Assembly: GCA_030867685.1 (NCBI GenBank)
Contig: JAQOWU010000007.1
Location: 868,001 to 932,000, forward strand
DNA: 64,000 nucleotides
Reading direction: 5' to 3'
Source of the DNA: Wickerhamiella versatilis
Lineage: Eukaryota
Each line of letters opens with the position of its first letter. Position 1 is the stretch's first letter. The position numbers were made by a program, and so were the translations under genes. The notes beneath the pieces were generated by a model. The model saw only the letters and a list, made by a program, of their open reading frames with translations. It was not told the origin of the DNA and made no database searches. This document shows, one piece after another, positions 1-64,000 of this stretch.

Positions 1-339
1 AGTGATTTCCTCGGTATGTGACAGGTCATGAGCCTCCCGACTTAATTCAATGGGCACTGCCTTACCTTCAACCTCAATCATGGGCTTGTTTTGCTGAAGC
101 GATTGAGGAGGAGGTTGCGGCTGGGATTGCGAGCTTCCTGGCGAGGATGAAGCTGGTTCAAGAGTCGTTTTTACAAAGTCACGATTGAGACTGCATTGGA
201 CAGCCACGCGTTTTAGACGATGGGCCTCTGCAAGAGATGTCGGTGCTGGTACCCCATCAGCACCCTCTATCTTGACATCTAACGATGGCTTGTAAGAAAA
301 ATCACGAAGACTCTGTGCCGCAGCTCCACCCTTTGCCAT
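1..339 (-). CDS. 5' part of a gene running off the left edge; possibly the N-terminus of a fungal pantothenate kinase (tentative)
   Basis: ATG at 339 opens a stop-free 113-codon frame to base 1 (MAKGGAAAQSLRDFSYKPSLDVKIEGADG...HDLSHTEEIT), divergent from OGG1. The product guess rests on weak resemblance only. Confidence 0.55.
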   Translation of the reverse strand, partial: MAKGGAAAQSLRDFSYKPSLDVKIEGADGVPAPTSLAEAHRLKRVAVQCSLNRDFVKTTLEPASSSPGSSQSQPQPPPQSLQQNKPMIEVEGKAVPIELSREAHDLSHTEEIT

Positions 340-434
340 ATTACGTCTTATTAGGGTGAGTGTGAATCGCCTCACTTTCGGAAAATGTATGGATTAATAA
401 CAGTCGCGTATATAACAATTTAACCATTAACGCC

Positions 435-1400
435 ATGCTTAAATGGTATCGCGTTCCTTGTGATCCACACCAAATATATTTGCCAGCGGTACTTAGGTGT
501 GGCCAGAGTTTTCGATGGCGTCGTAATGATATCGAAGGGGGAACATGGAGCATTACCTTGGACTCACGCGTCGTCCTACTGAAACAGGACGCGAAGAATC
601 TGTATTTCTCCAGTATTCCGGAACTTGCGTCGACTCCTGACCTGGTGAAGGACTATCTAAACCTTTCTGTGGACCTCAAGAAGCTGTGGAATGACTGGTC
701 ATCTCGTGACAAACGGTTTGGCGAACCACGCCTGACTGGTGTGAGAATCCTCCGGCAGGATCCCTGGGAGACTCTCATTGCATTTATCTGCAGTTCTAAC
801 AACAACATCAAAAGAATTTCGAAGATGGTGCATTCCCTTTGTCAAGAATATGGCCCCTATATTGCCGAATGGGAGGGTGAACGCTACTACGGTTTCCCAA
901 GCCCGGCAGATCTGTTGAAACCAGAGGTTGAACAACGATTAAGGTCGCTTGGGTTTGGCTACCGGGCAAAATATATTGTACAAACTGCCAAACATATTGC
1001 GTCGATGTCCGATGGACTTACCTATCTGCATAGCTTGCGGGATGTTCCTTATGAGGAGGCTCATGCAGCTCTCACTAAATTTTCGGGTGTTGGACCAAAA
1101 GTTGCTGACTGCGTGTGCCTTATGAGCCTCGATAAACATGATGTTGTACCCGTGGATACACATATTTGGCAGATAGCTCAGCGAGACTATAAAATGCGGA
1201 TAAAAACCCAAAATGCTCGAGAATATCAACAGGTTCAGGATGCATTTAGGCGCCTATGGGGGCCACATGCCGGATGGGCCCACTCAGTGCTTTTTGCAGG
1301 TGACTTGCCAGCACTTGAGGCAATTGAGCCCCTTGTTGTCAAAAGCGAGATTGAGGAGGCTGCTGGCCCGCAAATCAAGTCCGAAGGGATTGCGGCGTAG
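435..1400 (+). CDS. OGG1: 8-oxoguanine DNA glycosylase/AP lyase
   Basis: LRCGQSFRW, RQDPWETLIAFICSSNNNI, HhH-GPD motif GVGPKVADCVCLMSLD...VPVDTH, GWAHSVLF. Confidence 0.96.
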   Translation: MLKWYRVPCDPHQIYLPAVLRCGQSFRWRRNDIEGGTWSITLDSRVVLLKQDAKNLYFSSIPELASTPDLVKDYLNLSVDLKKLWNDWSSRDKRFGEPRLTGVRILRQDPWETLIAFICSSNNNIKRISKMVHSLCQEYGPYIAEWEGERYYGFPSPADLLKPEVEQRLRSLGFGYRAKYIVQTAKHIASMSDGLTYLHSLRDVPYEEAHAALTKFSGVGPKVADCVCLMSLDKHDVVPVDTHIWQIAQRDYKMRIKTQNAREYQQVQDAFRRLWGPHAGWAHSVLFAGDLPALEAIEPLVVKSEIEEAAGPQIKSEGIAA

Positions 1401-1639
1401 TCTACTCCGAGATTTAGATACATGTACTCTAACTTATTCCATAGTTATTTTCATATAGATCAATCCATGCATATCGGAGGAAAATGCCGCAAGCAACACA
1501 TCAGTAATATTTATCGTCGGTCAATTTCTTTGACGAAGTACTAAATAAATTGTTTCCTACTCTATTTTATGTCTGTTCTCATCGTCATCATCACACCATT
1601 TCACTTTACCATCTCAGATTACTTGATTAGTCACCGTAC

Positions 1640-2974
1640 ATGACGCTGGTGTTCAAGGACCCGCAGGTTCTAGTGGTGTCTCCCGGGAGTGACATTACTT
1701 ATGCCCAAATGGGTCTTCTTGAGGCCCTTCTTCCAGCCACGGTAGAGATACCTACATTGGTATACAGGAGTGGTGACAAGTTTGCGGGGAAGGGTGAAGA
1801 GTCAGATGCCGTTAGGCCCATCCAATCCGGAAAAATAGTGGATGAAAGTGCCTTCCATTACTTTCTAAAAGCCCTGTACCGTACATTGTCACGAAATGCT
1901 CCTCTACCCCCAGCCCTCTTTCTCACCACTAGTCTCCAATGGAACAGACGACAAATCGAGCGTCTTGTACGCTATCTTTTTGAGGAAGTTGGCGTACCAG
2001 CCCTACATCTCTGTATACATGGTGTCACCACAGCATATGCGTATGCCCTGACTGACTGCTTGGTCGTTGATATTGGCCTTAATAAAACTGAGGTGACTTC
2101 AGTCCGTTCATTTGAAGCTGATACATTCGCTAGCCGTGTTGCGCCGCTGGGAGGTGCCTCGGTTAATGCGCAGCTTTCTGAGAAGCTTCCTCAATTCGAT
2201 AACGAATTGATCGAGGATCTCAAACTGTCGGGAATTGTTGCAGTCAGTGGACCTGAGGTTGATGAGCAGCTGGAGAAGGTCGCAGAGAACGAAGATGGGA
2301 TGATTGATATTGCCGCAATTGTTGCCAGTGGTCGGACTAGAGAGATTTTGGAAGAGCGTGAGCGCGCAAAACAGGGAGAGGCTGTCGAGGTCCCAAATCA
2401 TGACCGAGAAACTAATAGCTTTGTTGATCGCCACGGTCAGCAGCATACGGTTGGTCGGGAACGTTTTGTCGATGGTAAGCCTCTTATATCCTCTATTGTA
2501 GACACAGTCGCCACAGTCTTGAGTGGACTCAAACCTCGTCAGCAGCAGCATGCCATGTCGACTTTAGTGATCACTGGCCGTGCAGCGTCCCTACCCGGAC
2601 TGGTGGCAGGCCTTACCTCTGAACTCGAGTCGCACCTGGTGGTTAAACCTGGAATTGGCGATACAAGTGCGAAAGTGGGCAACTTGGTCCAGAGCGCCGC
2701 GGCTGGTCCTGGTACCGCTAATGGCCATCCTCACCAAACACCAGACGACAATGATTCTATACCACAAGCGCCACACTCGATAAATGTGGCCCACATGGGA
2801 GATCATTTTCCAGAATGGAAAGGACGGGCATGGGAACGGGTTTCGTTCCTTGGTGCCCAAATTGGTGCAAAGCAGGTGTTTACCGCAGGCCTTGAGGGGT
2901 TGTTTGTTGCAAGAAGTGACTATAATGAGGCAGGGCCTTCGTGTATATGGGACATATATCCTAACTCAGTGTAA
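1640..2974 (+). CDS. ARP9: actin-related protein, SWI/SNF/RSC subunit (Arp9-like)
   Basis: Actin-fold motifs (PIQSGKIVD, LVVDIG, VGRERF), DIAAIVASGRTREIL insert, C-terminal FLGAQIGAKQVF...YNEAGP. Confidence 0.85.
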   Translation: MTLVFKDPQVLVVSPGSDITYAQMGLLEALLPATVEIPTLVYRSGDKFAGKGEESDAVRPIQSGKIVDESAFHYFLKALYRTLSRNAPLPPALFLTTSLQWNRRQIERLVRYLFEEVGVPALHLCIHGVTTAYAYALTDCLVVDIGLNKTEVTSVRSFEADTFASRVAPLGGASVNAQLSEKLPQFDNELIEDLKLSGIVAVSGPEVDEQLEKVAENEDGMIDIAAIVASGRTREILEERERAKQGEAVEVPNHDRETNSFVDRHGQQHTVGRERFVDGKPLISSIVDTVATVLSGLKPRQQQHAMSTLVITGRAASLPGLVAGLTSELESHLVVKPGIGDTSAKVGNLVQSAAAGPGTANGHPHQTPDDNDSIPQAPHSINVAHMGDHFPEWKGRAWERVSFLGAQIGAKQVFTAGLEGLFVARSDYNEAGPSCIWDIYPNSV

Positions 2975-3067
2975 TTTTAGTCTTTTGCTTAAAAAATTAA
3001 ATAAAGCTCATCTGGAATAGACAGCCATACGCCCTAACCCATAAACTTTCACGAGATACATGCATTA

Positions 3068-5440
3068 ATGAATTTGCCTGATCTCGCTGCGGCCGTAAAG
3101 GACCTGCAGTTAGAGGTCTCTGAGTTACGTTCCGAAGTGAGCGAGCTCCGAGGGCTCGAACCGCATTCGAGCCCCAGTGACTCTAGCTTATTGCGGCGAG
3201 TCGGCACTCGGATGCATCGGATGCTGGATTCGGCATCCTCCAATACACCTTCAATGCATCGTAGGCTAGATTCGGCATCCAGTACACCTTCAAGTTCCCC
3301 GACCCAAGCTCCAGGGCCGTTGACTATCAGGAGAAACTCGAGTCTGAGTCGGTTAGCTCCATTTGACGATGAGGTCGTCGAAATTCCAGAATCTCTACGT
3401 AAAGGAATGCCTTTCCTCAAGGTGACACACAGAAAAAGAGTACCGCGTAAGCTCTACTTAGATGAGGAAGCTGGTGAGCTACGCTGGTCCTCGAAGTCGT
3501 CAGCCAAACTTCTCGTGGATAACATAGTTGAAATACGCGGTGGGGCTGATGCACGAACTTATCGCGAAGAACTAAGAGTGAGTAGTGATCTTGAGTCGCG
3601 TTGGATCACAATTGTTCATCGTCATGTTCATGCTGGTTTCCGGCTGCGAGTGCTTCACCTCGTCGTGGGGTCGCAGTCTGATTTCGACGAACTATTCATA
3701 TGCCTATTACGTCTTGTAAAGTACCGACGTGAGCTTATGAGCGGCCTCGGGATGGCTGGTCCAAGGTTTATAGATACCCATTGGGAGCGCTCGGCGTCTA
3801 ATCAATCGCCAAATGCTCGTCTGTCCTTTGAACAGGTGGTTCGATTTGCTCGCCAATTGCATGTACATTGTGAGGAGGAATATCTCAAACGATTATTTTA
3901 TCAGGCAGATCTTGACAGAGATGATGCACTTTCGTTTATTGAATTCAAAACCTTTGTCTATCTTCTAAAACAACGCTCGGACATATCATCTTTGTACCAG
4001 GAATTCAATGGCGATTGGGGCTTGCTATGTCGAGATATACAGGGCGAGACAGATGCAAAAGTGGGTAATATTGTGAGTGAGGATCGTTTTGGAGAGCTGC
4101 TTCTTGCCCAGCCGACTCATCAAGATCCAGAGGAAGAACAAGATTTGACCAGACCTCTCAATGAGTATTTTATCTCCTCCTCCCACAACACGTATCTTGT
4201 AGGGCGTCAGGTTGTTGATTCTTCCAGTATCGAGACATGTGTGAGAGCCCTCCAAGATGGTTGTCGTTGCATAGAGCTTGATTGCTGGGATGGACCTACC
4301 GAGCCTTTAGTCTACCATGGTCATGGTCTCACTAGGCTTACGGGCTCGCTTGTCTTCCGTGACGTTATAATGGCTGTTCTCAAATATGGGTTCATTTCGT
4401 CAGCTTACCCTCTCATTATCTCTTTAGAAGTTCGTTGTGGAGATGCATGTCAGCTCCGTATTCGCAAAATACTTGAGGAGGTGCTAGGTGATCACCTTGT
4501 AACAGCACCCATCGATGATCGGAAGAACAACACTCTCCCAAGTCCTTCTGAATTAAAACATAGGGTTTTGATTAAAGTCAAATCGACGGAGGATTCAGCT
4601 GGGCTAGAAGATATCAATGTGAGCGATGAAAGCACAGGTTCCTCCAATAGTCTTTCCCCACAGGTTTCGCCGAAAAAGACGCATATTATACCTGAACTTG
4701 CTGAACTGGGAGTATACCTTTCAGGGCGGCGCTTCAAGACCTTCAATGACTCTTATCGTTTGAATACATGTTTTTCATTCTCCGAGCGAACTGCAAGGCG
4801 ACTCAATAGTGAGCAACTGAAACGTCTCACTGAGTTATACATGGTGCGTGTTTATCCTGCAGCATACCGCTTGAACTCGTCGAATTTTGATCCCGGGCCT
4901 TTTTGGCGCCTTGGATTGCAGATGGTTGCCCTCAACTGGCAACGGAGTGATGATGGCATAGCTCTAAATCGTGCATACTTCAGTCCCAAAGTCGGATATG
5001 TTCTGAAACCGTACTGGTTGCGTCCTAATGGGCCGGATCCACCAAATGCAGTCATAAAAAGAGTTTCTGTAACCATCATATCGGCACAACAACTGCCACG
5101 ACCAAGGGAGCTACGAACATCTGAAACCTTTGCCCCATATGTCACAGTATACGCTCTAGGGCTAAGTGATGGTGGCCTTATTCCACAGTGGCGTACCAAT
5201 GCGATACCAAAAAATGGCTTTAATCCAAGATGGGACGCCAAGATTGAGTTCACCTGCTCAGAAAGCGATCTAAATTTTGCATGTTTGAAGTTCGTCATAT
5301 CATCAGGAGATATCTCCTTTGCATTTTATACTACGCGCATAGCAACACTCTTGCCTGGATACCGCCATTTACAACTCCAAGACAGCCGTGGAGAGGATTA
5401 TATTTTCTCCACGCTATTCATTCGAAATGAGATAACGTAG
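3068..5440 (+). CDS. PLC1: phosphoinositide-specific phospholipase C
   Basis: PH and EF-hand region, X-box YFISSSHNTYL...GCRCIELDCWDG, Y-box RVYP...SSNFDP...QMVALNWQ, C2 domain. Confidence 0.95.
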   Translation: MNLPDLAAAVKDLQLEVSELRSEVSELRGLEPHSSPSDSSLLRRVGTRMHRMLDSASSNTPSMHRRLDSASSTPSSSPTQAPGPLTIRRNSSLSRLAPFDDEVVEIPESLRKGMPFLKVTHRKRVPRKLYLDEEAGELRWSSKSSAKLLVDNIVEIRGGADARTYREELRVSSDLESRWITIVHRHVHAGFRLRVLHLVVGSQSDFDELFICLLRLVKYRRELMSGLGMAGPRFIDTHWERSASNQSPNARLSFEQVVRFARQLHVHCEEEYLKRLFYQADLDRDDALSFIEFKTFVYLLKQRSDISSLYQEFNGDWGLLCRDIQGETDAKVGNIVSEDRFGELLLAQPTHQDPEEEQDLTRPLNEYFISSSHNTYLVGRQVVDSSSIETCVRALQDGCRCIELDCWDGPTEPLVYHGHGLTRLTGSLVFRDVIMAVLKYGFISSAYPLIISLEVRCGDACQLRIRKILEEVLGDHLVTAPIDDRKNNTLPSPSELKHRVLIKVKSTEDSAGLEDINVSDESTGSSNSLSPQVSPKKTHIIPELAELGVYLSGRRFKTFNDSYRLNTCFSFSERTARRLNSEQLKRLTELYMVRVYPAAYRLNSSNFDPGPFWRLGLQMVALNWQRSDDGIALNRAYFSPKVGYVLKPYWLRPNGPDPPNAVIKRVSVTIISAQQLPRPRELRTSETFAPYVTVYALGLSDGGLIPQWRTNAIPKNGFNPRWDAKIEFTCSESDLNFACLKFVISSGDISFAFYTTRIATLLPGYRHLQLQDSRGEDYIFSTLFIRNEIT
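3212..3292 (+). repeat. imperfect tandem duplication (42 + 39 bp) in the PLC1 N-terminus
   Basis: atgcatcggatgctggattcggcatcctccaatacaccttca followed by atgcatcgtaggctagattcggcatccagtacaccttca. Confidence 0.85.
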
Positions 5441-5483
5441 TGCTTATGATTTATATTTCCAATTCTATCTATATATGACAAAT

Positions 5484-6548
5484 TTATAGCTTTGAAGGCA
5501 ACCAGTCAATATAGCCGGTCCTTCCACCCTTGTACCATATTTTGCTTGTGTTTGGAGTTAACTCAATGCTATTCTTGAGACGTTTGACAAGGTCCGGGTT
5601 TGAGATAAACGGTCTTCCGAAGGCAATCCCGTCCGCCTCTCCTGTCTCGACGACTTTCATGGCCATATCACGAGAATAGTCCTGGTTCAGGATTAGAGGC
5701 CTGCTAAATACCTCGCGGATTTCCTTGTGCAGTTTTGGCTGAGTGGTTTTGCCAAATGTTCCATTCACACCGGGTTCACGTAGCTCGAGCCAAGCTACGC
5801 CTGCCTCTTGTAGGAATTTTGCTGCCGGAACAAAGACTTTTTCAGGATGTTCTGAATACGTTTTCTGTGTGTCACCATTTGGTGATAGTCTCACACCAAC
5901 CTGAGCAGCACCAATAGAGTTTATTAGTTCCAACGTCACTTCCCGCAAGAACTTAAGCCGGTCCGTGCCGTACACATCGGTGCGATGATTCGTGGAATCC
6001 TTCATAAATTCATCCACAAGGTATCCATTAGCAGCATGGAGCTGAATTCCATCGAATCCAGCCCTGATAGCATTTTTTGCCGCCTTACCATAATCCTCTA
6101 CGACACGCTGAATCTCCGCGTGCGTAAGTGCTTTCGGTGTTTCGGCTGGAAGCTTACCATCATATGTATGGAACAATCCGCCATGACTTATGGCACTGGG
6201 TGCCACAATTTGCCTTCCCGATACGTTTGAATGGGCCATGCGGCCCATATGCCAAAGTTGAGCTACAATCTTACCCCCATTTGCATGAACTGCCTTTGTC
6301 ACCTTCTGCCAACCTGCAACTTGTTCATCATTCCACAGTCCAGGTGTGAAAGGCCAGCCATGACCTTCATTACTTATAGCGGTAGCCTCACTTATGATCA
6401 GACCAGCACTTGACCTCTGGACATAGTACTTAACCATATCATCCGTCGGAACTCCATCTCTTCCTGCTCGTCCTCTCGTTAGAGGTGCCATAAATATACG
6501 ATTGGCACATTCAATAGAGCCTAATTTAATGGGTTCGAATAGAGACAT
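5484..6548 (-). CDS. Old Yellow Enzyme family FMN-dependent ene-reductase, bacterial (NCR/NemA-like) type, with C-terminal SKL
   Basis: True start is probably ATG 6548 (MSLFEPIKLG). Motifs NRIFMAPLTRGRA, GLIISEAT, QLWHMGR, GFDGIQLHAANGYL, FGRPFISNPDL; 354 aa. Confidence 0.95.
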   Translation of the reverse strand: MSLFEPIKLGSIECANRIFMAPLTRGRAGRDGVPTDDMVKYYVQRSSAGLIISEATAISNEGHGWPFTPGLWNDEQVAGWQKVTKAVHANGGKIVAQLWHMGRMAHSNVSGRQIVAPSAISHGGLFHTYDGKLPAETPKALTHAEIQRVVEDYGKAAKNAIRAGFDGIQLHAANGYLVDEFMKDSTNHRTDVYGTDRLKFLREVTLELINSIGAAQVGVRLSPNGDTQKTYSEHPEKVFVPAAKFLQEAGVAWLELREPGVNGTFGKTTQPKLHKEIREVFSRPLILNQDYSRDMAMKVVETGEADGIAFGRPFISNPDLVKRLKNSIELTPNTSKIWYKGGRTGYIDWLPSKL

Positions 6549-6610
6549 CGGTAGGTCGGAGAGGTTTCCCCACTTTTTAGAATTGATTATGTTAGCGACT
6601 GATCTATAAA

Positions 6611-7936
6611 TTAAGCTTGCATTCCTTGCTCGGGCACACGGGGTGAGCCGGCCAGCAGCTCTCGTCTTATCTCCTGGGATATCTGAGGGTGCTGCTGGAG
6701 GCGGCAAACTGCCAAAAGTGCATCTCGTTGATCGTCAGTGATATCATTTTTGTAGCGCTGGGCAAACGTTAGGAAGCTCTGATGCCAAATTACAGGCAGG
6801 GCACGGTCGTGCTCGCGAAATCGTACAAAGTGGAAGACCATGGCATCAACAACCTTGAATGGTAATGCATACTTTTTGTCAAGCAAAACACGTATGAAAA
6901 GAGAATGGGGTCCACTGTAGTCCTCTATTTCTGCAATGTGCAACAGGGCAGCGGCTGAATGCAATGCAGGGATACTTACCCGAGCGAGTATAGAACCGGC
7001 CACAACGGCCTCTCGCAGGGTGCATCCTCCACCCTCTTCCAGTAAGGGGAACAAAAAGCCCTTGAAGAACGCGGCTGGCTTGTACAGGGCCTTTTTCAAC
7101 GCACGGTAGACGTGATAATTCACAGCGTGCTCGGGCCCCCTCACCTGTTCGTGGAATCTATCTAATAATACTTCCTCGATGAATCGATGTGCCTGATTAG
7201 AAGGAAGATTGGAAACGAATAGTTTTGTAGCTTCATAGACGGCCTGGTTTGACCACGACTCGGGACCGGTAACATAAAGTACGTCACGCCAGTTCCTTAG
7301 GCTAGGAACGATCTTGAAGGCTCGAGGTAGACGGCCACTACGATATCGGCTCAGCAGCTCACCTACCTGCGTATAAACATCAATAACTTTAGGCGGAAGC
7401 CGCACACCACCGCTTTCAGCCCCCGGTGGCTGCCAAACGCCAGCCTTCTTGGCCTTGTGCTCAGCGATTTTGGCCATGATCCGATCTGCCAGATTGATGG
7501 GCTCACCGTCCTCGTTTAGTCCCCCTGCGTACCTTTCAAAAACTGCCTCCTCCTCAGGATCGACCTCATAGTGAACGACTTCATCATACTCTTCCTGGTC
7601 TGCTTCAGAGTCGCTTTCTCCCTCTGTAACCCATTGTTCTTCGTCTTCATCAACAAGCTCCTCCGTCCTGGAAGGCATACGAATTTCATTACGCTCCTGC
7701 TCTGCGGACTCTTCAGCAGCCATTTCATCCTGTTGTGAGCGTGCAAGATCCAGAATTTTTCGTGTTGCCTGCGGCGACACATATTCCTCATCAGCATCGG
7801 CATCGATATCGACATCGTCGGTGTCTACATTTTCATTAGCACGCTTGTGTCTAGGGTGCGAGCGGAGATGCCCTTTACTTTCCTCAATGGACTTATAAAG
7901 GGGATCCTGCTTGCGTGCTTTAACGACTTTGGGCAT
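6611..7936 (-). CDS. ENP1: bystin, 40S biogenesis factor
   Basis: LPPKVIDVYTQVGELLSRYRSGRLPRAFK, ALKKALYKPAAFFKG, LDKKYALP, HPQISQEIRREL. Confidence 0.96.
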   Translation of the reverse strand: MPKVVKARKQDPLYKSIEESKGHLRSHPRHKRANENVDTDDVDIDADADEEYVSPQATRKILDLARSQQDEMAAEESAEQERNEIRMPSRTEELVDEDEEQWVTEGESDSEADQEEYDEVVHYEVDPEEEAVFERYAGGLNEDGEPINLADRIMAKIAEHKAKKAGVWQPPGAESGGVRLPPKVIDVYTQVGELLSRYRSGRLPRAFKIVPSLRNWRDVLYVTGPESWSNQAVYEATKLFVSNLPSNQAHRFIEEVLLDRFHEQVRGPEHAVNYHVYRALKKALYKPAAFFKGFLFPLLEEGGGCTLREAVVAGSILARVSIPALHSAAALLHIAEIEDYSGPHSLFIRVLLDKKYALPFKVVDAMVFHFVRFREHDRALPVIWHQSFLTFAQRYKNDITDDQRDALLAVCRLQQHPQISQEIRRELLAGSPRVPEQGMQA

Positions 7937-7997
7937 GTATGAACTTACTTAATTTTTTTCCACTGTTGAAATTCAGCCAGCTAGCTGAGTCATCCAT

Positions 7998-9356
7998 ATG
8001 TCTTTCAAGCGCGGGCGAGAGGAAGATATCAATCCTCCCAAACGTACACGCCGTGCTCTAAATGATCTTAAATCTTTACCAACAGAGAAGCTTCGCGTCT
8101 TCATGTTTGGTTCGAGCGCGCTGTGTGAGTTGGGACTTGGTCCACGTGTAACGGAAGTCAAGCGACCTCGACTCAACCCATTGCTCCCAGTAGACGATGT
8201 GGGAATAGTGGCAGTGGCAACTGGTGGTGCCCACTCTTTAGCCATTGACCATTTGGGCTCTGTGTGGAGCTGGGGCCAGAATGACTGTGGTGCTTTGGGC
8301 AGACCCACCAAGGAGGGCCCTGATGAAATCGACGAGGATAATGATCTGAATGCCAAGGAATCTACACCTGCGCGTGTACAGGGACTGCCTGAACACTTAA
8401 AGTTTGTTGCCATAGGTGCAACTGATAACTGCAGCGTCGCCATCACTGAACAGGGTCGCGTGTGGGCCTGGGGTACATTCATTGATGATGGAAATAAAGC
8501 TTTTGCCCCGGGTGTCAAATTCCAGCGGGAACCAGTCCAGCTCCAGACTCCCCGCAATGTCATTGCAGTCGCTGCTGGAAGAGATCACTTGCTGTTTGTC
8601 AACACGAATGGCCAAGTGTATGCGTGGGGAGTGGGCTCGAGCAACCAGCTGGGTGTCAGGGTCAATCCTTACCTGCGTACGCATACTGTGGGTCCTGTTC
8701 GTGTACCTATCCTTAAGAACATTATCAATGTATTTGCCGGTGACTACCAGAGTTTTGCATTGGATGCACATGGCAATCTGTGGGCATGGGGGTTGAACAA
8801 CTTTGGCCAGCTTGGTATTCCTGAGCCGGTCGGTGCCAATGTTGTCATTGAAAAGCCCATGCAGGTCCCTCAGTTCTGGCCAGAGGGCCAGCGTATCGTA
8901 CAAGTCGCATCAGGATCGCACCACACTGCGTTCCTTACCTCGGAAGGCGAACTTTGGACGGTTGGTGAGACCAATTTCCACCAGCTCGGTATTCCCTACG
9001 ATGAGTCCCTACCGAAAAACACTGTCCGGGAGCAGGACGGTACTCCATCTTATGTGCCGAATGCGGTGCGCGTTAGAAAAGGGAAGAACGAGGATGATAT
9101 TGTGGACTTGCCACCTATGAAGTTCATCGCTGCAGGAACTGATCACACCGTAGCACTTTCAAAGGTCGATGGGACTGCGTGGACCTGGGGCTTCGGAGAG
9201 ATGTACCAGCTTGGACACGGCAAACCTGCTGGAGAGGATGAGCCAGAGGATGAGCAATACCCTCGTCGCATCAAAAACACTGCCACTACTGATGTTAACA
9301 TGTGTTGGGCAGGTGCAGGAGGCCAGTTTTGTGTTATCGCGGCACACACTGCCTAA
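7998..9356 (+). CDS. SRM1: RCC1-repeat Ran guanine nucleotide exchange factor
   Basis: ELGLGP...VKRPRLNPLL, repeated GxxH...VWSWG.N..G.LG units, C-terminal GAGGQF. Confidence 0.88.
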   Translation: MSFKRGREEDINPPKRTRRALNDLKSLPTEKLRVFMFGSSALCELGLGPRVTEVKRPRLNPLLPVDDVGIVAVATGGAHSLAIDHLGSVWSWGQNDCGALGRPTKEGPDEIDEDNDLNAKESTPARVQGLPEHLKFVAIGATDNCSVAITEQGRVWAWGTFIDDGNKAFAPGVKFQREPVQLQTPRNVIAVAAGRDHLLFVNTNGQVYAWGVGSSNQLGVRVNPYLRTHTVGPVRVPILKNIINVFAGDYQSFALDAHGNLWAWGLNNFGQLGIPEPVGANVVIEKPMQVPQFWPEGQRIVQVASGSHHTAFLTSEGELWTVGETNFHQLGIPYDESLPKNTVREQDGTPSYVPNAVRVRKGKNEDDIVDLPPMKFIAAGTDHTVALSKVDGTAWTWGFGEMYQLGHGKPAGEDEPEDEQYPRRIKNTATTDVNMCWAGAGGQFCVIAAHTA

Positions 9357-9435
9357 ACTAAAATTAAAACCAGCCGCTACATGGCCTTTTATCCTGTATA
9401 TTATCGCTATAAAAAGTTTTTTAAGTTGTTCAAGT

Positions 9436-11055
9436 TTAAACTAGACGCACTGTGACATCTTGGGCGGCAAGGTATCGCTTCACATCCGCCACGGAGTACT
9501 CCTTGCGATGGAACATTCCCGCGCCCAGCGCTGCATCAACATTGGTCTTTTCAAATACCTCTGCAAAATGTTCGGGGCATCCTGCACCTGACGAAGCGAT
9601 AACAGGTATGCTCACAGCGTTTTTAATATCCTGAACCAATTCAAGATCAAACCCAGAATTAGTGCCATCCTTGTCGATGCAATTCAATAAGATTTCCCCA
9701 GCGCCTAACTGCTCCACAGCTTGCGCCAGTTCCCAAGCACCTAGGTCGCGTGTTTCACGTCCTCCCTTGACCGTACACTGATACCAGACATACTTTTCGC
9801 CATTCTTACCTGGGTACTTCGTTTCAAATGTGTGATGCTGGACCTCGCTTGGATCTGAGACATACACCCGCTTAGGGTCGATAGATACAACAACCGCCTG
9901 TGCGCCATAGGCACGGGAGATCGTTTCAATTGGGGATTTTCCTGTCTTTCCCTGTGCATAAAAAGACTGAGCTGCATCCACAGCATCGCTACCAATGCTA
10001 ACTTTGTCTGCACCAGATCTGAAATATAGCGAGGCAACATCTAATGCCGGGACCAATTCCCCAGATATCGGATCTTTGACATCCTTGATACCTCCACCAA
10101 TTGTCACGGGGACGAATACCGTCTCTGAGGCTAGATTGAGTACTTGCACCATTGGTTGATCTTTCAAAGGACTGTTTCGAAAGCTCACGATATTCAGAAA
10201 CGTAACCTCATCTGCTCCTTGGTCATAATAGGTTTGTGCAACCTCAACGGGTTTTCCTAGATTCCTAACGCCGGCATCGGATGTCTTCTCCCTTACATCA
10301 TATTGATCTCCTTTTGTGACCACTATATCCCCTTGGTCATTTGCTCTGACATCCAGGCAAGCTATAACCCGTTTGGTGAGTCCCGTGGATTCGGAATTAC
10401 TGATGGGTTCACCCCACTGTCTTCCTTCAAGGAACGAACGAATAACGTCCAGGCCAGCCCGACCCGACTTTTCGGGATGGAATTGAGTGAAAAGCTTGTT
10501 TCCACTGGCAATAGCACCCAGGAAAGTCTCGTCCTTATATGTACACAAGGCGTAATCCCATCCGTCGGGTACAGGTACTGACTTACGGTCAGGCACCATA
10601 ACAGCGTAGGAATGAACAAAATAGTATTTTCTTGCTGGATTTATACCATATAGTTCTCTGTCACCTGATACAGCCATATCATTCCATCCTATATGGGGTA
10701 CTGACTTGTTGGTTGTATTAAACTTTGACGCACCCCCCATCAGCATAGAAAGCCCTTTGCTAGCCGGGGCTTCCGTTGAATTATCAAATATAGATTGTAG
10801 GCCCACACAGATACCCATAAGTGGCTTTTCTGATTTTGCATACTCCAAAATAGGCCCTGTGAGTCCGCGTGCATGAACTTGGTCCATGAAATGGCCAAAA
10901 TTTCCAACTCCAGGAAGTAAGACCTTTTCAGCGTCTTTAAGAGAAGCTGCATCCTCACCACTACGAATAACTACAAGCTCGTAGCCCAGAAACTTGATTG
11001 CATTTTCTAAGCTTCGAATATTTCCGCTGCCCACATCGATCAGATGGACCTTCAT
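9436..11055 (-). CDS. HIS7: imidazole glycerol phosphate synthase (fused HisH-HisF)
   Basis: [48 protein letters not shown]; first in-frame ATG at 11055. Confidence 0.97.
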
Positions 11056-11064
11056 GTGTGCGTC

Positions 11065-11072
11065 TGACTCAT
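11065..11072. promoter_or_regulatory. Gcn4/AP-1-type site TGACTCAT, 10 bp upstream of the HIS7 ATG
   Basis: Exact consensus match at an amino-acid biosynthesis gene. Confidence 0.5.
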
Positions 11073-11255
11073 TCAATCGACCTTAGTTTCTAGATCTATA
11101 GAATCAGTCAACGGCCAGCAACTCGAGGTACTACATATCATAAGGCGTTTATATATTGTATATCCATTTTGCTTCTTCTTCAAACGTAAATTTAATTGTG
11201 GTAAAAGTTTCTCACTTATGTACTAAATCGCTAAATTCAGGTCAGGTTCACAGCT

Positions 11256-12428
<1,173 letters not shown>

Positions 12429-12549
12429 TTAAACCCTAGCCCTGATGTGACTCTTTGAGCAACCGGACGGGGGTGTAAGGACGCTATGTATGTATTTGTC
12501 GAGAAAAAATCAAAACGACTGTATATTGATGCTATTAGAAAGAATCAAT

Positions 12550-13599
12550 CTAAATAACCCGAGATTCCGGCCACCAAAATGGGGTAAAGGCGCTGACTTT
12601 GACGTCACCCACGTGAAACTCATGGCCTAATTTGTCCACCCGCATTTTGGCCAATCCTACATTCCCCAGTGCTGCCACAATCTCCCCTGCTGGCCGTGGA
12701 CGCCTGCGTGATGAACTAGCACCAAAGGGGTTTTGGGGATAGGACTGAGCAACGGTCTCAGCATTAGGTACCGGTGAGGCATCCTGTATATCGACTCCAG
12801 GTTCAATTGTTTCATAAACCTTAGGCGCATAAATCTCCTCCGGGATCGTCTCTCCTTCTCTCGAGAAGGCAACTGGGGACACCCGCTTGCGTACGGTTCC
12901 ATGGTGATGGGTCCGAATAGTGAGCTCTTGACCTATGTAGCAGCCCTTATCAAACTCGATTCCCCCCATATAGTCTACACAGTAGTCAAGGGGCAATGCC
13001 TTGTCGGGAAGAAGTTCATTGGTTCCCTCAGGGATGCCAAAGAGGTAGCGTCGGAGCATATAGGTATTAAGGGGGCTTTGAATTGATTCATCAGGAGCAT
13101 TCTGGTCAGGTATTAACATGCGATACCCCATGCCAGGCGCTCGAGTGTCTGGAATAAGAAGAGACGAATCTTCCTGTTTGATGTTTTTCGCTATATGCTC
13201 CTGCTCCTCGGAGTCATCCCAGGCTGCCCAAACACCAACATCTCGAACCAGCGAGATGTCAACATCTGAGAGCAGCTTATGCACCCGCAGCGTCTTGACG
13301 ACGCGTTCCACTGCAGGGTTGTCAACCTCTATAAGGTAACCCCCATTATGTCCGAATGAATTTTGTGCTGCATAGATGAAGGTATCAATGACCACTCTGC
13401 CTTTTGCATTGAGCATGGCACTATAGCAGCCACGCCGGGATGCTTCGGCGTGGTCGGGTGGACGCGTAGTGAGCAGTCCGTTGAGGAACTTAGCACTATC
13501 ATTGCCGGTGACAGCTAACAGTGAGCGCGGGAGACGCACGAAAGCGGTCTCTGGCACTCCTCGGGGAAGTGCTGAGGCCGTACTGAGAAACCGTCTCAT
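12550..13599 (-). CDS. IBA57: mitochondrial Fe-S maturation factor (YgfZ/Iba57 family)
   Basis: Mitochondrial-type N-terminus, G.DSAKFLNGL, signature KGCYIGQELT. Confidence 0.92.
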   Translation of the reverse strand: MRRFLSTASALPRGVPETAFVRLPRSLLAVTGNDSAKFLNGLLTTRPPDHAEASRRGCYSAMLNAKGRVVIDTFIYAAQNSFGHNGGYLIEVDNPAVERVVKTLRVHKLLSDVDISLVRDVGVWAAWDDSEEQEHIAKNIKQEDSSLLIPDTRAPGMGYRMLIPDQNAPDESIQSPLNTYMLRRYLFGIPEGTNELLPDKALPLDYCVDYMGGIEFDKGCYIGQELTIRTHHHGTVRKRVSPVAFSREGETIPEEIYAPKVYETIEPGVDIQDASPVPNAETVAQSYPQNPFGASSSRRRPRPAGEIVAALGNVGLAKMRVDKLGHEFHVGDVKVSAFTPFWWPESRVI

Positions 13600-14349
13600 A
13601 CGCTTAGGTCAGTCTCTTGGTTAGATGTATTAACATTTCCTGTGGCAAACAAGAGCTTTGGATTAAAAACAAATTAGACAATTTAACTCCAAATAGTACC
13701 ACAGTTGGGCGTATTTCTAGAATTTGTCTACTTGCTCGTAGTTTTTTTTTCTTTCACGAGTCGCAGCTCACAGCTCTACCTTTCGGACTTTTAATCTCCT
13801 ACCACTATATACCATGCTTTTTCAAGCTTAGGAGCCGGGGCTAAAATTTCGGCATCAGAAACTTGGGCTTTGATTCGAGTGCATCTATAAGCCCCTGAAA
13901 GTCAGCAAGTAATTTTTCACCCCATCATTTTTGAGTGGATGTCAAAATACTAATGTAGCGGAATATTATTCTTTCACCTTTTAATTACTTATTAGTGTCC
14001 TTTCATGAACTGTTACGACTAAAGCCCTCACCACGTTCATAACCCACCACCAATCAGATTATTGTATGAATTTAACGATTTGGCTTACAGTGCATATATC
14101 GCGACGAAGAACTTGGCTAGTGCAGAATGGGTATTTTTTTTTAGCATAAAGTGTAAAAACCTTTGTTGCATACTAGACACATTTTAAGACTCTACTGGTA
14201 CCTATTTTCTCAAACTGTAGGCCCTCAGAACGCTTTTTCAGAGTGTAAGCTCCATGAGCTGAAACTCTCTCCTGGGTAGGGTTTGTCACCCTAGCCCTTT
14301 TGGGACAAATGGCTCCACTCCCATAGGCAGGTATAGATTTATTATCTGG

Positions 14350-15594
14350 ATGGCCACATTGAAACAGGTATACATGCCTGAAGACAGTCGCCGGTTTTTT
14401 CCTTCCTATACGGTGCCGGCACCCACGTCGGGTATCTGGGTACAAACTTCACCACGCCCAGGTTCGTCTTCTGCCGTACCTTCTCCTCCTGAGCAGCACG
14501 CGGGCGTCAACCCATGGGCCATGCCTGCACCAAAACCTTTAATGAGCGCCAGTTCTACGTCCTTAGCCGATTTTGCCACAGCGACGCCACCTTTTTATGC
14601 GCGTCCTCCAGGCGCAGCGCCACCCCAGTCCTCTACTCCAGCAAATTCTGCGCCTCCGCTAAATACCGGAGCGCAACAACAGACACCCCAGCCTGCTTCG
14701 GGGACCTCTTCTCAAGCAGATGATGAGTTGATCCCCACAGCAATAGTGGTGAAAAATATCCCGTTCGCAATTAAAAAAGAACAACTTACTGAATTTATGA
14801 CCCAATTAAAGTTGCCCCTGCCTTATGCTTTCAATTATCATTTCGATAATGGGGTATTTCGTGGTCTGGCATTTGCCAACTTCTCGACCCCTGAGGAAAC
14901 GGCACTTGCCATCACCACCCTTAATGGCCGGGAAATCGGTGGACGCAAGTTACGAGTCGAATACAAGAAAATGCTCCCGTATCAGGAAAGAGAGCGGATC
15001 GAGCGGGAGAAGCGTGAAAAAAGAGGACAGCTCGAAGAGCAGCATGTTTCACCTCCTCCATCGGTTGCATCTTCTGCTGCCTCGGCCCCTGCTTCCCCTG
15101 GTTCCTCCTCCTATAGGGTTGATATGAATGACCAAGAAACACTCGCTATGTATTCGACCCTGCTTCTTTTCCGTGAGGACCGCACCCGTAGTGACCTGCA
15201 GGTTCCGGCGGGGGCTTTAGGGCGATCTCAAATCAGATTGCTCAATGCTCTCTGTAACCAGCTCGAATTGTCCTGCTCAGTGAATGACCAGGGTGCCATT
15301 TCCATAATCAGGCTCGCTCCTCTCCCTGTTAAAGGATTGCACCCTACATATTTAATGTCAGGGCCATTACGAATGGCAGTAACGACAAGTGCGAGTGCAG
15401 ACACAATCCCAAGAGTGAAAACACTTAATGACCTTGCTTCAAGCCCATGGGGCGCCCCAGGTACGCCTTCGCCCACTTTAGGAGGTCCAGTGCCGTCGGC
15501 AGCTGCTGTGAATACACCTTTTGCTGCTCGCCGTTTCGGTTCTGTTCCTGCGCCATTCACGCCTAAACCATTTGATGATAAGACGATCTTATGA
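14350..15594 (+). CDS. PIN4: RRM RNA-binding protein (Pin4/Cip2 family)
   Basis: IPTAIVVKNIPFAIKKEQL...PYAFNYHFDNGVFRGLAFANF...GRKLRVEYKKMLP. Confidence 0.9.
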   Translation: MATLKQVYMPEDSRRFFPSYTVPAPTSGIWVQTSPRPGSSSAVPSPPEQHAGVNPWAMPAPKPLMSASSTSLADFATATPPFYARPPGAAPPQSSTPANSAPPLNTGAQQQTPQPASGTSSQADDELIPTAIVVKNIPFAIKKEQLTEFMTQLKLPLPYAFNYHFDNGVFRGLAFANFSTPEETALAITTLNGREIGGRKLRVEYKKMLPYQERERIEREKREKRGQLEEQHVSPPPSVASSAASAPASPGSSSYRVDMNDQETLAMYSTLLLFREDRTRSDLQVPAGALGRSQIRLLNALCNQLELSCSVNDQGAISIIRLAPLPVKGLHPTYLMSGPLRMAVTTSASADTIPRVKTLNDLASSPWGAPGTPSPTLGGPVPSAAAVNTPFAARRFGSVPAPFTPKPFDDKTIL

Positions 15595-15738
15595 TGTGGT
15601 ATGCTGTATGATATATGTGATTTTTTTTAGTTAGCCAAAGTCAAAACTTTTTTCCATTCATAGAGATGTTATTACGCTTTTAAATTTCCGTTCCCTTTCT
15701 TATTCCTATGTTATTGTTGCACAAGCAAAAAGGTTTAC

Positions 15739-15816
15739 TGTCCCTTTTTTTTTCCGTGTCCCTTTTTTCCGTGTCCCTTTTTCCGTGTCCCTTTTTCCGT
15801 GTCCTTATTTTTTCCG
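15739..15816. repeat. minisatellite, unit T(n)CCGTGTCCC with a 14-15 bp period, 4 full copies plus partials
   Basis: tgtcccttttttttt ccgtgtccctttttt ccgtgtcccttttt ccgtgtcccttttt ccgtgtccttattttttccg, between the convergent PIN4 and AIM10 3' ends. Confidence 0.9.
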
Positions 15817-15864
15817 AATCCTTCTTGACACTGCCTTTTAAGTGTATCAAGTTTTGTGCAGGGT

Positions 15865-17106
15865 CTAGGCGGTGCTCAATAGCTCTTTTACTGTTGAGTT
15901 CAGCTGCTTCTGTGTAACAGTCCGTGATTCACCCGACCTGCGGGCCTGGACTTCGAGTAATCCATCAGTCTCAAATTTATTACCAGCTATCACGGTTATG
16001 GGCCACCCGGCCTGGCGGGCAGCCCTCATAAGGTGGCCTATTTGCTGGCTTCGATCATCAAACTCCGCATCTATGCCATCCTCACACATATGGCTAGCAA
16101 TCTCCAGGGAAATGGCAGGAGTACGAGATACCACCATGGCTTCAAACGGTGAAATTGATGCGGGCCAAATTAAACCATAGTCATCACGCAGCTTTTCCGT
16201 TACAGCGCCTATGATCCTGGTGACCCCTATACCGTAGCATCCCATTTGCATAGCTTGATTCTGTCCTGACGGAAGTGTCACACTTGCACCTAGGGGTTCA
16301 GTGTATCGTGTGCCGAGGAAGAATGTGTGTCCAACCTCAATGCCGTGACTTAGATCCAACGACGCTTGGGAACATTTTGGACAGTCACGTTCATCACCAT
16401 GCTTCTCTGTATTGGCTGCATACCCACAATTTTTGCATAAAACCAGTGCATCTTCACCTGCCGGTGTGACATAGTGGTATTCGTGAGATAGACTTCCCCC
16501 CATATTCCCAGAGTCTGCATCCACCTTGACCCATTCCACTCCAATATCATCGAATATTTCTTGATAAGCTTTACTGAGGTCATGGTAGGCCCTAGAAGCA
16601 GCTTCATTATCAGTGTCAAACGAGTAGGCATCCTTCATCATGAATTCACGAGTCCGTAACAAGCCCTGTCGTGGCCTCAATTCATTGCGAAATTTACGAG
16701 TGATCTGATATACACGTATTGGAAGCTGTCGATAAGAAACAGGTCCGACGAGGGCTGTCACCTGTTCTTCGCCTGTTGGGGTAAGTAGAGATCCATCACT
16801 TCCGAAAAGGTATTCACTAGGGGCCGACGAGCTCTCTTCATCAGAAGAACCAAGTCGACCACTTTTACGCCATAGATTTGCATCGACAAGTGTAGAGAGT
16901 GCCAATTCTGAGCAGTAAGCTTCATGTAGTCTTCGTCGAATCAGCGTTTCTATCTTTTGCTGAACTCGCACACCCAAAGGAAGGAGATCGTAAATACCAC
17001 TTTGAGCACGTCTTGCAATCCCGTGTGTGACCAAAAGCTCGGCAGCACTGCTTGGCCTACTTCGAGAGAGAGCTGGAGCCAGCCAGCGAGTCAGTCCCCA
17101 CGGCAT
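15865..17106 (-). CDS. AIM10: mitochondrial prolyl-tRNA synthetase
   Basis: SGIYDLLPLG, PTGEEQVT, YQITRKFRNELRPRQGLLRTREFMMKDAYSFD, GIEVGHTF, MGCYGIGVTRI. Confidence 0.9.
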   Translation of the reverse strand: MPWGLTRWLAPALSRSRPSSAAELLVTHGIARRAQSGIYDLLPLGVRVQQKIETLIRRRLHEAYCSELALSTLVDANLWRKSGRLGSSDEESSSAPSEYLFGSDGSLLTPTGEEQVTALVGPVSYRQLPIRVYQITRKFRNELRPRQGLLRTREFMMKDAYSFDTDNEAASRAYHDLSKAYQEIFDDIGVEWVKVDADSGNMGGSLSHEYHYVTPAGEDALVLCKNCGYAANTEKHGDERDCPKCSQASLDLSHGIEVGHTFFLGTRYTEPLGASVTLPSGQNQAMQMGCYGIGVTRIIGAVTEKLRDDYGLIWPASISPFEAMVVSRTPAISLEIASHMCEDGIDAEFDDRSQQIGHLMRAARQAGWPITVIAGNKFETDGLLEVQARRSGESRTVTQKQLNSTVKELLSTA

Positions 17107-17224
17107 TTAGTCAGGACCGGTGTTCACACACTCGCATCATTCACGCTGTAACCAATTTAATATATGTCGCTTTTCACGTACTAAATGACATAAAATGCCT
17201 GTCTACAGCTATTTAATGCCATAT

Positions 17225-18592
17225 TTACAATTTTTCGCTATCGTGTTCTCTTGGAGGATTAGACTCTCCCTTAGTGGATTCATAGAACAACATAAATACA
17301 CCCTGAGCTCCCAGCACCTGGGATTCAGTGGTTAGATCCACAGTATCATCAGATATCCGCCACCAAAGTCCATCGAATTTTCTGAAGCATACATAATGCC
17401 CAAAATTTGCCGATCCATAATGCACCACCGCCGCCTTAAGGGCATAAATTTCTGGCTTCTTTGGCGTTGGCGCCATGGGCTCCCGTGGATCGTTGTTTGC
17501 CTCATCCTCTGAATCAGTAGCATATTGGGCTAAATTGAGCATGGCAGGGAACTCCACAGGTGCATAGTTCTTTCGGACAAAGCCGGTTCGAAGGTCAAAA
17601 ACGCTGCGATTTATGTGTATCATTAGGACCTCCGGAAGCGGACGGCTGAACATAGTCTGTTTTGTCTTATCTGCCTGAATCCGGATGTTGTTGCACTTGA
17701 GGTGAGAGTACCGCTTCTCATCTATTACTTTTTCCTGAAGCGCAGAATTAACCTCTTCCACTCTTTTGAGCATTGCCATCCGCAGGGGACCATCCTCGGG
17801 CATCTTCTCCTGGATGCGAAGTTTATAGTCAACCAGACTACAGCGGTAACACTCGACCCCGGAAATGGTCTCCATGGCACAATAGCTACCAAGTAGGTCA
17901 CTGAGTCTAATTGGCCCTGTCATTGTCGGCTCAAGCGAGAGATCAACGCTGGATATAACACCTCGTCTAATTCCCTCCATATCCCCACAGCGCAGGCATC
18001 CCACACGTACTGCGAAATCACCATCGAAAGGGGTGATCCTACCTGCCTTTTCGTCGGGATGTTTGGCCTTCCAATCTTGCTCTAGTGATTGTAATAGCTT
18101 CTGGAAGAATTCCTGAGCATCTTCCTGATCAAGCCTGGACCATCTCTCTGCACCGCCAATTGCCTGCATTAGCCGCGAGGTTGAATAGCCATGTATGGCA
18201 GTATGAATCTGATTTAGGTTAAGTATAAGGTCTGCGAGGCTTTCACTCAAATTGTTCTCTGCTTTATTTTCCGTAGCAAAATTCTCGACCGGTTTGCACG
18301 AGGCTAACGCTTGAACAACAGAATTAATAAAGCAGGTATTACCTTCATTCCAGAGACCACCGACGTGCGTTTCCTTAAACTTTTCAATATGCCTTGCGCG
18401 CTCTGATTCATTTATTTCGTCCTCCCGGAACGATGATGGACCCACGCCACCTGATGCCTTATTATATAGATACCGCATTGATGCTGAAGCCATATCTACA
18501 CCTCCTCGTAGAGTATCACTTATCATATAAGCTCCAATACACAATGAGATGAGAAGAACTACGGTTGAGATTGAGTCAAAGCGCAGTTCCAT
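17225..18592 (-). CDS. UBP1: ubiquitin-specific protease with an N-terminal transmembrane segment (Ubp1-like)
   Basis: Cys box GLWNEGNTCFINSVVQAL, QEDAQEFF, His box VVHYGSANFGHY, WWRISD; first ATG at 18592. Confidence 0.82.
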   Translation of the reverse strand: MELRFDSISTVVLLISLCIGAYMISDTLRGGVDMASASMRYLYNKASGGVGPSSFREDEINESERARHIEKFKETHVGGLWNEGNTCFINSVVQALASCKPVENFATENKAENNLSESLADLILNLNQIHTAIHGYSTSRLMQAIGGAERWSRLDQEDAQEFFQKLLQSLEQDWKAKHPDEKAGRITPFDGDFAVRVGCLRCGDMEGIRRGVISSVDLSLEPTMTGPIRLSDLLGSYCAMETISGVECYRCSLVDYKLRIQEKMPEDGPLRMAMLKRVEEVNSALQEKVIDEKRYSHLKCNNIRIQADKTKQTMFSRPLPEVLMIHINRSVFDLRTGFVRKNYAPVEFPAMLNLAQYATDSEDEANNDPREPMAPTPKKPEIYALKAAVVHYGSANFGHYVCFRKFDGLWWRISDDTVDLTTESQVLGAQGVFMLFYESTKGESNPPREHDSEKL

Positions 18593-18962
18593 CACTCTCC
18601 CGGCCACCCGGGTAAATTTTCGCTTAATAATTTCAAGGTTGAGATATTTATTCTAGGTTGGAGCTTGTCAGTTTGCTAGTCAGATAAATTGACTATAGAT
18701 GTAGTATAGTACGTTGCTGACCCCAATTGTGGTCTGGAAACTCTATAATCTGTAATCGTCACAAGCTTTTTTGCTCTGCACGTGCTTTTTGCCAGTATCG
18801 CTATACGAGTAGTTGGTATTTTCGCCAGAAATTCTGGCGAGCCATGAAAATTACTAGCTGCCTAGAGTCAATTACAAATTTTCAGCTTGAATTATGGTCT
18901 GCTTAGGCCACCCTGGGAACTGCCATATGTTAATCGTCTGGCGAAATCTGGCTGACACACGA

Positions 18963-19386
18963 ATGGCCAAAAAACGTAAGTTAAATTGCCCACACCAGTG
19001 TTCGAGCATACTAACCAATAGAAAAGCAGGCGAGCAAGAACTCTCGTGCAGCCCGACGGGGAGAGGTCTATGATGTCGACCTTGATCTGGATGTCGACAG
19101 CGAGCAGAAGGATGGCCGGACCCGGGTTTTAGAACAACTGGCTGAAACTGGGGTCAGGCAGCCCGATGAAGCTAGCGATGATGTGTTGAAACCCCAGAAG
19201 AAAAGCATACAAAAGCAGCGGTCGCGGGCAAGAAATAAGCGGACCAAAAAAGGCCAGGAAAAGGCTGAGGCATTCCAAGATATGCTGAAGGAAAAAGTTG
19301 CAGAAGCAGAGAAACGACACAAAGCTATCCGTAAGTATCGCGAGGAGGAATTGAATGAGAATGATTCTACTGCTGCTGCACAATAA
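18963..19386 (+). CDS. spliced Ecm1/Alb1-like 60S biogenesis protein (exons 18963-18975 and 19022-19386, 125 aa)
   Basis: ATGGCCAAAAAAC|GTAAGT...TACTAAC caaTAG|; the spliced product MAKKQKQASKNSRAARRGE resembles the Ecm1 MAKKISKNSRAAR N-terminus, and the C-terminus is basic. Confidence 0.8.
18976..19021 (+). other. 46-nt spliceosomal intron
   Basis: Canonical GTAAGT donor, TACTAAC branch point and TAG acceptor; removal restores the reading frame. Confidence 0.9.
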
Positions 19387-19599
19387 GCCTTTGTTCATTC
19401 AGTCAGTCACTCAATTTATTTTTTTTTCTTATACAGGACCATCGCCGTCCCCAAAGTATATAATGCTAGATAGACCACACCAATAAACAATCGCATGATT
19501 TTTGTGTATGTACAGTTAAAAATTTGGCGTGAGTTGAACAGGAGTCTCCACTTTCAGCCGCTGGTACTCAACGAATTTGGTTTGTCATCATAACCGACA

Positions 19600-20592
19600 A
19601 TGTTCCGAACGAGTGTGCCGGACACTCAGTCTGCCGTTGATCGTAATGCAATAATTCCTGAGGCAGCCACTCCCCAAGATGAGATATCCTATTTTCAGAA
19701 TACCAAAGCCCCCGATTATCTCCCTAGACTTGAGGAGCAGGTGTCCGAATTTGTTGCAAAGCACGCGCCCCTGAGAAGGATAGCCGTTGTTACCAGTGGT
19801 GGTACCACGGTTCCACTGGAAAATAATACAGTCCGTTTTATTGATAATTTTAGTGCAGGCACACGTGGATCAGCAAGTGCAGAACAGCTTTTACAGGAGG
19901 GTTACGCAGTTATTTTCGTCCACCGTGAATTCTCGCTTCTACCATGGGGACGGTTATTTCAACATACGATGGCCTTAGATTTGTTTGAAGAAACAAAGGA
20001 CGGTAGAATAGATGCCAAGCCAGAATACAAGAAAAAGTTTCAAAACGCGCTGCGAGCTTACAATGATAGTCGGGATCGGCTGCTACTCGTGCCATTTACG
20101 ACAGTCAGCCAATATCTCTATACTCTACGAAGCGTGGCTCTGAGATTGAGGCTGGCTGCTGGAAAGGTTTTGTTTTTCCTCGCAGCTGCAGTATCAGACT
20201 TCTTCTTGCCAGAATCCCGAGTTCCTAACCATAAAATCCAGAGCAATAATACTGGAGAACTAGTTATTCATCTGGATCCCGTTCCAAAGTTTTTACGCAG
20301 GCTCGTAGAGACTTGGGTCCCGGGTGCCATGATTGTGAGCTTCAAGCTTGAAACTGATGAGGAAATTCTTCAGGAAAAATGCCAAAATGCCTTGGATCGG
20401 TATGGTCACGAACTCGTGGTAGGAAACCTGCTGCAAACCCGAAAGAAGGAGGTATGGTTCGTATACCATGGTGGCGAGGACCATATCACGTTGGACGACG
20501 ATAAGAATCACGACGAAATAGAGAACATTTTCGTTCCTCGTGTGATAGACCTCCATACCAGATTTATAAATGAGCATAAGACGACTTATTAG
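19600..20592 (+). CDS. CAB2: phosphopantothenate--cysteine ligase
   Basis: VTSGGTTVPLENNTVRFIDNFSAGTRGSASAE, FLAAAVSDFF, IVSFKLETD. Confidence 0.95.
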   Translation: MFRTSVPDTQSAVDRNAIIPEAATPQDEISYFQNTKAPDYLPRLEEQVSEFVAKHAPLRRIAVVTSGGTTVPLENNTVRFIDNFSAGTRGSASAEQLLQEGYAVIFVHREFSLLPWGRLFQHTMALDLFEETKDGRIDAKPEYKKKFQNALRAYNDSRDRLLLVPFTTVSQYLYTLRSVALRLRLAAGKVLFFLAAAVSDFFLPESRVPNHKIQSNNTGELVIHLDPVPKFLRRLVETWVPGAMIVSFKLETDEEILQEKCQNALDRYGHELVVGNLLQTRKKEVWFVYHGGEDHITLDDDKNHDEIENIFVPRVIDLHTRFINEHKTTY

Positions 20593-21830
20593 AGAAATTC
20601 TAGACCCACGCCAAACTGGATACCTTTATGTGCACCTTCTCCCTGATGTAAAACCAGGGGCATTGCTAAGTTCAACTCAAATCTAACATCAGGGCGTGCA
20701 TAGACTATGCCAAATCCAGACGATGCAGACGGGGTCAACCCACCCAAGGTGCCTGCGTTGCAAAACCCATGCAGCTTCAAGGCATCGCTCTTGACCCGCG
20801 GGAGAGGTCCATATATACTAAGACCTGCTGAGAGTAGCGAGTTGCCACCAATGAAGTCCTGAAGGTCCTGGGGACCCAGGCAGTTCAGGCGGAAACCGCG
20901 AATATCTAGAGGGCCCCCCAACGTGAACCTATCCATGATATGGCTGCCCCGCTTGCTCAAGGGATACAAGATCCCTGCCTGGGCGCTGGATGTTGCTGTG
21001 ATATTTTTGAATAGGCGGAATCCTCGATGGAACCAGCCCTGTGTCTTGAGATACGGATGGTCGCCCGCGACCGCCTCAGAATGAAACCGTAAGATACTAC
21101 CGGCAGTGGGTAATAAGTTATGGTTACGTGTGTCCCATACAGTCCAATTGTGGAAAGCACTGAGTTTGAAGGCATGACCTGCGAACTGTCTCACGGAATC
21201 AGATGGCCGTAACTTCGTGGCATATAAGGAGCGCAGCACTGCATCCATACCGAAAGAATAATGGGAGTGAACCATGCGCATGGTAACCCCCCTCACCTGG
21301 GCTTGATGCGAAGCCCAATCAACCACTTTTTCAGAGGCGTAGCCAAGAAGTTCCGCCTTCCACCCAAGAAGCACCGGCACCGACATGTCCAAAAGATGAG
21401 ACGACCTGGTACGTGTTCCAATACTAGTATCCACATTAACGGTTTCTGCCCACCCCAGCACGTTTCGGACAGTGCCACGGAAATAGCCGGATCCTTCGCT
21501 GTTACCAAAACTGGTTCCTGTACGAGCAACAAATCTTTTGGCTGCAGGGAGGCCTATGTGGACAACCATATTATTATCCAGCGCCAAAGATACATCAGAA
21601 AATACCCCCGTTGCCATAAGACCCGCCTGACACCGGTCCGAGGCATCCACAAGCTCCTCCACGGTTGATGCAGCAAGTAACGGTTGAATATGCCTCTTCA
21701 GAACCCAGTTGGCCGTCTTATTCACTCCTGACCCCTCTAAATCTACACCTTGGACCTGCAAACTGTCACGGTCGCCAGCGATCCGCCGTAAGGACTCACC
21801 CAAAGAGGCAAGGGCGGCCTCTCGATCCAT
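20589..21830 (-). CDS. SAM50: mitochondrial SAM complex beta-barrel (Omp85 family)
   Basis: RNVLGWAET, DRFTLGGPLDIRGF, RFELNLAMPL, C-terminal GIQFGVGLEFL. Confidence 0.92.
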   Translation of the reverse strand: MDREAALASLGESLRRIAGDRDSLQVQGVDLEGSGVNKTANWVLKRHIQPLLAASTVEELVDASDRCQAGLMATGVFSDVSLALDNNMVVHIGLPAAKRFVARTGTSFGNSEGSGYFRGTVRNVLGWAETVNVDTSIGTRTRSSHLLDMSVPVLLGWKAELLGYASEKVVDWASHQAQVRGVTMRMVHSHYSFGMDAVLRSLYATKLRPSDSVRQFAGHAFKLSAFHNWTVWDTRNHNLLPTAGSILRFHSEAVAGDHPYLKTQGWFHRGFRLFKNITATSSAQAGILYPLSKRGSHIMDRFTLGGPLDIRGFRLNCLGPQDLQDFIGGNSLLSAGLSIYGPLPRVKSDALKLHGFCNAGTLGGLTPSASSGFGIVYARPDVRFELNLAMPLVLHQGEGAHKGIQFGVGLEFL

Positions 21831-22996
21831 TTGTGACCGTTAGTCAAATAGTGACTCTTATTCAAGGAAACATTAAAAAAAATTTTCGAAAATATGTTTC
21901 CTGTAAATCCAAGAAAAACGCACTAAATCATTTGGGGCGGGCTGCTCTTGCTCCAGAAAGCTTGTTTAGGGATGAATTGCATTGGCCTTTATCACGCTTA
22001 GGTTTTGTCTTAATTTGTATTAATAATATACGCTTATTAGTGTTAAATAGCTAATAGCTGAATTAGCTTTCGGAGAGATGTCTTTCCCGGTTGGGCTAGG
22101 ATCTTCCAAATGTTGACGTAGATTAAATTTACCTTAACTGGTAGGGTAAGGAAATCTCGGATGAGTTCCGGCATCTTCGCGAGGCTCAAGTTAGAAAACA
22201 TTAAACGTAATACCAACGCAGAAAAACCCCAGGATCCTCAATATGGTAGTATGTCTGCCATTTGGAGCTCCTGGTTACCACAAACCTCAATCTGGATTCT
22301 GATTAAGGTATTCCTGCAGAATGAGAATTTATCTCCTAAATTTTTTTAGATGCACGATGCCCCAAACACGAACAGGAAAATTTTTATTATTATACCGTTC
22401 TACTAGTAATTTTATTATCTAACTTTCTTAACCTTTGGATATTATCTTCAGCAGGGCGTTTCTACTGTCTATCATGATCGGATTGAAATGTAACCTAACC
22501 CGGGTAGTGAAAACTGTTAACTCCGAACTGTGCATCACAAATCTTAAGGAGGGGCTAAAGAGTCTTTAGAGACTTCCATTACACCAATTCACATAGTATT
22601 GGTAAATTTAAGCCCCCTTTTGAAAAGAAGAACTACGCCACCATGCTATACCAGGCACAACCCCCGGCACACGCAAAGCCTATCACATAATAATAACCTC
22701 CTAAAATGACCAGGGTTACTTCTTGGCATATGAGCGGAAGTTTCAGTATATACCTCCATTCCCTTATAAAAATAAAACAAAGGTTATATGTATGTAGAAT
22801 ATTTGGTATATCACACTTTCTTGTGGCTAAATATCACTGATCGACGTTTTGCGCTACAAATTCGTTAATACGAGAACCTGCAGCCCAAGCCTCCGCAAAC
22901 GCAGCAGTGGTTAGATATACCCTAATATTACTATACCCTACCCCTAAATCTAGGTTTTTGTTCACAGTCCCATCCTGTTGATCTTGTCATCTAGCC

Positions 22997-23758
22997 ATGT
23001 ACTCATACTTTGGATTCTGTCCGACTCAAAAGGACAGCCTCATACTCTTTGAGGCAGCACGGCGGGGTTTGATCCCTACCGTAAAGGAAAGACTTTCCGA
23101 CAAGGAGCGAATGCAAATCCAGAGCGGTGCCGTGTACATTTGGAGTGAGAGCGATTCCGGCATCAAACGTTGGACTGATGGGCTCTCATGGTCAAACTCG
23201 AGGGTGGCTGGTCCGTTTTTGGAATACCGACAACTTGAATCGCGTCCGCAGGACCAAGGCGTCAACTCAAGCTCAGGCTACCAAATAAAAAATTTCGGAC
23301 TCTGCAAACGTACTATATGCAGACAACTGGATGGAGAAACTACAAAGATTCACTTAACTAACTATTACACGAAGGGGGATGTGCGCGCCGGTCGTCTGCA
23401 GGTTCCCTCCCAGGACCCCCGATTCACTTCAATAATGGCCGAAATCGAGCGGCAGGAGCCTAGTCCGGAGCCCCAGGTTCAGGATAAGATCCATCCAATC
23501 CCGCTAGTTTTCACACACCACCAGGCAATGGCCTCCCGTAATAACACAATAACGCCTCCTCAGAGCACTGGAATAGCAGCAGTTAAGAGTATTCCAAGTC
23601 CCATGATGGGCAATTTCTCCCCTCCAGCAAACTGTTTCAGCCAGCCGCTACCTTCAGAATTACCTGAGCCACATCCTTTAATGCGTGCAGAACGAACGCC
23701 CGAAGACAAAATGATCCTCAGTCGCTTAGATCGTGCCTCCTTCTCATGCTCTATTTAA
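22997..23758 (+). CDS. Gti1/Pac2 (WOPR) family transcription regulator
   Basis: DSLILFEAARRGLIP...RLSDKER..IQSGAVYIW.E..SGIKRWTDGLSWSNSRV.G.FL.YR. Confidence 0.9.
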   Translation: MYSYFGFCPTQKDSLILFEAARRGLIPTVKERLSDKERMQIQSGAVYIWSESDSGIKRWTDGLSWSNSRVAGPFLEYRQLESRPQDQGVNSSSGYQIKNFGLCKRTICRQLDGETTKIHLTNYYTKGDVRAGRLQVPSQDPRFTSIMAEIERQEPSPEPQVQDKIHPIPLVFTHHQAMASRNNTITPPQSTGIAAVKSIPSPMMGNFSPPANCFSQPLPSELPEPHPLMRAERTPEDKMILSRLDRASFSCSI

Positions 23759-24569
23759 TATTACCGTTTCTTGCGAAATAAGTCCTAGTTTATTTTTTAC
23801 TGTTAACCTGAATCAATGGATATGAATGTGAAAATAAAGTGACCCAACAATGTAAGACAAACGCAGCTGATAGGCTTCTTTCTGGATTAATGTTGCGCTA
23901 TGTTTAAATAATCAAATGCAAGCTTGTTAATGTACTTCCTAACGTTGATCGTTTGAGAGTCCTGGCAGCACCAGGGATATTTTTTAAAATGATGGTGTTT
24001 TTTTTCGTTTCGTTCTATGGTTCATCAATGAATAGGATAGGAGGAAGAGTTGACAGGTAATCTTTAACCTAATTACACTATTACACATGTCTCCCATATT
24101 AAATTAGGTGACTCAAAGGCTGTCTCGTAAAAATAAGGTTCCGAAATTATTGGTGAAACGGTGTGGAGCACTTCGTAGGTGTCTCACCTCTTTCCTCTTG
24201 CACGACGTGCTTGTTCGATAATTAACTCGATGACTAAATGCCTCATGGCGTGTGTCTATCATTACGGGCCAACTGACCCGGTCCTTTAGGGCTAGCAGAG
24301 ACGTTGAATAGGCATGTTACTGTATACATAGTGTTAGTTTTGTGGCCACCTTTGGTTCAGAATTTCCCAATGTTGCGGGGTTGGTTACTGAAACCGGTTG
24401 CGGCCAAGGAGCCAGGCGACCACCGTCATAAGTTCGGTACACTTCAGAATTGGCATTTACAGTTTGACAGATTAAATTTTTTTGAAAAAAAAGTTGGATA
24501 TTCACTGAGCTCATCAAACAAGTCTCACTTCTAAAACCCAAAACCTACCACCCAGCGCGTGGCGAACAA

Positions 24570-26069
24570 ATGGAGCAAACGCATTGGGTAGCTCCTCTAG
24601 GATTAAAGGATGGATGGTACAGTTCACGTGAGCCTGTAACTCCTCCTGGAAATTCACAAGCTTCCCCTATGGTGCCATTCCCTGCGCCACCTAGGCCCAC
24701 AACCCCCTTAGGTGGTTCGTCACAGAGTCACCAAGTTTTGACAACGCCTGTGGCTGGCGTAAAAAGAAATGTAGCATCTTCACCAGGAAATACTGCACAC
24801 ACACTGAGTCCCTCAGGAACTCCTGGTCTCACTCCTATTCCCCTCTCAATGGCTTATCGTAGCCATTCCCGCAGTTACAGCTATTCCCCTCAAAGTGCAT
24901 CTACAGCATCTCGGCATTTATTTAAACTTTCTTTGGATACTACACCCAGGCCGCGGGCCTATAGCAGCGGACTTTACGATCTAGTTGAATGGGGGCCAAT
25001 CACGCCCCCTGTACAACGGCACATTCCTACTAAGGGTGTTCAACCAGCAGGAATTGGCTCACCTCCTTCAGCAAATGTCTGGTCAACCACAAGTTCAGAT
25101 CGCCGCCAATTGAGTGATGCAGACCTCGGCTCACCGCCCCAAATACTGGCCCTCTGTAAGGACCAGCGGGGATGTCGGTTCCTGCAGCGTCGTCTCAGTG
25201 AGGGAGACTCCCATGTTGTCGAGCGCATTTTTGATTCGACGCTAGGACATATGATACAGCTGATGGTTGATCCTTTCGCAAACTACTTCTGTCAAAGGCT
25301 GGTGGAAAGATGTACCGAGGACCAGATAACAACCATTGTGCGTCAAGTATCTCCGGAACTTGTCTCTATTGCTTTAAATCCTCACGGTACTCGGGCGCTA
25401 CAGCGACTCATCGAAAGATTGACCACTGACGACCAGGTCCGGATCGTGACGAATGCGCTGAATGGCTCTGTTGTCAGGCTCATCCGTGACTTGAATGGAA
25501 ACCATGTGGTACAAAAACTGCTGCTCACTATAGATATTCCAGGGGTCCAGTTCATATACGATGCGGTGTGCGAGGCTATCGTGGAAATTGGAGGGCATCG
25601 TCATGGATGTTGCGTCCTTCAGCGCTGCCTGGATTATGCACTTCCAGCAAATAAGCATCGTTTGGTCACGCGGGTCATTGAGCAAAGCTATGCTCTTGTG
25701 GGTGATCCGTATGGAAATTATGTCTGTCAATACGTGCTCGACCTCGGAGCACCAGAATATACCCACGCTCTCATCGACAGCTTCTTAGGGCATATTGAAA
25801 AACTCAGCCTTCAGAAATTCAGCTCGAATGTTGTTGAAAAATGTTTGAAACTGGCAGAGGAGGATCAGATGGCTAGGATTGTAAGTGAACTGCTTCAGCC
25901 CACCACCCTTAACAGGTTGCTCCTGGACAACTATGGAAACTATGTTATTCAAACTGCCCTTGAGAATGCGCGCGGTGATAACTACACGCTGCTTGGAGAC
26001 GCTGTGTTCAAAGCGCTTGCTACTATTCGAAGTCCTTATGGAAGATGTATCATGGCTAAACTTCGTTAG
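24570..26069 (+). CDS. Pumilio/PUF RNA-binding protein (Puf4/Puf5 type)
   Basis: Eight Puf repeats: CKDQRGCRFLQ, DPFANYFCQR, NPHGTRALQ, DLNGNHVVQ, HRHGCCVLQ, DPYGNYVCQ, QKFSSNVVE, DNYGNYVIQ. Confidence 0.92.
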   Translation: MEQTHWVAPLGLKDGWYSSREPVTPPGNSQASPMVPFPAPPRPTTPLGGSSQSHQVLTTPVAGVKRNVASSPGNTAHTLSPSGTPGLTPIPLSMAYRSHSRSYSYSPQSASTASRHLFKLSLDTTPRPRAYSSGLYDLVEWGPITPPVQRHIPTKGVQPAGIGSPPSANVWSTTSSDRRQLSDADLGSPPQILALCKDQRGCRFLQRRLSEGDSHVVERIFDSTLGHMIQLMVDPFANYFCQRLVERCTEDQITTIVRQVSPELVSIALNPHGTRALQRLIERLTTDDQVRIVTNALNGSVVRLIRDLNGNHVVQKLLLTIDIPGVQFIYDAVCEAIVEIGGHRHGCCVLQRCLDYALPANKHRLVTRVIEQSYALVGDPYGNYVCQYVLDLGAPEYTHALIDSFLGHIEKLSLQKFSSNVVEKCLKLAEEDQMARIVSELLQPTTLNRLLLDNYGNYVIQTALENARGDNYTLLGDAVFKALATIRSPYGRCIMAKLR

Positions 26070-26280
26070 CGTGTCGTGTAAAGTTTACTGACAAATTAAC
26101 ATTGTGGACCTGCTGGCGGTGTCCCCTATATAACTATGAAGATAAGACCTATGTAAAAGACACTCTTTAAATATTTCACATATCTATATTATATTTTATT
26201 TATTTACAGGCGTGGCAAGGAGGGGAGAATATCATGGGAAATCAAAAGAGTTGGCAAAGACCAGCTTATCCAACCGCCAG

Positions 26281-27792
26281 CTAATTATTTTTGACCTTCT
26301 CAGTCTCTTCCTTATCTCTCTTCTGCCGCTTTTGTGTCCCTTCAGCCTTATGGCCAGCATCTGAGGCGGTCTGCTTCACGGCTTTTGCCTTGGTCATCGG
26401 GCCCCAATCTTTTCGCGGATTCATAGGAAATCGTACAATCTTTGACTTCCTAAAGTTTTCAACATTTGAAGCGGCATCATTGTGGTCAAAAGACACCTCA
26501 GATTCCTGTGGCTGAGCAAGTATTCTCGCACCTGGTGAGTCCGGAAGCTCGCGAGTTGAACGGTTGACCTTGGCCCATGCACGCATGATATCCCACAAAA
26601 AGGCAGGAGGGGCATCAGTTTTGACACAACCGGCCTTCGCGTGAGTCAGGGATGCCTTGTATCCTCCATTGAATATTGCATTCATGAAGTTTTTCATGGA
26701 CGGAACAGGAGATCTCACGATACTAGCCATCGCATTAGGATTGACGTAGAATGGAGTTTCGGGCAATTCCTGGTTTACAAGCGCGAGCATGCCCTCCATC
26801 CTAGGTTTTGTTTCGTAAACCGATGGGTCAAGGTCACCTACTATGTTGATCATCTCTTTGACAAAGTCGGTGTCATGTAACTTTCCTGCCCACATAGGCC
26901 CCGCTAAATGATGTGTGGACTTGCAATATGCACAATGTGGTCCAATTAAGGGCCCTTTAGCATATGCAAACTTATGAGCATGTTTATGACCCTCTGGATT
27001 AGGCTTAACCAGCCCCAAAGGTTGAAGATGTGTCGCGTGACACCCGGAACAGCACCATATGATCATCTGCTTATCCATGTTATGCTTCACAGATATGGGG
27101 CTTGAGCGGACTCGCACAAAGCAGCGGACATAATAGTCAACAGAAAGGCTCAGAAGGGGCTCTATACATTTTCCATAGCGAGCTGCTGTCTGGCATAGCA
27201 TGTATAATACTAACCTCAGTGCAGACTCATGGACAGCATCATTTCTCGCAGTTAGGCCTCCGTATGCAGCCAGGCACTTTTCGGGGTACCCAGCACCTGC
27301 CAGCACTCCGAGATCTGTGCATGTAACCAAAAGAAGCCCGCCATCTGCCACTGCCTGCACGGCCGCATCGGCAAATGGTGCTGCCCCTCCATAAGGATCT
27401 ATATCTATGAAATGGAGAGGATGGCCACGCAAGCTATACAAGGACTGAGCCGCTTCGCCCTTTTTGGGTGTGATTTTATCAGAAACGCCATTGTGTTCAG
27501 CATTACGAACTATGGCCGTTACAGCCTCACCGATCATATCATTTGCTATCACTGACTTTACTTGAGGTATTTCAGTAGCATATCGGCATGCTCTTAGCCC
27601 AGATGCAGCCAAAGCATCTATTCCAGTGATCCAGGGATCAGAGCGATCACGACGAGATAGCGCAGCCCACGCCCGGATCGCAGCAACACTGAAATCTCGA
27701 TTTAACTGCTGGATAGGGTTATAAAATACTTCTCCCTTTGGAACGAGAATCGTTGCCTTTCCCTCGGTAATGGCTGCCAAGTTCTTGGCCAT
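26281..27792 (-). CDS. TRM1: tRNA (guanine-26 N2,N2)-dimethyltransferase
   Basis: VFYNPIQQLNRDFS, ALAASGLRACRY, IDIDPYG, GGLLLVTCTD, EPLLSLSVDYYVRCFV; first ATG at 27792. Confidence 0.95.
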   Translation of the reverse strand: MAKNLAAITEGKATILVPKGEVFYNPIQQLNRDFSVAAIRAWAALSRRDRSDPWITGIDALAASGLRACRYATEIPQVKSVIANDMIGEAVTAIVRNAEHNGVSDKITPKKGEAAQSLYSLRGHPLHFIDIDPYGGAAPFADAAVQAVADGGLLLVTCTDLGVLAGAGYPEKCLAAYGGLTARNDAVHESALRLVLYMLCQTAARYGKCIEPLLSLSVDYYVRCFVRVRSSPISVKHNMDKQMIIWCCSGCHATHLQPLGLVKPNPEGHKHAHKFAYAKGPLIGPHCAYCKSTHHLAGPMWAGKLHDTDFVKEMINIVGDLDPSVYETKPRMEGMLALVNQELPETPFYVNPNAMASIVRSPVPSMKNFMNAIFNGGYKASLTHAKAGCVKTDAPPAFLWDIMRAWAKVNRSTRELPDSPGARILAQPQESEVSFDHNDAASNVENFRKSKIVRFPMNPRKDWGPMTKAKAVKQTASDAGHKAEGTQKRQKRDKEETEKVKNN

Positions 27793-28133
27793 TTCTCGAA
27801 ACACTAACCTGCTAATTTTCAGGGTTAGGTGTTTGTGCTTCTCTTCGGCTAACCTTTCGGTCAATGATATATGAAATGGGGAATTTTTTACAGATCGGGG
27901 ACAAAAGGCGGTCGAGTGCTCATGGGGGAAGTTTCTTTTATCGATAATTGACACATATAACCTTGGTTGCAAAGCCCAGCTACTCGCCAGATGCAACCCT
28001 GTATTGACTCACATGAATTCTACTTTTTCTTGATTTAAGCTTAGCAGTTTACCAACTATCTGGAGATATCAAATATATTTCTGGGAACAAAATCCTCGGG
28101 TTACATATTTACAACGTAAGCCACGACCCCGTC

Positions 28134-28406
28134 ATGTCCAGTCGGGATGGCGGCGGTGAACTTGAACTGCTACGGGAATTAAACTACGAGTCAGAGTTCG
28201 CTCATGCAGCTGAATACGACGAGAGCCTTGACTCGAGTGATGCACAGCAGCACTGGGATGAGAGCCTGAGGCAGCTAGAGCATGCTGTATTTTTTGTTTT
28301 ATGTCCCCTCATTGGTCGGGTAATAGGTAGACGGGCGGCTCACAAACTATGGATGAGGTTTGTAAACTACCGATTTTCTCGCTATGCACAAAATTTCATC
28401 GAGTAA
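28134..28406 (+). CDS. MIM2: mitochondrial outer membrane import protein Mim2
   Basis: Acidic N-terminus followed by DAQQHWDESLRQL...VLCPLIGRVIGRRAA..LW. Confidence 0.78.
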   Translation: MSSRDGGGELELLRELNYESEFAHAAEYDESLDSSDAQQHWDESLRQLEHAVFFVLCPLIGRVIGRRAAHKLWMRFVNYRFSRYAQNFIE

Positions 28407-28449
28407 AGACTTTATTACTCTCACGTCTTTACATATTACATAACACATA

Positions 28450-28926
28450 ATGGTAGCTGTGGCCTTTGTGTGTCTGGGAAATATTTGCCGGTCTCCCATG
28501 GCAGAAGCAGTATTTCGGGATGTCGTTGCAAAATCAAATTTATTGGATGACATTAAAATAGACTCTTTCGGAACTGGAGCCTACCATGTTGGTGATAATC
28601 CAGATCATAGAAGTGCACGTACCTGTAGGAAGAATGGGGTCCCAGTCTCACACAAAGCGCAGCAAATATTCCCACACCATTTTACCAAGTTTGACTACAT
28701 ATGTGCCATGGATGAGAGCAACCTGTCGAACTTGCGTCGTCTTGCACCTCGCAATTCCACTGCTAAGGTGTCTTTATTTGGCGATTACCGGGTGAGTCCA
28801 GAATTCGAAAGAATCGTTGATGATCCCTACTATGGCGGAGATCGTGGTTTCGAACATAATTTTCTTCAGTGTCAAGACTTTGCCCGTGGATTGTTAAAAG
28901 TTATTAGAGAGGAACATCAGCTCTGA
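28450..28926 (+). CDS. LTP1: low molecular weight protein tyrosine phosphatase
   Basis: P-loop VCLGNICRSPMAE, DPYYGG. Confidence 0.96.
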   Translation: MVAVAFVCLGNICRSPMAEAVFRDVVAKSNLLDDIKIDSFGTGAYHVGDNPDHRSARTCRKNGVPVSHKAQQIFPHHFTKFDYICAMDESNLSNLRRLAPRNSTAKVSLFGDYRVSPEFERIVDDPYYGGDRGFEHNFLQCQDFARGLLKVIREEHQL

Positions 28927-29022
28927 TGCTGCTCGCACATAAATCTATTACCTTACTTTAAGCACAAAATTATCTAGATTTTAATAGAAATGTGCCTTAT
29001 TACATTTGTTTCTAGCATCCGA

Positions 29023-30861
29023 TTAGATTTCATCCTCCAAATACTGATATTCAAACTTGAAGTTTGTCTTTCGCCGTTGTAGCCAAGAACCCTCGAAATC
29101 AAAAAACCGGTAAGTGCCCTGCTCATATTCAGCATTAATGATTTTAGGATTCTCATATCTTTGAAACCAGGTAAGAAACCGTTTATGAAACCGCCAGCGA
29201 CGATGCTTGAGTTCTTTCGCTGCCAAATACTGCTGATGAGTTCCTTGGCGGTAGTAGAAAATATAAAAAAGTGTGTCTACATCCATCTTTGAGAAGACCT
29301 CTGGGTCCTCAAGTGTTGCAAGTACCTCACCAGGATAATAATCTGGAGTAGGATATGGAGACTCAGGATGGTAATACCGTGGCTGGTCGGCAAGCAAACT
29401 GTCTGGGCAATTAAGATAACTAGATTCGATCAACTTTGCAACTGTAAAAACTGGCGGTGGGTTCACAAGACGCTCTTTAGCAGTATCAAAGCAATGCACA
29501 AGATCCTGCAGCCCCACTGGGAGATCCCCAATATCAGGAGTCGACCCTTTCGACAATGCTGGCACTGCCGTTGCTGGTGCCACAGGTGTAGCCGTTGCGT
29601 TTATAGCTGTTGGAGTTGCCACTCTTGAGGGTGCTGTTGCCGCTGCTGCAGCTGCTGCTGGTACCGCTGCCGGTGGTACAGAAGCTGGCCTTGGCACTGA
29701 TGCTGGCATAGGTGTTGGTACTGAACTAGGAACCGGCCCTGAAGAAACAGAACCTATGGCAGGAGTATCCGACGGCGGAATCGAAGATGATGGCACTGAA
29801 AAAGGTGCGTGAGTGTATGCTGCTGCTGGCGCAGCAGCTGTCGATGCACTATGAGACGCTGCCGGAACTACTGGAGATGCTACCGATACAGGAGAAGATA
29901 CCAAAGATGCTGATGAGCCAGATGCTGCAGGTATTGGACCCGAAGGCTTCTTCTTTGGGGGTGGCAAGGGATTCAACCCAGCAGCAGGAGGTGAACTCTT
30001 TTTCTTAGGCTCAACTTCTTTTATCGAATCCAGTATTATAGGCTCTTTATCTTTGCCCTTCTCTTTACGGACCGCTTCTTTCTCAGCTTCTTTCGATAGA
30101 TCTTGAGCAAGATCCTCTAGAGTATAAGTGTCATCTCTTACAATCGTCTCCGTGGCATCTTCATCATCAGAAACTAAATTGAGATCTTCGTATATTGCCT
30201 CGTCCTCAGCAAAGTCTACCTCTTGGTTTGACTCCACATAGTACTGAATATCATCTTGAATATCCATTACCGACTCCGGGGCCAAAGTATCATTTTCAAT
30301 CATGTGTATCATTCGTTCCATCTGTTCAATATGCCACCTATGACGCTCCAAACTGTGATCTATTTCTGCAATGCGTTCAGAACGAGCAGAGTCTTTCTTA
30401 CTCTTTTTTGCGGAGCCTTGCAGGGAGTCGCTCTCCTGCTCAAAGTTTTCTATCTGAATTTCGAGCTCCTCAATCTGAGTCTGCAACCATTCGGTGCATT
30501 CAGTTTTCTCTTTAGCATGTGGATCGTCTTTCAACTGGCTGAGACCCTCACGGCTGAACGCTTTCGTTTTGACCTCCCGCTCTACGACTTTAAACCGCTC
30601 CATTTCATTTTCGATTAATCTTCGGTTTTCAGTGAGCTGCTTCTTATCTCTGATGTCGTTAGAGCTAAGCCAAGTCTTGATTTGATCCCGGAGCTTCTGC
30701 AACTTTTTTATTTCACGCTTCAGGTCTTGCTCTAGCTTCTCCTTCTGACTCTGATTAGATGCCATCTGTAGCTTGTCATAAATACCGTTGAATATTTGTA
30801 TACCCTCGGCAACGCGCTTGAAGACGCGCTCCATCTCTTGTTGGAGACGTCTTGCCGACAT
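29023..30861 (-). CDS. NOT5: CCR4-NOT subunit Not3/Not5
   Basis: N-terminal RRLQQEMERVFKRVAEG...KREIKKLQ; C-terminal NOT box DTLFYIFYY...WRFHKRFLTWFQR; convergent with LTP1 as NOT5 is in S. cerevisiae. Probably the single NOT3/5 gene. Confidence 0.9.
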   Translation of the reverse strand: MSARRLQQEMERVFKRVAEGIQIFNGIYDKLQMASNQSQKEKLEQDLKREIKKLQKLRDQIKTWLSSNDIRDKKQLTENRRLIENEMERFKVVEREVKTKAFSREGLSQLKDDPHAKEKTECTEWLQTQIEELEIQIENFEQESDSLQGSAKKSKKDSARSERIAEIDHSLERHRWHIEQMERMIHMIENDTLAPESVMDIQDDIQYYVESNQEVDFAEDEAIYEDLNLVSDDEDATETIVRDDTYTLEDLAQDLSKEAEKEAVRKEKGKDKEPIILDSIKEVEPKKKSSPPAAGLNPLPPPKKKPSGPIPAASGSSASLVSSPVSVASPVVPAASHSASTAAAPAAAYTHAPFSVPSSSIPPSDTPAIGSVSSGPVPSSVPTPMPASVPRPASVPPAAVPAAAAAAATAPSRVATPTAINATATPVAPATAVPALSKGSTPDIGDLPVGLQDLVHCFDTAKERLVNPPPVFTVAKLIESSYLNCPDSLLADQPRYYHPESPYPTPDYYPGEVLATLEDPEVFSKMDVDTLFYIFYYRQGTHQQYLAAKELKHRRWRFHKRFLTWFQRYENPKIINAEYEQGTYRFFDFEGSWLQRRKTNFKFEYQYLEDEI

Positions 30862-31194
30862 TATCCTGAAGGTGTTGAGTCAGTGCTTACTGGACCTCAT
30901 ATAGGAATCTATTTTCCTTAGCATAACACACTCTTCTGCTCCAGTTTTTTTCTATTCGTTTTTGCTAGTCCTAATTCTGCTTTATTTGACCGCTGAACAA
31001 AGTTTTAGCTTACTTGTGCAAAGATTCGAAATGAGTTCTTATTCCCAATCTCAACCTCAGATTAAATTTTCACAGCGAGGACTAAAAATCTTTCAAAACT
31101 AGCCTCGATTCATAAATTTCTCCAGTGGCCGTGATGGAGACTCCACAGTTAACCCCCATTTGTTCTGGATCGAGATGAATCAATTACCTAACAT

Positions 31195-31202
31195 TGACTC
31201 AT
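31195..31202. promoter_or_regulatory. Gcn4/AP-1-type site TGACTCAT overlapping the LYS2 start codon
   Basis: acatTGACTCATGgaa; a second TGAGTCA lies at 30876-30882 in the same divergent intergenic region. Confidence 0.45.
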
Positions 31203-34200
31203 GGAAGCCTATGACAAGGTCGTTTCTCAAGCGACACTAAACGTGCTTCCTACAGATTATGCACGTCCGTCTGAAAGACGTGTAGTGGATGCGTTGACAG
31301 AATTCAGTTTGCCGAAGTCTGCACAGGATGCGTTGAACCGGTTATCGGCAGAACTCGATTGTGATCCTGCTGTAGTGGCTACAGCTGGTTTCATCGCATT
31401 GCTAAGTCGATGGACAGGGGATGAAGATATCCTTATCGGTGGTACAGGCAATAACGGGGAGCATGCTATTTTCCGATCTACGGTAACTCCTGAAACAACA
31501 TTGGCACAAATAGTGTCTGAGGTGAAAAAGAATGAAAAGCTTGCTATTGAAAACCCTATGACACATGGAGAGCTTCGAAATCGCTATGGTGAACTTTTCA
31601 GAGTATTATTTGTGCGCAATAATACGATTGCTCCTGAAAAAGATCTCACCCTTGAGCTCCAGGGTGATAGCATAAAAATCAGGTATAACTCATTGCTCTA
31701 CAAGGAGATCCGTATGAAGTGTATATTTGAAGAGTTGACCCAACTACTGGAATCTTCCGATGCCAACACAAAAGTCAGGGAGGTTTCTTTGGTGACCCCT
31801 ACCCAGTCCCACTTGATTCCTGATCCAAGTAAGGACCTAGACTGGTCTTCTTATCGCGGAGCTATCCAAGATATTTTCCATGAAAATGCTCTCAAATTCC
31901 CTGAGAGGGTTGCTGTTACTGAGACTAACGAGGGTAAGCCGCGGGTATTTACTTACGGTCAACTTGATGAAGCATCAAATGAAGTCGCGCATGCCTTGAT
32001 TAAGTCTGGTATCAAGGTTGATGATGTTGTTACAATCTATGCTTATCGTGGAGTGGACTTGGTCGTTGCCGTTATGGGTACATTGAAAGCTGGTGCAACC
32101 TTCTCGGTCATTGATCCCGCTTATCCTGCTACTCGGCAAAACATTTACCTTTCGGTCGCTAAGCCTCAAGCACTGATAGTCCTCAAAAAAGCTGGTATTC
32201 TGCCGCCCGCAGTGCGCGAGTATATTCGGGAAAACCTGAATTTGAAATTGGAAATTACAGGCCTTGTATTCGAGAATGATGGTTTGTTATCCTCCGATGT
32301 CCCTCTTGAGACTGCAGACCTGAGAACTAAGTATCCTGGTGTTCCTGTAGGTCCTGATGCACACCCCACGCTCAGTTTTACCAGTGGTAGTGAGGGTATA
32401 CCTAAAGGTGTTCTCGGCAGGCATTTCTCGCTTGCCTATTATTTTCCATGGATGGCCAAAACATTCGGCCTTTCTGAGAAAGATCGTTTCACAATGCTCA
32501 GTGGTATTGCACATGACCCCATTCAGCGTGATATTTTTACCCCGTTATTTTTGGGAGCTCAGCTCGTAGTTCCTACTGAAAATGACATCGGTACCCCAGG
32601 TCAATTGGCCGAATGGATGGCTAGAGAGTCTGCTACTGTCACTCACCTTACTCCTGCTATGGGACAGCTTCTTAGTGCTCAGGCCAATGCGAAAATCCCA
32701 TCTCTAAAGAATGCCTTTTTTGTGGGTGATGTGTTGACTCGACGTGATTGCAGCAAGTTGCAAAGTCTTGCAAGGAATGTGGCAATAATAAATATGTACG
32801 GAACAACCGAAACCCAACGAGCTGTATCATATTATCGTGTCCCATCGATCTCCGAGGACTCTGTATTCCTCCAAACACTGAAAGAGACCATCCCAAGTGG
32901 TAAAGGTATGCTCAATGTCCAGATGCTGGTGGTTAACAAGAACAATCAACTGTGTGCAGTTGGTGAGGTTGGTGAAGTATACGTTAGAGCCGGAGGCCTA
33001 AGTGACGGATATCTATCTCTGCCTGACCAGACGGCTAAAAAGTTCTTAGAGAACTGGTTCCCTCACTCAGAATACAAGGATTCATACTCAGGACCACATT
33101 GGAAGGGTGTTCGTGACCGGCTTTATCGCACAGGTGATCTCGGACGGTATTTGCCAGATGGAAACTGTGAGGTCAGTGGTCGAGCTGATGATCAAGTGAA
33201 AATCCGTGGTTTCCGTATTGAGCTTGGAGAAATAAATACTCATCTTGGAAGGCACCCGTTTGTCCGTGAATCCATTGTGCTTGTACGTCGAGACAAGAAT
33301 GAGGAACCGATTCTAGTAGCCTACGTCGTACCTGAGGAGGACCCTGAGACAGCCGCAGAGTCTCTAGATGAAGCTGGTCCTGTAGTACAGGGCCTCGTGC
33401 AATACCGTAGAATGCTCCGGGATATAAGAGAATACCTGAAAACAAAACTTCCGTCCTATGCGGTTCCATCTTTGGTAGTACCTCTACCTCGCCTACCTTT
33501 GAACCCGAATGGAAAGGTTGACAAGCCACGTCTACCATATCCTGACACAGCACAGCTTGAGCTCGTTGGTAAACATCTTCCTAAACAGCAATGGACTCCA
33601 ATGGAAGCGCGGGTTCGAGATCTTTGGCTAAGTCTTCTTCCTCATCGTCCAGCGGTTATTGAGCCCACGGATAATTTCTTTGACTTAGGTGGGCATTCAA
33701 TACTCGCTACTAAAATGATATTTGAGGCAAGATCGATACTTGGCGTTCCAGACCTGCAGCTGGGAGCTATATTCGCAGAGCCTACGATCAAAGGTTTTGC
33801 AAAACTCATATCGGAGCAGGATGATGGTTCGGCGTCTAGCGTTGCCGATTATGCGAAAGATGGACGGGAACTAGCCAAAGAATTGCCTAGCTTTTCACCG
33901 TTTAATCTGGAAAATGTATCATCTGCTGTACTTACCGGAGGAACAGGTTTCCTTGGGTCATATCTTATCCGCGATCTTTTGCAAAAAGGAATAAAGGTCA
34001 CGGCGCTGGTTCGTGCGAAGTCCAGAGATCATGGAATGGAACGTCTGCTCACTACATTGGCGGCCTATGGCCTCGAATGCTCTACCAGCAACCTTGATGT
34101 CGTCGTGGGCTCTTTGGAAAAGCCACACTGGGGTATGAGTGATGCAGAATGGGCTCAATTGGCATCTAATACGGATTTGGTGGTCCACAATGGTGCTTTG

Positions 34201-35085
34201 GTGCACTGGGTTTATCCCTACGAAACATTGAGAGGACCCAATGTTGAGGGCACTGTTACCGCACTTGACCTGTGCTCTATAGGACGTCCGAAACGCTTTG
34301 TCTTTGTCTCTTCCACAAGTGTTCTGGACAAGGAAGCATATCTGGAACTTGGCGATGATCTGCCCAACGGCGTTCCTGAATCCGACCCACTCGAGCTCTC
34401 TGCAACAGGACTGGGCACTGGTTACGGCCAATCAAAATGGGTAGGTGAATATCTTGTTCGGGCTGCGGCAAGCAAGGGTCTCACGGGATCAATCGTCAGA
34501 CCCGGATACATAGTTGGCGACTCTGTAACCGGTGTTTGCCAGCTTGACGACTTCCTTTTACGTATGCTTAAGGGTTGCCAACAGATAGGACTTTATCCTT
34601 CAATACAGAACGGTGTGAATATGGTACCTGTAGACCACGTTGCCCGCATAGTAATTGCTGCTGCGCTGCATGGTAAGGCTGGATGCGTTGCGCAAGTGGA
34701 TGCTCATCCACGTCTGCCATTTGCTACATTCCTTAGCAGTCTACAGACATTGGCAGGATACGATGTCAAGTCTTGCGAGTATGTTACTTGGTGTGCCGAG
34801 CTCGAAAAGTATGTGAGACGCACTGGTGATTCTGCACTGTATCCTTTGTTGCACTTTGTCCTGGATAACCTGCCTCAGGATACCAAAGCGCCAATTCTTG
34901 ACGACAGCAACGCTCGAGCACTTGTACCGGAGACTAGCGGTGTCAACGAGGCAACACTTGCTGTATATCTCTCATTTTTGACTGCGATTCACTTCTTGCC
35001 GCAACCCATCAAGCCGCTTCCGGCACTCAAGGTCTCGAAGGAGGTTCTCGCCAAATATTCCGAGGCGGGTGGTCGTTCACGATAA
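31201..35085 (+). CDS. LYS2: alpha-aminoadipate reductase (A-T-R domains)
   Basis: LSFTSGSEGIPKG, NMYGTTETQRAVS, YRTGDLGRY, carrier domain NFFDLGGHS, reductase LTGGTGFLG...GYGQSKW. Confidence 0.97.
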   Translation: MEAYDKVVSQATLNVLPTDYARPSERRVVDALTEFSLPKSAQDALNRLSAELDCDPAVVATAGFIALLSRWTGDEDILIGGTGNNGEHAIFRSTVTPETTLAQIVSEVKKNEKLAIENPMTHGELRNRYGELFRVLFVRNNTIAPEKDLTLELQGDSIKIRYNSLLYKEIRMKCIFEELTQLLESSDANTKVREVSLVTPTQSHLIPDPSKDLDWSSYRGAIQDIFHENALKFPERVAVTETNEGKPRVFTYGQLDEASNEVAHALIKSGIKVDDVVTIYAYRGVDLVVAVMGTLKAGATFSVIDPAYPATRQNIYLSVAKPQALIVLKKAGILPPAVREYIRENLNLKLEITGLVFENDGLLSSDVPLETADLRTKYPGVPVGPDAHPTLSFTSGSEGIPKGVLGRHFSLAYYFPWMAKTFGLSEKDRFTMLSGIAHDPIQRDIFTPLFLGAQLVVPTENDIGTPGQLAEWMARESATVTHLTPAMGQLLSAQANAKIPSLKNAFFVGDVLTRRDCSKLQSLARNVAIINMYGTTETQRAVSYYRVPSISEDSVFLQTLKETIPSGKGMLNVQMLVVNKNNQLCAVGEVGEVYVRAGGLSDGYLSLPDQTAKKFLENWFPHSEYKDSYSGPHWKGVRDRLYRTGDLGRYLPDGNCEVSGRADDQVKIRGFRIELGEINTHLGRHPFVRESIVLVRRDKNEEPILVAYVVPEEDPETAAESLDEAGPVVQGLVQYRRMLRDIREYLKTKLPSYAVPSLVVPLPRLPLNPNGKVDKPRLPYPDTAQLELVGKHLPKQQWTPMEARVRDLWLSLLPHRPAVIEPTDNFFDLGGHSILATKMIFEARSILGVPDLQLGAIFAEPTIKGFAKLISEQDDGSASSVADYAKDGRELAKELPSFSPFNLENVSSAVLTGGTGFLGSYLIRDLLQKGIKVTALVRAKSRDHGMERLLTTLAAYGLECSTSNLDVVVGSLEKPHWGMSDAEWAQLASNTDLVVHNGALVHWVYPYETLRGPNVEGTVTALDLCSIGRPKRFVFVSSTSVLDKEAYLELGDDLPNGVPESDPLELSATGLGTGYGQSKWVGEYLVRAAASKGLTGSIVRPGYIVGDSVTGVCQLDDFLLRMLKGCQQIGLYPSIQNGVNMVPVDHVARIVIAAALHGKAGCVAQVDAHPRLPFATFLSSLQTLAGYDVKSCEYVTWCAELEKYVRRTGDSALYPLLHFVLDNLPQDTKAPILDDSNARALVPETSGVNEATLAVYLSFLTAIHFLPQPIKPLPALKVSKEVLAKYSEAGGRSR

Positions 35086-35525
35086 ATTCCCATTGATTGA
35101 TTAATTATGACCTAAACAATAGATTATTATGTCTATAAAAAAAACTTACACGTAATACTAGGTGCACACACAGAATTGATGTCTATTATGAGGAATAATA
35201 TGATATTGTTGTCCTAAACATATTTGGGCTATTTGGGCTATTCTTTTTTTTTCAAAAACTCGTGTATTTTATTAGTCGGTGCGTAATTTACATTTAGTTT
35301 ACTCTTACGATGAGCTTCAATTTTTAAGAGGCGGTAGCTTGATTCTAAGTTGCAACACCACCCTTACTCTAAACCTGTCAACGCACCCCTTAGAGGATAG
35401 TAAAAGAAACGAGAATCATTATTACTGAGAGTTACATGCGCCACCGTCTGCTTCTTATTGCCATCTCATCTCATACAAAGCGTACCACTCTATTATATAG
35501 CGACGAAAATAGTGGTTTGTCATCA

Positions 35526-36716
35526 ATGGCTTCAGCACCTCCGCCGAAGAAACTTCGGACAGAAGTCCGAAAACTCGGCGGCATGCAGCGTGAGCTGTAC
35601 AGCCTTATGGGCGATAGTAATCCGCCGATACTTGTCAGACCAGATTCGCAGAAATCACGTCCAGACTGGCGGCAGAAAGTCACACCATGGTCCCGTGTAC
35701 CTTTTGTCAACCAGGCCCGGGATGATGACCTCAAATTGAAGCATTGGGTTCGAGGTTCTGTGGATCCCGCCGAAGTATATCGGTTTGCTCGCTATAATAC
35801 ATCTGTAGATGTTCCTTCATGGACTGACGAGGAGTACCAATTGTTCGAGAACCCAGATTGGACTCTAGAAGAAACCCGACATCTTTTTGATCTTGCTAGA
35901 CTATTTGATTTAAGATGGCCAGTAATTTTTGATCGTTATGATCGGCAAAGCTCCCGTACAGTCGAAGACTTGAAAGCTCGGTATTATGATGTTTGTTCTT
36001 CTTTACTTAGGGCAAAGCCTAGCCGTAGCCCAAAGGATGAGGAGCTATTGGAGGCAATGAAGTTTTCGAAAGAGTTGGAGGAAAAGCGTAAAGCGCACCT
36101 TGAGAGGCTGGTAAGTCGGCCCCCAAGTGAAGTTGCAGAGGAGGAGGCTCTAGTCATGGAGGCTAGGAGGCTCGAGGCTTCAGCGTCAAAAATTCTTCAC
36201 GAACGCTCAGAATTGCTTGAGTTATTGGAAAGCCCACCAGTATCAAATTCTGGTGCTGCACAATACAATAGCTCCCAGGGTGTGGGACAATTGCAACAGC
36301 AACTATTGCAGGAAAAGGGTCGTAAAATTAAAGATCCGCAAGGGCCTTCACCGGTTCGGAAGAGTCTCACAGGTACAGATGGTCATTCAACAATGGCAGT
36401 TGCGGTGCTACAACATAGACTTACGCCGAAGGAAGAACAAGCATATGGCGTTAGCTACGAAAAACACCATCACTCTCTGGGTGTCTATCTACGCAGCTCC
36501 CGATTGCCCACCTTCAAGCACAGTCTTCTTCCCAAGGCTCAGGCTGTTATGAATGAGCTCGGTATTCCTATGCGACCAGTCATGCCCACCCTTCGTGTAT
36601 GCCAGCGAAGGGAGGCTCTATATTCTGCAATTAACACTCTACTAGAAGCAAAACGTGTTCAGGACAAGCTGGAAACCGAAATTGAGGTTTTGAAAAGGGC
36701 GAAGTCCAGCGAGTAG
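35526..36716 (+). CDS. SWC4: SWR1/NuA4 subunit (DMAP1 homologue)
   Basis: GMQRELYSLMG, LKHWVR, SANT-like WTLEETRHLFDL...DLRW, GVYLRSSRL, PVMPT. Start uncertain (another in-frame ATG at 35436). Confidence 0.9.
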   Translation: MASAPPPKKLRTEVRKLGGMQRELYSLMGDSNPPILVRPDSQKSRPDWRQKVTPWSRVPFVNQARDDDLKLKHWVRGSVDPAEVYRFARYNTSVDVPSWTDEEYQLFENPDWTLEETRHLFDLARLFDLRWPVIFDRYDRQSSRTVEDLKARYYDVCSSLLRAKPSRSPKDEELLEAMKFSKELEEKRKAHLERLVSRPPSEVAEEEALVMEARRLEASASKILHERSELLELLESPPVSNSGAAQYNSSQGVGQLQQQLLQEKGRKIKDPQGPSPVRKSLTGTDGHSTMAVAVLQHRLTPKEEQAYGVSYEKHHHSLGVYLRSSRLPTFKHSLLPKAQAVMNELGIPMRPVMPTLRVCQRREALYSAINTLLEAKRVQDKLETEIEVLKRAKSSE

Positions 36717-37101
36717 TAAAGCGGGGTAAATTATTTATTGACGTGAAGAGGGGTAAAACGGAATTTGTATCATACTAGTGTTTATAACTAACAAGATCTT
36801 GGAATGCACGGCCAAAATAACGATTAACAAAGGGAATTGCCCAAATGCACGTGTGTTGCCACCCTTTCCCTTAGACCGGTCTCAAGAAGTTTCTAGGGCA
36901 TTGGATCCCATCGGCGAATTGTATGAGAGGCGAGTTCAAGCCATAGGAATCCGAGGAATTATCGGTATAAACCTAAAACCGAAATTTATTAGCTTCTTCA
37001 GACCCGGAGACTCCTTGACAGCAAAGCCCCAACAGTGGGGCCGAGGTTAGGTTTGAAACAACCATATATACTAGTTCACCCGCATCAGTTATTAATTTGT
37101 T

Positions 37102-37578
37102 ATGACCTTTTTTATCTCCGCGTATCCATCCATTTGTCCTTGGAAGATTGCTGCTGGTGCAGCCTATGCTCACGGAACTCAGTTCCTCGTTTACCTGCCA
37201 GTTGTTGGTGCCTTTTACGATAAAGCGAGGGCAGCAAGCAGCCCTGAAGAGGTGATTAAGAGCAAAGAGGCTGCTTCCACTGCAATTGTAGGTACTTCTT
37301 CTCTTGTTTCCTCCGTATTGCAGTCCTATAGCGTTGCAGCTCTCCTTAAGCTTACGGGTGTCTCTTCGTATGAAGGCGCAGCTGTCGTTGGTTCGCTACT
37401 GTTTGCGGTTACAACAGGTCCCCAGCTCGTATCAGGATTCTTGGTTGAGAACAAGAAGCAAGAAACGCTCTTATCTCAGGCAATTGTGAGCTTGCTTGAT
37501 ACGGTAGGATTGGCTTTGGCACTCCACTGGTACAGTGATTCCACTGCACCCGCACCAGCTCCCCTTCCGACTAACTGA
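37102..37578 (+). CDS. small multi-pass membrane protein (DUF1761-like, tentative)
   Basis: 158-aa ORF with about four hydrophobic segments; family suggested by resemblance only. Confidence 0.65.
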   Translation: MTFFISAYPSICPWKIAAGAAYAHGTQFLVYLPVVGAFYDKARAASSPEEVIKSKEAASTAIVGTSSLVSSVLQSYSVAALLKLTGVSSYEGAAVVGSLLFAVTTGPQLVSGFLVENKKQETLLSQAIVSLLDTVGLALALHWYSDSTAPAPAPLPTN

Positions 37579-37739
37579 TTCAAAAATTACTGGATGCAAT
37601 AGACATGTATTGTAAAATCGCTAGCTTTCTAAATGCTTCCGAATTTTTTAGTGCGTCTGAAACGACGTGATCTAGCGTTCTAGTGCAATTTTACGTAAAT
37701 AAAGCACATTCATATTTACAAGAAAAAGACTTTAGTGTG

Positions 37740-39059
37740 TTAGTTACGGCTCCATTTTTTGACCAATGCAGTGGCTGCTATAAAACCACCGAATAAAGCA
37801 ATTCTTCCAAAGTTTTCGAAGACGGCATTTTGGGCAGCATCATTTGCAACTGCCTCTGAATACGATATATCTGAACGAAAACTTACCATGGTATACAAAG
37901 GAAGCCACCTGTCTCTCAGTAGACGCCAGAGATACCGGTCTACAATTTTGCGGACCCGGAAGGACCAATGCGTCACCCCATCCCGCATCTCCTGATAATT
38001 TCGAAGGCTCAAGTCGCCGATGGCACGAACATCAGGAGCCCTCTGTCTACTATATTCAGCGAAAACATCGGAGAGAGATGTCGCACCCTGGTCCAAAATG
38101 TCCAGTAAGACGTGCACATCTTCCAGACCACAATTACAGCCTTGACCGTAAAAGGGTACTATGGTGTGCGCAGCATCACCGAGTATAAGAGCTCGTGAAT
38201 CCAGGTTATAAGGGCTGCATTGAATAGTTACAAGCTTTCCTCGGGTCCTTGAATACGCATCAGTGAGACCTTGTGATCCGATGGCTTGTGCTGCATCAGG
38301 AAATTGAGTGGAAAACCAGCTATGAAATTTGGCTTCTGAATCAAGAGTTGCAAATAGCTGGCGAGACGCAAAAATCGTACCTGTATGAGATCCATCAGCA
38401 TTAGGCAAAGCAATAAACATATTTTCTCCTCGGGGCCAAATGTGAAGCCAATTGGGACTCCAATGGGGCGCTTCCTTGATGTCCACCTCAACATAATAAG
38501 TATCTACGGTATCCATATGAAAACTAGCATCCGTATGGCGCTGAATAGCAGTACGCACCTGCGAAAAGGTTCCATCACATCCAATCAAAGTTTCGGCCTC
38601 GATTTCCAATCTGCCTGTTGGACCGTTGAACTTTATCTGCGGCTCTCCAGAGGAGAGATCTACCTCGACGAGTTTGTGATTAAAATGAATGGGTATACCG
38701 GCTTTCTGGACTTCATTCAGTAAATCACAACCTAATTCCGTCCGCCCAATCGAGTGTATGGATTCGCTGCCTGTCGTACCGTAGAGCACACTTTGCATCT
38801 CGCTTGACGGTGTATGTATCATCCGGCCATACATAGAAACCCATTTTGAGGAGACACTCGAAGCGAGCGCTGGATCTATTGCGTCAAGAGCTGCAAGACC
38901 ACGTGCACTGATAGCTAGATTGATAGACCTTTTGTCCCGGTAGTTTTCGATTCTTGGATCTCCCCGAGCTTCATAGAGTTCTAATTTGTACCCCCTTCGA
39001 TGTAAGCCGAGAGCAAGTGTGGCGCCTACGGGACCCGCTCCGACGATCACGATCGTCAT
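37740..39059 (-). CDS. BNA4: kynurenine 3-monooxygenase
   Basis: GAGPVG, RSINLAISARG, LHIWPRG..MFIALPN, GDAAHTIVPFYGQGCNCG, WLPLYTMVSFR, C-terminal anchor. Confidence 0.95.
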   Translation of the reverse strand: MTIVIVGAGPVGATLALGLHRRGYKLELYEARGDPRIENYRDKRSINLAISARGLAALDAIDPALASSVSSKWVSMYGRMIHTPSSEMQSVLYGTTGSESIHSIGRTELGCDLLNEVQKAGIPIHFNHKLVEVDLSSGEPQIKFNGPTGRLEIEAETLIGCDGTFSQVRTAIQRHTDASFHMDTVDTYYVEVDIKEAPHWSPNWLHIWPRGENMFIALPNADGSHTGTIFASRQLFATLDSEAKFHSWFSTQFPDAAQAIGSQGLTDAYSRTRGKLVTIQCSPYNLDSRALILGDAAHTIVPFYGQGCNCGLEDVHVLLDILDQGATSLSDVFAEYSRQRAPDVRAIGDLSLRNYQEMRDGVTHWSFRVRKIVDRYLWRLLRDRWLPLYTMVSFRSDISYSEAVANDAAQNAVFENFGRIALFGGFIAATALVKKWSRN

Positions 39060-39687
39060 GGTTTGTGTTGTGACTATTGCTCTATTTGGTCATGTGCGTC
39101 AAAAATATTTTCTTGCCAGCTTGAGGAAAGAAAAGAATCTTTGGTTTTAGATCATACCATATACTCCGAACTAATTAAATCTACATCTGTAACTGTTCTC
39201 GCTTATGCGGCACATTCGAATTCACCATCCTCTTCGATTAGTCTGTCGAGGTCAGGAAATCTAAGATTTGCACGGGTTTAGGATTTAATTCTAAGTTTAT
39301 TCGTTGCTACTAGTATATAACAAGAATCTACCTCTCTCTCCTTGTCTAATAAGACTGCCCCCCACACAAAGACTATCAGAATACCAGACAAGTACTTCTG
39401 AGCCTGGATTGCTCGCTCTTCCATGTCTGAATATCTTTGACACTTGTTTAATTCTCTACCCTTTTTATGCTAGAGTCTATTGCCATCATCCTCCTAACGG
39501 CCGATCCCATAGGTCTAAGATAGTACTGCTTGATATCAAATTAATCGCACATATTAGCCGTTTAGCTTCATAATGGTCTTAATTGTTTCGATAGACTTAT
39601 TATTTTTATTTTTTTTTCTTTGAAATATTAAAAGCAAGTCATTACACCACTGTGAATTAGCAGGAGAGACACGAGCTCTGTCAGCAT

Positions 39688-40770
39688 ATGCCGGACCTCA
39701 CGGTAGACGACCACTGCGTCGTCCCTTTCTCGGCAGTTATTAGTTATGAGGGCGTCGTGCAGCGAGTCTGGGACCCAGCCACGAACTTGGTAACATCAAA
39801 AAGCCACTCAAAGCGTGGTCTTGAAAGTCATCCACCGAAGAAGGAGGCAAAGGTGTTCAAGGGAGCTCCTGGGAAATGTTACTTCGTTCATTACGCTGGA
39901 TGGCCTAGATCTCAGGATGAGTGGATTCGTAGTGAGCGCGCTCTTGAGTATACACCGGAAAACATTGCCAAAATGAAGCGGCAACAAGCAGCGGCTAACG
40001 CCAAGTTTCGTGAGGACGATAAGAAAAAAGATAAGAAGAGAAAGGCAGACGTTCAAACAGGATCTAAGCAGCCTAAGAAGCAGAAGCCTGAGCCTAAAGT
40101 AAAGATAAAGACCGAGCCAAAGACCGAGCGGCAAGGATCTCCTGCGAAATCATCAGGCAAACCCAGTACCAAAGAACGGAAAACTACAAAAGAGACAACA
40201 GTGGAGATTCCTCTCGATCTCCAGCAGGATTCCATACCACATTCAATACAGGTGAACGTTCCTGAACGCCTCAAGCGGGTACTTGTCGGCGATTGGGAAC
40301 TTGTGACGCATGCTAGGAAATTGGTGGCCCTACCTCGCCCTATATCTGTGACGATGATTCTTGATGAATTTAAAAATTGGGTATATGAACTTCAGCCTGA
40401 AATTAAAGGCTATACTGGGAAGCAGGAAAACCTGGAGGACTTCTGTACTGGCCTCAAGCAATACTTCTCTCATGCCCTTGGAATGATGCTGCTCTATCGA
40501 TTCGAGCGCAACCAATACTTTCGACTTCGCCGTGACAAAAAAGACTTTAATGCCTCAGAAGTCTATGGTGCTGAGCATCTTCTGAGACTATATGTCACGA
40601 TGCCTGCCTTGTTAGCTCAGACTTCTATTGATCAGGCCTCAATGAACTACATCAAATCGAGACTAGACCTGCTCGGTTCTTATCTTGAGCTTCATGCCGA
40701 TTCTTTATTTTATACGAAGGCTTACGAGTCCAGCACGCGGGCATATGAATCACAAGCACTTTTCTCTTAA
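39688..40770 (+). CDS. EAF3: MRG-family chromodomain protein
   Basis: YFVHYAGW....DEW chromo-barrel; MRG domain LKRVLVGDWE...LGMMLLYRFER.QY...YGAEHLLRL. Confidence 0.92.
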   Translation: MPDLTVDDHCVVPFSAVISYEGVVQRVWDPATNLVTSKSHSKRGLESHPPKKEAKVFKGAPGKCYFVHYAGWPRSQDEWIRSERALEYTPENIAKMKRQQAAANAKFREDDKKKDKKRKADVQTGSKQPKKQKPEPKVKIKTEPKTERQGSPAKSSGKPSTKERKTTKETTVEIPLDLQQDSIPHSIQVNVPERLKRVLVGDWELVTHARKLVALPRPISVTMILDEFKNWVYELQPEIKGYTGKQENLEDFCTGLKQYFSHALGMMLLYRFERNQYFRLRRDKKDFNASEVYGAEHLLRLYVTMPALLAQTSIDQASMNYIKSRLDLLGSYLELHADSLFYTKAYESSTRAYESQALFS

Positions 40771-41009
40771 GATGTTTCGGTGCATGTTTGCCATAATAAT
40801 TTTCAGTCTATATTTGTTTTGACAAAGGCTGGGCAAGTTTGTTTATGTTTATTTGTGATAAAGAACTAAGAGATTTTTAGGCGTCAGAGAAAGAACACCC
40901 ACTGTTTATTGAGAGTTATGAGGAATAAATTATCTAACAAGAGAAGTGAAAGGGAGTAGAGGAGGAGAGGGTATCATTAAGCGTAAGGAAATCAAGGAAT
41001 TGGTCAGAA

Positions 41010-42299
41010 TTATTCGAGGGAGAAGTCAAAAGGCGGCATAAAATCACTTTCACTAGACTCGCTGGTAGGGCTAGCGCAACCGGCGAACTCTGAGTGCAAG
41101 CGATGGTATCCCAAAAAGCCCTCCTGGTCAATTGAAACAGCACCACAGTCCCCTACTCGAAGACCAACAAATTGCTTGTTGTGACGAACCTTTGGATGGT
41201 TCTGTGCAGAATCATCGAGGATTTCCAGTGCTAAACGATCGAGCTCTGCATCGTGTGACATGCGCTCCTCGTAAAGATCCCAATTAGAACGACGCTTGTA
41301 AGGCTTAAAGCTTTCGTCGTCATCTGTGACTGAAGGGTCCCAAACACGAATGGTACCTTCCTTTGATGCACTTACCAATTCATTGGCCTGGTGTGGCGAC
41401 CATTCCAGACCAGTGATCATGTCAGTATGACCCCGATATGTTGATAGCGGCTCGCTCATACGAACATCCCAAACTCGAACCGTCGTGGAGTCGTGGACTG
41501 CTGCAACCATATTTTCATTATTCGGTGACCATTTCACATGGCTCACGAAGGTACCACTTTGGCTCGGAGGACTAAGGCCCCCGACACCTCTGATTCTCAT
41601 ATCTCTTATAGAGAGTCCCTTGCGACCTCCAAGAGCAAGAACGCCATCCCGTCGGCCTGAGGCATCAAAGCAGGCAACGCCTTTTGCCTTTTGCTTTACC
41701 AGTGGTGCATCACTGCGAGAGACATCCCACATAAAAATGTGGTCACTGCAAAGACTGAGAATACTGGCTGGTGGACAGCACGACCATTCCATTGTTGTCA
41801 ATTGCAGCTGCTTGATCCTGGTGGATGTCTGGGATGATTTGCTCGACACATGGCGCTGATGGTTATAATGCTTCAAGATTTCAGCTGGCATACTGGTGCT
41901 GTATGAATCTGGCAGAAGTGTCAAATTCACATAACCATTCTTGTGTCCACTAACGATAATATTACCTTGCGACGACAACGGATGTGGTGCCCACTCCAGA
42001 GCGTGTACCTGGGGTAGTGAGATCGTTTGATGGTGAGTGAGTGTCTTTCCCTCAGGATTTAGCTCGTAGATGAATAGATTATTTTCATCAGATCCACTCG
42101 CAACCGCACAGATTGAATCAGCAGAACGGAGTGCAATAGCAGTCAAGAATTGACGATCATCTGGCACACGCCAGTAAGAGGAGGATGGCCCCGACAAACT
42201 TGTTGTGCTTCGACGTTGGCGGAGCCCAGCAGATGGTTTGCTATGTACCAGCCCATCCAGGGTGGCTGTAACAGCAAAATCCAATTCACTGTCAATCAT
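41010..42299 (-). CDS. DSE1: WD40 protein, daughter-specific Dse1-like
   Basis: SSYWRVPD, NLFIYEL...THHQTISLP, SGHKNGYVNL, HYNH; WD repeats VRVWD and GHTD...IRVWD. Confidence 0.72.
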   Translation of the reverse strand: MIDSELDFAVTATLDGLVHSKPSAGLRQRRSTTSLSGPSSSYWRVPDDRQFLTAIALRSADSICAVASGSDENNLFIYELNPEGKTLTHHQTISLPQVHALEWAPHPLSSQGNIIVSGHKNGYVNLTLLPDSYSTSMPAEILKHYNHQRHVSSKSSQTSTRIKQLQLTTMEWSCCPPASILSLCSDHIFMWDVSRSDAPLVKQKAKGVACFDASGRRDGVLALGGRKGLSIRDMRIRGVGGLSPPSQSGTFVSHVKWSPNNENMVAAVHDSTTVRVWDVRMSEPLSTYRGHTDMITGLEWSPHQANELVSASKEGTIRVWDPSVTDDDESFKPYKRRSNWDLYEERMSHDAELDRLALEILDDSAQNHPKVRHNKQFVGLRVGDCGAVSIDQEGFLGYHRLHSEFAGCASPTSESSESDFMPPFDFSLE

Positions 42300-42368
42300 T
42301 AGGTTCAATGAGTAAAGATTATTTCCCGGTACCGGTATTATTTCTTATGTATGGCGATGAAACGAATG

Positions 42369-42714
42369 GCTGGTTGATTATTGTTCTGATGGGATACATG
42401 AGCCAGCCACATGCATGGGTAGGGGTTCAACTGTTCTGGAGAACGACATTCTGAATGGCATTCCTCATACAATTCCACCGTTTAAAGAAACTTATTTTGC
42501 TCTGACTTCCTGATTATTGCTGCTCCCCACGAATATTTGTCCATTAATATAAAAGTATGCAGCCTATATCATATTTTTTGCCCAGCGTGGGCTGGGTTTA
42601 GGATATTAAATTTACGGGCTGTAATTGCAAAAGCTGCAATTGAGCAATTCTCCCTCTATATCGTCTCGAAAAGCGACGGAGGCTCTTGCTTCATATGGTA
42701 GTGACAGACCCAGC
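42369..42714. promoter_or_regulatory. cluster of five CCAGC (Ace2/Swi5-type) sites
   Basis: GCTGG 42369, CCAGC 42403, CCAGC 42582, GCTGG 42591, CCAGC 42710, all upstream of the DSE1-like gene. Confidence 0.55.
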
Positions 42715-42747
42715 CACCAAGCCGACCGGTAACGTCTCTTACTAACC

Positions 42748-43101
42748 ATGTCCTTAAACCAAAGATTGGCAGCCGCCAGAGAACTTGTTGCTGCCTTTCG
42801 CAGGTGGCCTGATGACAGTGGAAAGATTTACAAAAGCTTCCGCAACAGTCAGATAGCCCTCTATGAAACTTCGAAGCCAGGAGACCTGCCCACAGCAGAG
42901 GTACTGCACGCTCGCGCGAAGGCAGCAGACATATTGGTTAAACAAGTCAATGCCAAAAAATTCAAGCCAAGCCAGCGATTCATAGAGCCAAACGGTCAAC
43001 CAGACTATTATAATATGATTCAACGGGAAGCCAGCGGGAAGTCACAACGTGTAGATCTCTTTACTGCGGCGAGGAACTCTCTCTATGGGTGGTGGAAATG
43101 A
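42748..43101 (+). CDS. CBP6: cytochrome b translation/assembly factor Cbp6
   Basis: RRWP.D...SFR, EP.GQPDYY..I motifs; 117 aa; convergent with a U1A-like gene as CBP6/MUD1 are in S. cerevisiae. Confidence 0.75.
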   Translation: MSLNQRLAAARELVAAFRRWPDDSGKIYKSFRNSQIALYETSKPGDLPTAEVLHARAKAADILVKQVNAKKFKPSQRFIEPNGQPDYYNMIQREASGKSQRVDLFTAARNSLYGWWK

Positions 43102-43345
43102 ACTCCGCGTACAGAGCTGTATTGCAGGATATATCCTATGATATTATCAGTATCCACAGTGCATTTGTATCTTAATTAATCAATTGCATTGCTTTCGCTT
43201 TTCGCTTTTGCTCCTGCTTCTGCCTCTATCCAGCAGGCAGCATCTTCATTCCAAAGCATACTATGGCATAACAGGTGTAAAAATTTATCTTTCTGTCTAT
43301 AATCGTAGCTAATCGTAACATTAATTCATCAAAAAAGTTCATCGT

Positions 43346-43954
43346 CTATTTTTTGGCAAATGAAATTTTCACCGGCCTGCTGCCAATTTCCAAGTGCTGA
43401 TGACGGGCCGTAGCTGCCTGATTTTCGCTTTTGAACTCAATGAATCCAACCCCACGTGCAGCAAACAATCTTACGTCGACAAAGCCCGGGAAACCATGGA
43501 ATTTCTCCAGAACTTCCTCTCGGGAGCAGTTTGTCGGCAGTCCTTCCAAAAATAATATATTGTTTGGTAGCTCTACCTCAACCTTCTGGCGTTTTGCCGA
43601 TACATCTGCTGTCGGCAAAGAAGATGCACTGCGCTTGTGTTTAGTTTCCCTTCGTCGTCGCAAGACATCGAGTTCATGTGGATTTTGGTGAGAAAGAGTT
43701 GCGTAAGACTTCTGTTTTGCAAAAGCGACCCTCATTGGTTTCCCATGAAAATCCTTGCCTCCTAGTTCATGTAGCGCGCGCTGGGCCGCATCGACAGTAT
43801 CGAACACAACAAATGCTTGGCCACGTTTCCGCAAGCTCCTACGAGCAACCACATCTATCACTTGCCCATATTTCTCACAGCATTCTCTTATGTCGTCAAT
43901 GAGAGTTTTTATTTGGAGTTTCTCATTAAGATTGTTGATGTAGAGCGTTTCCAT
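43346..43954 (-). CDS. MUD1: U1A/U2B''-family snRNP protein with two RRMs
   Basis: ETLYINNLNEK...RGQAFVVF...GKPMRVAFAK; PNNILFLEGLP...KISFAKK. U1A rather than U2B'' is inferred from CBP6 synteny. Confidence 0.8.
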   Translation of the reverse strand: METLYINNLNEKLQIKTLIDDIRECCEKYGQVIDVVARRSLRKRGQAFVVFDTVDAAQRALHELGGKDFHGKPMRVAFAKQKSYATLSHQNPHELDVLRRRRETKHKRSASSLPTADVSAKRQKVEVELPNNILFLEGLPTNCSREEVLEKFHGFPGFVDVRLFAARGVGFIEFKSENQAATARHQHLEIGSRPVKISFAKK

Positions 43955-44360
43955 TTCCTTGGTCCGCTTACGTAATATCGCTTTCACCGGGAACGTCAAA
44001 ATAAGATAGCTCCCTGTGAAAAATACCAGAAAGAGCGTTTAATCTACACTATTTCCCCGCTTGGTCTTGAAAATTAATTGTTGCTGTTGTTCTCTTCCCA
44101 TCACAAGGCAATTCGTATGGTAATGTTGAAACTATGCAGTGTAATTAAGCAATAATATAACAATTAATTCAGCCCAATATTTTTCCAGATGCATACAATG
44201 CATAAAAAATCAATACGTCAACTTAACTTCAGCTAAATTACCGTTATTCTATCGCGTTAAATTGATTCAACAATCAAAATGCTTGAAAATTACTCGATGC
44301 AAGCTTGCCAGGTCGAGAAAAATCTGATTAGCTCATCCCTATAGACAGAATCAAGTTCAC

Positions 44361-44834
44361 ATGAACTGGGAAGGTGTGCTTGTAACTGTATTCCTGGCCG
44401 GTGTAGCTATTGGATATACATATGGTACAAATGCTGAACCCAAGAAGGAGAAGTTTAATGATTTTCCTTTGACGGATGACGAACGCTGTAAGATGGTTTT
44501 GGTCGTTCGCAAGGACTTACCGATGACGAAAGGAAAAATAGCTGCTCAATGTGGCCATGCTGCAGTGGCCTGTTTCGAAAAAGCCGCTTTGAAGTGTCCC
44601 AACTTTCTTCAAAGCTGGCAGGAAGGTGGTCAGGCGAAAATTGCACTCCAATGTCCAGACCTGACCCAGCTTAGACGTCTTGAGGTTGTTGCATCTCGAT
44701 TGGGGCTTGTTGCGTGCTCAATTTCAGATGCTGGTCACACGCAAATAGACCCAGGGACAGTCACAGTTCTTGGCATTGGGCCAGGTCCGGAGAAGCTGGT
44801 AAACGAAATCACGGGCCATTTGAAACTATTGTAG
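44361..44834 (+). CDS. PTH2: peptidyl-tRNA hydrolase 2
   Basis: N-terminal transmembrane segment, KMVLVVRKDLPMTKGKIAAQCGHA, DAGHTQI, ITGHLKLL. Confidence 0.95.
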   Translation: MNWEGVLVTVFLAGVAIGYTYGTNAEPKKEKFNDFPLTDDERCKMVLVVRKDLPMTKGKIAAQCGHAAVACFEKAALKCPNFLQSWQEGGQAKIALQCPDLTQLRRLEVVASRLGLVACSISDAGHTQIDPGTVTVLGIGPGPEKLVNEITGHLKLL

Positions 44835-44862
44835 ACCTTTGTCACAAGACTTATGATATTAA

Positions 44863-46860
44863 CTACATGCTTAGCACAATGAGACCTTGTACGGGGTCTA
44901 ACTCTAACATTTCATTGCAAATAATTTGATCACCCTCAAAAAGTCGTGTGTGTGGCAGTACAGAAACCTCCACTTCAAGATCAATATCACGACACCAGGC
45001 CTTAGCTAAACCAGGGTAAGTCGCCGGCTGTAATATTATGCACCTAAATATGTGGAAGGCACTAGACACCTTAAGCTCTTCCTGGAGACCACTTAGAACT
45101 TCGTATCTTGAAAATCTTTCCTCAAAAAGATCTGCCAACCACCAGTTCGGCAATATACTTCTTTGAACGTGCGAATCCAGCGTTTCCTGTGCTGTTAAGC
45201 TACGTGGTTTCAAAAGCTGCCGCTGAGTGAGGAGGGCCAGTGAGCTATCAAAAGGTCGGCCAACTCCGCCGTCTTTTGGTATCTCCAACCCTTTTTTTTT
45301 ACCATACACTTGAGAAAGCTGTCCAGCTATTAAATTAGCACGGACTGCTGCCTCGGTCCCGCCGAGGAATTCATATGCCGGAATGTTGTCCGGCGATGTG
45401 GCTAAGAAGGCTTCTATTAACCACAAAGAATGCTGATAACTTTCCTGGAACTTATCATTCATATTTTTATCGAAATACTGCGGTTTTATTGACCGCGTAG
45501 TGCAGGATACAAGCCCGACTTCGACGTCATTCGGGTCCCACTGAAAATTCTTGTCAGTTGGGATTCGCAAGGATAATGCGATAGAGGGCCGCTCATCGGA
45601 AAAGGACATGGATTCCCTGGTACTTTGATCTATAAGTGGTAATTTATGGTAAGTACCAGCCCTTACAGACCGTGCCCGCGTGCCTACGCCACGGACACCC
45701 AACACCGACTTTATTGGAACATAAGGAATATAAAGCGCAACATCCCATCCATTATCAGCACCCGGATCTACAGATATTGCTATATCGTCTGCAAGGGACC
45801 ATGCCTCGGCAGCATCAAGCGTTGAAACGTTCTGAACTGCAGTTTTTGGCGCCATATTTGTTGTGATTCCATCATCTTGAGTGAGCATATGGAGAAGAGG
45901 TGTGTCTCCAAGCAAACGATCGCTTAATGCCACGGATGCATCTGCTTCACCACGGTCTGGATATACCTTTGTCAATATTGCTTCAGCCGCACGACCCAAA
46001 CGAGCATCAGACCAAATAGCATAGTGCTCTAGGAACCGGCGCAGCTGGAATCCTATACCACTAGTGATATTTGGGTCCGCCCGTAACTGAGCTCCTCCGT
46101 GATCAAGCTCTTCTTCCGTGAGTGCATACATCACTTTATGCACGACGTCCACGGTTGAAAAGCTTGCAGCGACAAAAGGGCCTCTCCGCCAGCGTACAAA
46201 GCCAAGTTCATGATATGCTGCTGCTAAATATGTTGCCAACTGAATGTCAGCAGGCAGTTGCGAAGGTGGAGAAATAGGTTTAACAGAATGTCTAGCGCTG
46301 TTCTGCAGGTGGAGGGACCAGACTCTTCTACAGATATCCTGAAAGTCGACAGCGCGAACTCGTTTCTGCAGCGCTGACTGGGCATAGATCACCCGTAAGT
46401 AGTTGCGAGTTTCAGCAACATGCGACCACGCACCGGCGACAAGTCCCTGGAGAGCCGAAGCAACTTCAGAAGAATTTAAATGCAAAGCAGGTTCGACCCA
46501 GCTTTTGAGAGCCACTGAAACATTTTTTACTGCATGGGAAGATCGTCTTCCATTCAAGGAAATCAGATCGAAATAAGGGCCTACTGGCGCCCAGGATACC
46601 AACCCGAATTCCACAAGCCCATTACGACCAACAACTTCAACTGCGTCGCCTGCATCAACTTCTACTGGGCTTATTATCGTGCGCATAGGAGTCTTTGATG
46701 GCGCTAGGTTTGCCGATGTTACACTCACGGGCTTCTTCAACTGTTGATAATATGCATCGCTTGCAGGCCATAAAGGGACCCCTGTGTATAATGAAGGGCC
46801 AAAAGAACCGTATTTTGGAAGAAGGGGATTAAATTTCAGGAACCGCGGCGGCTTTTGCAT
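44863..46860 (-). CDS. 665-aa protein, probably a degenerate RNase II/RNB (Dss1/Cyt-4-like) family member
   Basis: Long ORF. STLDAAEAWSLADDIAISVD resembles RNB motif I; GRPFDSSLALLTQRQL may be a degenerate TSPxRRxxDL motif. Confidence 0.6.
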   Translation of the reverse strand: MQKPPRFLKFNPLLPKYGSFGPSLYTGVPLWPASDAYYQQLKKPVSVTSANLAPSKTPMRTIISPVEVDAGDAVEVVGRNGLVEFGLVSWAPVGPYFDLISLNGRRSSHAVKNVSVALKSWVEPALHLNSSEVASALQGLVAGAWSHVAETRNYLRVIYAQSALQKRVRAVDFQDICRRVWSLHLQNSARHSVKPISPPSQLPADIQLATYLAAAYHELGFVRWRRGPFVAASFSTVDVVHKVMYALTEEELDHGGAQLRADPNITSGIGFQLRRFLEHYAIWSDARLGRAAEAILTKVYPDRGEADASVALSDRLLGDTPLLHMLTQDDGITTNMAPKTAVQNVSTLDAAEAWSLADDIAISVDPGADNGWDVALYIPYVPIKSVLGVRGVGTRARSVRAGTYHKLPLIDQSTRESMSFSDERPSIALSLRIPTDKNFQWDPNDVEVGLVSCTTRSIKPQYFDKNMNDKFQESYQHSLWLIEAFLATSPDNIPAYEFLGGTEAAVRANLIAGQLSQVYGKKKGLEIPKDGGVGRPFDSSLALLTQRQLLKPRSLTAQETLDSHVQRSILPNWWLADLFEERFSRYEVLSGLQEELKVSSAFHIFRCIILQPATYPGLAKAWCRDIDLEVEVSVLPHTRLFEGDQIICNEMLELDPVQGLIVLSM

Positions 46861-47089
46861 CGCATATTCTCATGTGCCGCGGTCACCCAGTTAGTAATGT
46901 AGTAGAACAAAAATTAGGAGGAGAATTTAACTACGGCTCACGTTAAATACGACTATTCAGGACCATACATCCTCGTGTCGCACAGCATACGTGCAATACA
47001 CACTAAAAGCGCTGGAGGGATGTTTCCACCTCCATCTAATTTAGACCTCATGACGGTTAGTTTTATATATTATTTATATGCCGCAAAAC

Positions 47090-47500
47090 TTAGTTCTTCT
47101 TGCGGTACTTACGGTCAGGAAGAGCTGCAGCAACAGGAACAACCTCATGTGGTACTGCAAGACCGAGCTTGCTGAGAAGGCCAGCGGTCTGCTCGTCAAG
47201 CTCAAGACCCTCCTCACTGATAACAGTCAAGGCCGACGTCTCCGGGACGTACTGGTCACGACGCTCACGCTCCTCTTCTTGAAGGGCGAAGCTGACACCG
47301 TTAACTGGTCCCTTTGCAATGCGCTTCATGAGGTGCGAGGTGTAGCCAGCGACCTGATTGCGGAGACGCTTGGATGGAACCTGCGCGACGCTGTCGATGA
47401 TGCGCTTGTTGGTCTCGAAGTCTTCAGTCAACCGAGGGTAGTACTTCTCGATAAGCGATTTGGACGCGCGCTTAACCGTCTTCGTGCGGATCTTACCCAT
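47090..47500 (-). CDS. RPS17: 40S ribosomal protein eS17, intronless
   Basis: [32 protein letters not shown]...[11 protein letters not shown]. Confidence 0.97.
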
Positions 47501-47917
47501 TGCGAAGTCTTAGACGGGGATACACCGACGTATGCTATCATGATGGCCGAGTGCCCAAGGTACTAAGCCCTGTACCCTATGATGTGTAATCACTAGGATG
47601 CCTATTCAAGCTGTCTAATAAGGCGTTTCATTTCATACTTTCAGGCAATAAATGATAAAATTAAAATATACAAAACGTATTAGAAAAGAGTCCCAGTAAG
47701 GTCGAACGATTTTTTGAACTAAATGGATGGGGCTATATTATATTGTATCAGAGACTGCATTCTCGACCAAAATACAATTAAAACGGTACCTTATTCAAGA
47801 TAGAGGTTACTTGCTAAACTCTGATTGTTTAAATGTGAGTGCACACATGTGATTATGCTGAATTCGTGGTATTCCAATTTTGGAGGGATCGCGTGCACCT
47901 TCACGATTACGTTGGCA

Positions 47918-49219
47918 ATGGGTCGGCCGGACGGAGTAGATTTTAGCTGCGACGGCTGCGGCAGCGACCTTTCGAACCTTGTACAAATTCGATGTGCTGA
48001 GTGCAAGGAATATGAGCTATGTGTTCCATGCTTCGCGAAGGGAGTCCACACTGGGGACCATAAACCCTATCACGCCTATCGCGTCATCAGCCAACATTCT
48101 TATCCTATATTCACAGATGACTGGGGTGCTGATGAAGAGTTACAGCTTATAGAAGGATGTGAACAGTATGGACTAGGGTCATGGCAAGATATAGCAGACC
48201 ACATTGGTGGCCGAACGAAAGAAGAGGTTGGACAGCATTATGAGCAAGTTTACATTAATTCCCCCACATACCCAATTCCTCCATTAGCTGAACATTTTCA
48301 TGTCGACCCCACTGAGTTTGTTGATCGTAAAAGACGACGTCTTGAAGCGTTTAATGCTGAGCAGTCAAAGACTCCAGTTAGGCCTCGGCCAGCGATTTCA
48401 AGTATACCATCATGTCATGAAATCCAGGGTTTTATGCCGGCAAGGCTTGAGTTTGATGTTGAGGGAGAAAACGAGGCGGAGATGGGTGTGAAAGATATGA
48501 TCTTCGAGCCTGACGATACAGAAACTGACATTGAACACAAGCTAACCGTGCTGGAAATATACAACTCGCGATTAGTTAGGCGAGCCATGCGTAAACGAGC
48601 AATTTTCGCTCATCATATTACAGAAGACTATCGACGTTTAGCGGCTCAAGACAAGCGCCGCTCAAAAGAGGACCGGGATCTCGTGGTTGGCCGCCTCAAG
48701 CCTTACATACAGGTTCTCCCCCACAATGAATATTTAGAATTCACCGAAAGTATACTTGCAGAGCAACAGTATCGCCAAAGGATTGCGGAGTTGCAGGAAT
48801 ACCGCCAGAATGGTATCCGAACTATCGCTGAGGCCCAAAAATATGAAAAAGATAAACAGGCACGTTACAATGCACTTAATCGTACTTCTTTGCCTGCACC
48901 CACAAGGCAATCATTTCAAGAGATCATGCCAGGTCCCGGGCCTACCATCAAAATCCGGAAATTTGGAAGTGGTGTGCCCTTGGATGTTTCCCAGGCACCA
49001 GACGTTGAGCTATTAAGCCCTCAAGAGCGTGGTCTATGTACGCAATTACGAATGCAACCACGGTCTTACCTTGCAGTTAAAGAATCTGTGTTACAGAATC
49101 TAGTGCAAAATGGTGGGTCGCTCAAGAAAAAAGCACTTCGCGATATACTTGGACAAATGGACGAGGCCAAGGTTGGACGTATATACGATTTTTTCCAGAC
49201 TCAAAACTGGATAGCCTAA
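47918..49219 (+). CDS. ADA2: SAGA/ADA transcriptional adaptor
   Basis: ZZ finger CDGC...CAEC..YELCVPCF, SANT WGADEELQLIEG, GFMPARLEFD, SWIRM C-terminus. Confidence 0.95.
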   Translation: MGRPDGVDFSCDGCGSDLSNLVQIRCAECKEYELCVPCFAKGVHTGDHKPYHAYRVISQHSYPIFTDDWGADEELQLIEGCEQYGLGSWQDIADHIGGRTKEEVGQHYEQVYINSPTYPIPPLAEHFHVDPTEFVDRKRRRLEAFNAEQSKTPVRPRPAISSIPSCHEIQGFMPARLEFDVEGENEAEMGVKDMIFEPDDTETDIEHKLTVLEIYNSRLVRRAMRKRAIFAHHITEDYRRLAAQDKRRSKEDRDLVVGRLKPYIQVLPHNEYLEFTESILAEQQYRQRIAELQEYRQNGIRTIAEAQKYEKDKQARYNALNRTSLPAPTRQSFQEIMPGPGPTIKIRKFGSGVPLDVSQAPDVELLSPQERGLCTQLRMQPRSYLAVKESVLQNLVQNGGSLKKKALRDILGQMDEAKVGRIYDFFQTQNWIA

Positions 49220-49383
49220 TATTTATTAGTTGGTTAGTTTTTTAATAAGCTGATCCATAGGATTGTAACAATTTATGACGATATTTGCAAAAAGTACTGA
49301 GATTGCCAACAAGATTTGCCTAGTCATTGCTCAATGCTTTTTTGTTCCTTGTTTTTTTCCGAGAGATATGAATGATAAGTAGC

Positions 49384-50532
49384 TCAAAGCTTGGACGAAA
49401 AAAGTTCGACTGCCATCTTGAGAGAGGCATCCATCTCTGAATGCAAAATCTGTGCCAAATAATCCCTTAGTTTCTGGCGCACTTCTAATGAGCGGGGTCG
49501 GCGGCCATAGAGGTTAACCATTAGTTTGAAAGCATCGGGGAATTCTGAGGAATTAATATCAACATAACGAATTGGCAGCACAATGCTGAGAAATACAAAT
49601 TCATCACTATCGGGATAAGCGGTCAGGGCATGCTTGATCACATGGTCTACTAAATACTGACGATCCAGCGCGGTGAATTCGTCCAAGACTTGTATGGCCT
49701 TGATAGGAAATTCCAGGCCAAATCTGGGAGCCGCCGCATCGTAAACTGCTAGAGCCACATCACCACGCAGAGCGGGATTAGATTGGACGTCACCCAGCAC
49801 TTCGATATTAATGTCAGGGAGGTTGCTCAGCTCTGTCTCAGCCGCCTGGATATCCACATTGCTCAGCTCTGTTCTTTCTGCATTCTGTTCATTGGACTCC
49901 GCTTTCTGGGCCACATCCAGTCCTAGCAACTTTCTTCTTGCCAAAATCTTAGCGACATATATAAGTTCAAGACGCATGTATTCAAGCCACAGGTACTCGG
50001 AGCGAGGATTAAGCCTTAATCCTCGTTGAAGCACTGCACGAGCCTCAACGATTGCGGAATTTTCCTCAGCTTGGTATTTTGCTACATATACCCAGACCTC
50101 CGGCTTAGTTGGGTGTAGTCGTAGCATCGATGTGAGCGCACGATTTACCACCTGAGGTGAATTATTTTTATGCCCATAATCAACTGTAGCGATCCAGAGA
50201 CTCAATTCGGCAGGAAACCGACGGGTGGCTCTACTAAATATGAACTGAATCCGCTGCTTCCCAGCCCAATCAGATATGCCCTTGCCTTCAAGTTTATGCT
50301 GCTTTCTCAGGCGTCGTACTCGCAGGTGTCGCAAGCGATCAAGCTGCTGCTCGTAGGTAGTATATGCAAGAAAGTCACTGGGCTTCACCGACCGAGCCAG
50401 AAGTTTATGCTCATAATCGGTGCGACGTTTCACTATTTTTGAAAGCTCATCCTTGTCGAATATTCCACGTTTTTTCAGGTCCTCGACCTCCTTGATGGAG
50501 CTCTCCAAGTAGTAGCGGACCTTGTCAGACAT
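49384..50532 (-). CDS. UTP6: U3 snoRNP HAT-repeat protein
   Basis: MSDKVRYYLE...RRTDYEHKL, ISDWAG..RI.FIF.RA, LWLEYMRLELIY. Confidence 0.92.
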   Translation of the reverse strand: MSDKVRYYLESSIKEVEDLKKRGIFDKDELSKIVKRRTDYEHKLLARSVKPSDFLAYTTYEQQLDRLRHLRVRRLRKQHKLEGKGISDWAGKQRIQFIFSRATRRFPAELSLWIATVDYGHKNNSPQVVNRALTSMLRLHPTKPEVWVYVAKYQAEENSAIVEARAVLQRGLRLNPRSEYLWLEYMRLELIYVAKILARRKLLGLDVAQKAESNEQNAERTELSNVDIQAAETELSNLPDINIEVLGDVQSNPALRGDVALAVYDAAAPRFGLEFPIKAIQVLDEFTALDRQYLVDHVIKHALTAYPDSDEFVFLSIVLPIRYVDINSSEFPDAFKLMVNLYGRRPRSLEVRQKLRDYLAQILHSEMDASLKMAVELFSSKL

Positions 50533-50842
50533 CTCACCACACACAGAAACCTTAGGTAATTTTTTTCCAACTCAAAATGAGCTTATGAGGGGCCTTATTT
50601 AGCCCAGATCTTCCAAAGGCTAAAAATTAGGCTAATAAGTGCAATTCTATAATTATCAACTCTGCTACTACATTGCTACATACCTCTAAGACCGCCTACA
50701 AAAATTTGTTGAGGGTCAGATTTGTTACACCTTTTTCCGTGTGAGTGGGTACTTTGCTTTGGCTGTAGCTCTCTATCGATATATGCCACAAGAGTTGAGC
50801 CTCTTTTTACTGGAAAAAATCAAGGCCAGACTTGATGGTACC

Positions 50843-51187
50843 TTACTGCCCACCAGTTTGCTGGTTCAGAGCCTCAATCGCGTCGCCATCATCCATGCCG
50901 AGCGATTGTGGGGTGTCATCTCCATTAATTCTTTCACCATCAAACATAAACCGCAGACTCTTCTGGTCCTTGCCAGTACGTTTGCAGAATCCGTCTATAA
51001 TCCGACGAACTGGCGTGGAACGCTTGACTCGGAAGAACACCTCCGTTTGGTTATCAGTGACCTTGACACTGAGAAGATCTTCCTCCGGCTTCGTATCCTG
51101 CTGGGTCTCAGCCTCAGGTTTAACGTCCTGGGGTGGCACCGGAGACTCTTCCGAATGCTGAGGCTGTGCAGGTATATCGTCACTCAT
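50843..51187 (-). CDS. SMT3: SUMO
   Basis: VKVTDNQTEVFFRVKRST...LRFMFDGERI...QQTGG; N-terminal VKPE/TKPE sites. Confidence 0.96.
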   Translation of the reverse strand: MSDDIPAQPQHSEESPVPPQDVKPEAETQQDTKPEEDLLSVKVTDNQTEVFFRVKRSTPVRRIIDGFCKRTGKDQKSLRFMFDGERINGDDTPQSLGMDDGDAIEALNQQTGGQ

Positions 51188-51802
51188 TGATTAACACTTA
51201 CTTGATTACGTCACCTCGTTTGACCTAAGGTTGGATTTCTTGTTTCTTCGTAATCACGTGAAGGTATCGAAAAGATTACGCCACGATTCTCGCGATGGGC
51301 TGAGACATTTTATTTACCTGTTACATATGTACAGCAACGGAAATCTAGGCCGTAGAATTCACTAGGTGGCTTTAGAAGGATCTAGAAAATCACCATTGAA
51401 TATCGACTCCCACCCCCCCCGGTTCGAACGCCCCTCGGAATTCATCTGCCAACTCGATCTCATGCGAAGATCGACCTCTTGCGTCATGCATTAGTAATAA
51501 GATCGTACGAGAGAACGAATCAGTCCCCAGTTCGTGCTAAAAAAACGCTGCTTGCTGGTACAGCTGTACTTTGGTTATGATAGCGTCGCGGAGCTAGAAA
51601 CTTTCCGGTATTTCACAATCATAATTTTCTTGAAACAACTGTTATTTCGTTTGTTTGAGGTGAAGACCGGGACATTTAGGGCTAGGTATTAATCGTTCAG
51701 AAACGTCTGATACTAAATCCGAATATGTGTGGAGTGCATGAGGGGGATATTCTAGCTTAGTACATAAATAGTCCCAGTTCCCTACTATCGTGTTATCTTG
51801 GT

Positions 51803-52630
51803 ATGCTTCACACTTCACCAATATTCCAACCACATATACCAATCCCGGCTTCACCCCCCCAGCCAGCTATGTTGCAAAGGCCGTCATGGTGGGATGCTCC
51901 AAAGGAAACACTTCAACCATGCTGGGATATCTGGGCGTCCAAGCCATCCAAGCCAGCCTCGGGATTTCCTGTCGCTGCTGTAGGCGGAAATTTATGGCAC
52001 CCTGTGGATCGTGCAGAGATGTTGAGTCCGCCCTTGTCCCCAGAGCATAGCTCCTCCTCGCCCAGCCCTCGGCTGTCGACCGAGAGCAACATCGCTCCAA
52101 CCCCCGGCCCCCTATACATTGTAAAATTCAAAGGTGGTCGTAGTGATGTATTCACTAGTGAAGAACCCCTGGATTTCGGGGATTTCGTCTTGGTCGATGC
52201 TGATAGGGGTCGTGATCTTGGTCGCATCGTGGCCGCTGATGTCTCCCGTATAGAAGCTGCAGCACTCAAGCAGCAGCAGCACGAGATGCGGCAGCAGGTC
52301 CTCGCCCAGTGCTCAGCCAACTGTAATAAGGAGCCAATGGGTGTTATTATACCAAAAAACGTTCTGCGAAAAGCCAGTGTTGCTGAAGTCCGCCAAATGG
52401 CTCCGAAGCAGCGTGATGAGGAAGCGGCAGTAGCTTATTGTAACCAGAAGGTCCGTGAGCACCAACTCGATATGTCGATTGTTGATGCCGAGTATCAGTG
52501 GGATCATCGCAAACTGACCTTCTTCTATCGTGCTGGACATCGGGTAGACTTCCGAGAACTGGTTAGAGAGCTTTTCAGGACATACAAGACAAGAATTTGG
52601 ATGTGTGCCGTTCCAGATATGGAGGCTTAA
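51803..52630 (+). CDS. PSP1 C-terminal domain protein
   Basis: LYIVKFKGGRSDVF, VLVDADRGRDLG, DAEYQWDHRKLTFFY...VDFRELVRELFRTYKTRIWM. Confidence 0.88.
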   Translation: MLHTSPIFQPHIPIPASPPQPAMLQRPSWWDAPKETLQPCWDIWASKPSKPASGFPVAAVGGNLWHPVDRAEMLSPPLSPEHSSSSPSPRLSTESNIAPTPGPLYIVKFKGGRSDVFTSEEPLDFGDFVLVDADRGRDLGRIVAADVSRIEAAALKQQQHEMRQQVLAQCSANCNKEPMGVIIPKNVLRKASVAEVRQMAPKQRDEEAAVAYCNQKVREHQLDMSIVDAEYQWDHRKLTFFYRAGHRVDFRELVRELFRTYKTRIWMCAVPDMEA

Positions 52631-53214
52631 TTTATTCCTTGTACAAGAAGATTATTGCATGATAGAGTATTTTTTGTTTAGAGTATCCTAGTAATTCAAT
52701 ACGTTTTAGAGAGAAACTCAAGAACTTTTGACATTTTGATGTTATCACTTAATCGACAAGGGTAATTAACTGTGAAGCTTGGCTCAGCTTGGCTCAGCTT
52801 AGCCTTGTTTAACTTAGTTTTTTTTTATATTTTTCATCGAGTACCCAATTGGAGAATGAGTCCTCGTAATACGGTAAAAAAGCTAACAAAAATACCATTG
52901 CCTCAGCAACCAACCCAAAAAAAGAGTGATCTGCCTTTGGCCACGCGCGTCATTGTGAATAAAAACCATCTGAGTCAGCGGAATGTGGTTCTCCTCGTAA
53001 TGATAATCATCAACCCGTCCAGACCAAATAATAGCAATGAATTAAAGCTCAACAATTATTGAAATAGGTATGCATCGAGTCTTTTTCATCACCTGTTATG
53101 CAATCTTACGGAACACTAATTTTTTTAGGAATGTTAAGGCATTGGGATTGTTGTCAGCACATACCGGGTCCATCCTACCTCACACCACCCACTCTTTGTT
53201 AGTCGTGAGCGCTG

Positions 53215-55587
53215 ATGGTCACAGTAGCAGCCGCTCAGGCTACCCAGACAGCTCTGGACCAAGTATCTAGGGGATACCAATCCCCAACCTATCTGGAGGA
53301 GTCTAACTCTGGAGAAAACAACAGACTCTCGCAAATTAGCATGGCATCTTCAACTAATAGTAAACGGGCCAAGGCACAGATTGGGCCCTGGCAGCTGGGA
53401 AAGACATTGGGTCGAGGTTCTTCCGGAAGGGTTCGACTTGCAAAGCATGCAGACTCTGGACAGCTTGCGGCAGTCAAGATTGTTCCGAAGACTGCACCTA
53501 ATGAGCTATCAGGCGTACCTTATGGAATTGAGCGTGAGGTTATCATAATGAAATTGCTAGAGCACCCAAATGTAATGAGGCTTTATGATGTGTGGGAGAA
53601 TAAGGGTGAATTGTATTTGGTATTGGAATACGTCGAGGGAGGTGAATTATTTGACTATCTAATTAGCCGGGGACGCCTGAGTGAGCGTGAGGCTGTCCAT
53701 TATTTCCGGCAAATCTGCTATGGTATAGACTATTGCCATCAATTTAATATCTGCCACCGCGATCTTAAACCGGAGAACCTGTTATTGGATAAGAAGCGGA
53801 ACATTAAGATCGCAGACTTTGGAATGGCAGCATTGGAAACAGCAGAAAGAATGTTGGAGACAAGCTGTGGTTCGCCACACTACGCGTCACCTGAAATTGT
53901 AGCCGGCAAGAACTATCATGGAGCCCCCTCAGACATTTGGAGTTGTGGCATTATTCTATTCGCATTATTGACAGGCCACTTGCCCTTCGATGATGATAAT
54001 ATTCGACAGCTGCTCTTGAAGGTTCAATCTGGCCGCTATAATCTACCCCACTCCCTCAGCCTCGAGGCTCGGGATCTAATTAGTCGAATGCTTGTTGTGA
54101 ACCCTGAAGATCGTTTGGCCATGAGAGATATCTTTGCGCATCCCCTATTAATGAAATACCCACCGAAATTGGTGCCCAAAGAAAATCGCATGAAGAAGCG
54201 GGTTGACGCTGACCATCCAGTGAGATCTCGGGCGGATATAGACAAGGAACTGCTGCGTAACTTGGAAACGTTATGGCATCATGAGCCAAAGCAGAAAATT
54301 GTCCAGCGGCTTCTAGATGATAGCCCTAATGCTGAGAAAACATTTTACTGCCTGCTCCAACAGTTTCGTGACAAGCATTCCCCCTCGCCACCGCGATCAA
54401 GCTCGTATAAGAAGTTTAAGCGCAGCACGTCACGCTTCTCGGTTAGCAGTGTTGCCTCTAGTAGACACCGCGATCGTGTGGTCATCCCCCGACCTCTTCC
54501 AAAAGTACAGGCCCCATCGGAGAAGTCCAGGTCCCCGTCCCCACAAGAAGCTGATTCTTCGCGTCCCGAGGAACAGTCAGAAGTGCATCAATTCGCTGAT
54601 ATTATCGACCAGGCATTCAATGATTCGAAACCGCAGCTTGACACGAAGACTGTTCAGGACCATGCATTCTTGCTACCAATGATTTTTGAGGAGGATAGGT
54701 TTGCCGACGCTTCAGATGATGAGGAGGTTGAAACGCGCGAAACGGAAGCGTCAAAGGTTACACAGCCGCCTTCGCGTCTACAAATATCCAACCTTGTTCA
54801 AGGCGAGAGTTTCTACTCTTACCGTCCTCCATCTACTGCAGCAAATGTGGCTCCCCCTACCCGTCCGGCCCCACCTGCACCAATGCCGTCAAAGCCACTT
54901 GTTGATCGTGTCCGAAGAAAACCGCTTGCAGCTACTCCAACGCCAGAACCGGTGCCAGCACCAAATGCCGCGTCAACATCGGCTCCCCCTAAGACACCAA
55001 CTGTCGCCCGGGCACCATCAAAACCGCCTGTTGGCAGAAACGCGCATGTGTCGCAACCAAGTGTTTCTGCCGCTCCAAAGCCCCCTGTACAACCTGCACG
55101 CCAGCCGCTCTCAGCGCGGGATCCAAATATCGAGCAACCAAAGAAGAAGACGAGCTGGTTGCGTCGGTTTACACCTCTAAGGATCGGTTCTGATTCGACA
55201 ACCTCTTCTTCGGCACGCCGTGAAGAGCCTCATCAGAATTGGTTCATGAAGTTATTCACACAGGACACTGAGGCGCCAACCACGCATACGATTCGTAGCT
55301 CGCTACCCCCTGTAAAACTTAAGCAAACATTGCAGGAAATCATGACGGAGTGGCGCGTTTACGGACTGGTATATCGTGGTGTCGACGGCTCGGGGGCACT
55401 TCGAGCATCTATCCACAGGCGTAACACGCTTAAGCTGGGATCGTCGAAACTCAGAATTGTGGTGGATACAGTGTCTAATGGTTCGCAGGCAACTATTTGG
55501 CATGAGAAAGGGTCACGCTCAGCTTTTAATCGATTTACTGCTGCACTTGAGCGACGACTCAGTGAGAGCGGTATGCTAATATTTTGA
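53215..55587 (+). CDS. HSL1: Nim1-family septin-associated kinase (Hsl1-like)
   Basis: IGPWQLGKTLGRGSSGRVRLAK, PYGIEREVIIMKL, HRDLKPEN, GHLPFDDDNIRQLLLKVQSG; C-terminal KA1-like region. Confidence 0.82.
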   Translation: MVTVAAAQATQTALDQVSRGYQSPTYLEESNSGENNRLSQISMASSTNSKRAKAQIGPWQLGKTLGRGSSGRVRLAKHADSGQLAAVKIVPKTAPNELSGVPYGIEREVIIMKLLEHPNVMRLYDVWENKGELYLVLEYVEGGELFDYLISRGRLSEREAVHYFRQICYGIDYCHQFNICHRDLKPENLLLDKKRNIKIADFGMAALETAERMLETSCGSPHYASPEIVAGKNYHGAPSDIWSCGIILFALLTGHLPFDDDNIRQLLLKVQSGRYNLPHSLSLEARDLISRMLVVNPEDRLAMRDIFAHPLLMKYPPKLVPKENRMKKRVDADHPVRSRADIDKELLRNLETLWHHEPKQKIVQRLLDDSPNAEKTFYCLLQQFRDKHSPSPPRSSSYKKFKRSTSRFSVSSVASSRHRDRVVIPRPLPKVQAPSEKSRSPSPQEADSSRPEEQSEVHQFADIIDQAFNDSKPQLDTKTVQDHAFLLPMIFEEDRFADASDDEEVETRETEASKVTQPPSRLQISNLVQGESFYSYRPPSTAANVAPPTRPAPPAPMPSKPLVDRVRRKPLAATPTPEPVPAPNAASTSAPPKTPTVARAPSKPPVGRNAHVSQPSVSAAPKPPVQPARQPLSARDPNIEQPKKKTSWLRRFTPLRIGSDSTTSSSARREEPHQNWFMKLFTQDTEAPTTHTIRSSLPPVKLKQTLQEIMTEWRVYGLVYRGVDGSGALRASIHRRNTLKLGSSKLRIVVDTVSNGSQATIWHEKGSRSAFNRFTAALERRLSESGMLIF

Positions 55588-55765
55588 GCGAGAACACTTA
55601 TTCTAGTAACGTACAAAATTATTGTTTCCTGCATATTAAGTACTTTTATATAGTCTTTCGAATTCTTAATTTAGATTGTGACAGTCGTGTTTGATTTTAA
55701 TACACACGACTATGTTTTTACATGTGTTCGCTCGACGACGGAGCACACGTAGCTGACTAAAATCA

Positions 55766-56638
55766 ATGGGGAGCAGACGACCGAAAGAGGTCGACTACCT
55801 CCGAGTATATCCAGGTTTGAATGATCTGGGTGACGCACTCGAGGCTCTTCCCGTAGAGCTTGTTCAATATATTACGATGTTTAAGGAAATTGACGCCAAA
55901 AATTATGATGGCCCGGCGAAGCTTGAGGAAGATATCCATATGTTTCTCGAGGAGCACAACCAGGGTCATACACATTCAGAGCAGCTTACAGGGATCAGAG
56001 ACCAACTTGTAGATCTTCTTCCCTGCCTAGAGGAGAAAATGAGAGTAGCGGGACTGGCTGCTGATGCTATGTCTCGACACATTGATCGACTGGACGCCGA
56101 CTTCACAATGATATGTGATAACGAAATCCCAGCGAATGTGCAGAAAAACCTCGATGACCCTGCATTCATGCAACCAGCTGCCCCCGACAAGGGGCCCAAC
56201 CATCATAGATCTAATGCGCGGCGTGAGGCAATTGCTGCTAAGCGAGCAGCAGTAGCGGCGAGCAATACTGCCACTGCATCAGAAGTGTCTCGTTCTTCAA
56301 CTCCTACTGGTCGTGGCCGTGGTCGAAGGGCTGCAACGCCGCAGGTCCCACCACCGGCAGCACCAACTGAGACAGAGGAGCCCGAGCCTAAGCGTAGGCA
56401 TGTTGAACGTCAAGAACAGGAAAATGAGGAAAAAGGGCCTGTGCAGCTTCCATCAAGGCGGTCAAAAGGCGAACCGGTCTACTGCTACTGTGGTAAAGGC
56501 TCATTTGGAGATATGGTGGGATGTGATGGTTCCGACTGCAAGCGTGAGTGGTTCCATCTAGGGTGCATTGGGCTCAGTGCCCCTCCAAAAGGTCAGTGGT
56601 TTTGTGAGGAATGTCAAGCTAAACTTAGAAGACGGTAA
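55766..56638 (+). CDS. PHO23: ING-family PHD protein, Rpd3L subunit
   Basis: YPGLNDL.DALEALP...EIDAK; PHD finger EPVYCYC...MVGCDG..C.REWFHL.C. Confidence 0.88.
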   Translation: MGSRRPKEVDYLRVYPGLNDLGDALEALPVELVQYITMFKEIDAKNYDGPAKLEEDIHMFLEEHNQGHTHSEQLTGIRDQLVDLLPCLEEKMRVAGLAADAMSRHIDRLDADFTMICDNEIPANVQKNLDDPAFMQPAAPDKGPNHHRSNARREAIAAKRAAVAASNTATASEVSRSSTPTGRGRGRRAATPQVPPPAAPTETEEPEPKRRHVERQEQENEEKGPVQLPSRRSKGEPVYCYCGKGSFGDMVGCDGSDCKREWFHLGCIGLSAPPKGQWFCEECQAKLRRR

Positions 56639-56845
56639 GGGTCCTGATATGTGTACTTCTAGCTATTTTGACGTTACACGTTATCTTGGAATATTTCCCG
56701 TAAAAATATTATATCTGGATTATTTTTAACTTAAAAAAAGGAGAGAATCGATTCTTGCATAGATTATGCATTGCAACAGTTTACTGTTTCAACACATTTT
56801 GTGATCCCTGACTAACGTAACGTGTTGAGCTTCTAAAAATCGCAG

Positions 56846-57502
56846 ATGGAACCTGCCGAGTTCCAGATTGTTATCATAGGAGGTGGTGGCGTGGGTAAAA
56901 GTGCGCTCACCGTACAATTTATACAGGGTCATTTTATAGATGAGTATGATCCCACCATCGAAGATAGTTACCGCAAGGATGTAACCTTAGATGGAAAGCC
57001 TATAACCCTGGACGTGCTGGATACCGCAGGTCAGGAGGAGTATTCGGCAATGAGGGAACAATATGTGAGGTCTGGTCAAGGCTTTTTGCTTGTCTATAGT
57101 GTTGATTCTCGTGACTCGTTCAATGAGGTAGAAGCGTTCTATCAACAAATCCTACGCGCCAAGGACGTCGAATCTTTTCCCGTAGTACTCGTTGCTAACA
57201 AATCTGACCTAAAACAGCAAAGGGCCGTGCCAACTAGTGAGGGTCGAAGCCTTGCGAATACGTGGGGCTGTCCTTTTCTCGAAACCAGCGCGAAAGAGAG
57301 AGTGAATGTGAATGAAAGCTTTATGGCACTTGCAAGAGCTGTAGTTAAGTACGATACGGCCCAGAAGCAGAATCGTAAGAACTCAACTGTGTCTGCAAGA
57401 CCGGGCGCTCCGACAAGAAATTCTACACTCTTATCACAACGAGGTACTGCAACAGATACACAAGAGAAAGACTCGGGTGGATGCTGCTGTACTATATCCT
57501 GA
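56846..57502 (+). CDS. RAS1: Ras GTPase
   Basis: GGGGVGKSALT, YDPTIEDSY, DTAGQEEY, NKSD, ETSAK, CaaX box CTIS with upstream cysteines. Confidence 0.93.
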   Translation: MEPAEFQIVIIGGGGVGKSALTVQFIQGHFIDEYDPTIEDSYRKDVTLDGKPITLDVLDTAGQEEYSAMREQYVRSGQGFLLVYSVDSRDSFNEVEAFYQQILRAKDVESFPVVLVANKSDLKQQRAVPTSEGRSLANTWGCPFLETSAKERVNVNESFMALARAVVKYDTAQKQNRKNSTVSARPGAPTRNSTLLSQRGTATDTQEKDSGGCCCTIS

Positions 57503-57655
57503 TATTTTTTGTCACCCCACTCAACTAACGAGTACCTACTTATATTTTACTCCTTATCCGTCACAGGGTTGATACGACACATCCTGCTTTAAAGAAACAT
57601 AACTATGGCCTCAACCGGGGTTGAATCTTATTGTCACATAATTTTAAACTTATGT

Positions 57656-57979
57656 TCAATTAATAAAGTGATATCCGATGAAATGAAGTATGAGGGACCC
57701 AAACACAAAGTCTGCAAAGGCACGGCCCTTAGATACTTGGGTGAACTCGCCTGCATTCGCGGGAGATAACTGCATTCTCAAGGCGCCAAGAAGCACGAAC
57801 TGTGCAACTGCAGAGCCAAAGGCAGAGAGAAATGCATTGAAGGGGAAATTCCCGACAAGGATACAAAATGCAAATTCCACGACTCCGACAAAAACAAGAA
57901 ATGCCATGAAGGCGTCTATAAGCTTGAGTTGCGGGGGCGCCTCGCGATGCTGAGCCAGAAGGCTGTTAGCAATATCCAT
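57656..57979 (-). CDS. OST2: oligosaccharyltransferase subunit (DAD1 family)
   Basis: LKLIDAF...GNFPFNAFLS...QFVL...RAFADF...HFIN. Confidence 0.95.
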   Translation of the reverse strand: MDIANSLLAQHREAPPQLKLIDAFMAFLVFVGVVEFAFCILVGNFPFNAFLSAFGSAVAQFVLLGALRMQLSPANAGEFTQVSKGRAFADFVFGSLILHFIGYHFIN

Positions 57980-58118
57980 TTATTGCCAGCTTGGTGAAGT
58001 GCCAGTGTTATATAATCAGTCGTTGCACCGGGGAACATTTACATATACAAATCTACATTGATGTGGCTATGTGTGTGTGACACGTATCTTCGTTAAATTT
58101 ACAACAATAAATTAATAT

Positions 58119-59279
58119 TTAAGGCCTCTCAACGACAATGCTTTCTTCTATCTGAGGCTGTACCAATTCCCCTTTCTCTCGGCGTAGACTTATATCGGCC
58201 CGCCCAACCACTATACTGTCGTCGTTCACTTTAGGCGATTCACAAACAACGTAATCGTCCTCATCCTCAGAGACTGATTCGAAGTCTGCTGGACGTGATG
58301 GTGGTGCACCAGCATGAACTGTGATCGCGCGACTCTTTGTCTCAACCGCCTCAAGAGCTTCTTTCCATTCCTTGAAGTCTTCAATCGATTTGAGCAAGAA
58401 TCCTGCAAGCATAGATGGATCTGTAGAACCAAAATCCACCGCATTGAGCTGTTGCGCATGGACACTGGAAAACAATTCATTCTTATTCGTGTCCGTGTTC
58501 AAGGCTGCATGTGAAACGTGAGGATCGTGGTAGAGTAGTCGGTCGTTTTGACAACCATAGAAATAAAGCGATGAGCTCTCGGAACCACCTGCAATACCAA
58601 CAGACTGTGGAAGCTGCAATAGCCTACGTAAACCATCATAGTAAACTGGGTTCACTTGAGATATTCCAAGTCGCAGGCCGCAGAGAACAAGTACTGGGGT
58701 ATTTTGAAGCAGCTCTATAAGTGGCTCCTCATATACATCCTGGCCTTCACTTATGTAGACGGCAACATCGTTACCATCCAGCGTCAAGGCTCTAATACAC
58801 CTCGCAACCGCTGAGGGTCCAAACCATTCACCAGGGCGCTTTCCAAATTTACTTCCTGTCAAGACAAATTTATGTATGCTGTATTGCGCGTCAGGTTCAT
58901 CAGAAAACTTCCGAATCAACTCCAATTCCTTTGAAGAACGAGGTTCAATTGCAGATAGTTTCTTTAATGTATTTGCAAGAAGGCTCTGGCCCGTTCGTAT
59001 CATGCAGCCCCACCCAACATCAGAGTGGAAGCATTCAAGGTCTATGTTCCCTGTTTGCACAAAACTGCGCAAAGTGAGTGGACTGGGACCCTGGGGATCG
59101 CGGGGAATTGGGACAAATCCCGTGCGGTACCGCAAATATATCAGGCCATCTACATCTCGAATAAAGTCACTCGGCCATTCATTGACCTGTCCACACTCGT
59201 AGCGTCTGCCCAACATCCATATTTCTCCCTCTTGCACTGGAGGTGGCGCACCTATAAGTGCCCGCACAGACGCTAGCAT
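58119..59279 (-). CDS. ATG4: autophagy cysteine protease
   Basis: YRTGF.PI, SDVGWGCMIRTGQSLLAN, PGEWFGPS, GIAGG, DPH, DPSM. Start uncertain (other ATGs up to 59333). Confidence 0.92.
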   Translation of the reverse strand: MLASVRALIGAPPPVQEGEIWMLGRRYECGQVNEWPSDFIRDVDGLIYLRYRTGFVPIPRDPQGPSPLTLRSFVQTGNIDLECFHSDVGWGCMIRTGQSLLANTLKKLSAIEPRSSKELELIRKFSDEPDAQYSIHKFVLTGSKFGKRPGEWFGPSAVARCIRALTLDGNDVAVYISEGQDVYEEPLIELLQNTPVLVLCGLRLGISQVNPVYYDGLRRLLQLPQSVGIAGGSESSSLYFYGCQNDRLLYHDPHVSHAALNTDTNKNELFSSVHAQQLNAVDFGSTDPSMLAGFLLKSIEDFKEWKEALEAVETKSRAITVHAGAPPSRPADFESVSEDEDDYVVCESPKVNDDSIVVGRADISLRREKGELVQPQIEESIVVERP

Positions 59280-59614
59280 GAGTAAGCTCGATAGGCTCTG
59301 CACATGGTACATATATATGTTCATATGCACCATAGCTTCTTCCAATTAATAGTCATTGGAGCAGGAGTAGTGACTAGTAAATAAGGTTGAGTGGGATGGG
59401 ATGCAAATCCCATCTCCAAAAAATGTATTTAAAATGATGGATATATCGTGGTTAATGTAAAACTTAGGCATTACAGGTCCTCAAAGCAGCATATTCATCT
59501 TATTTACGAGATATATATATGAAATCTCGTATACTACTAGCTTAGGGTCATTAAAAAAAAAGAGAAAGCACTTACCTGGCCAGACGGTGCAATACCAGAG
59601 AATAAAGCCAAGCT

Positions 59615-59869
59615 TCACAATCTCGCCCTTAATCCTCGCAGGCCTAACTGCCATTGAAGGCTAAGTTGCACCGGTCGTGGGATATCCTTGATGAATTCAC
59701 CGACTATCAATCGATACTCTCGAACATTTTGGGCTCGAAAATAAGCGTACTGTTCGGAATCCCGTACTGTTTCCTCAAGCAACCTTCTTGAGCTCAGAAA
59801 TTGTCTCATATGATTTGCAAGAATTTCTATAGCTGCTTTCCTGTGATTCGGCAATATAACAGTCTCCAT
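59615..59869 (-). CDS. 84-aa orphan ORF of unknown function
   Basis: ATG-initiated ORF filling the gap between ATG4 and SQS1; no recognised domain. Confidence 0.45.
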   Translation of the reverse strand: METVILPNHRKAAIEILANHMRQFLSSRRLLEETVRDSEQYAYFRAQNVREYRLIVGEFIKDIPRPVQLSLQWQLGLRGLRARL

Positions 59870-59958
59870 TGAATGAATTCAGAGTACTGATTTGGGCATA
59901 TAGCCCCACGAATATTTCCGAATCCAGTTCGCTGCTGAGCTAAGGTAAATTGATTCAC

Positions 59959-61662
59959 ATGGGAAATAAGGGCAAAAGGGGCAAACGAGGACAATCATAC
60001 AACGGATCCAGAAGCTCTAAGGGCCCTAAGCGGTCACAAGGCCGGCAGAATCAAAGAGGAGGTAAGCGGGGAGCGGCTGGAGGTATTGGAGCCAATCAGT
60101 CACCCCGTGCCTTCGGAAATAAAATGATGACCGGGCGGCGGAAAATACGAGAGGGTGGAATAGCTTTGAGGTACCAACCCGTTATTTTCCATCGAGCTGA
60201 TGATTATGATCCAAAACATCTTAGTGACGTTATGGTCAAGGATACCACTCAAAAGAGAGAAGACAGTGAATCGCCCTCCCACAACGAAGAAGTTACATCC
60301 AATACATATCAGAACGAGAATGCAGACATTCCTCAAAAGGCTGTATTAGAGCTCACAATTGACACCGAGCCACCATTGGAGACTGGGCAAATTCCTGAAA
60401 ATGTCTTGCAGGATGACATGACCCCTGGAGCTGAAATGGAGACTGAAGATGCTGATGCTGAATTTTCAGACACAAGTAAAATACAGGAAAATGTTGATGC
60501 ACCAGGCAACGAAATTTCTGAAAGTGATGTCTCCAACAATGAACTAGAGCTCGAGGAATCCAGAATACAGGATGATGTTATGGCCGTTGAAACAAGAACA
60601 GAGACTGAGGATGAAGCTACAGAATATTTTTCCCCGAATGAACCACAACAAAACGTTGAGATATTAGATAAAGAGGTTGAATCGCTGTCTGAAAGTGATG
60701 CTTCAAACAATGAACTAGATCTTGAGGGATCTGAAAAAGGAGATGTCAATGCCACGCAAATTTCAGGAGAACGGAATCCAGCCACATCTACGTCTGAGGA
60801 AGAAATGGATTTCGATGAGAATGAACGTTGGTGGGGTGGAGACCAGGAGGACGAGGAGGATCAAATGTCCGATCTTGACGATGAGCAGATATACGCGTTG
60901 GCACGAATGTCTGATAATCTCGATAACTTCGATCCCATTGAATATGATGATGGCGAAGATGATGAGCTCGATTTTGATGAGGTGATGGACGAACTTTTGA
61001 ATGGTGATGGCCTGCCACGAGGGTCCGGTGATCCATTAAAAAAGAAACCGAAAGAGAAGACTTTGACTCGCCGTCAGAAAGCTCGCAAAGAGGCTCGGGA
61101 CGAAGCTAGGGCTAAGAGTAATTTTGGTCGTGATCCAGAATTATGGCAGAAATATCCCGAAGTTATCACTGTGCGGGATGTTCTAAACGAAATAAGGTTG
61201 TTCGTAGCCACTCCTGAGCCGCAACAGATTCGGTTCCCTCCACTCGATTCAAACGCTAATTGGTATGTGAAGCAAATAGCAGGGTTACATGGTCTGGCGA
61301 CTTCGTCCCAAGGCTCTGGCAAACAGAAAACCGTTCTTTGTGCACGGACGGTCCGCACAGGCCCTGCAAGGGATCTCAGTTTACTCCGTAAACTAACCAC
61401 CAGACGTTCGACATTCATGCGCTCAGATAAACGTGACTCGGGCAATCGAAAGGAGAAAAAAGGTGGGAAAAAGAAAATACGTGATGGCCATGTGGTCGGC
61501 CAAGAGGCAGCCCCTGTCTCCCAAGAAAATTTTGGCCACCGTTTGATGACCCGCATGGGCTGGACCCAAGGATCAGGACTCGGTAGGGTCGGTGCCGGTA
61601 TCACGCACCCTATATCTGCTACAGTTAAACTCACAAAAAGAGGTCTGGGTGACAACAGCTAA
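59959..61662 (+). CDS. SQS1: G-patch/R3H protein
   Basis: LRYQPVIF N-terminal motif, R3H-like FPPLD...G.GK, C-terminal G-patch NFGHRLMTRMGWTQGSGLG...KRGLG. Confidence 0.88.
   Translation: MGNKGKRGKRGQSYNGSRSSKGPKRSQGRQNQRGGKRGAAGGIGANQSPRAFGNKMMTGRRKIREGGIALRYQPVIFHRADDYDPKHLSDVMVKDTTQKREDSESPSHNEEVTSNTYQNENADIPQKAVLELTIDTEPPLETGQIPENVLQDDMTPGAEMETEDADAEFSDTSKIQENVDAPGNEISESDVSNNELELEESRIQDDVMAVETRTETEDEATEYFSPNEPQQNVEILDKEVESLSESDASNNELDLEGSEKGDVNATQISGERNPATSTSEEEMDFDENERWWGGDQEDEEDQMSDLDDEQIYALARMSDNLDNFDPIEYDDGEDDELDFDEVMDELLNGDGLPRGSGDPLKKKPKEKTLTRRQKARKEARDEARAKSNFGRDPELWQKYPEVITVRDVLNEIRLFVATPEPQQIRFPPLDSNANWYVKQIAGLHGLATSSQGSGKQKTVLCARTVRTGPARDLSLLRKLTTRRSTFMRSDKRDSGNRKEKKGGKKKIRDGHVVGQEAAPVSQENFGHRLMTRMGWTQGSGLGRVGAGITHPISATVKLTKRGLGDNS
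60400..60730 (+). repeat. degenerate internal tandem duplication (about 53-57 codons) in the SQS1 acidic region; boundaries approximate
   Basis: tctgaaagtgatgtctccaacaatgaactagag at 60517 vs tctgaaagtgatgcttcaaacaatgaactagat at 60688; QDD...ETED occurs twice. Confidence 0.7.
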
Positions 61663-61795
61663 CTACTACTTGTTCAGTAAGGCCTTTATATGCATAATAG
61701 TTGTATTTAAGAATACTTGTAACGATCTTACCAGTAATCAGTAATTTCTACGTCACTTGACGAAAATGTTAACTTTAAATATGCTAACGAAGGGC

Positions 61796-63556
61796 CTACC
61801 ATTGACCACTAGACGCCAACTTCGAGTCGTTTGTATAAGACCAACCACCAAACTGCTGCTGAACGCTTTCACTCAAAAAGAAGTCCTTGCCAACAACAGA
61901 GTCCATAGGAACCTCAGAAGTGAATTCTTGATCGAAATTCGACGTGTCGGTAGCAGACGCGACGTTAGGCAAAAATGGAGCTGCATATTTTTTGTTCAGA
62001 AGATACTTCCAGTCAATCTGTGCAAAAAATGGATGTGACTTGATCTCTGATGCGCCATTGACACCAAGTCTCTTCTTTGGATCCCGTTCCAGCAAACCAG
62101 TCAGGAGAGACCGTGCTTCAGGATCCATATCACTTGGAAATGTCAGAGTATCTTGCACAATCTTGTGGTACATAGTATTTGTATCTTGGTCGTAGAACGG
62201 TGGGAGACCCGTCAGCATCTCATAAAACAAGACGCCCAACGTCCACCAGTCAACGACTTTCGTATAACCTTTTCCGAGGAGCAATTCCGGAGCGAGATAC
62301 TCCGGGGTACCACAGAATGTGTTAGTTCTTTCCTCTGTCCCCATGTTAAGCTTGCATAGGCCAAAATCGCACAAAGCGATGTGTCCCGTATAATCTAATA
62401 GAATGTTTTCTGGCTTGAGGTCACGATAGATCACATTGTACTCGTGCAGGCACTCCAGAGCGCACAATAGCTCTGCGGTGTAGAAACGAGATCTATTCAA
62501 GTCGAATCTCCCTTCGCGCTGTAAGTGATGGAAAAGCTCCCCTCCGTTTACAAATGCTAAGACCAGATAGAGCTTCTCAGGACTTTGGAAGGAAAACTTC
62601 AGGGGGACTATAAATGGGTTGTTAATCTTTGCAAGCACAGTGCGCTCCGCGAGAGTATGTCCCACCTCAGACCTGGACACTATATGTGCCTTTCGGATAG
62701 TCTTCAGAGCATAGACCTGTCTAGTATCACTTTTACGAACTTGCATCACCTTTCCAAACGATCCTTTGCCCACAACCTTAAGCAAAGTAAAATCATCGAT
62801 AGACAAGGGCTCATTCTTCGTGTTCTGGGGTTCAAGTTTGATTCTCAGTTTACCACCTGATGACAATGCCACGTTCTCCTTAATACCCCCGCCTGTGGGT
62901 ATTTTTGCTGTGCCTAAAAGAACATCGTAAACCTTTGGCTGATCGGACTTGTCACTACCCAGGAAATTGTCTTTGAAACTTTGACTTCTACTTTTCGACT
63001 CCTTCACACGAACATAGACAGAAATACTCAGTGGGGGCTCAACAGCAGATACATCAAATGCACTGGTTTTATCCCAGACAGGCGTTTCCATGGTTCCTCC
63101 GATTGCATGAAGTAATATCTGGGTCTTATCGTACTCAAGCACCATGTACAATGGAGGAGGGCGAGTTGAACTTGACTTTGGTCCCTGTGTCCATTGGGGT
63201 AACAATTCCCTTATGTCTGAAGGGACATGGAGGCCTTCTATCTCATAAATTTTCACGCGAAGTAAAGAAGGATTCACTGCACGTGAGGTCTGGCGCTTAT
63301 GTGCCTTCGCGGCGGTTACTGTCGATGAAGTAGATCTCGTGGAGCTTTCGGCGCCAGCGCCGTTGCCATGACCATTGCTTTGATCCAAATTTGGTGGCTG
63401 CGAAGCCACAAGTGTATTCGCGCGCGAGCCTTCGCTGTCTTGTGACCCTGAATGTGAAGCTGGAGGATTTTGCGGGGACTGTGACAGTCCTCTTAAGAAA
63501 GAGGGTGACAAATGGGTTTCCCTTAGCTTCTTCGTGAGCTTCCAGGACGACGACAT
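61796..63556 (-). CDS. YPK1: AGC kinase Ypk1/Ypk2 (Gad8)
   Basis: MSSSWKLTKKLRETHL, C2-like region, GKGSFGKVMQVRK, TFCGTPEYLAPE, hydrophobic motif FGGWSY. Confidence 0.94.
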   Translation of the reverse strand: MSSSWKLTKKLRETHLSPSFLRGLSQSPQNPPASHSGSQDSEGSRANTLVASQPPNLDQSNGHGNGAGAESSTRSTSSTVTAAKAHKRQTSRAVNPSLLRVKIYEIEGLHVPSDIRELLPQWTQGPKSSSTRPPPLYMVLEYDKTQILLHAIGGTMETPVWDKTSAFDVSAVEPPLSISVYVRVKESKSRSQSFKDNFLGSDKSDQPKVYDVLLGTAKIPTGGGIKENVALSSGGKLRIKLEPQNTKNEPLSIDDFTLLKVVGKGSFGKVMQVRKSDTRQVYALKTIRKAHIVSRSEVGHTLAERTVLAKINNPFIVPLKFSFQSPEKLYLVLAFVNGGELFHHLQREGRFDLNRSRFYTAELLCALECLHEYNVIYRDLKPENILLDYTGHIALCDFGLCKLNMGTEERTNTFCGTPEYLAPELLLGKGYTKVVDWWTLGVLFYEMLTGLPPFYDQDTNTMYHKIVQDTLTFPSDMDPEARSLLTGLLERDPKKRLGVNGASEIKSHPFFAQIDWKYLLNKKYAAPFLPNVASATDTSNFDQEFTSEVPMDSVVGKDFFLSESVQQQFGGWSYTNDSKLASSGQW

Positions 63557-63673
63557 CACTGTATCCGGTTAGGATTGGAGAGAGGGGCGGGTAATAGGTA
63601 ATATATTGTGTCAGCATCACGGGGTGGACATACCTAACCCCGGTTTAGGCTACATAAACTTCTAAATTTGATA

Positions 63674-64000
63674 TCAAGCTAGAAGGAATTGTAATAAAGC
63701 GTCTGGGACGTGTTCATTGTTTTTCTTCAGAAGATTGGCATATCTCGACATTGTTTCCCTAAAATGAGGAAATTTATACTCCATGCCAACATTTGTACGT
63801 TGTTCCATGGCGTCAACAACTATTTGAGCATCAGTGCTTGATGCCATTAAAAAGTTCCCGCCAAATACCACGGTATCCTCTGGTGTATATACTGCATGGA
63901 TCCATCCCGCAGGTATCAACAATGTGTCCCCCGGTCCTAAACTTACGATTGACAACCCCTGTGCCAAAGATGGAAACCATGTATAGGATTGTGCAGGGCT
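63674..64000 (-). CDS. JHD1: 3' end of a JmjC histone demethylase (Jhd1/KDM2-like), truncated by the window edge
   Basis: GDTLLIPAGWIHAVYTPEDTVVFGGNFL...KFPHF; the frame stays open to base 64000. Confidence 0.82.
   Translation of the reverse strand, partial: SPAQSYTWFPSLAQGLSIVSLGPGDTLLIPAGWIHAVYTPEDTVVFGGNFLMASSTDAQIVVDAMEQRTNVGMEYKFPHFRETMSRYANLLKKNNEHVPDALLQFLLA

What the first reader, a model, noticed from the sequence alone, without database searches (positions are those of the whole stretch)
5484..6548. Bacterial-type Old Yellow Enzyme, probably transferred from Alphaproteobacteria
Seen: an intronless 354-aa OYE with MSLFEPI.LG, MAPLTRGRA.RD.VPT, GWPFTPGLW, HMGRM.HSNVSG.Q.VAPSA, HTYDGK, DEF.KDSTNHR, RLSPNG..Q...SEHPE.VFVPAAK.L, GTFGKTTQPKL..EIR.VF..PLILNQDY. 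Knowledge (recalled, not aligned): these blocks closely track the Zymomonas mobilis NCR / acetic-acid-bacterial / sphingomonad ene-reductases, not the roughly 400-aa fungal Oye2/Oye3 type. Inference: a bacterium-to-yeast transfer inserted between two ancestral genes (PLC1, ENP1). Such transfers are known to be frequent in the Wickerhamiella/Starmerella clade. Eukaryotic genes 43 and 62 bp away argue against contamination.
Basis: partly seen in the sequence, partly recalled or inferred. Interest (0 to 1): 0.85.

Follow-up and report, generated by a model that had tools for sequence, protein, structure and literature searches.

The report
Bacterial ene-reductase gene acquired by yeast
A budding yeast carries an intact, apparently transcribed Old Yellow Enzyme gene that came from acetic-acid-type bacteria and sits between two old yeast neighbour genes; this is a clean example of a kind of gene transfer already known to be common in some yeasts.

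Summary
Window 5484-6548 (minus strand) is an intronless 354-aa Old Yellow Enzyme. It lies 43 bp from PLC1 and 62 bp from ENP1.

All 36 organism-named proteins among its 120 best relatives are bacterial, and 26 of them are Acetobacteraceae. In a maximum-likelihood tree the yeast copies form one clade (100/100). That clade sits inside a supported group (98/93) dominated by Acetobacteraceae. Grouping the yeast copies with other eukaryotic OYEs is rejected (p-AU 0.0002).

The gene is not contamination. An independent 4.9-kb contig and RNA-seq reads cover both junctions, and its composition matches its neighbours.

A distant yeast contig keeps the same five-gene order with only 136 bp where the OYE sits here.

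The catalytic His/Asn/Tyr residues are intact. The predicted fold matches Gluconobacter GluER at TM 0.98.

One new point: this lineage and its closest relative evolved a C-terminal -SKL, a peroxisomal targeting motif found in 0 of 116 bacterial relatives.

The finding is a new member of a well-known kind, of moderate interest.

The parts
5484..6548 (-). Coding sequence of the acquired OYE/ene-reductase: 354 codons plus a stop at 5484-5486, with no intron.
   Evidence: PF00724, 259 bits; 471 bits to Gluconobacter 3wjs; pLDDT 93.2; TM 0.98 to GluER 6o08
6021..6038 (-). Codons H171-A-A-N174-G-Y176. The His/Asn pair binds the substrate carbonyl and the Tyr donates the proton.
   Evidence: translates to HAANGY; aligns to NCR H172/N175/Y177; residue roles from passages of PMC13182226
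5958..5978 (-). DVYG|TDR: the site of a 3-residue deletion relative to bacteria (DEYGGSxENR). All yeast copies share it.
   Evidence: (deletion in 11 of 11 yeast rows, 0 of 130 bacterial rows, 0 of 6 outgroup rows)
5487..5495 (-). The last three codons, S-K-L: a canonical PTS1-type C-terminal tripeptide.
   Evidence: WLPSKL*; 0 of 116 bacterial hits end in [SAC][KRH][LM]; P0002 also ends in SKL, while P0003/P0004 end in EAK/EAE; residues 351-354 have mean pLDDT 57, so the tail is flexible
5441..5483 (.). 43-bp spacer between the PLC1 stop and the OYE stop (tail to tail).
   Evidence: sequence read
6549..6610 (.). 62-bp spacer between the ENP1 stop and the OYE start (same strand). Any OYE promoter must overlap the 3' end of ENP1.
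   Evidence: (RNA read depth 34 and 27 at position 6558; strain-specific 1-nt indel at 6558)
3068..5440 (+). PLC1 (PI-PLC X, Y and C2 domains), the native left neighbour.
   Evidence: (PLC1 is adjacent to ENP1 in 6 of 79 loci)
6611..7936 (-). ENP1 (bystin), the native right neighbour.
7998..12377 (.). The rest of the conserved block: RCC1/SRM1-like (7998-9356, +), HIS7-like (9436-11055, -) and DAHP synthase (11256-12377, -).
   Evidence: (same order and orientation in L048; DAHPsyn-HIS7-RCC1-ENP1 also in L038, L039 and L041)

Best explanation
This is a xenolog: a complete bacterial class-I ('classical') Old Yellow Enzyme gene of the GluER/NCR subgroup. It came from an acetic-acid bacterium (Acetobacteraceae) or from a bacterium carrying that family's allele. 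It integrated once into the short convergent spacer between the 3' ends of ENP1 and PLC1 in an ancestor of this yeast and of at least three related sequence clusters. Little more than the ORF itself was inserted (1065 of the 1170 bp between the two stops). Its base composition has since become yeast-like, it has been kept under purifying selection, and it appears to be transcribed. The protein most likely works as an FMN-dependent, NAD(P)H-driven ene-reductase. His171 and Asn174 hold the activating carbonyl of an alpha,beta-unsaturated aldehyde, ketone, maleimide or nitro compound. Reduced FMN delivers a hydride to C-beta, and Tyr176 protonates C-alpha. In this lineage and its closest relative the bacterial-type C-terminus (…YPxAR/K) changed by substitutions to …PSKL, which probably sends the enzyme into peroxisomes. 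What is shown: the gene, its bacterial affinity, its chromosomal linkage, the empty ancestral site, the intact catalytic residues and the fold. What is inferred: the exact donor, the timing, the enzyme activity, the substrates, the peroxisomal location and the source of the promoter.
For: Affinity to bacteria:
- The best named hit is Acetobacter ascendens (63% identity, 495 bits). All 36 organism-named hits among the best 120 are bacterial.
- This gives an Alien-Index-like lower bound of about 43, from ln(2.5e-124) minus ln(5e-143), because no fungal name appears above rank 120.

Tree (76 rows, IQ-TREE PMSF):
- The 6 yeast rows form one clade (100/100).
- That clade lies inside a 55-row clade (98/93) with 23 named Acetobacteraceae rows, and outside Zymomonas and Sphingomonas.
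- The AU test rejects yeast plus other eukaryotes as one clade (delta lnL 80.1, p 0.0002).

Single origin:
- A 3-residue deletion is present in 11 of 11 yeast rows and 0 of 136 other rows.

Chromosomal linkage:
- The protein was seen on 8 contigs, the longest 873,793 bp.
- Of 24 runs listed, 20 rows hold the stretch or a part of it, 17 of them half its words or more; the holders' studies number 12.
- The X17 contig (4,910 bp, 65 differences) spans PLC1-OYE-ENP1. X5 holds it in an 80-kb contig. RNA reads X23 and X24 cover 30 of 30 bins with no joints.

Empty site:
- L048 has DAHPsyn-HIS7-RCC1-ENP1-PLC1 in the same order and orientation. The ENP1 and PLC1 stops are 136 bp apart and there is no OYE.
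- OYE is found in 0 of 79 ENP1 loci. PLC1 is adjacent to ENP1 in 6 of 79.

Amelioration:
- GC3 is 0.424 against 0.454 +/- 0.036 in 33 neighbouring ORFs (z -0.84). Codon fit has z +0.38.

Selection:
- Of the 8 strain differences listed in 5484-5862 (7 codons), 5 codons change synonymously and 2 do not.
- OYE is 84% identical to its closest relative, against 88% for ENP1 on a contig of the same length (82,445 bp).

Function:
- H171, N174, Y176, T24, W65, W99, R220 and Y339 match NCR.
- AlphaFold gives pLDDT 93.2. Foldseek gives GluER 6o08 at TM 0.98 and rmsd 0.8 A.

Transcription:
- RNA read depth over the OYE is about 60-100, like PLC1.
Against: - No organism-named fungal OYE could be put in the tree. 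Separation from fungal OYEs therefore rests on their absence from the top 120 hits, their absence from the best 60 PDB chains, and non-fungal eukaryotic stand-ins (Corallochytrium, Vitis).
- The position inside the 55-row clade is an unresolved polytomy. Carnimonas (2 rows) and Burkholderia (1 row) also sit there, so the donor genus, and even the donor family, is not fixed.
- The three other yeast-like clusters (P0002-P0004) are unnamed and their DNA context could not be fetched. Calling them yeasts rests on the shared deletion, their monophyly and contig sizes.
- The empty site was found only in distant yeasts (ENP1 40-47% identical), not in close relatives.
- The RNA runs are unstranded, come from another strain (reads 95-99% alike), and no silent control stretch was laid. 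Carry-over of genomic DNA is not excluded.
- The codon-usage test has little power because this genome has weak codon bias, and one Acetobacteraceae homologue (L001) fits just as well.
Confidence: 0.88

Rival explanations
1. Assembly artefact or contamination: a bacterial fragment wrongly joined to yeast DNA.
For: The gene is intronless, bacterial-like and only 43 and 62 bp from its neighbours.
Against: The same PLC1-OYE-ENP1 stretch is present in 17 rows holding at least half its words (holders' studies: 12). It lies in one piece in an independent 4,910-bp contig with 65 differences, and RNA reads cover it continuously with no joints. GC and GC3 are those of the neighbours. The protein is seen on contigs up to 873,793 bp.
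Confidence: 0.01
2. Vertical inheritance: an old fungal OYE subfamily that happens to resemble bacterial enzymes and was lost from most yeasts.
For: No named fungal OYE could be included in the tree. OYEs are widespread in fungi (established knowledge). 84 of the 120 best hits are unnamed.
Against: The yeast clade is nested within, not beside, a bacterial radiation (98/93). Eukaryote monophyly is rejected (p 0.0002). Identity to Acetobacter is 63%, against 35-36% to the eukaryotic OYEs sampled. Only 4 clusters at 90% identity in about 5.8 billion hold it. The syntenic site is empty in L048.
Confidence: 0.04
3. Transfer in the other direction (yeast to bacteria), or transfer through an intermediate such as a filamentous fungus or another bacterial family carrying an Acetobacteraceae-type allele.
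For: Carnimonas and Burkholderia rows nested in the same clade show that this gene moves between bacteria. The sister group of the yeast clade is unresolved.
Against: The yeast clade is a single long-stemmed tip group (stem 0.55) inside dozens of bacterial lineages. Successive outgroups (Tanticharoenia, Acetobacter estunensis, Sphingomonas, beta- and gamma-proteobacteria) are all bacterial. No fungal name appears among the hits.
Confidence: 0.06
4. The gene is a decaying relic without function.
For: It has only a 62-bp upstream spacer and no evident promoter of its own. No activity data exist.
Against: The 354-codon frame is intact. Catalytic and FMN-contacting residues are conserved. Strain differences are mostly synonymous. 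It is 84% conserved with the closest relative, similar to the essential ENP1 at 88%. RNA read depth is similar to PLC1.
Confidence: 0.03

Closest known systems
GluER / GYE of Gluconobacter oxydans (PDB 6o08, 6myw, 3wjs) and NCR of Zymomonas mobilis (PDB 4a3u)
   Same: Length is about 355-360 aa. Sequence scores are 471 and 441 bits over residues 2-349. The model superposes at TM 0.98 and rmsd 0.8-0.9 A. The H/N/Y catalytic triad and other active-site residues are identical to NCR.
   Different: Identity is 57-61%. There is a 3-residue deletion after Gly194. The C-terminus is -SKL. The gene is encoded in a yeast chromosome. Activity is untested.
Bacterial xenologs of the Wickerhamiella/Starmerella yeasts, such as Acetobacteraceae-derived ADH1 and SUC2 (eLife 2018, PMC5897096, passages read) and about 600 xenologs in three species (Commun Biol 2026, PMC13376923; abstract, section 7 and passages read)
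   Same: A metabolic enzyme gene from bacteria. Acetobacteraceae are the nearest donors. Identity to the putative donors is below 70%, as that paper reports for all its cases. The gene is integrated among native genes and shared by related species.
   Different: An OYE or ene-reductase is not named in the main texts searched. It may be listed in their supplementary tables, which were closed. The host's membership of that clade is unverified here. The gene lies in a conserved housekeeping block; whether that is a chromosome-end domain could not be judged.
Fungal OYE2/OYE3 (Saccharomyces) type
   Same: Same Pfam family, same fold and same chemistry.
   Different: No yeast OYE1-3 chain is among the best 60 PDB matches, which reach down to 216 bits, against 471 bits for Gluconobacter. 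The figure of about 400 aa for the fungal type is recalled, not measured here.
Plant OPR3, a peroxisomal OYE
   Same: An OYE-family enzyme carrying a C-terminal PTS1. AtOPR3 is called peroxisomal in the abstract of bioRxiv 10.64898/2026.05.27.728186, seen in a search listing.
   Different: Only about 35% identical (Vitis OPR). The targeting signal has an independent origin. The substrate here is unknown.

Membership tests
Old Yellow Enzyme family (Pfam PF00724, Oxidored_FMN) | The profile match is above the curated cut-off over the whole domain. | tested here: met
   259.1 bits against a cut-off of 27; residues 2-329 match profile positions 1-340 of 342
Old Yellow Enzyme family (Pfam PF00724, Oxidored_FMN) | An (alpha/beta)8 TIM-barrel fold like solved OYEs. 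| tested here: met
   AlphaFold pLDDT 93.2, pTM 0.93; Foldseek TM 0.98 and rmsd 0.8 A to GluER 6o08
Classical (class I) OYE, GluER/NCR subgroup | A His/Asn substrate-binding pair and a Tyr proton donor (NCR H172/N175/Y177). | tested here: met
   H171, N174 and Y176 align. HAANGY is at 6021-6038. Residue roles come from passages of PMC13182226.
Classical (class I) OYE, GluER/NCR subgroup | FMN binding and NAD(P)H-dependent reduction of activated C=C bonds. | not testable with these tools
   Inferred only, from 57-61% identity to characterised enzymes.
N-ethylmaleimide reductase NemA subfamily (NCBIfam NF007899) | A score above the curated cut-off. | tested here: not met
   302 bits against a cut-off of 403. 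It is a relative of NemA, not a member of that subfamily.
Fungal OYE2/OYE3 type | Closer to yeast OYE1-3 than to bacterial OYEs. | tested here: not met
   No OYE1/2/3 chain is among the best 60 PDB matches (all at least 216 bits), while Gluconobacter scores 471 bits. No fungal name appears among the 36 named hits of the top 120.
Bacterium-to-yeast horizontally acquired gene (xenolog) | Nested with support inside a bacterial clade; the vertical alternative is rejected. | tested here: met
   98/93 clade of 55 rows; yeast clade 100/100. AU p 0.0002 against eukaryote monophyly. Caveat: there are no named fungal OYEs in the tree.
Bacterium-to-yeast horizontally acquired gene (xenolog) | Physically linked to native eukaryotic genes in independent data. 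| tested here: met
   (X17 contig; X5 contig; RNA reads over 30 of 30 bins; no joints)
Bacterium-to-yeast horizontally acquired gene (xenolog) | Absent from the orthologous site in other yeasts. | tested here: met
   L048 has the same 5-gene order with a 136-bp spacer. OYE is in 0 of 79 ENP1 loci. Only distant yeasts were available.
Wickerhamiella/Starmerella-clade xenolog | The host belongs to the W/S clade. | tested here: inconclusive
   The nearest named ENP1 proteins are Sugiyamaella, Blastobotrys, Nadsonia and Trichomonascus at 53-55%. No W/S name appears. No whole genome is held.
PTS1-targeted peroxisomal matrix protein | A C-terminal tripeptide fitting (S/A/C)(K/R/H)(L/M) on an exposed tail. 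The consensus is established knowledge, recalled here. | tested here: met
   The protein ends in -SKL. The tail has pLDDT 57. The motif is absent from 116 of 116 bacterial hits.
PTS1-targeted peroxisomal matrix protein | Pex5-dependent import into peroxisomes. | not testable with these tools
   No localisation data.

The most novel reading that the evidence does not exclude
After the transfer, the bacterial cytosolic ene-reductase was re-addressed to a eukaryotic organelle. In the sub-lineage of this yeast and its closest relative, three or so substitutions turned the bacterial-type tail (…DYPEAK in the other yeast copies, …DYPxAR in bacteria) into …D-W-(L)-P-S-K-L, a canonical PTS1. The enzyme would then work in peroxisomes, for example on reactive 2-enals, enones or enoyl compounds arising from fatty-acid oxidation. 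In addition, with only 62 bp between the ENP1 stop and its ATG, the gene may be expressed from ENP1 read-through or from a promoter inside ENP1. That would make it a compact, operon-like solution to expressing a promoterless bacterial ORF.
Probability: 0.4. Interest if true: 0.55.

Novelty: new member of a known kind. Interest (0 to 1): 0.4.

Why it matters
It is a well-documented case of bacterium-to-yeast transfer. The donor family, the insertion point (to within about 100 bp), the ancestral empty site, the single origin (a shared indel) and the later adaptation (composition, and a possible organelle signal) can all be read from sequence.

GluER and NCR relatives are workhorse biocatalysts. 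A version that has long worked in a yeast may express well in yeast hosts.

If the -SKL signal is functional, the case shows how an acquired bacterial enzyme gains a eukaryotic address by a few point changes.

The phenomenon itself (many bacterial metabolic genes in some floral and fermentation yeasts, with Acetobacteraceae as recurrent donors) is already established, so the finding adds an instance rather than a principle.

Tried and rejected
- **Whole genome:** none is held. I therefore could not look for native OYE paralogues, other xenologs or clade markers.
- **Named fungal OYEs for the tree:**
  - Naming 10 representative hits gave one holozoan and one sphingomonad name.
  - PDB searches with three candidates and the last homology search, with the holozoan protein, returned plants, algae and cyanobacteria, not fungi.
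- **1.84-billion representative search:** it carries no names and served only as a source of outgroups.
- **ESM Atlas:** the three best clusters shown are 'alkene reductase' (64-100% of their labelled members bacterial). By the tool's own caution this is not evidence of transfer.
- **FastTree:** it placed the yeast clade beside unnamed P0076 and the bee/insect-associated group (Bombella, Saccharibacter, Oecophyllibacter). The careful tree did not uphold this (polytomy), so no donor genus is claimed.
- **Run index:** no RNA holder listed.
- **Read begin/end pile-ups near 6616 and 6637 (5 molecules each):** too weak to call a transcript end.
- **Loose ends at 6558:** these are a 1-nt strain indel, not a splice or a transcript start.
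- **Earlier findings of the scan:** nothing relevant.
- **Contig-length matching:** I tried to link the 67-68% OYE clusters to ENP1 hits this way and found no match.
- **OYE paralogue in the window:** none found.
- **Papers:** in the top-ranked rows listed by three searches (25 of 88, 20 of 236 and 15 of 93 papers), no paper holds both a Wickerhamiella/Starmerella term and an OYE, ene-reductase or flavin-oxidoreductase term. The main texts of PMC13376923 and PMC5897096 hold none of 'flavin', 'OYE', 'alkene reductase' or 'ethylmaleimide'. Their supplementary gene lists were closed and may contain this gene.
Full report
**1. Observation**

Window 5484..6548 (minus strand) is an uninterrupted 354-codon ORF. 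Its product matches Pfam PF00724 at 259 bits, against a cut-off of 27.

It lies tail to tail with PLC1 (3068..5440, plus strand; PI-PLC X, Y and C2 domains), 43 bp away. It lies head to tail behind ENP1/bystin (6611..7936, minus strand), 62 bp away.

**2. What the protein is**

Among solved structures the best sequence matches are:
- Gluconobacter enzymes 3wjs, 6o08 and 6myw, at 469-471 bits.
- Zymomonas NCR 4a3u, at 441 bits.

No Saccharomyces OYE1-3 chain is among the 60 listed, which reach down to 216 bits.

An AlphaFold model built on 46 sequences has pLDDT 93.2 and pTM 0.93. It superposes on GluER at TM 0.98 and rmsd 0.8 A, and on NCR at 0.98 and 0.9 A.

Aligned to NCR, the residues H172, N175 and Y177 are H171, N174 and Y176 here. 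A docking study describes the first two as holding the substrate carbonyl and the third as protonating C-alpha (PMC13182226, passages). T24, W65, Q97, W99, R220, F265 and Y339 are also identical to NCR. HAANGY is encoded at 6021-6038.

The NCBIfam NemA subfamily model scores 302 bits, below its cut-off of 403. The protein is therefore a GluER/NCR-type classical OYE, not a NemA orthologue. Enzyme activity is inferred, not shown.

**3. Where it came from**

In about 5.8 billion clustered proteins, the first hits after the query are three unnamed clusters at 84%, 68% and 67% identity. Below them, every hit that carries an organism name is bacterial. That is 36 of the 120 rows listed:
- 26 Acetobacteraceae.
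- 4 Sphingomonas and 2 Zymomonas.
- 2 Carnimonas, 1 Burkholderia and 1 unclassified alphaproteobacterium.

The best named hit is Acetobacter ascendens, at 63% identity and 495 bits.

A careful ML tree of 76 rows (IQ-TREE, LG+C20 PMSF) gives these results:
- The six yeast-type rows form one clade (100/100, stem length 0.55).
- That clade lies inside a 55-row clade supported at 98/93. The 55-row clade contains 23 named Acetobacteraceae rows, the Carnimonas and Burkholderia rows, and 23 unnamed rows.
- Zymomonas, Tanticharoenia, Acetobacter estunensis, Sphingomonas and beta/gamma-proteobacteria branch successively outside it.
- Inside the 55-row clade the position of the yeast clade is unresolved.

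An earlier FastTree placed the yeast clade next to the insect- and flower-associated acetic-acid bacteria. The careful tree did not uphold this.

Forcing the yeast rows together with the two other eukaryotic OYEs available (a holozoan and a grapevine OPR) costs 80.1 log-likelihood units and is rejected (p-AU 0.0002).

A rare change supports a single origin. All 11 yeast-type sequences lack three residues (DEYGGSxENR becomes D(V/E)YG-TDR). None of 130 bacterial rows and none of 6 outgroup rows do (site at 5958-5978).

Weak point: I could not obtain any organism-named fungal OYE. The exclusion of a fungal OYE clade therefore rests on the absence of fungal names among the top hits and top PDB chains, not on an explicit fungal branch in the tree.

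**4. It is really in the yeast chromosome**

- The protein was seen on 8 contigs, the longest 873,793 bp, and ENP1 shows the same figures.
- The 2.2-kb stretch across both junctions is held, at half its sampled words or more, by 17 of 24 runs listed; the 20 rows that hold it or a part come from 12 studies. They include isolates labelled organism A and food or fermentation metagenomes.
- Laid on window 4400-7600, an independent 4,910-bp contig (X17, organism B label; 65 differences and 1 gap) covers the whole stretch. So does an 80-kb contig identical to the window (X5), which may be the source of this DNA.
- About 2,000 RNA-seq reads per run (X23 and X24; 95-99% alike, so from another strain) cover 30 of 30 bins with no joints.
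- GC is 0.471 and GC3 is 0.424. These fall within the range of the 33 other ORFs of at least 200 aa (GC3 0.454 +/- 0.036), and codon fit has z +0.38. This test has little power here, because codon bias is weak.
- The rest of the window encodes ordinary eukaryotic genes.

**5. The insertion site**

I scanned metagenome contigs with an ENP1 alignment and obtained 79 loci. tblastn of the window's proteins against them gave:
- OYE in 0 of 79 loci.
- PLC1 directly beside ENP1 in 6 of 79 loci.

L048 comes from a 102,955-bp contig of an unplaced budding yeast, whose best named ENP1 matches are about 53%. It has DAHP synthase, HIS7, RCC1/SRM1, ENP1 and PLC1 in the same order and orientation as the window. 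The convergent ENP1 and PLC1 stops are 136 bp apart, with no ORF between them. In the window the two stops are 1,170 bp apart, and 1,065 of those bases are the OYE ORF.

Five Scheffersomyces/Candida-like loci have PLC1 immediately upstream of ENP1. Three Lachancea-like loci keep DAHPsyn-HIS7-RCC1-ENP1. From memory only, ARO4, HIS7 and ENP1 are also neighbours in S. cerevisiae.

So PLC1 and ENP1 are old neighbours, and the OYE is the derived insert. The empty sites seen are in distant yeasts only, because close relatives could not be fetched.

The closest relative (OYE 84% identical) probably has the same linkage. Its OYE and its 88%-identical ENP1 both report a longest contig of 82,445 bp. This is an inference.

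**6. Kept and used**

In the part of the gene for which strain differences were printed (5484-5862), there are 8 nucleotide changes in 7 codons. Five codons change synonymously and two do not (H234Y and L330W). The flanking PLC1 shows 26 synonymous and 4 non-synonymous changes.

RNA read depth over the OYE (about 60-100, both orientations summed) is like that over PLC1 and about half that over ENP1. Depth at 6558, 10 nt upstream of the ATG, is 34 and 27 in the two runs.

The libraries are unstranded and I could not lay a silent control. Transcription is therefore likely but not proven, and read-through from ENP1 can be neither shown nor excluded.

**7. A possible eukaryotic refinement**

The protein ends in -SKL, as does the 84% relative. 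The 67-68% yeast copies end in …YPEAK or …YPEAE, like the bacterial …YPxAR. None of 116 bacterial hits ends in [SAC][KRH][LM] (one search gives the same result over 277 proteins, with two unrelated exceptions).

The tail is predicted to be flexible (pLDDT 57 for the last residues).

SKL is the textbook PTS1 (established knowledge, recalled). I therefore think peroxisomal import is about 40-50% likely. It would parallel plant OPR3, but with an independent origin.

**8. Comparison with what is known**

Bacterial genes are known to be numerous in Wickerhamiella/Starmerella yeasts. Acetobacteraceae are donors of ADH1 and SUC2 (PMC5897096, passages). About 600 xenologs are described in three species, always below 70% identity to their donors (PMC13376923: abstract, section 7 and passages).

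This gene fits that pattern at 63% identity. I found no main-text mention of an OYE or ene-reductase among these xenologs. The supplementary lists were closed, so it may already be catalogued.

I could not confirm that the host belongs to that clade. ENP1 only places it near Sugiyamaella, Blastobotrys and Trichomonascus-type yeasts.

**9. Verdict**

The finding is a new member of a known kind, of moderate interest (0.4). The PTS1 gain and the minimal-spacer insertion are the only parts that go beyond the expected.

Noticed in passing
window 3068-12377; L048 4894-14492; L038, L039, L041, L029, L030, L032, L033, L035: The block DAHP synthase-HIS7-RCC1/SRM1-ENP1-PLC1 is conserved in order and orientation between this yeast and a distant unplaced budding yeast (L048). 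Parts of it persist in Lachancea-like loci. In Scheffersomyces-like loci it is rearranged to HIS7-PLC1-ENP1.
   Followed up: partly
tree (P0050, P0056, P0063): Two Carnimonas (gammaproteobacteria) sequences and one Burkholderia multivorans sequence are nested inside the Acetobacteraceae OYE clade. This ene-reductase therefore also seems to move between bacterial classes.
   Followed up: no
L002 and L011 (same contig of Acetobacteraceae bacterium ESL0709, about 5 kb apart): This bee-associated acetic-acid bacterium carries two diverged copies of the gene close together on one contig (55% and 54% identical to the query).
   Followed up: no
window 6558: A 1-nt indel in other strains lies 10 nt upstream of the ATG. 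It opens an in-frame upstream start, which explains the 362-aa gene call P0121 (extra MGKPLDLP). It is probably an annotation artefact, not a real N-terminal extension.
   Followed up: partly
window 5042-5255 (inside PLC1): RNA read depth drops to about a quarter. This coincides with many strain differences (the cleanest reads carry 5-6 other differences). The likely cause is reads failing the 95% likeness filter, not a feature of the transcript.
   Followed up: no
window 44863-46860 (minus strand): A 665-aa ORF with no Pfam match at E <= 0.001. It is the only large ORF in the window without a recognised domain.
   Followed up: no
proteins P0190 and P0131 (representative library): Two unrelated, unnamed OYE-family proteins (397 and 720 aa) also end in -SKL. 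PTS1-type ends may therefore have arisen more than once in the family.
   Followed up: no

Follow-up and report, generated by a model that had tools for sequence, protein, structure and literature searches.

A 64,000-nucleotide stretch of the Wickerhamiella versatilis genome, referred to here as the window, carries an expressed old yellow enzyme (OYE) gene of bacterial origin that was duplicated in the yeast lineage. Only one of the two resulting lineages changed its tail to end in SKL; its catalytic residues are intact, and the genome encodes peroxisomal import machinery. SKL is the prototypical PTS1 and is bound by Pex5. We consider it probable that the SKL copy is imported via Pex5 and acts as an NAD(P)H ene-reductase in the peroxisome, perhaps with a second location, and that its paralogue is cytosolic. 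Retargeting after transfer had been proposed in a sequence-only reading of this DNA. The gain of SKL after transfer stands, but the tag came with a duplication that this reading had not seen, and the tail that carries it is short.

Table 1. Features of the OYE locus and of a second candidate xenolog. Positions refer to the window unless a contig is named.
Feature	Position	Strand	Basis or remark
OYE gene, intronless open reading frame, 354 aa	5484..6548	-	Class I (GluER/NemA-like) old yellow enzyme, bacterial origin
Putative PTS1, C-terminal S-K-L of OYE	5487..5495	-	Translation and homologue comparison
OYE remodelled C-terminal arm, residues 330-349	5502..5561	-	Basic, not acidic; holds active-site W338/Y339
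OYE catalytic motif H171-x-x-N174-x-Y176, intact	6021..6038	-	Corresponds to GluER H172/Y177
OYE three-residue deletion site (Y-G-T-D-R loop)	5964..5975	-	Common to all yeast copies
OYE transcript 5' ends, in the 62-bp gap below ENP1	6578..6589	-	Template-switch adaptor tails, three RNA runs
PLC1, native neighbour, convergent with OYE	3068..5440	+	PI-PLC-X, PI-PLC-Y and C2 domains
ENP1/bystin, native neighbour, upstream of OYE on the same strand	6611..7936	-	PF05291
Beta-hydroxyacid dehydrogenase, 298 aa, ends KKKLESKL	contig C3:238453-239349	-	

On its sequence and predicted fold, the protein is assigned to the FMN-dependent, TIM-barrel class I OYEs. It matched PF00724 (E 9e-77), its best PDB matches were 3WJS, 6O08 and 6MYW (E ~1e-140), and it was 62-63% identical to Acetobacter alkene reductases. 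The AlphaFold2 model (pLDDT 93.8) reached a TM of 0.98 to GluER. Over the last three C-terminal blocks the pLDDT drops to 75, 73 and 54, leaving the tail as a low-confidence coil, which would fit a free signal. The FMN-lining residues T24, Q97, R220 and R312, presumably FMN contacts, are intact, and the H-x-x-N-x-Y motif is invariant in all yeast copies and in 150 of 150 bacterial-type rows of the alignment (GluER numbering follows the available text of PMC13339135). The enzyme is close kin of GluER, a widely engineered biocatalyst; plant OPR3 gave a far weaker match (E 2.5e-67 versus 1e-140). We class it as NemA-like in its predicted function but outside the curated NemA subfamily, and it fell below the NCBIfam NemA cut-off (NF007899) with 302 versus 403 bits.

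GluER of Gluconobacter (6O08, 6MYW, 3WJS), Zymomonas NCR (4A3U) and the Acetobacter alkene reductases, at 57-63% identity and a TM of 0.98, have T24, W65, W99, H171, N174, Y176, Q228, F265, W338 and Y339 in common with the yeast enzyme. These bacterial proteins nevertheless lack SKL and have an acidic C-terminal arm and an invariant GYxDY, whereas the yeast copies are missing three loop residues and the SKL copy carries R199K, G229K, A68T, T337I and Y349W at near-invariant sites.

Translation of the minus-strand frame confirmed that the protein ends GYIDWLPSKL-stop, as had been read from the DNA, with the stop and the last eight codons at 5484-5510. The gene has a GC content of 0.47, like its neighbours. 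Four RNA runs labelled with the same species were mapped on window positions 3000-9400; OYE was expressed in all four, at a summed depth of ~40-115-fold, with no splice joints over the gene in any of them. Adaptor-marked 5' ends lie 30-41 bases upstream of the start codon, and read ends pile up at 5467, 17 bases beyond the stop, which fits an mRNA 3' end. Because the RNA covers the gene without joints and ends just past the stop, SKL is encoded in the message and stands at the true C-terminus of the expressed protein. Alternative splicing that would remove SKL was rejected in view of the lack of joints, and contamination was ruled out by the native flanks, the GC content and the unbroken RNA coverage.

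The same RNA runs gave two further observations. Adaptor-marked 5' ends on the plus strand lie at 6589-6594 (32, 32 and 15 reads at 6594 in three runs) and RNA depth is raised over 6638-7279, which together suggest that the OYE promoter also gives rise to a divergent transcript, which would run antisense to the 3' half of ENP1 (6589-7280). At position 6072, an extra T in a T run occurs in ~8-14% of reads in three of the four runs (5/66, 7/49, 12/93 and 0/37) and may reflect slippage or a low-frequency frameshift allele.

The bacterial origin suspected from the DNA agrees with our comparisons and is already in print. The available part of Goncalves 2018 (PMC5897096, Fig. 2 source data 4) lists an 'alkene reductase (OYE)', K10680, with an Acetobacteraceae donor, in ten copies across six Wickerhamiella/Starmerella species. 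Brito 2026 (PMC13376923, Supplementary Data 6, likewise in part) reports a bacterial nemA gene adjoining bystin in W. versatilis at 20-107 TPM, together with a second, near-silent nemA gene. We classify OYE as a bacterial xenolog in a yeast genome, flanked by native PLC1 and ENP1. Its bacterial origin in Wickerhamiella/Starmerella yeasts is therefore published, and the duplication followed the transfer.

Evidence for that order comes from the yeast copies themselves. Among the 11 OYE-like matches in the genome, OYE is 36-39% identical to the others, except for a 69% identical paralogue on contig C8 that ends DYPEAK. Databases yielded four yeast-type clusters, namely OYE itself, an 84% identical orthologue with the tail DWPSKL, and two clusters that lack SKL and terminate in PEAK or PEAE; a profile search for further yeast orthologues returned nothing beyond them. 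Each of the 11 yeast-type rows carries a three-residue loop deletion that is seen in none of the 150 others (48 with a bacterial name by the author's count, the rest unnamed), nor in any of 54 metagenomic OYE frames scored from the best 80 metagenome loci. In a 53-row tree the yeast-type rows formed one clade (99/97), divided into SKL (100/99) and non-SKL (100/99) groups, and this division held in a 30-row tree built without the C-terminal arm and five distant OYEs. With outgroups, the yeast clade stood beside, not inside, the 42 bacterial rows, a placement that carries a long-branch warning; in the 30-row tree it fell beside an unnamed row. The shared deletion and the strongly supported clade argue for one transfer followed by duplication. 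Records for both the 84% OYE orthologue and an 83% UTP6 orthologue name two contigs, of which the longer measures 82,445 bases, and this suggests that the OYE orthologue occupies the same chromosomal region in the sister species.

Other OYE relatives in the genome have histories of their own. A copy near a contig end (contig C7:6131-7201) sits on a long branch apart from the native copies and the xenolog pair and is possibly a separate transfer. OYE domains are also fused to a luciferase-like monooxygenase in proteins of 802, 802 and 782 aa (contigs C1, C8 and C7), and a diverged OYE domain is fused to an FMO-like monooxygenase (740 aa, contig C1:1102853-1106563), with a truncated copy of 163 aa in a similar neighbourhood elsewhere.

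The expectation that the nearest bacterial homologues would lack the signal was borne out, with SKL or a close variant at the C-terminus of 0 of 150 bacterial-type homologues and 0 of 51 complete metagenomic OYE frames from the best 80 metagenome loci. Conservation among yeasts proved to be partial: the single orthologue that we found, from a sister species (84%), also ends in PSKL, whereas the paralogue lineage ends PEAK or PEAE (2/2 versus 0/2 clusters). The tag is thus known from two species, in a comparison set separate from the other Wickerhamiella/Starmerella copies in print; this narrow range weighs against the import reading, as does the good conservation of the paralogue's own tail. 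The ancestral tail most often has the form anchor-P-x-x-x, which 64 of 150 rows show, and in these 64 rows with a same-length tail the commonest last three residues are L/F, A and R. From this ancestral form, SKL would have been gained by replacing three residues. The W. versatilis tail has one extra spacer residue relative to the sister-species orthologue.

Change also extends into the preceding arm, which we regard as the strongest of the new evidence. Over residues 330-349 the SKL copy is 30% identical to Acetobacter, compared with 53-75% in other segments, whereas the paralogue retains 60%; between the two SKL species the arm is 90% identical, against 80-88% in other segments. A stem change was scored where both SKL sequences carry the same new residue and the paralogues retain the bacterial consensus, with two sequences per stem. 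On the SKL stem these fall at 7 of 20 arm positions versus 12 of 328 elsewhere (Fisher p=2e-5), for an interval that was picked after viewing the alignment and is also the top-scoring 20-residue window. The excess persisted at stricter cut-offs (p=0.003 and 0.03 when conservation in 50% or 80% of bacterial rows was required). The paralogue stem shows 0 of 20 changes in the arm versus 21 of 328 elsewhere, and the paralogue is altered at other sites (Q228F, T128V, G26A). Net charge over residues 333-349 is +2 in the SKL copy, -2 or -3 in the paralogues, and zero or below in 150 of 150 bacterial-type rows. The GYxDY tyrosine, invariant in the same 150 rows, is Trp349 in the SKL copy.

The available text of PMC5476825 reports that upstream basic residues favour PTS1 import in yeast and that the residues next to the tripeptide matter most. 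The charge near SKL is -1 over the six adjacent residues, which speaks against import, and +1 over 12, but two of the three clear peroxisomal matches from the genome survey below are also at 0 or -1 over the adjacent six. A burst of change in the arm, followed by conservation and accompanied by a basic shift, would fit selection for Pex5 recognition. Since the arm holds the active-site residues W338 and Y339, a substrate shift could explain part of the remodelling.

To place the SKL end against chance, we estimated its probability from how often S, K and L occur in the 41 open reading frames of at least 150 aa in the window. The result, 3.9e-4 per gene, corresponds to ~2 chance SKL ends per genome by a rough gene-count estimate. 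All 60 SKL-stop sites on contig C1 were read, and two of them end a real gene versus ~0.24 expected. The survey as a whole covered 149 of roughly 400 sites (60 on C1, 38 on C3-C7, and the rest of 67 genome-wide TCN-AAG-CTN-TRA sites), and is biased outside C1 to TCN-AAG-CTN codons and misses spliced signals. Nine surveyed sites end frames of at least 100 codons. One of 248 codons was excluded, being the antisense shadow of a gene that resembles aldehyde dehydrogenases, and a 99-codon frame with no Pfam match fell under the 100-codon cut.

Besides OYE, seven SKL genes remained. Three have peroxisomal 2,4-dienoyl-CoA reductase, Lpx1 and oxalate-CoA ligase as their best PDB matches, the last of which we take to be yeast Pcs60. 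Two more encode a 3-hydroxyacyl-CoA dehydrogenase (contig C8:4429217-4431217) and a 441-aa trypsin-like protease (contig C1:227533-229533), families that presumably have peroxisomal members, and the final two are UTP6 and the second xenolog described below. An SKL end in this genome therefore appears usually, but not always, to mark peroxisomal cargo.

UTP6 (49384-50532, minus strand) provides a useful control. The caution that this gene in the window also ends in SKL was correct. Of the 13 closest sequences, counting UTP6 itself, 9 have a PTS1-like end, compared with 0 of 97 more distant ones; the nearest named relatives are Sugiyamaella and Trichomonascus. In the sister species the UTP6 end is ARL, whereas the SKL of OYE is unchanged there. 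The PTS1-like end of this nucleolar protein is probably a helix end, and it may be a conserved silent signal or mark a dual location. Because UTP6 keeps PTS1-like ends, conservation alone is no proof of a targeting function.

The genome encodes the components that import would call on, including a 600-aa PEX5 with four WxxxF motifs and PEX14, and it holds two acyl-CoA oxidases and a catalase. OYE has no N-terminal extension beyond the bacterial start; an apparent extension of one OYE variant, which likewise keeps SKL, was discarded, since it probably stems from a start called at GTG and does not represent a true leader. The sequence of events that we favour begins with a single acquisition of an FMN-dependent ene-reductase from an Acetobacteraceae-type bacterium and its duplication in the yeast lineage. 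The paralogue with the PEAK/PEAE tail would have stayed cytosolic. In the SKL copy, replacement of the last three residues by SKL and rebuilding of the preceding 20 residues would let Pex5 bind the folded enzyme and carry it into the peroxisome, probably with a cytosolic remainder, given the short tail. There, beside beta-oxidation and catalase, it would most likely catalyse NAD(P)H-dependent reduction of activated C=C bonds in enals, enones or quinones arising from lipid oxidation or degraded plant compounds.

The length of the tail weighs against this proposal. Only five residues follow the GYxD[YW] anchor in OYE and four in the orthologue, compared with nine in OPR3 (chain 1q45), which leaves a spacer of just 1-2 residues between the folded core and SKL. 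The available text of PMC545800 describes DHFR with a bare SKL that binds Pex5 as a peptide and is not imported; together with this precedent, the short tail counts against import. Predicted complexes of the Pex5 TPR domain, made without use of the alignment, scored 0.48 with OYE and 0.01, 0.52 and 0.39 with the controls, values that we weigh on neither side.

A related arrangement exists in plants, where the OYE family likewise has peroxisomal and cytosolic paralogues. OPR3, which serves jasmonate synthesis, is peroxisomal and OPR1/2 are cytosolic, and plant peroxisomes can host a functional bacterial OYE to which SKL was added by engineering (bioRxiv 2026.05.27.728186, available portion). 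OPR3 differs in belonging to a native plant lineage, in its longer tail and in its known substrate, whereas the yeast signal arose by substitution on a transferred bacterial gene.

Three other explanations were weighed against import of a retargeted ene-reductase. If SKL lies too near the barrel for Pex5, the enzyme would be cytosolic, with its arm rebuilt for a new substrate or partner and SKL a tolerated by-product. Such a silent signal is in keeping with the short tail after the anchor, with the UTP6 control, with the ~2 chance SKL ends expected per genome, with the active-site residues in the arm, and with DHFR-SKL and the other silent PTS1s described in the available text of PMC545800. 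We nevertheless judge it unlikely, though far from negligible. All three last residues differ from the EAK or EAE of the paralogues and from the commonest bacterial ones and spell an exact canonical signal, which is unchanged in the sister species where UTP6 ends ARL. In addition, the charge shift runs in the direction that favours PTS1, and the tail has one more spacer residue than in the sister species. Far less plausible is that the two yeast copies came by separate transfers and that an unsampled bacterium donated a gene already equipped with SKL or the rebuilt arm. In favour of this, the yeast clade sits beside the bacterial rows under a long-branch warning, and some prokaryotic proteins have PTS1-like ends (PMC545800, available portion), but the three-residue deletion (11 of 11 yeast-type rows versus 0 of 150 others), the strongly supported single clade and the absence of SKL from 150 rows and 51 complete metagenomic frames all argue against this scenario, which we regard as very improbable.

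The remaining explanation shares the peroxisomal location with the one we prefer and differs in the job. Instead of reducing a specific alkene, the enzyme would serve mainly as a redox valve or NAD(P)H oxidase, reoxidising NADH from beta-oxidation with oxygen and releasing H2O2 beside catalase. OYEs have an oxidase side activity, the closest PDB entry (3WJS) is labelled NADH oxidase, and the genome has only two malate dehydrogenases, neither with a reading frame that ends in PTS1. This role is doubtful, since the enzyme retains H171, N174 and Y176, its residues for alkene reduction, and the non-mitochondrial malate dehydrogenase carries a putative 52-base intron over its stop codon, with a consensus donor and branch site (minus strand, contig C8 near 1759500). 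Splicing of this intron would give SKL and thus probably a cryptic peroxisomal isoform, with the normal shuttle in place. Because malate dehydrogenase can gain SKL in this way, the case for NADH cycling as a substitute for a lost shuttle is weakened, and loss of the peroxisomal malate shuttle as the cause of retargeting was set aside on the same grounds.

The bacterial genes of these yeasts number in the hundreds, and earlier work on them dealt with their origin, expression and chromosomal place. For the published OYE xenolog family of this clade, the available portions of PMC5897096 and PMC13376923 describe no targeting signal or paralogue split, and the string 'peroxisom' is absent from the main texts of PMC5897096, PMC13376923 and PMC12461148 and from 11 searched supplement files of PMC13376923. 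A search lying mostly outside the subscription literature found no publication on an OYE targeting signal in these yeasts. According to the available text of PMC3915301, 3 of 424 fungal OYEs are predicted to be peroxisomal. Gabaldon and Pittis 2015 (PMC4678951) describe how, after duplication, one paralogue changes compartment via few changes in a short signal. In its available portion that account concerns native genes ('horizontal' occurs 0 times), whereas the history of OYE begins with a transfer between domains. The arrival of bacterial genes in these yeasts and a change of compartment after duplication are thus each known; for their combination in this gene we found no printed record. A transferred, duplicated and organelle-addressed enzyme would be direct evidence of integration into eukaryotic cell organisation, and the paralogue pair poses the standing question of whether SKL is sufficient or the fold must release the signal. 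If import fails, OYE reduces to a known xenolog of the ordinary sort whose signal is silent.

A second gene raises the question of whether OYE is a single case. The beta-hydroxyacid dehydrogenase on contig C3 has a best match among cluster representatives at 67% identity, which clusters with a Vibrio protein, and its bacterial counterpart ends four residues earlier. The KKKLESKL end is kept in three of three members of its cluster, with a PTS1-like end in 0 of 150 relatives; a GTDB scan gave weak matches only. The available part of PMC13376923 reports three bacterial xenologs of the beta-hydroxyacid dehydrogenase family in W. versatilis. This protein is a probable second xenolog with a PTS1, gained in this case by extension. 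Two SKL xenologs are too few to show enrichment, and we advance only tentatively, with some doubt, the idea that the yeast lineage repeatedly re-addressed bacterial oxidoreductases to the peroxisome, by substitution and arm rebuilding in OYE and by a short basic extension in the dehydrogenase. If true, the peroxisome of these yeasts would draw part of its redox toolkit from bacteria, and the two OYE copies, as a natural pair of cytosolic and peroxisomal paralogues, would reveal which changes beyond SKL make a bacterial enzyme Pex5 cargo.

Among other proteins of the genome, an isocitrate-dehydrogenase-family protein ends AANL and a typical catalase ends TERL, both of which are possibly weak, non-canonical PTS1 variants.
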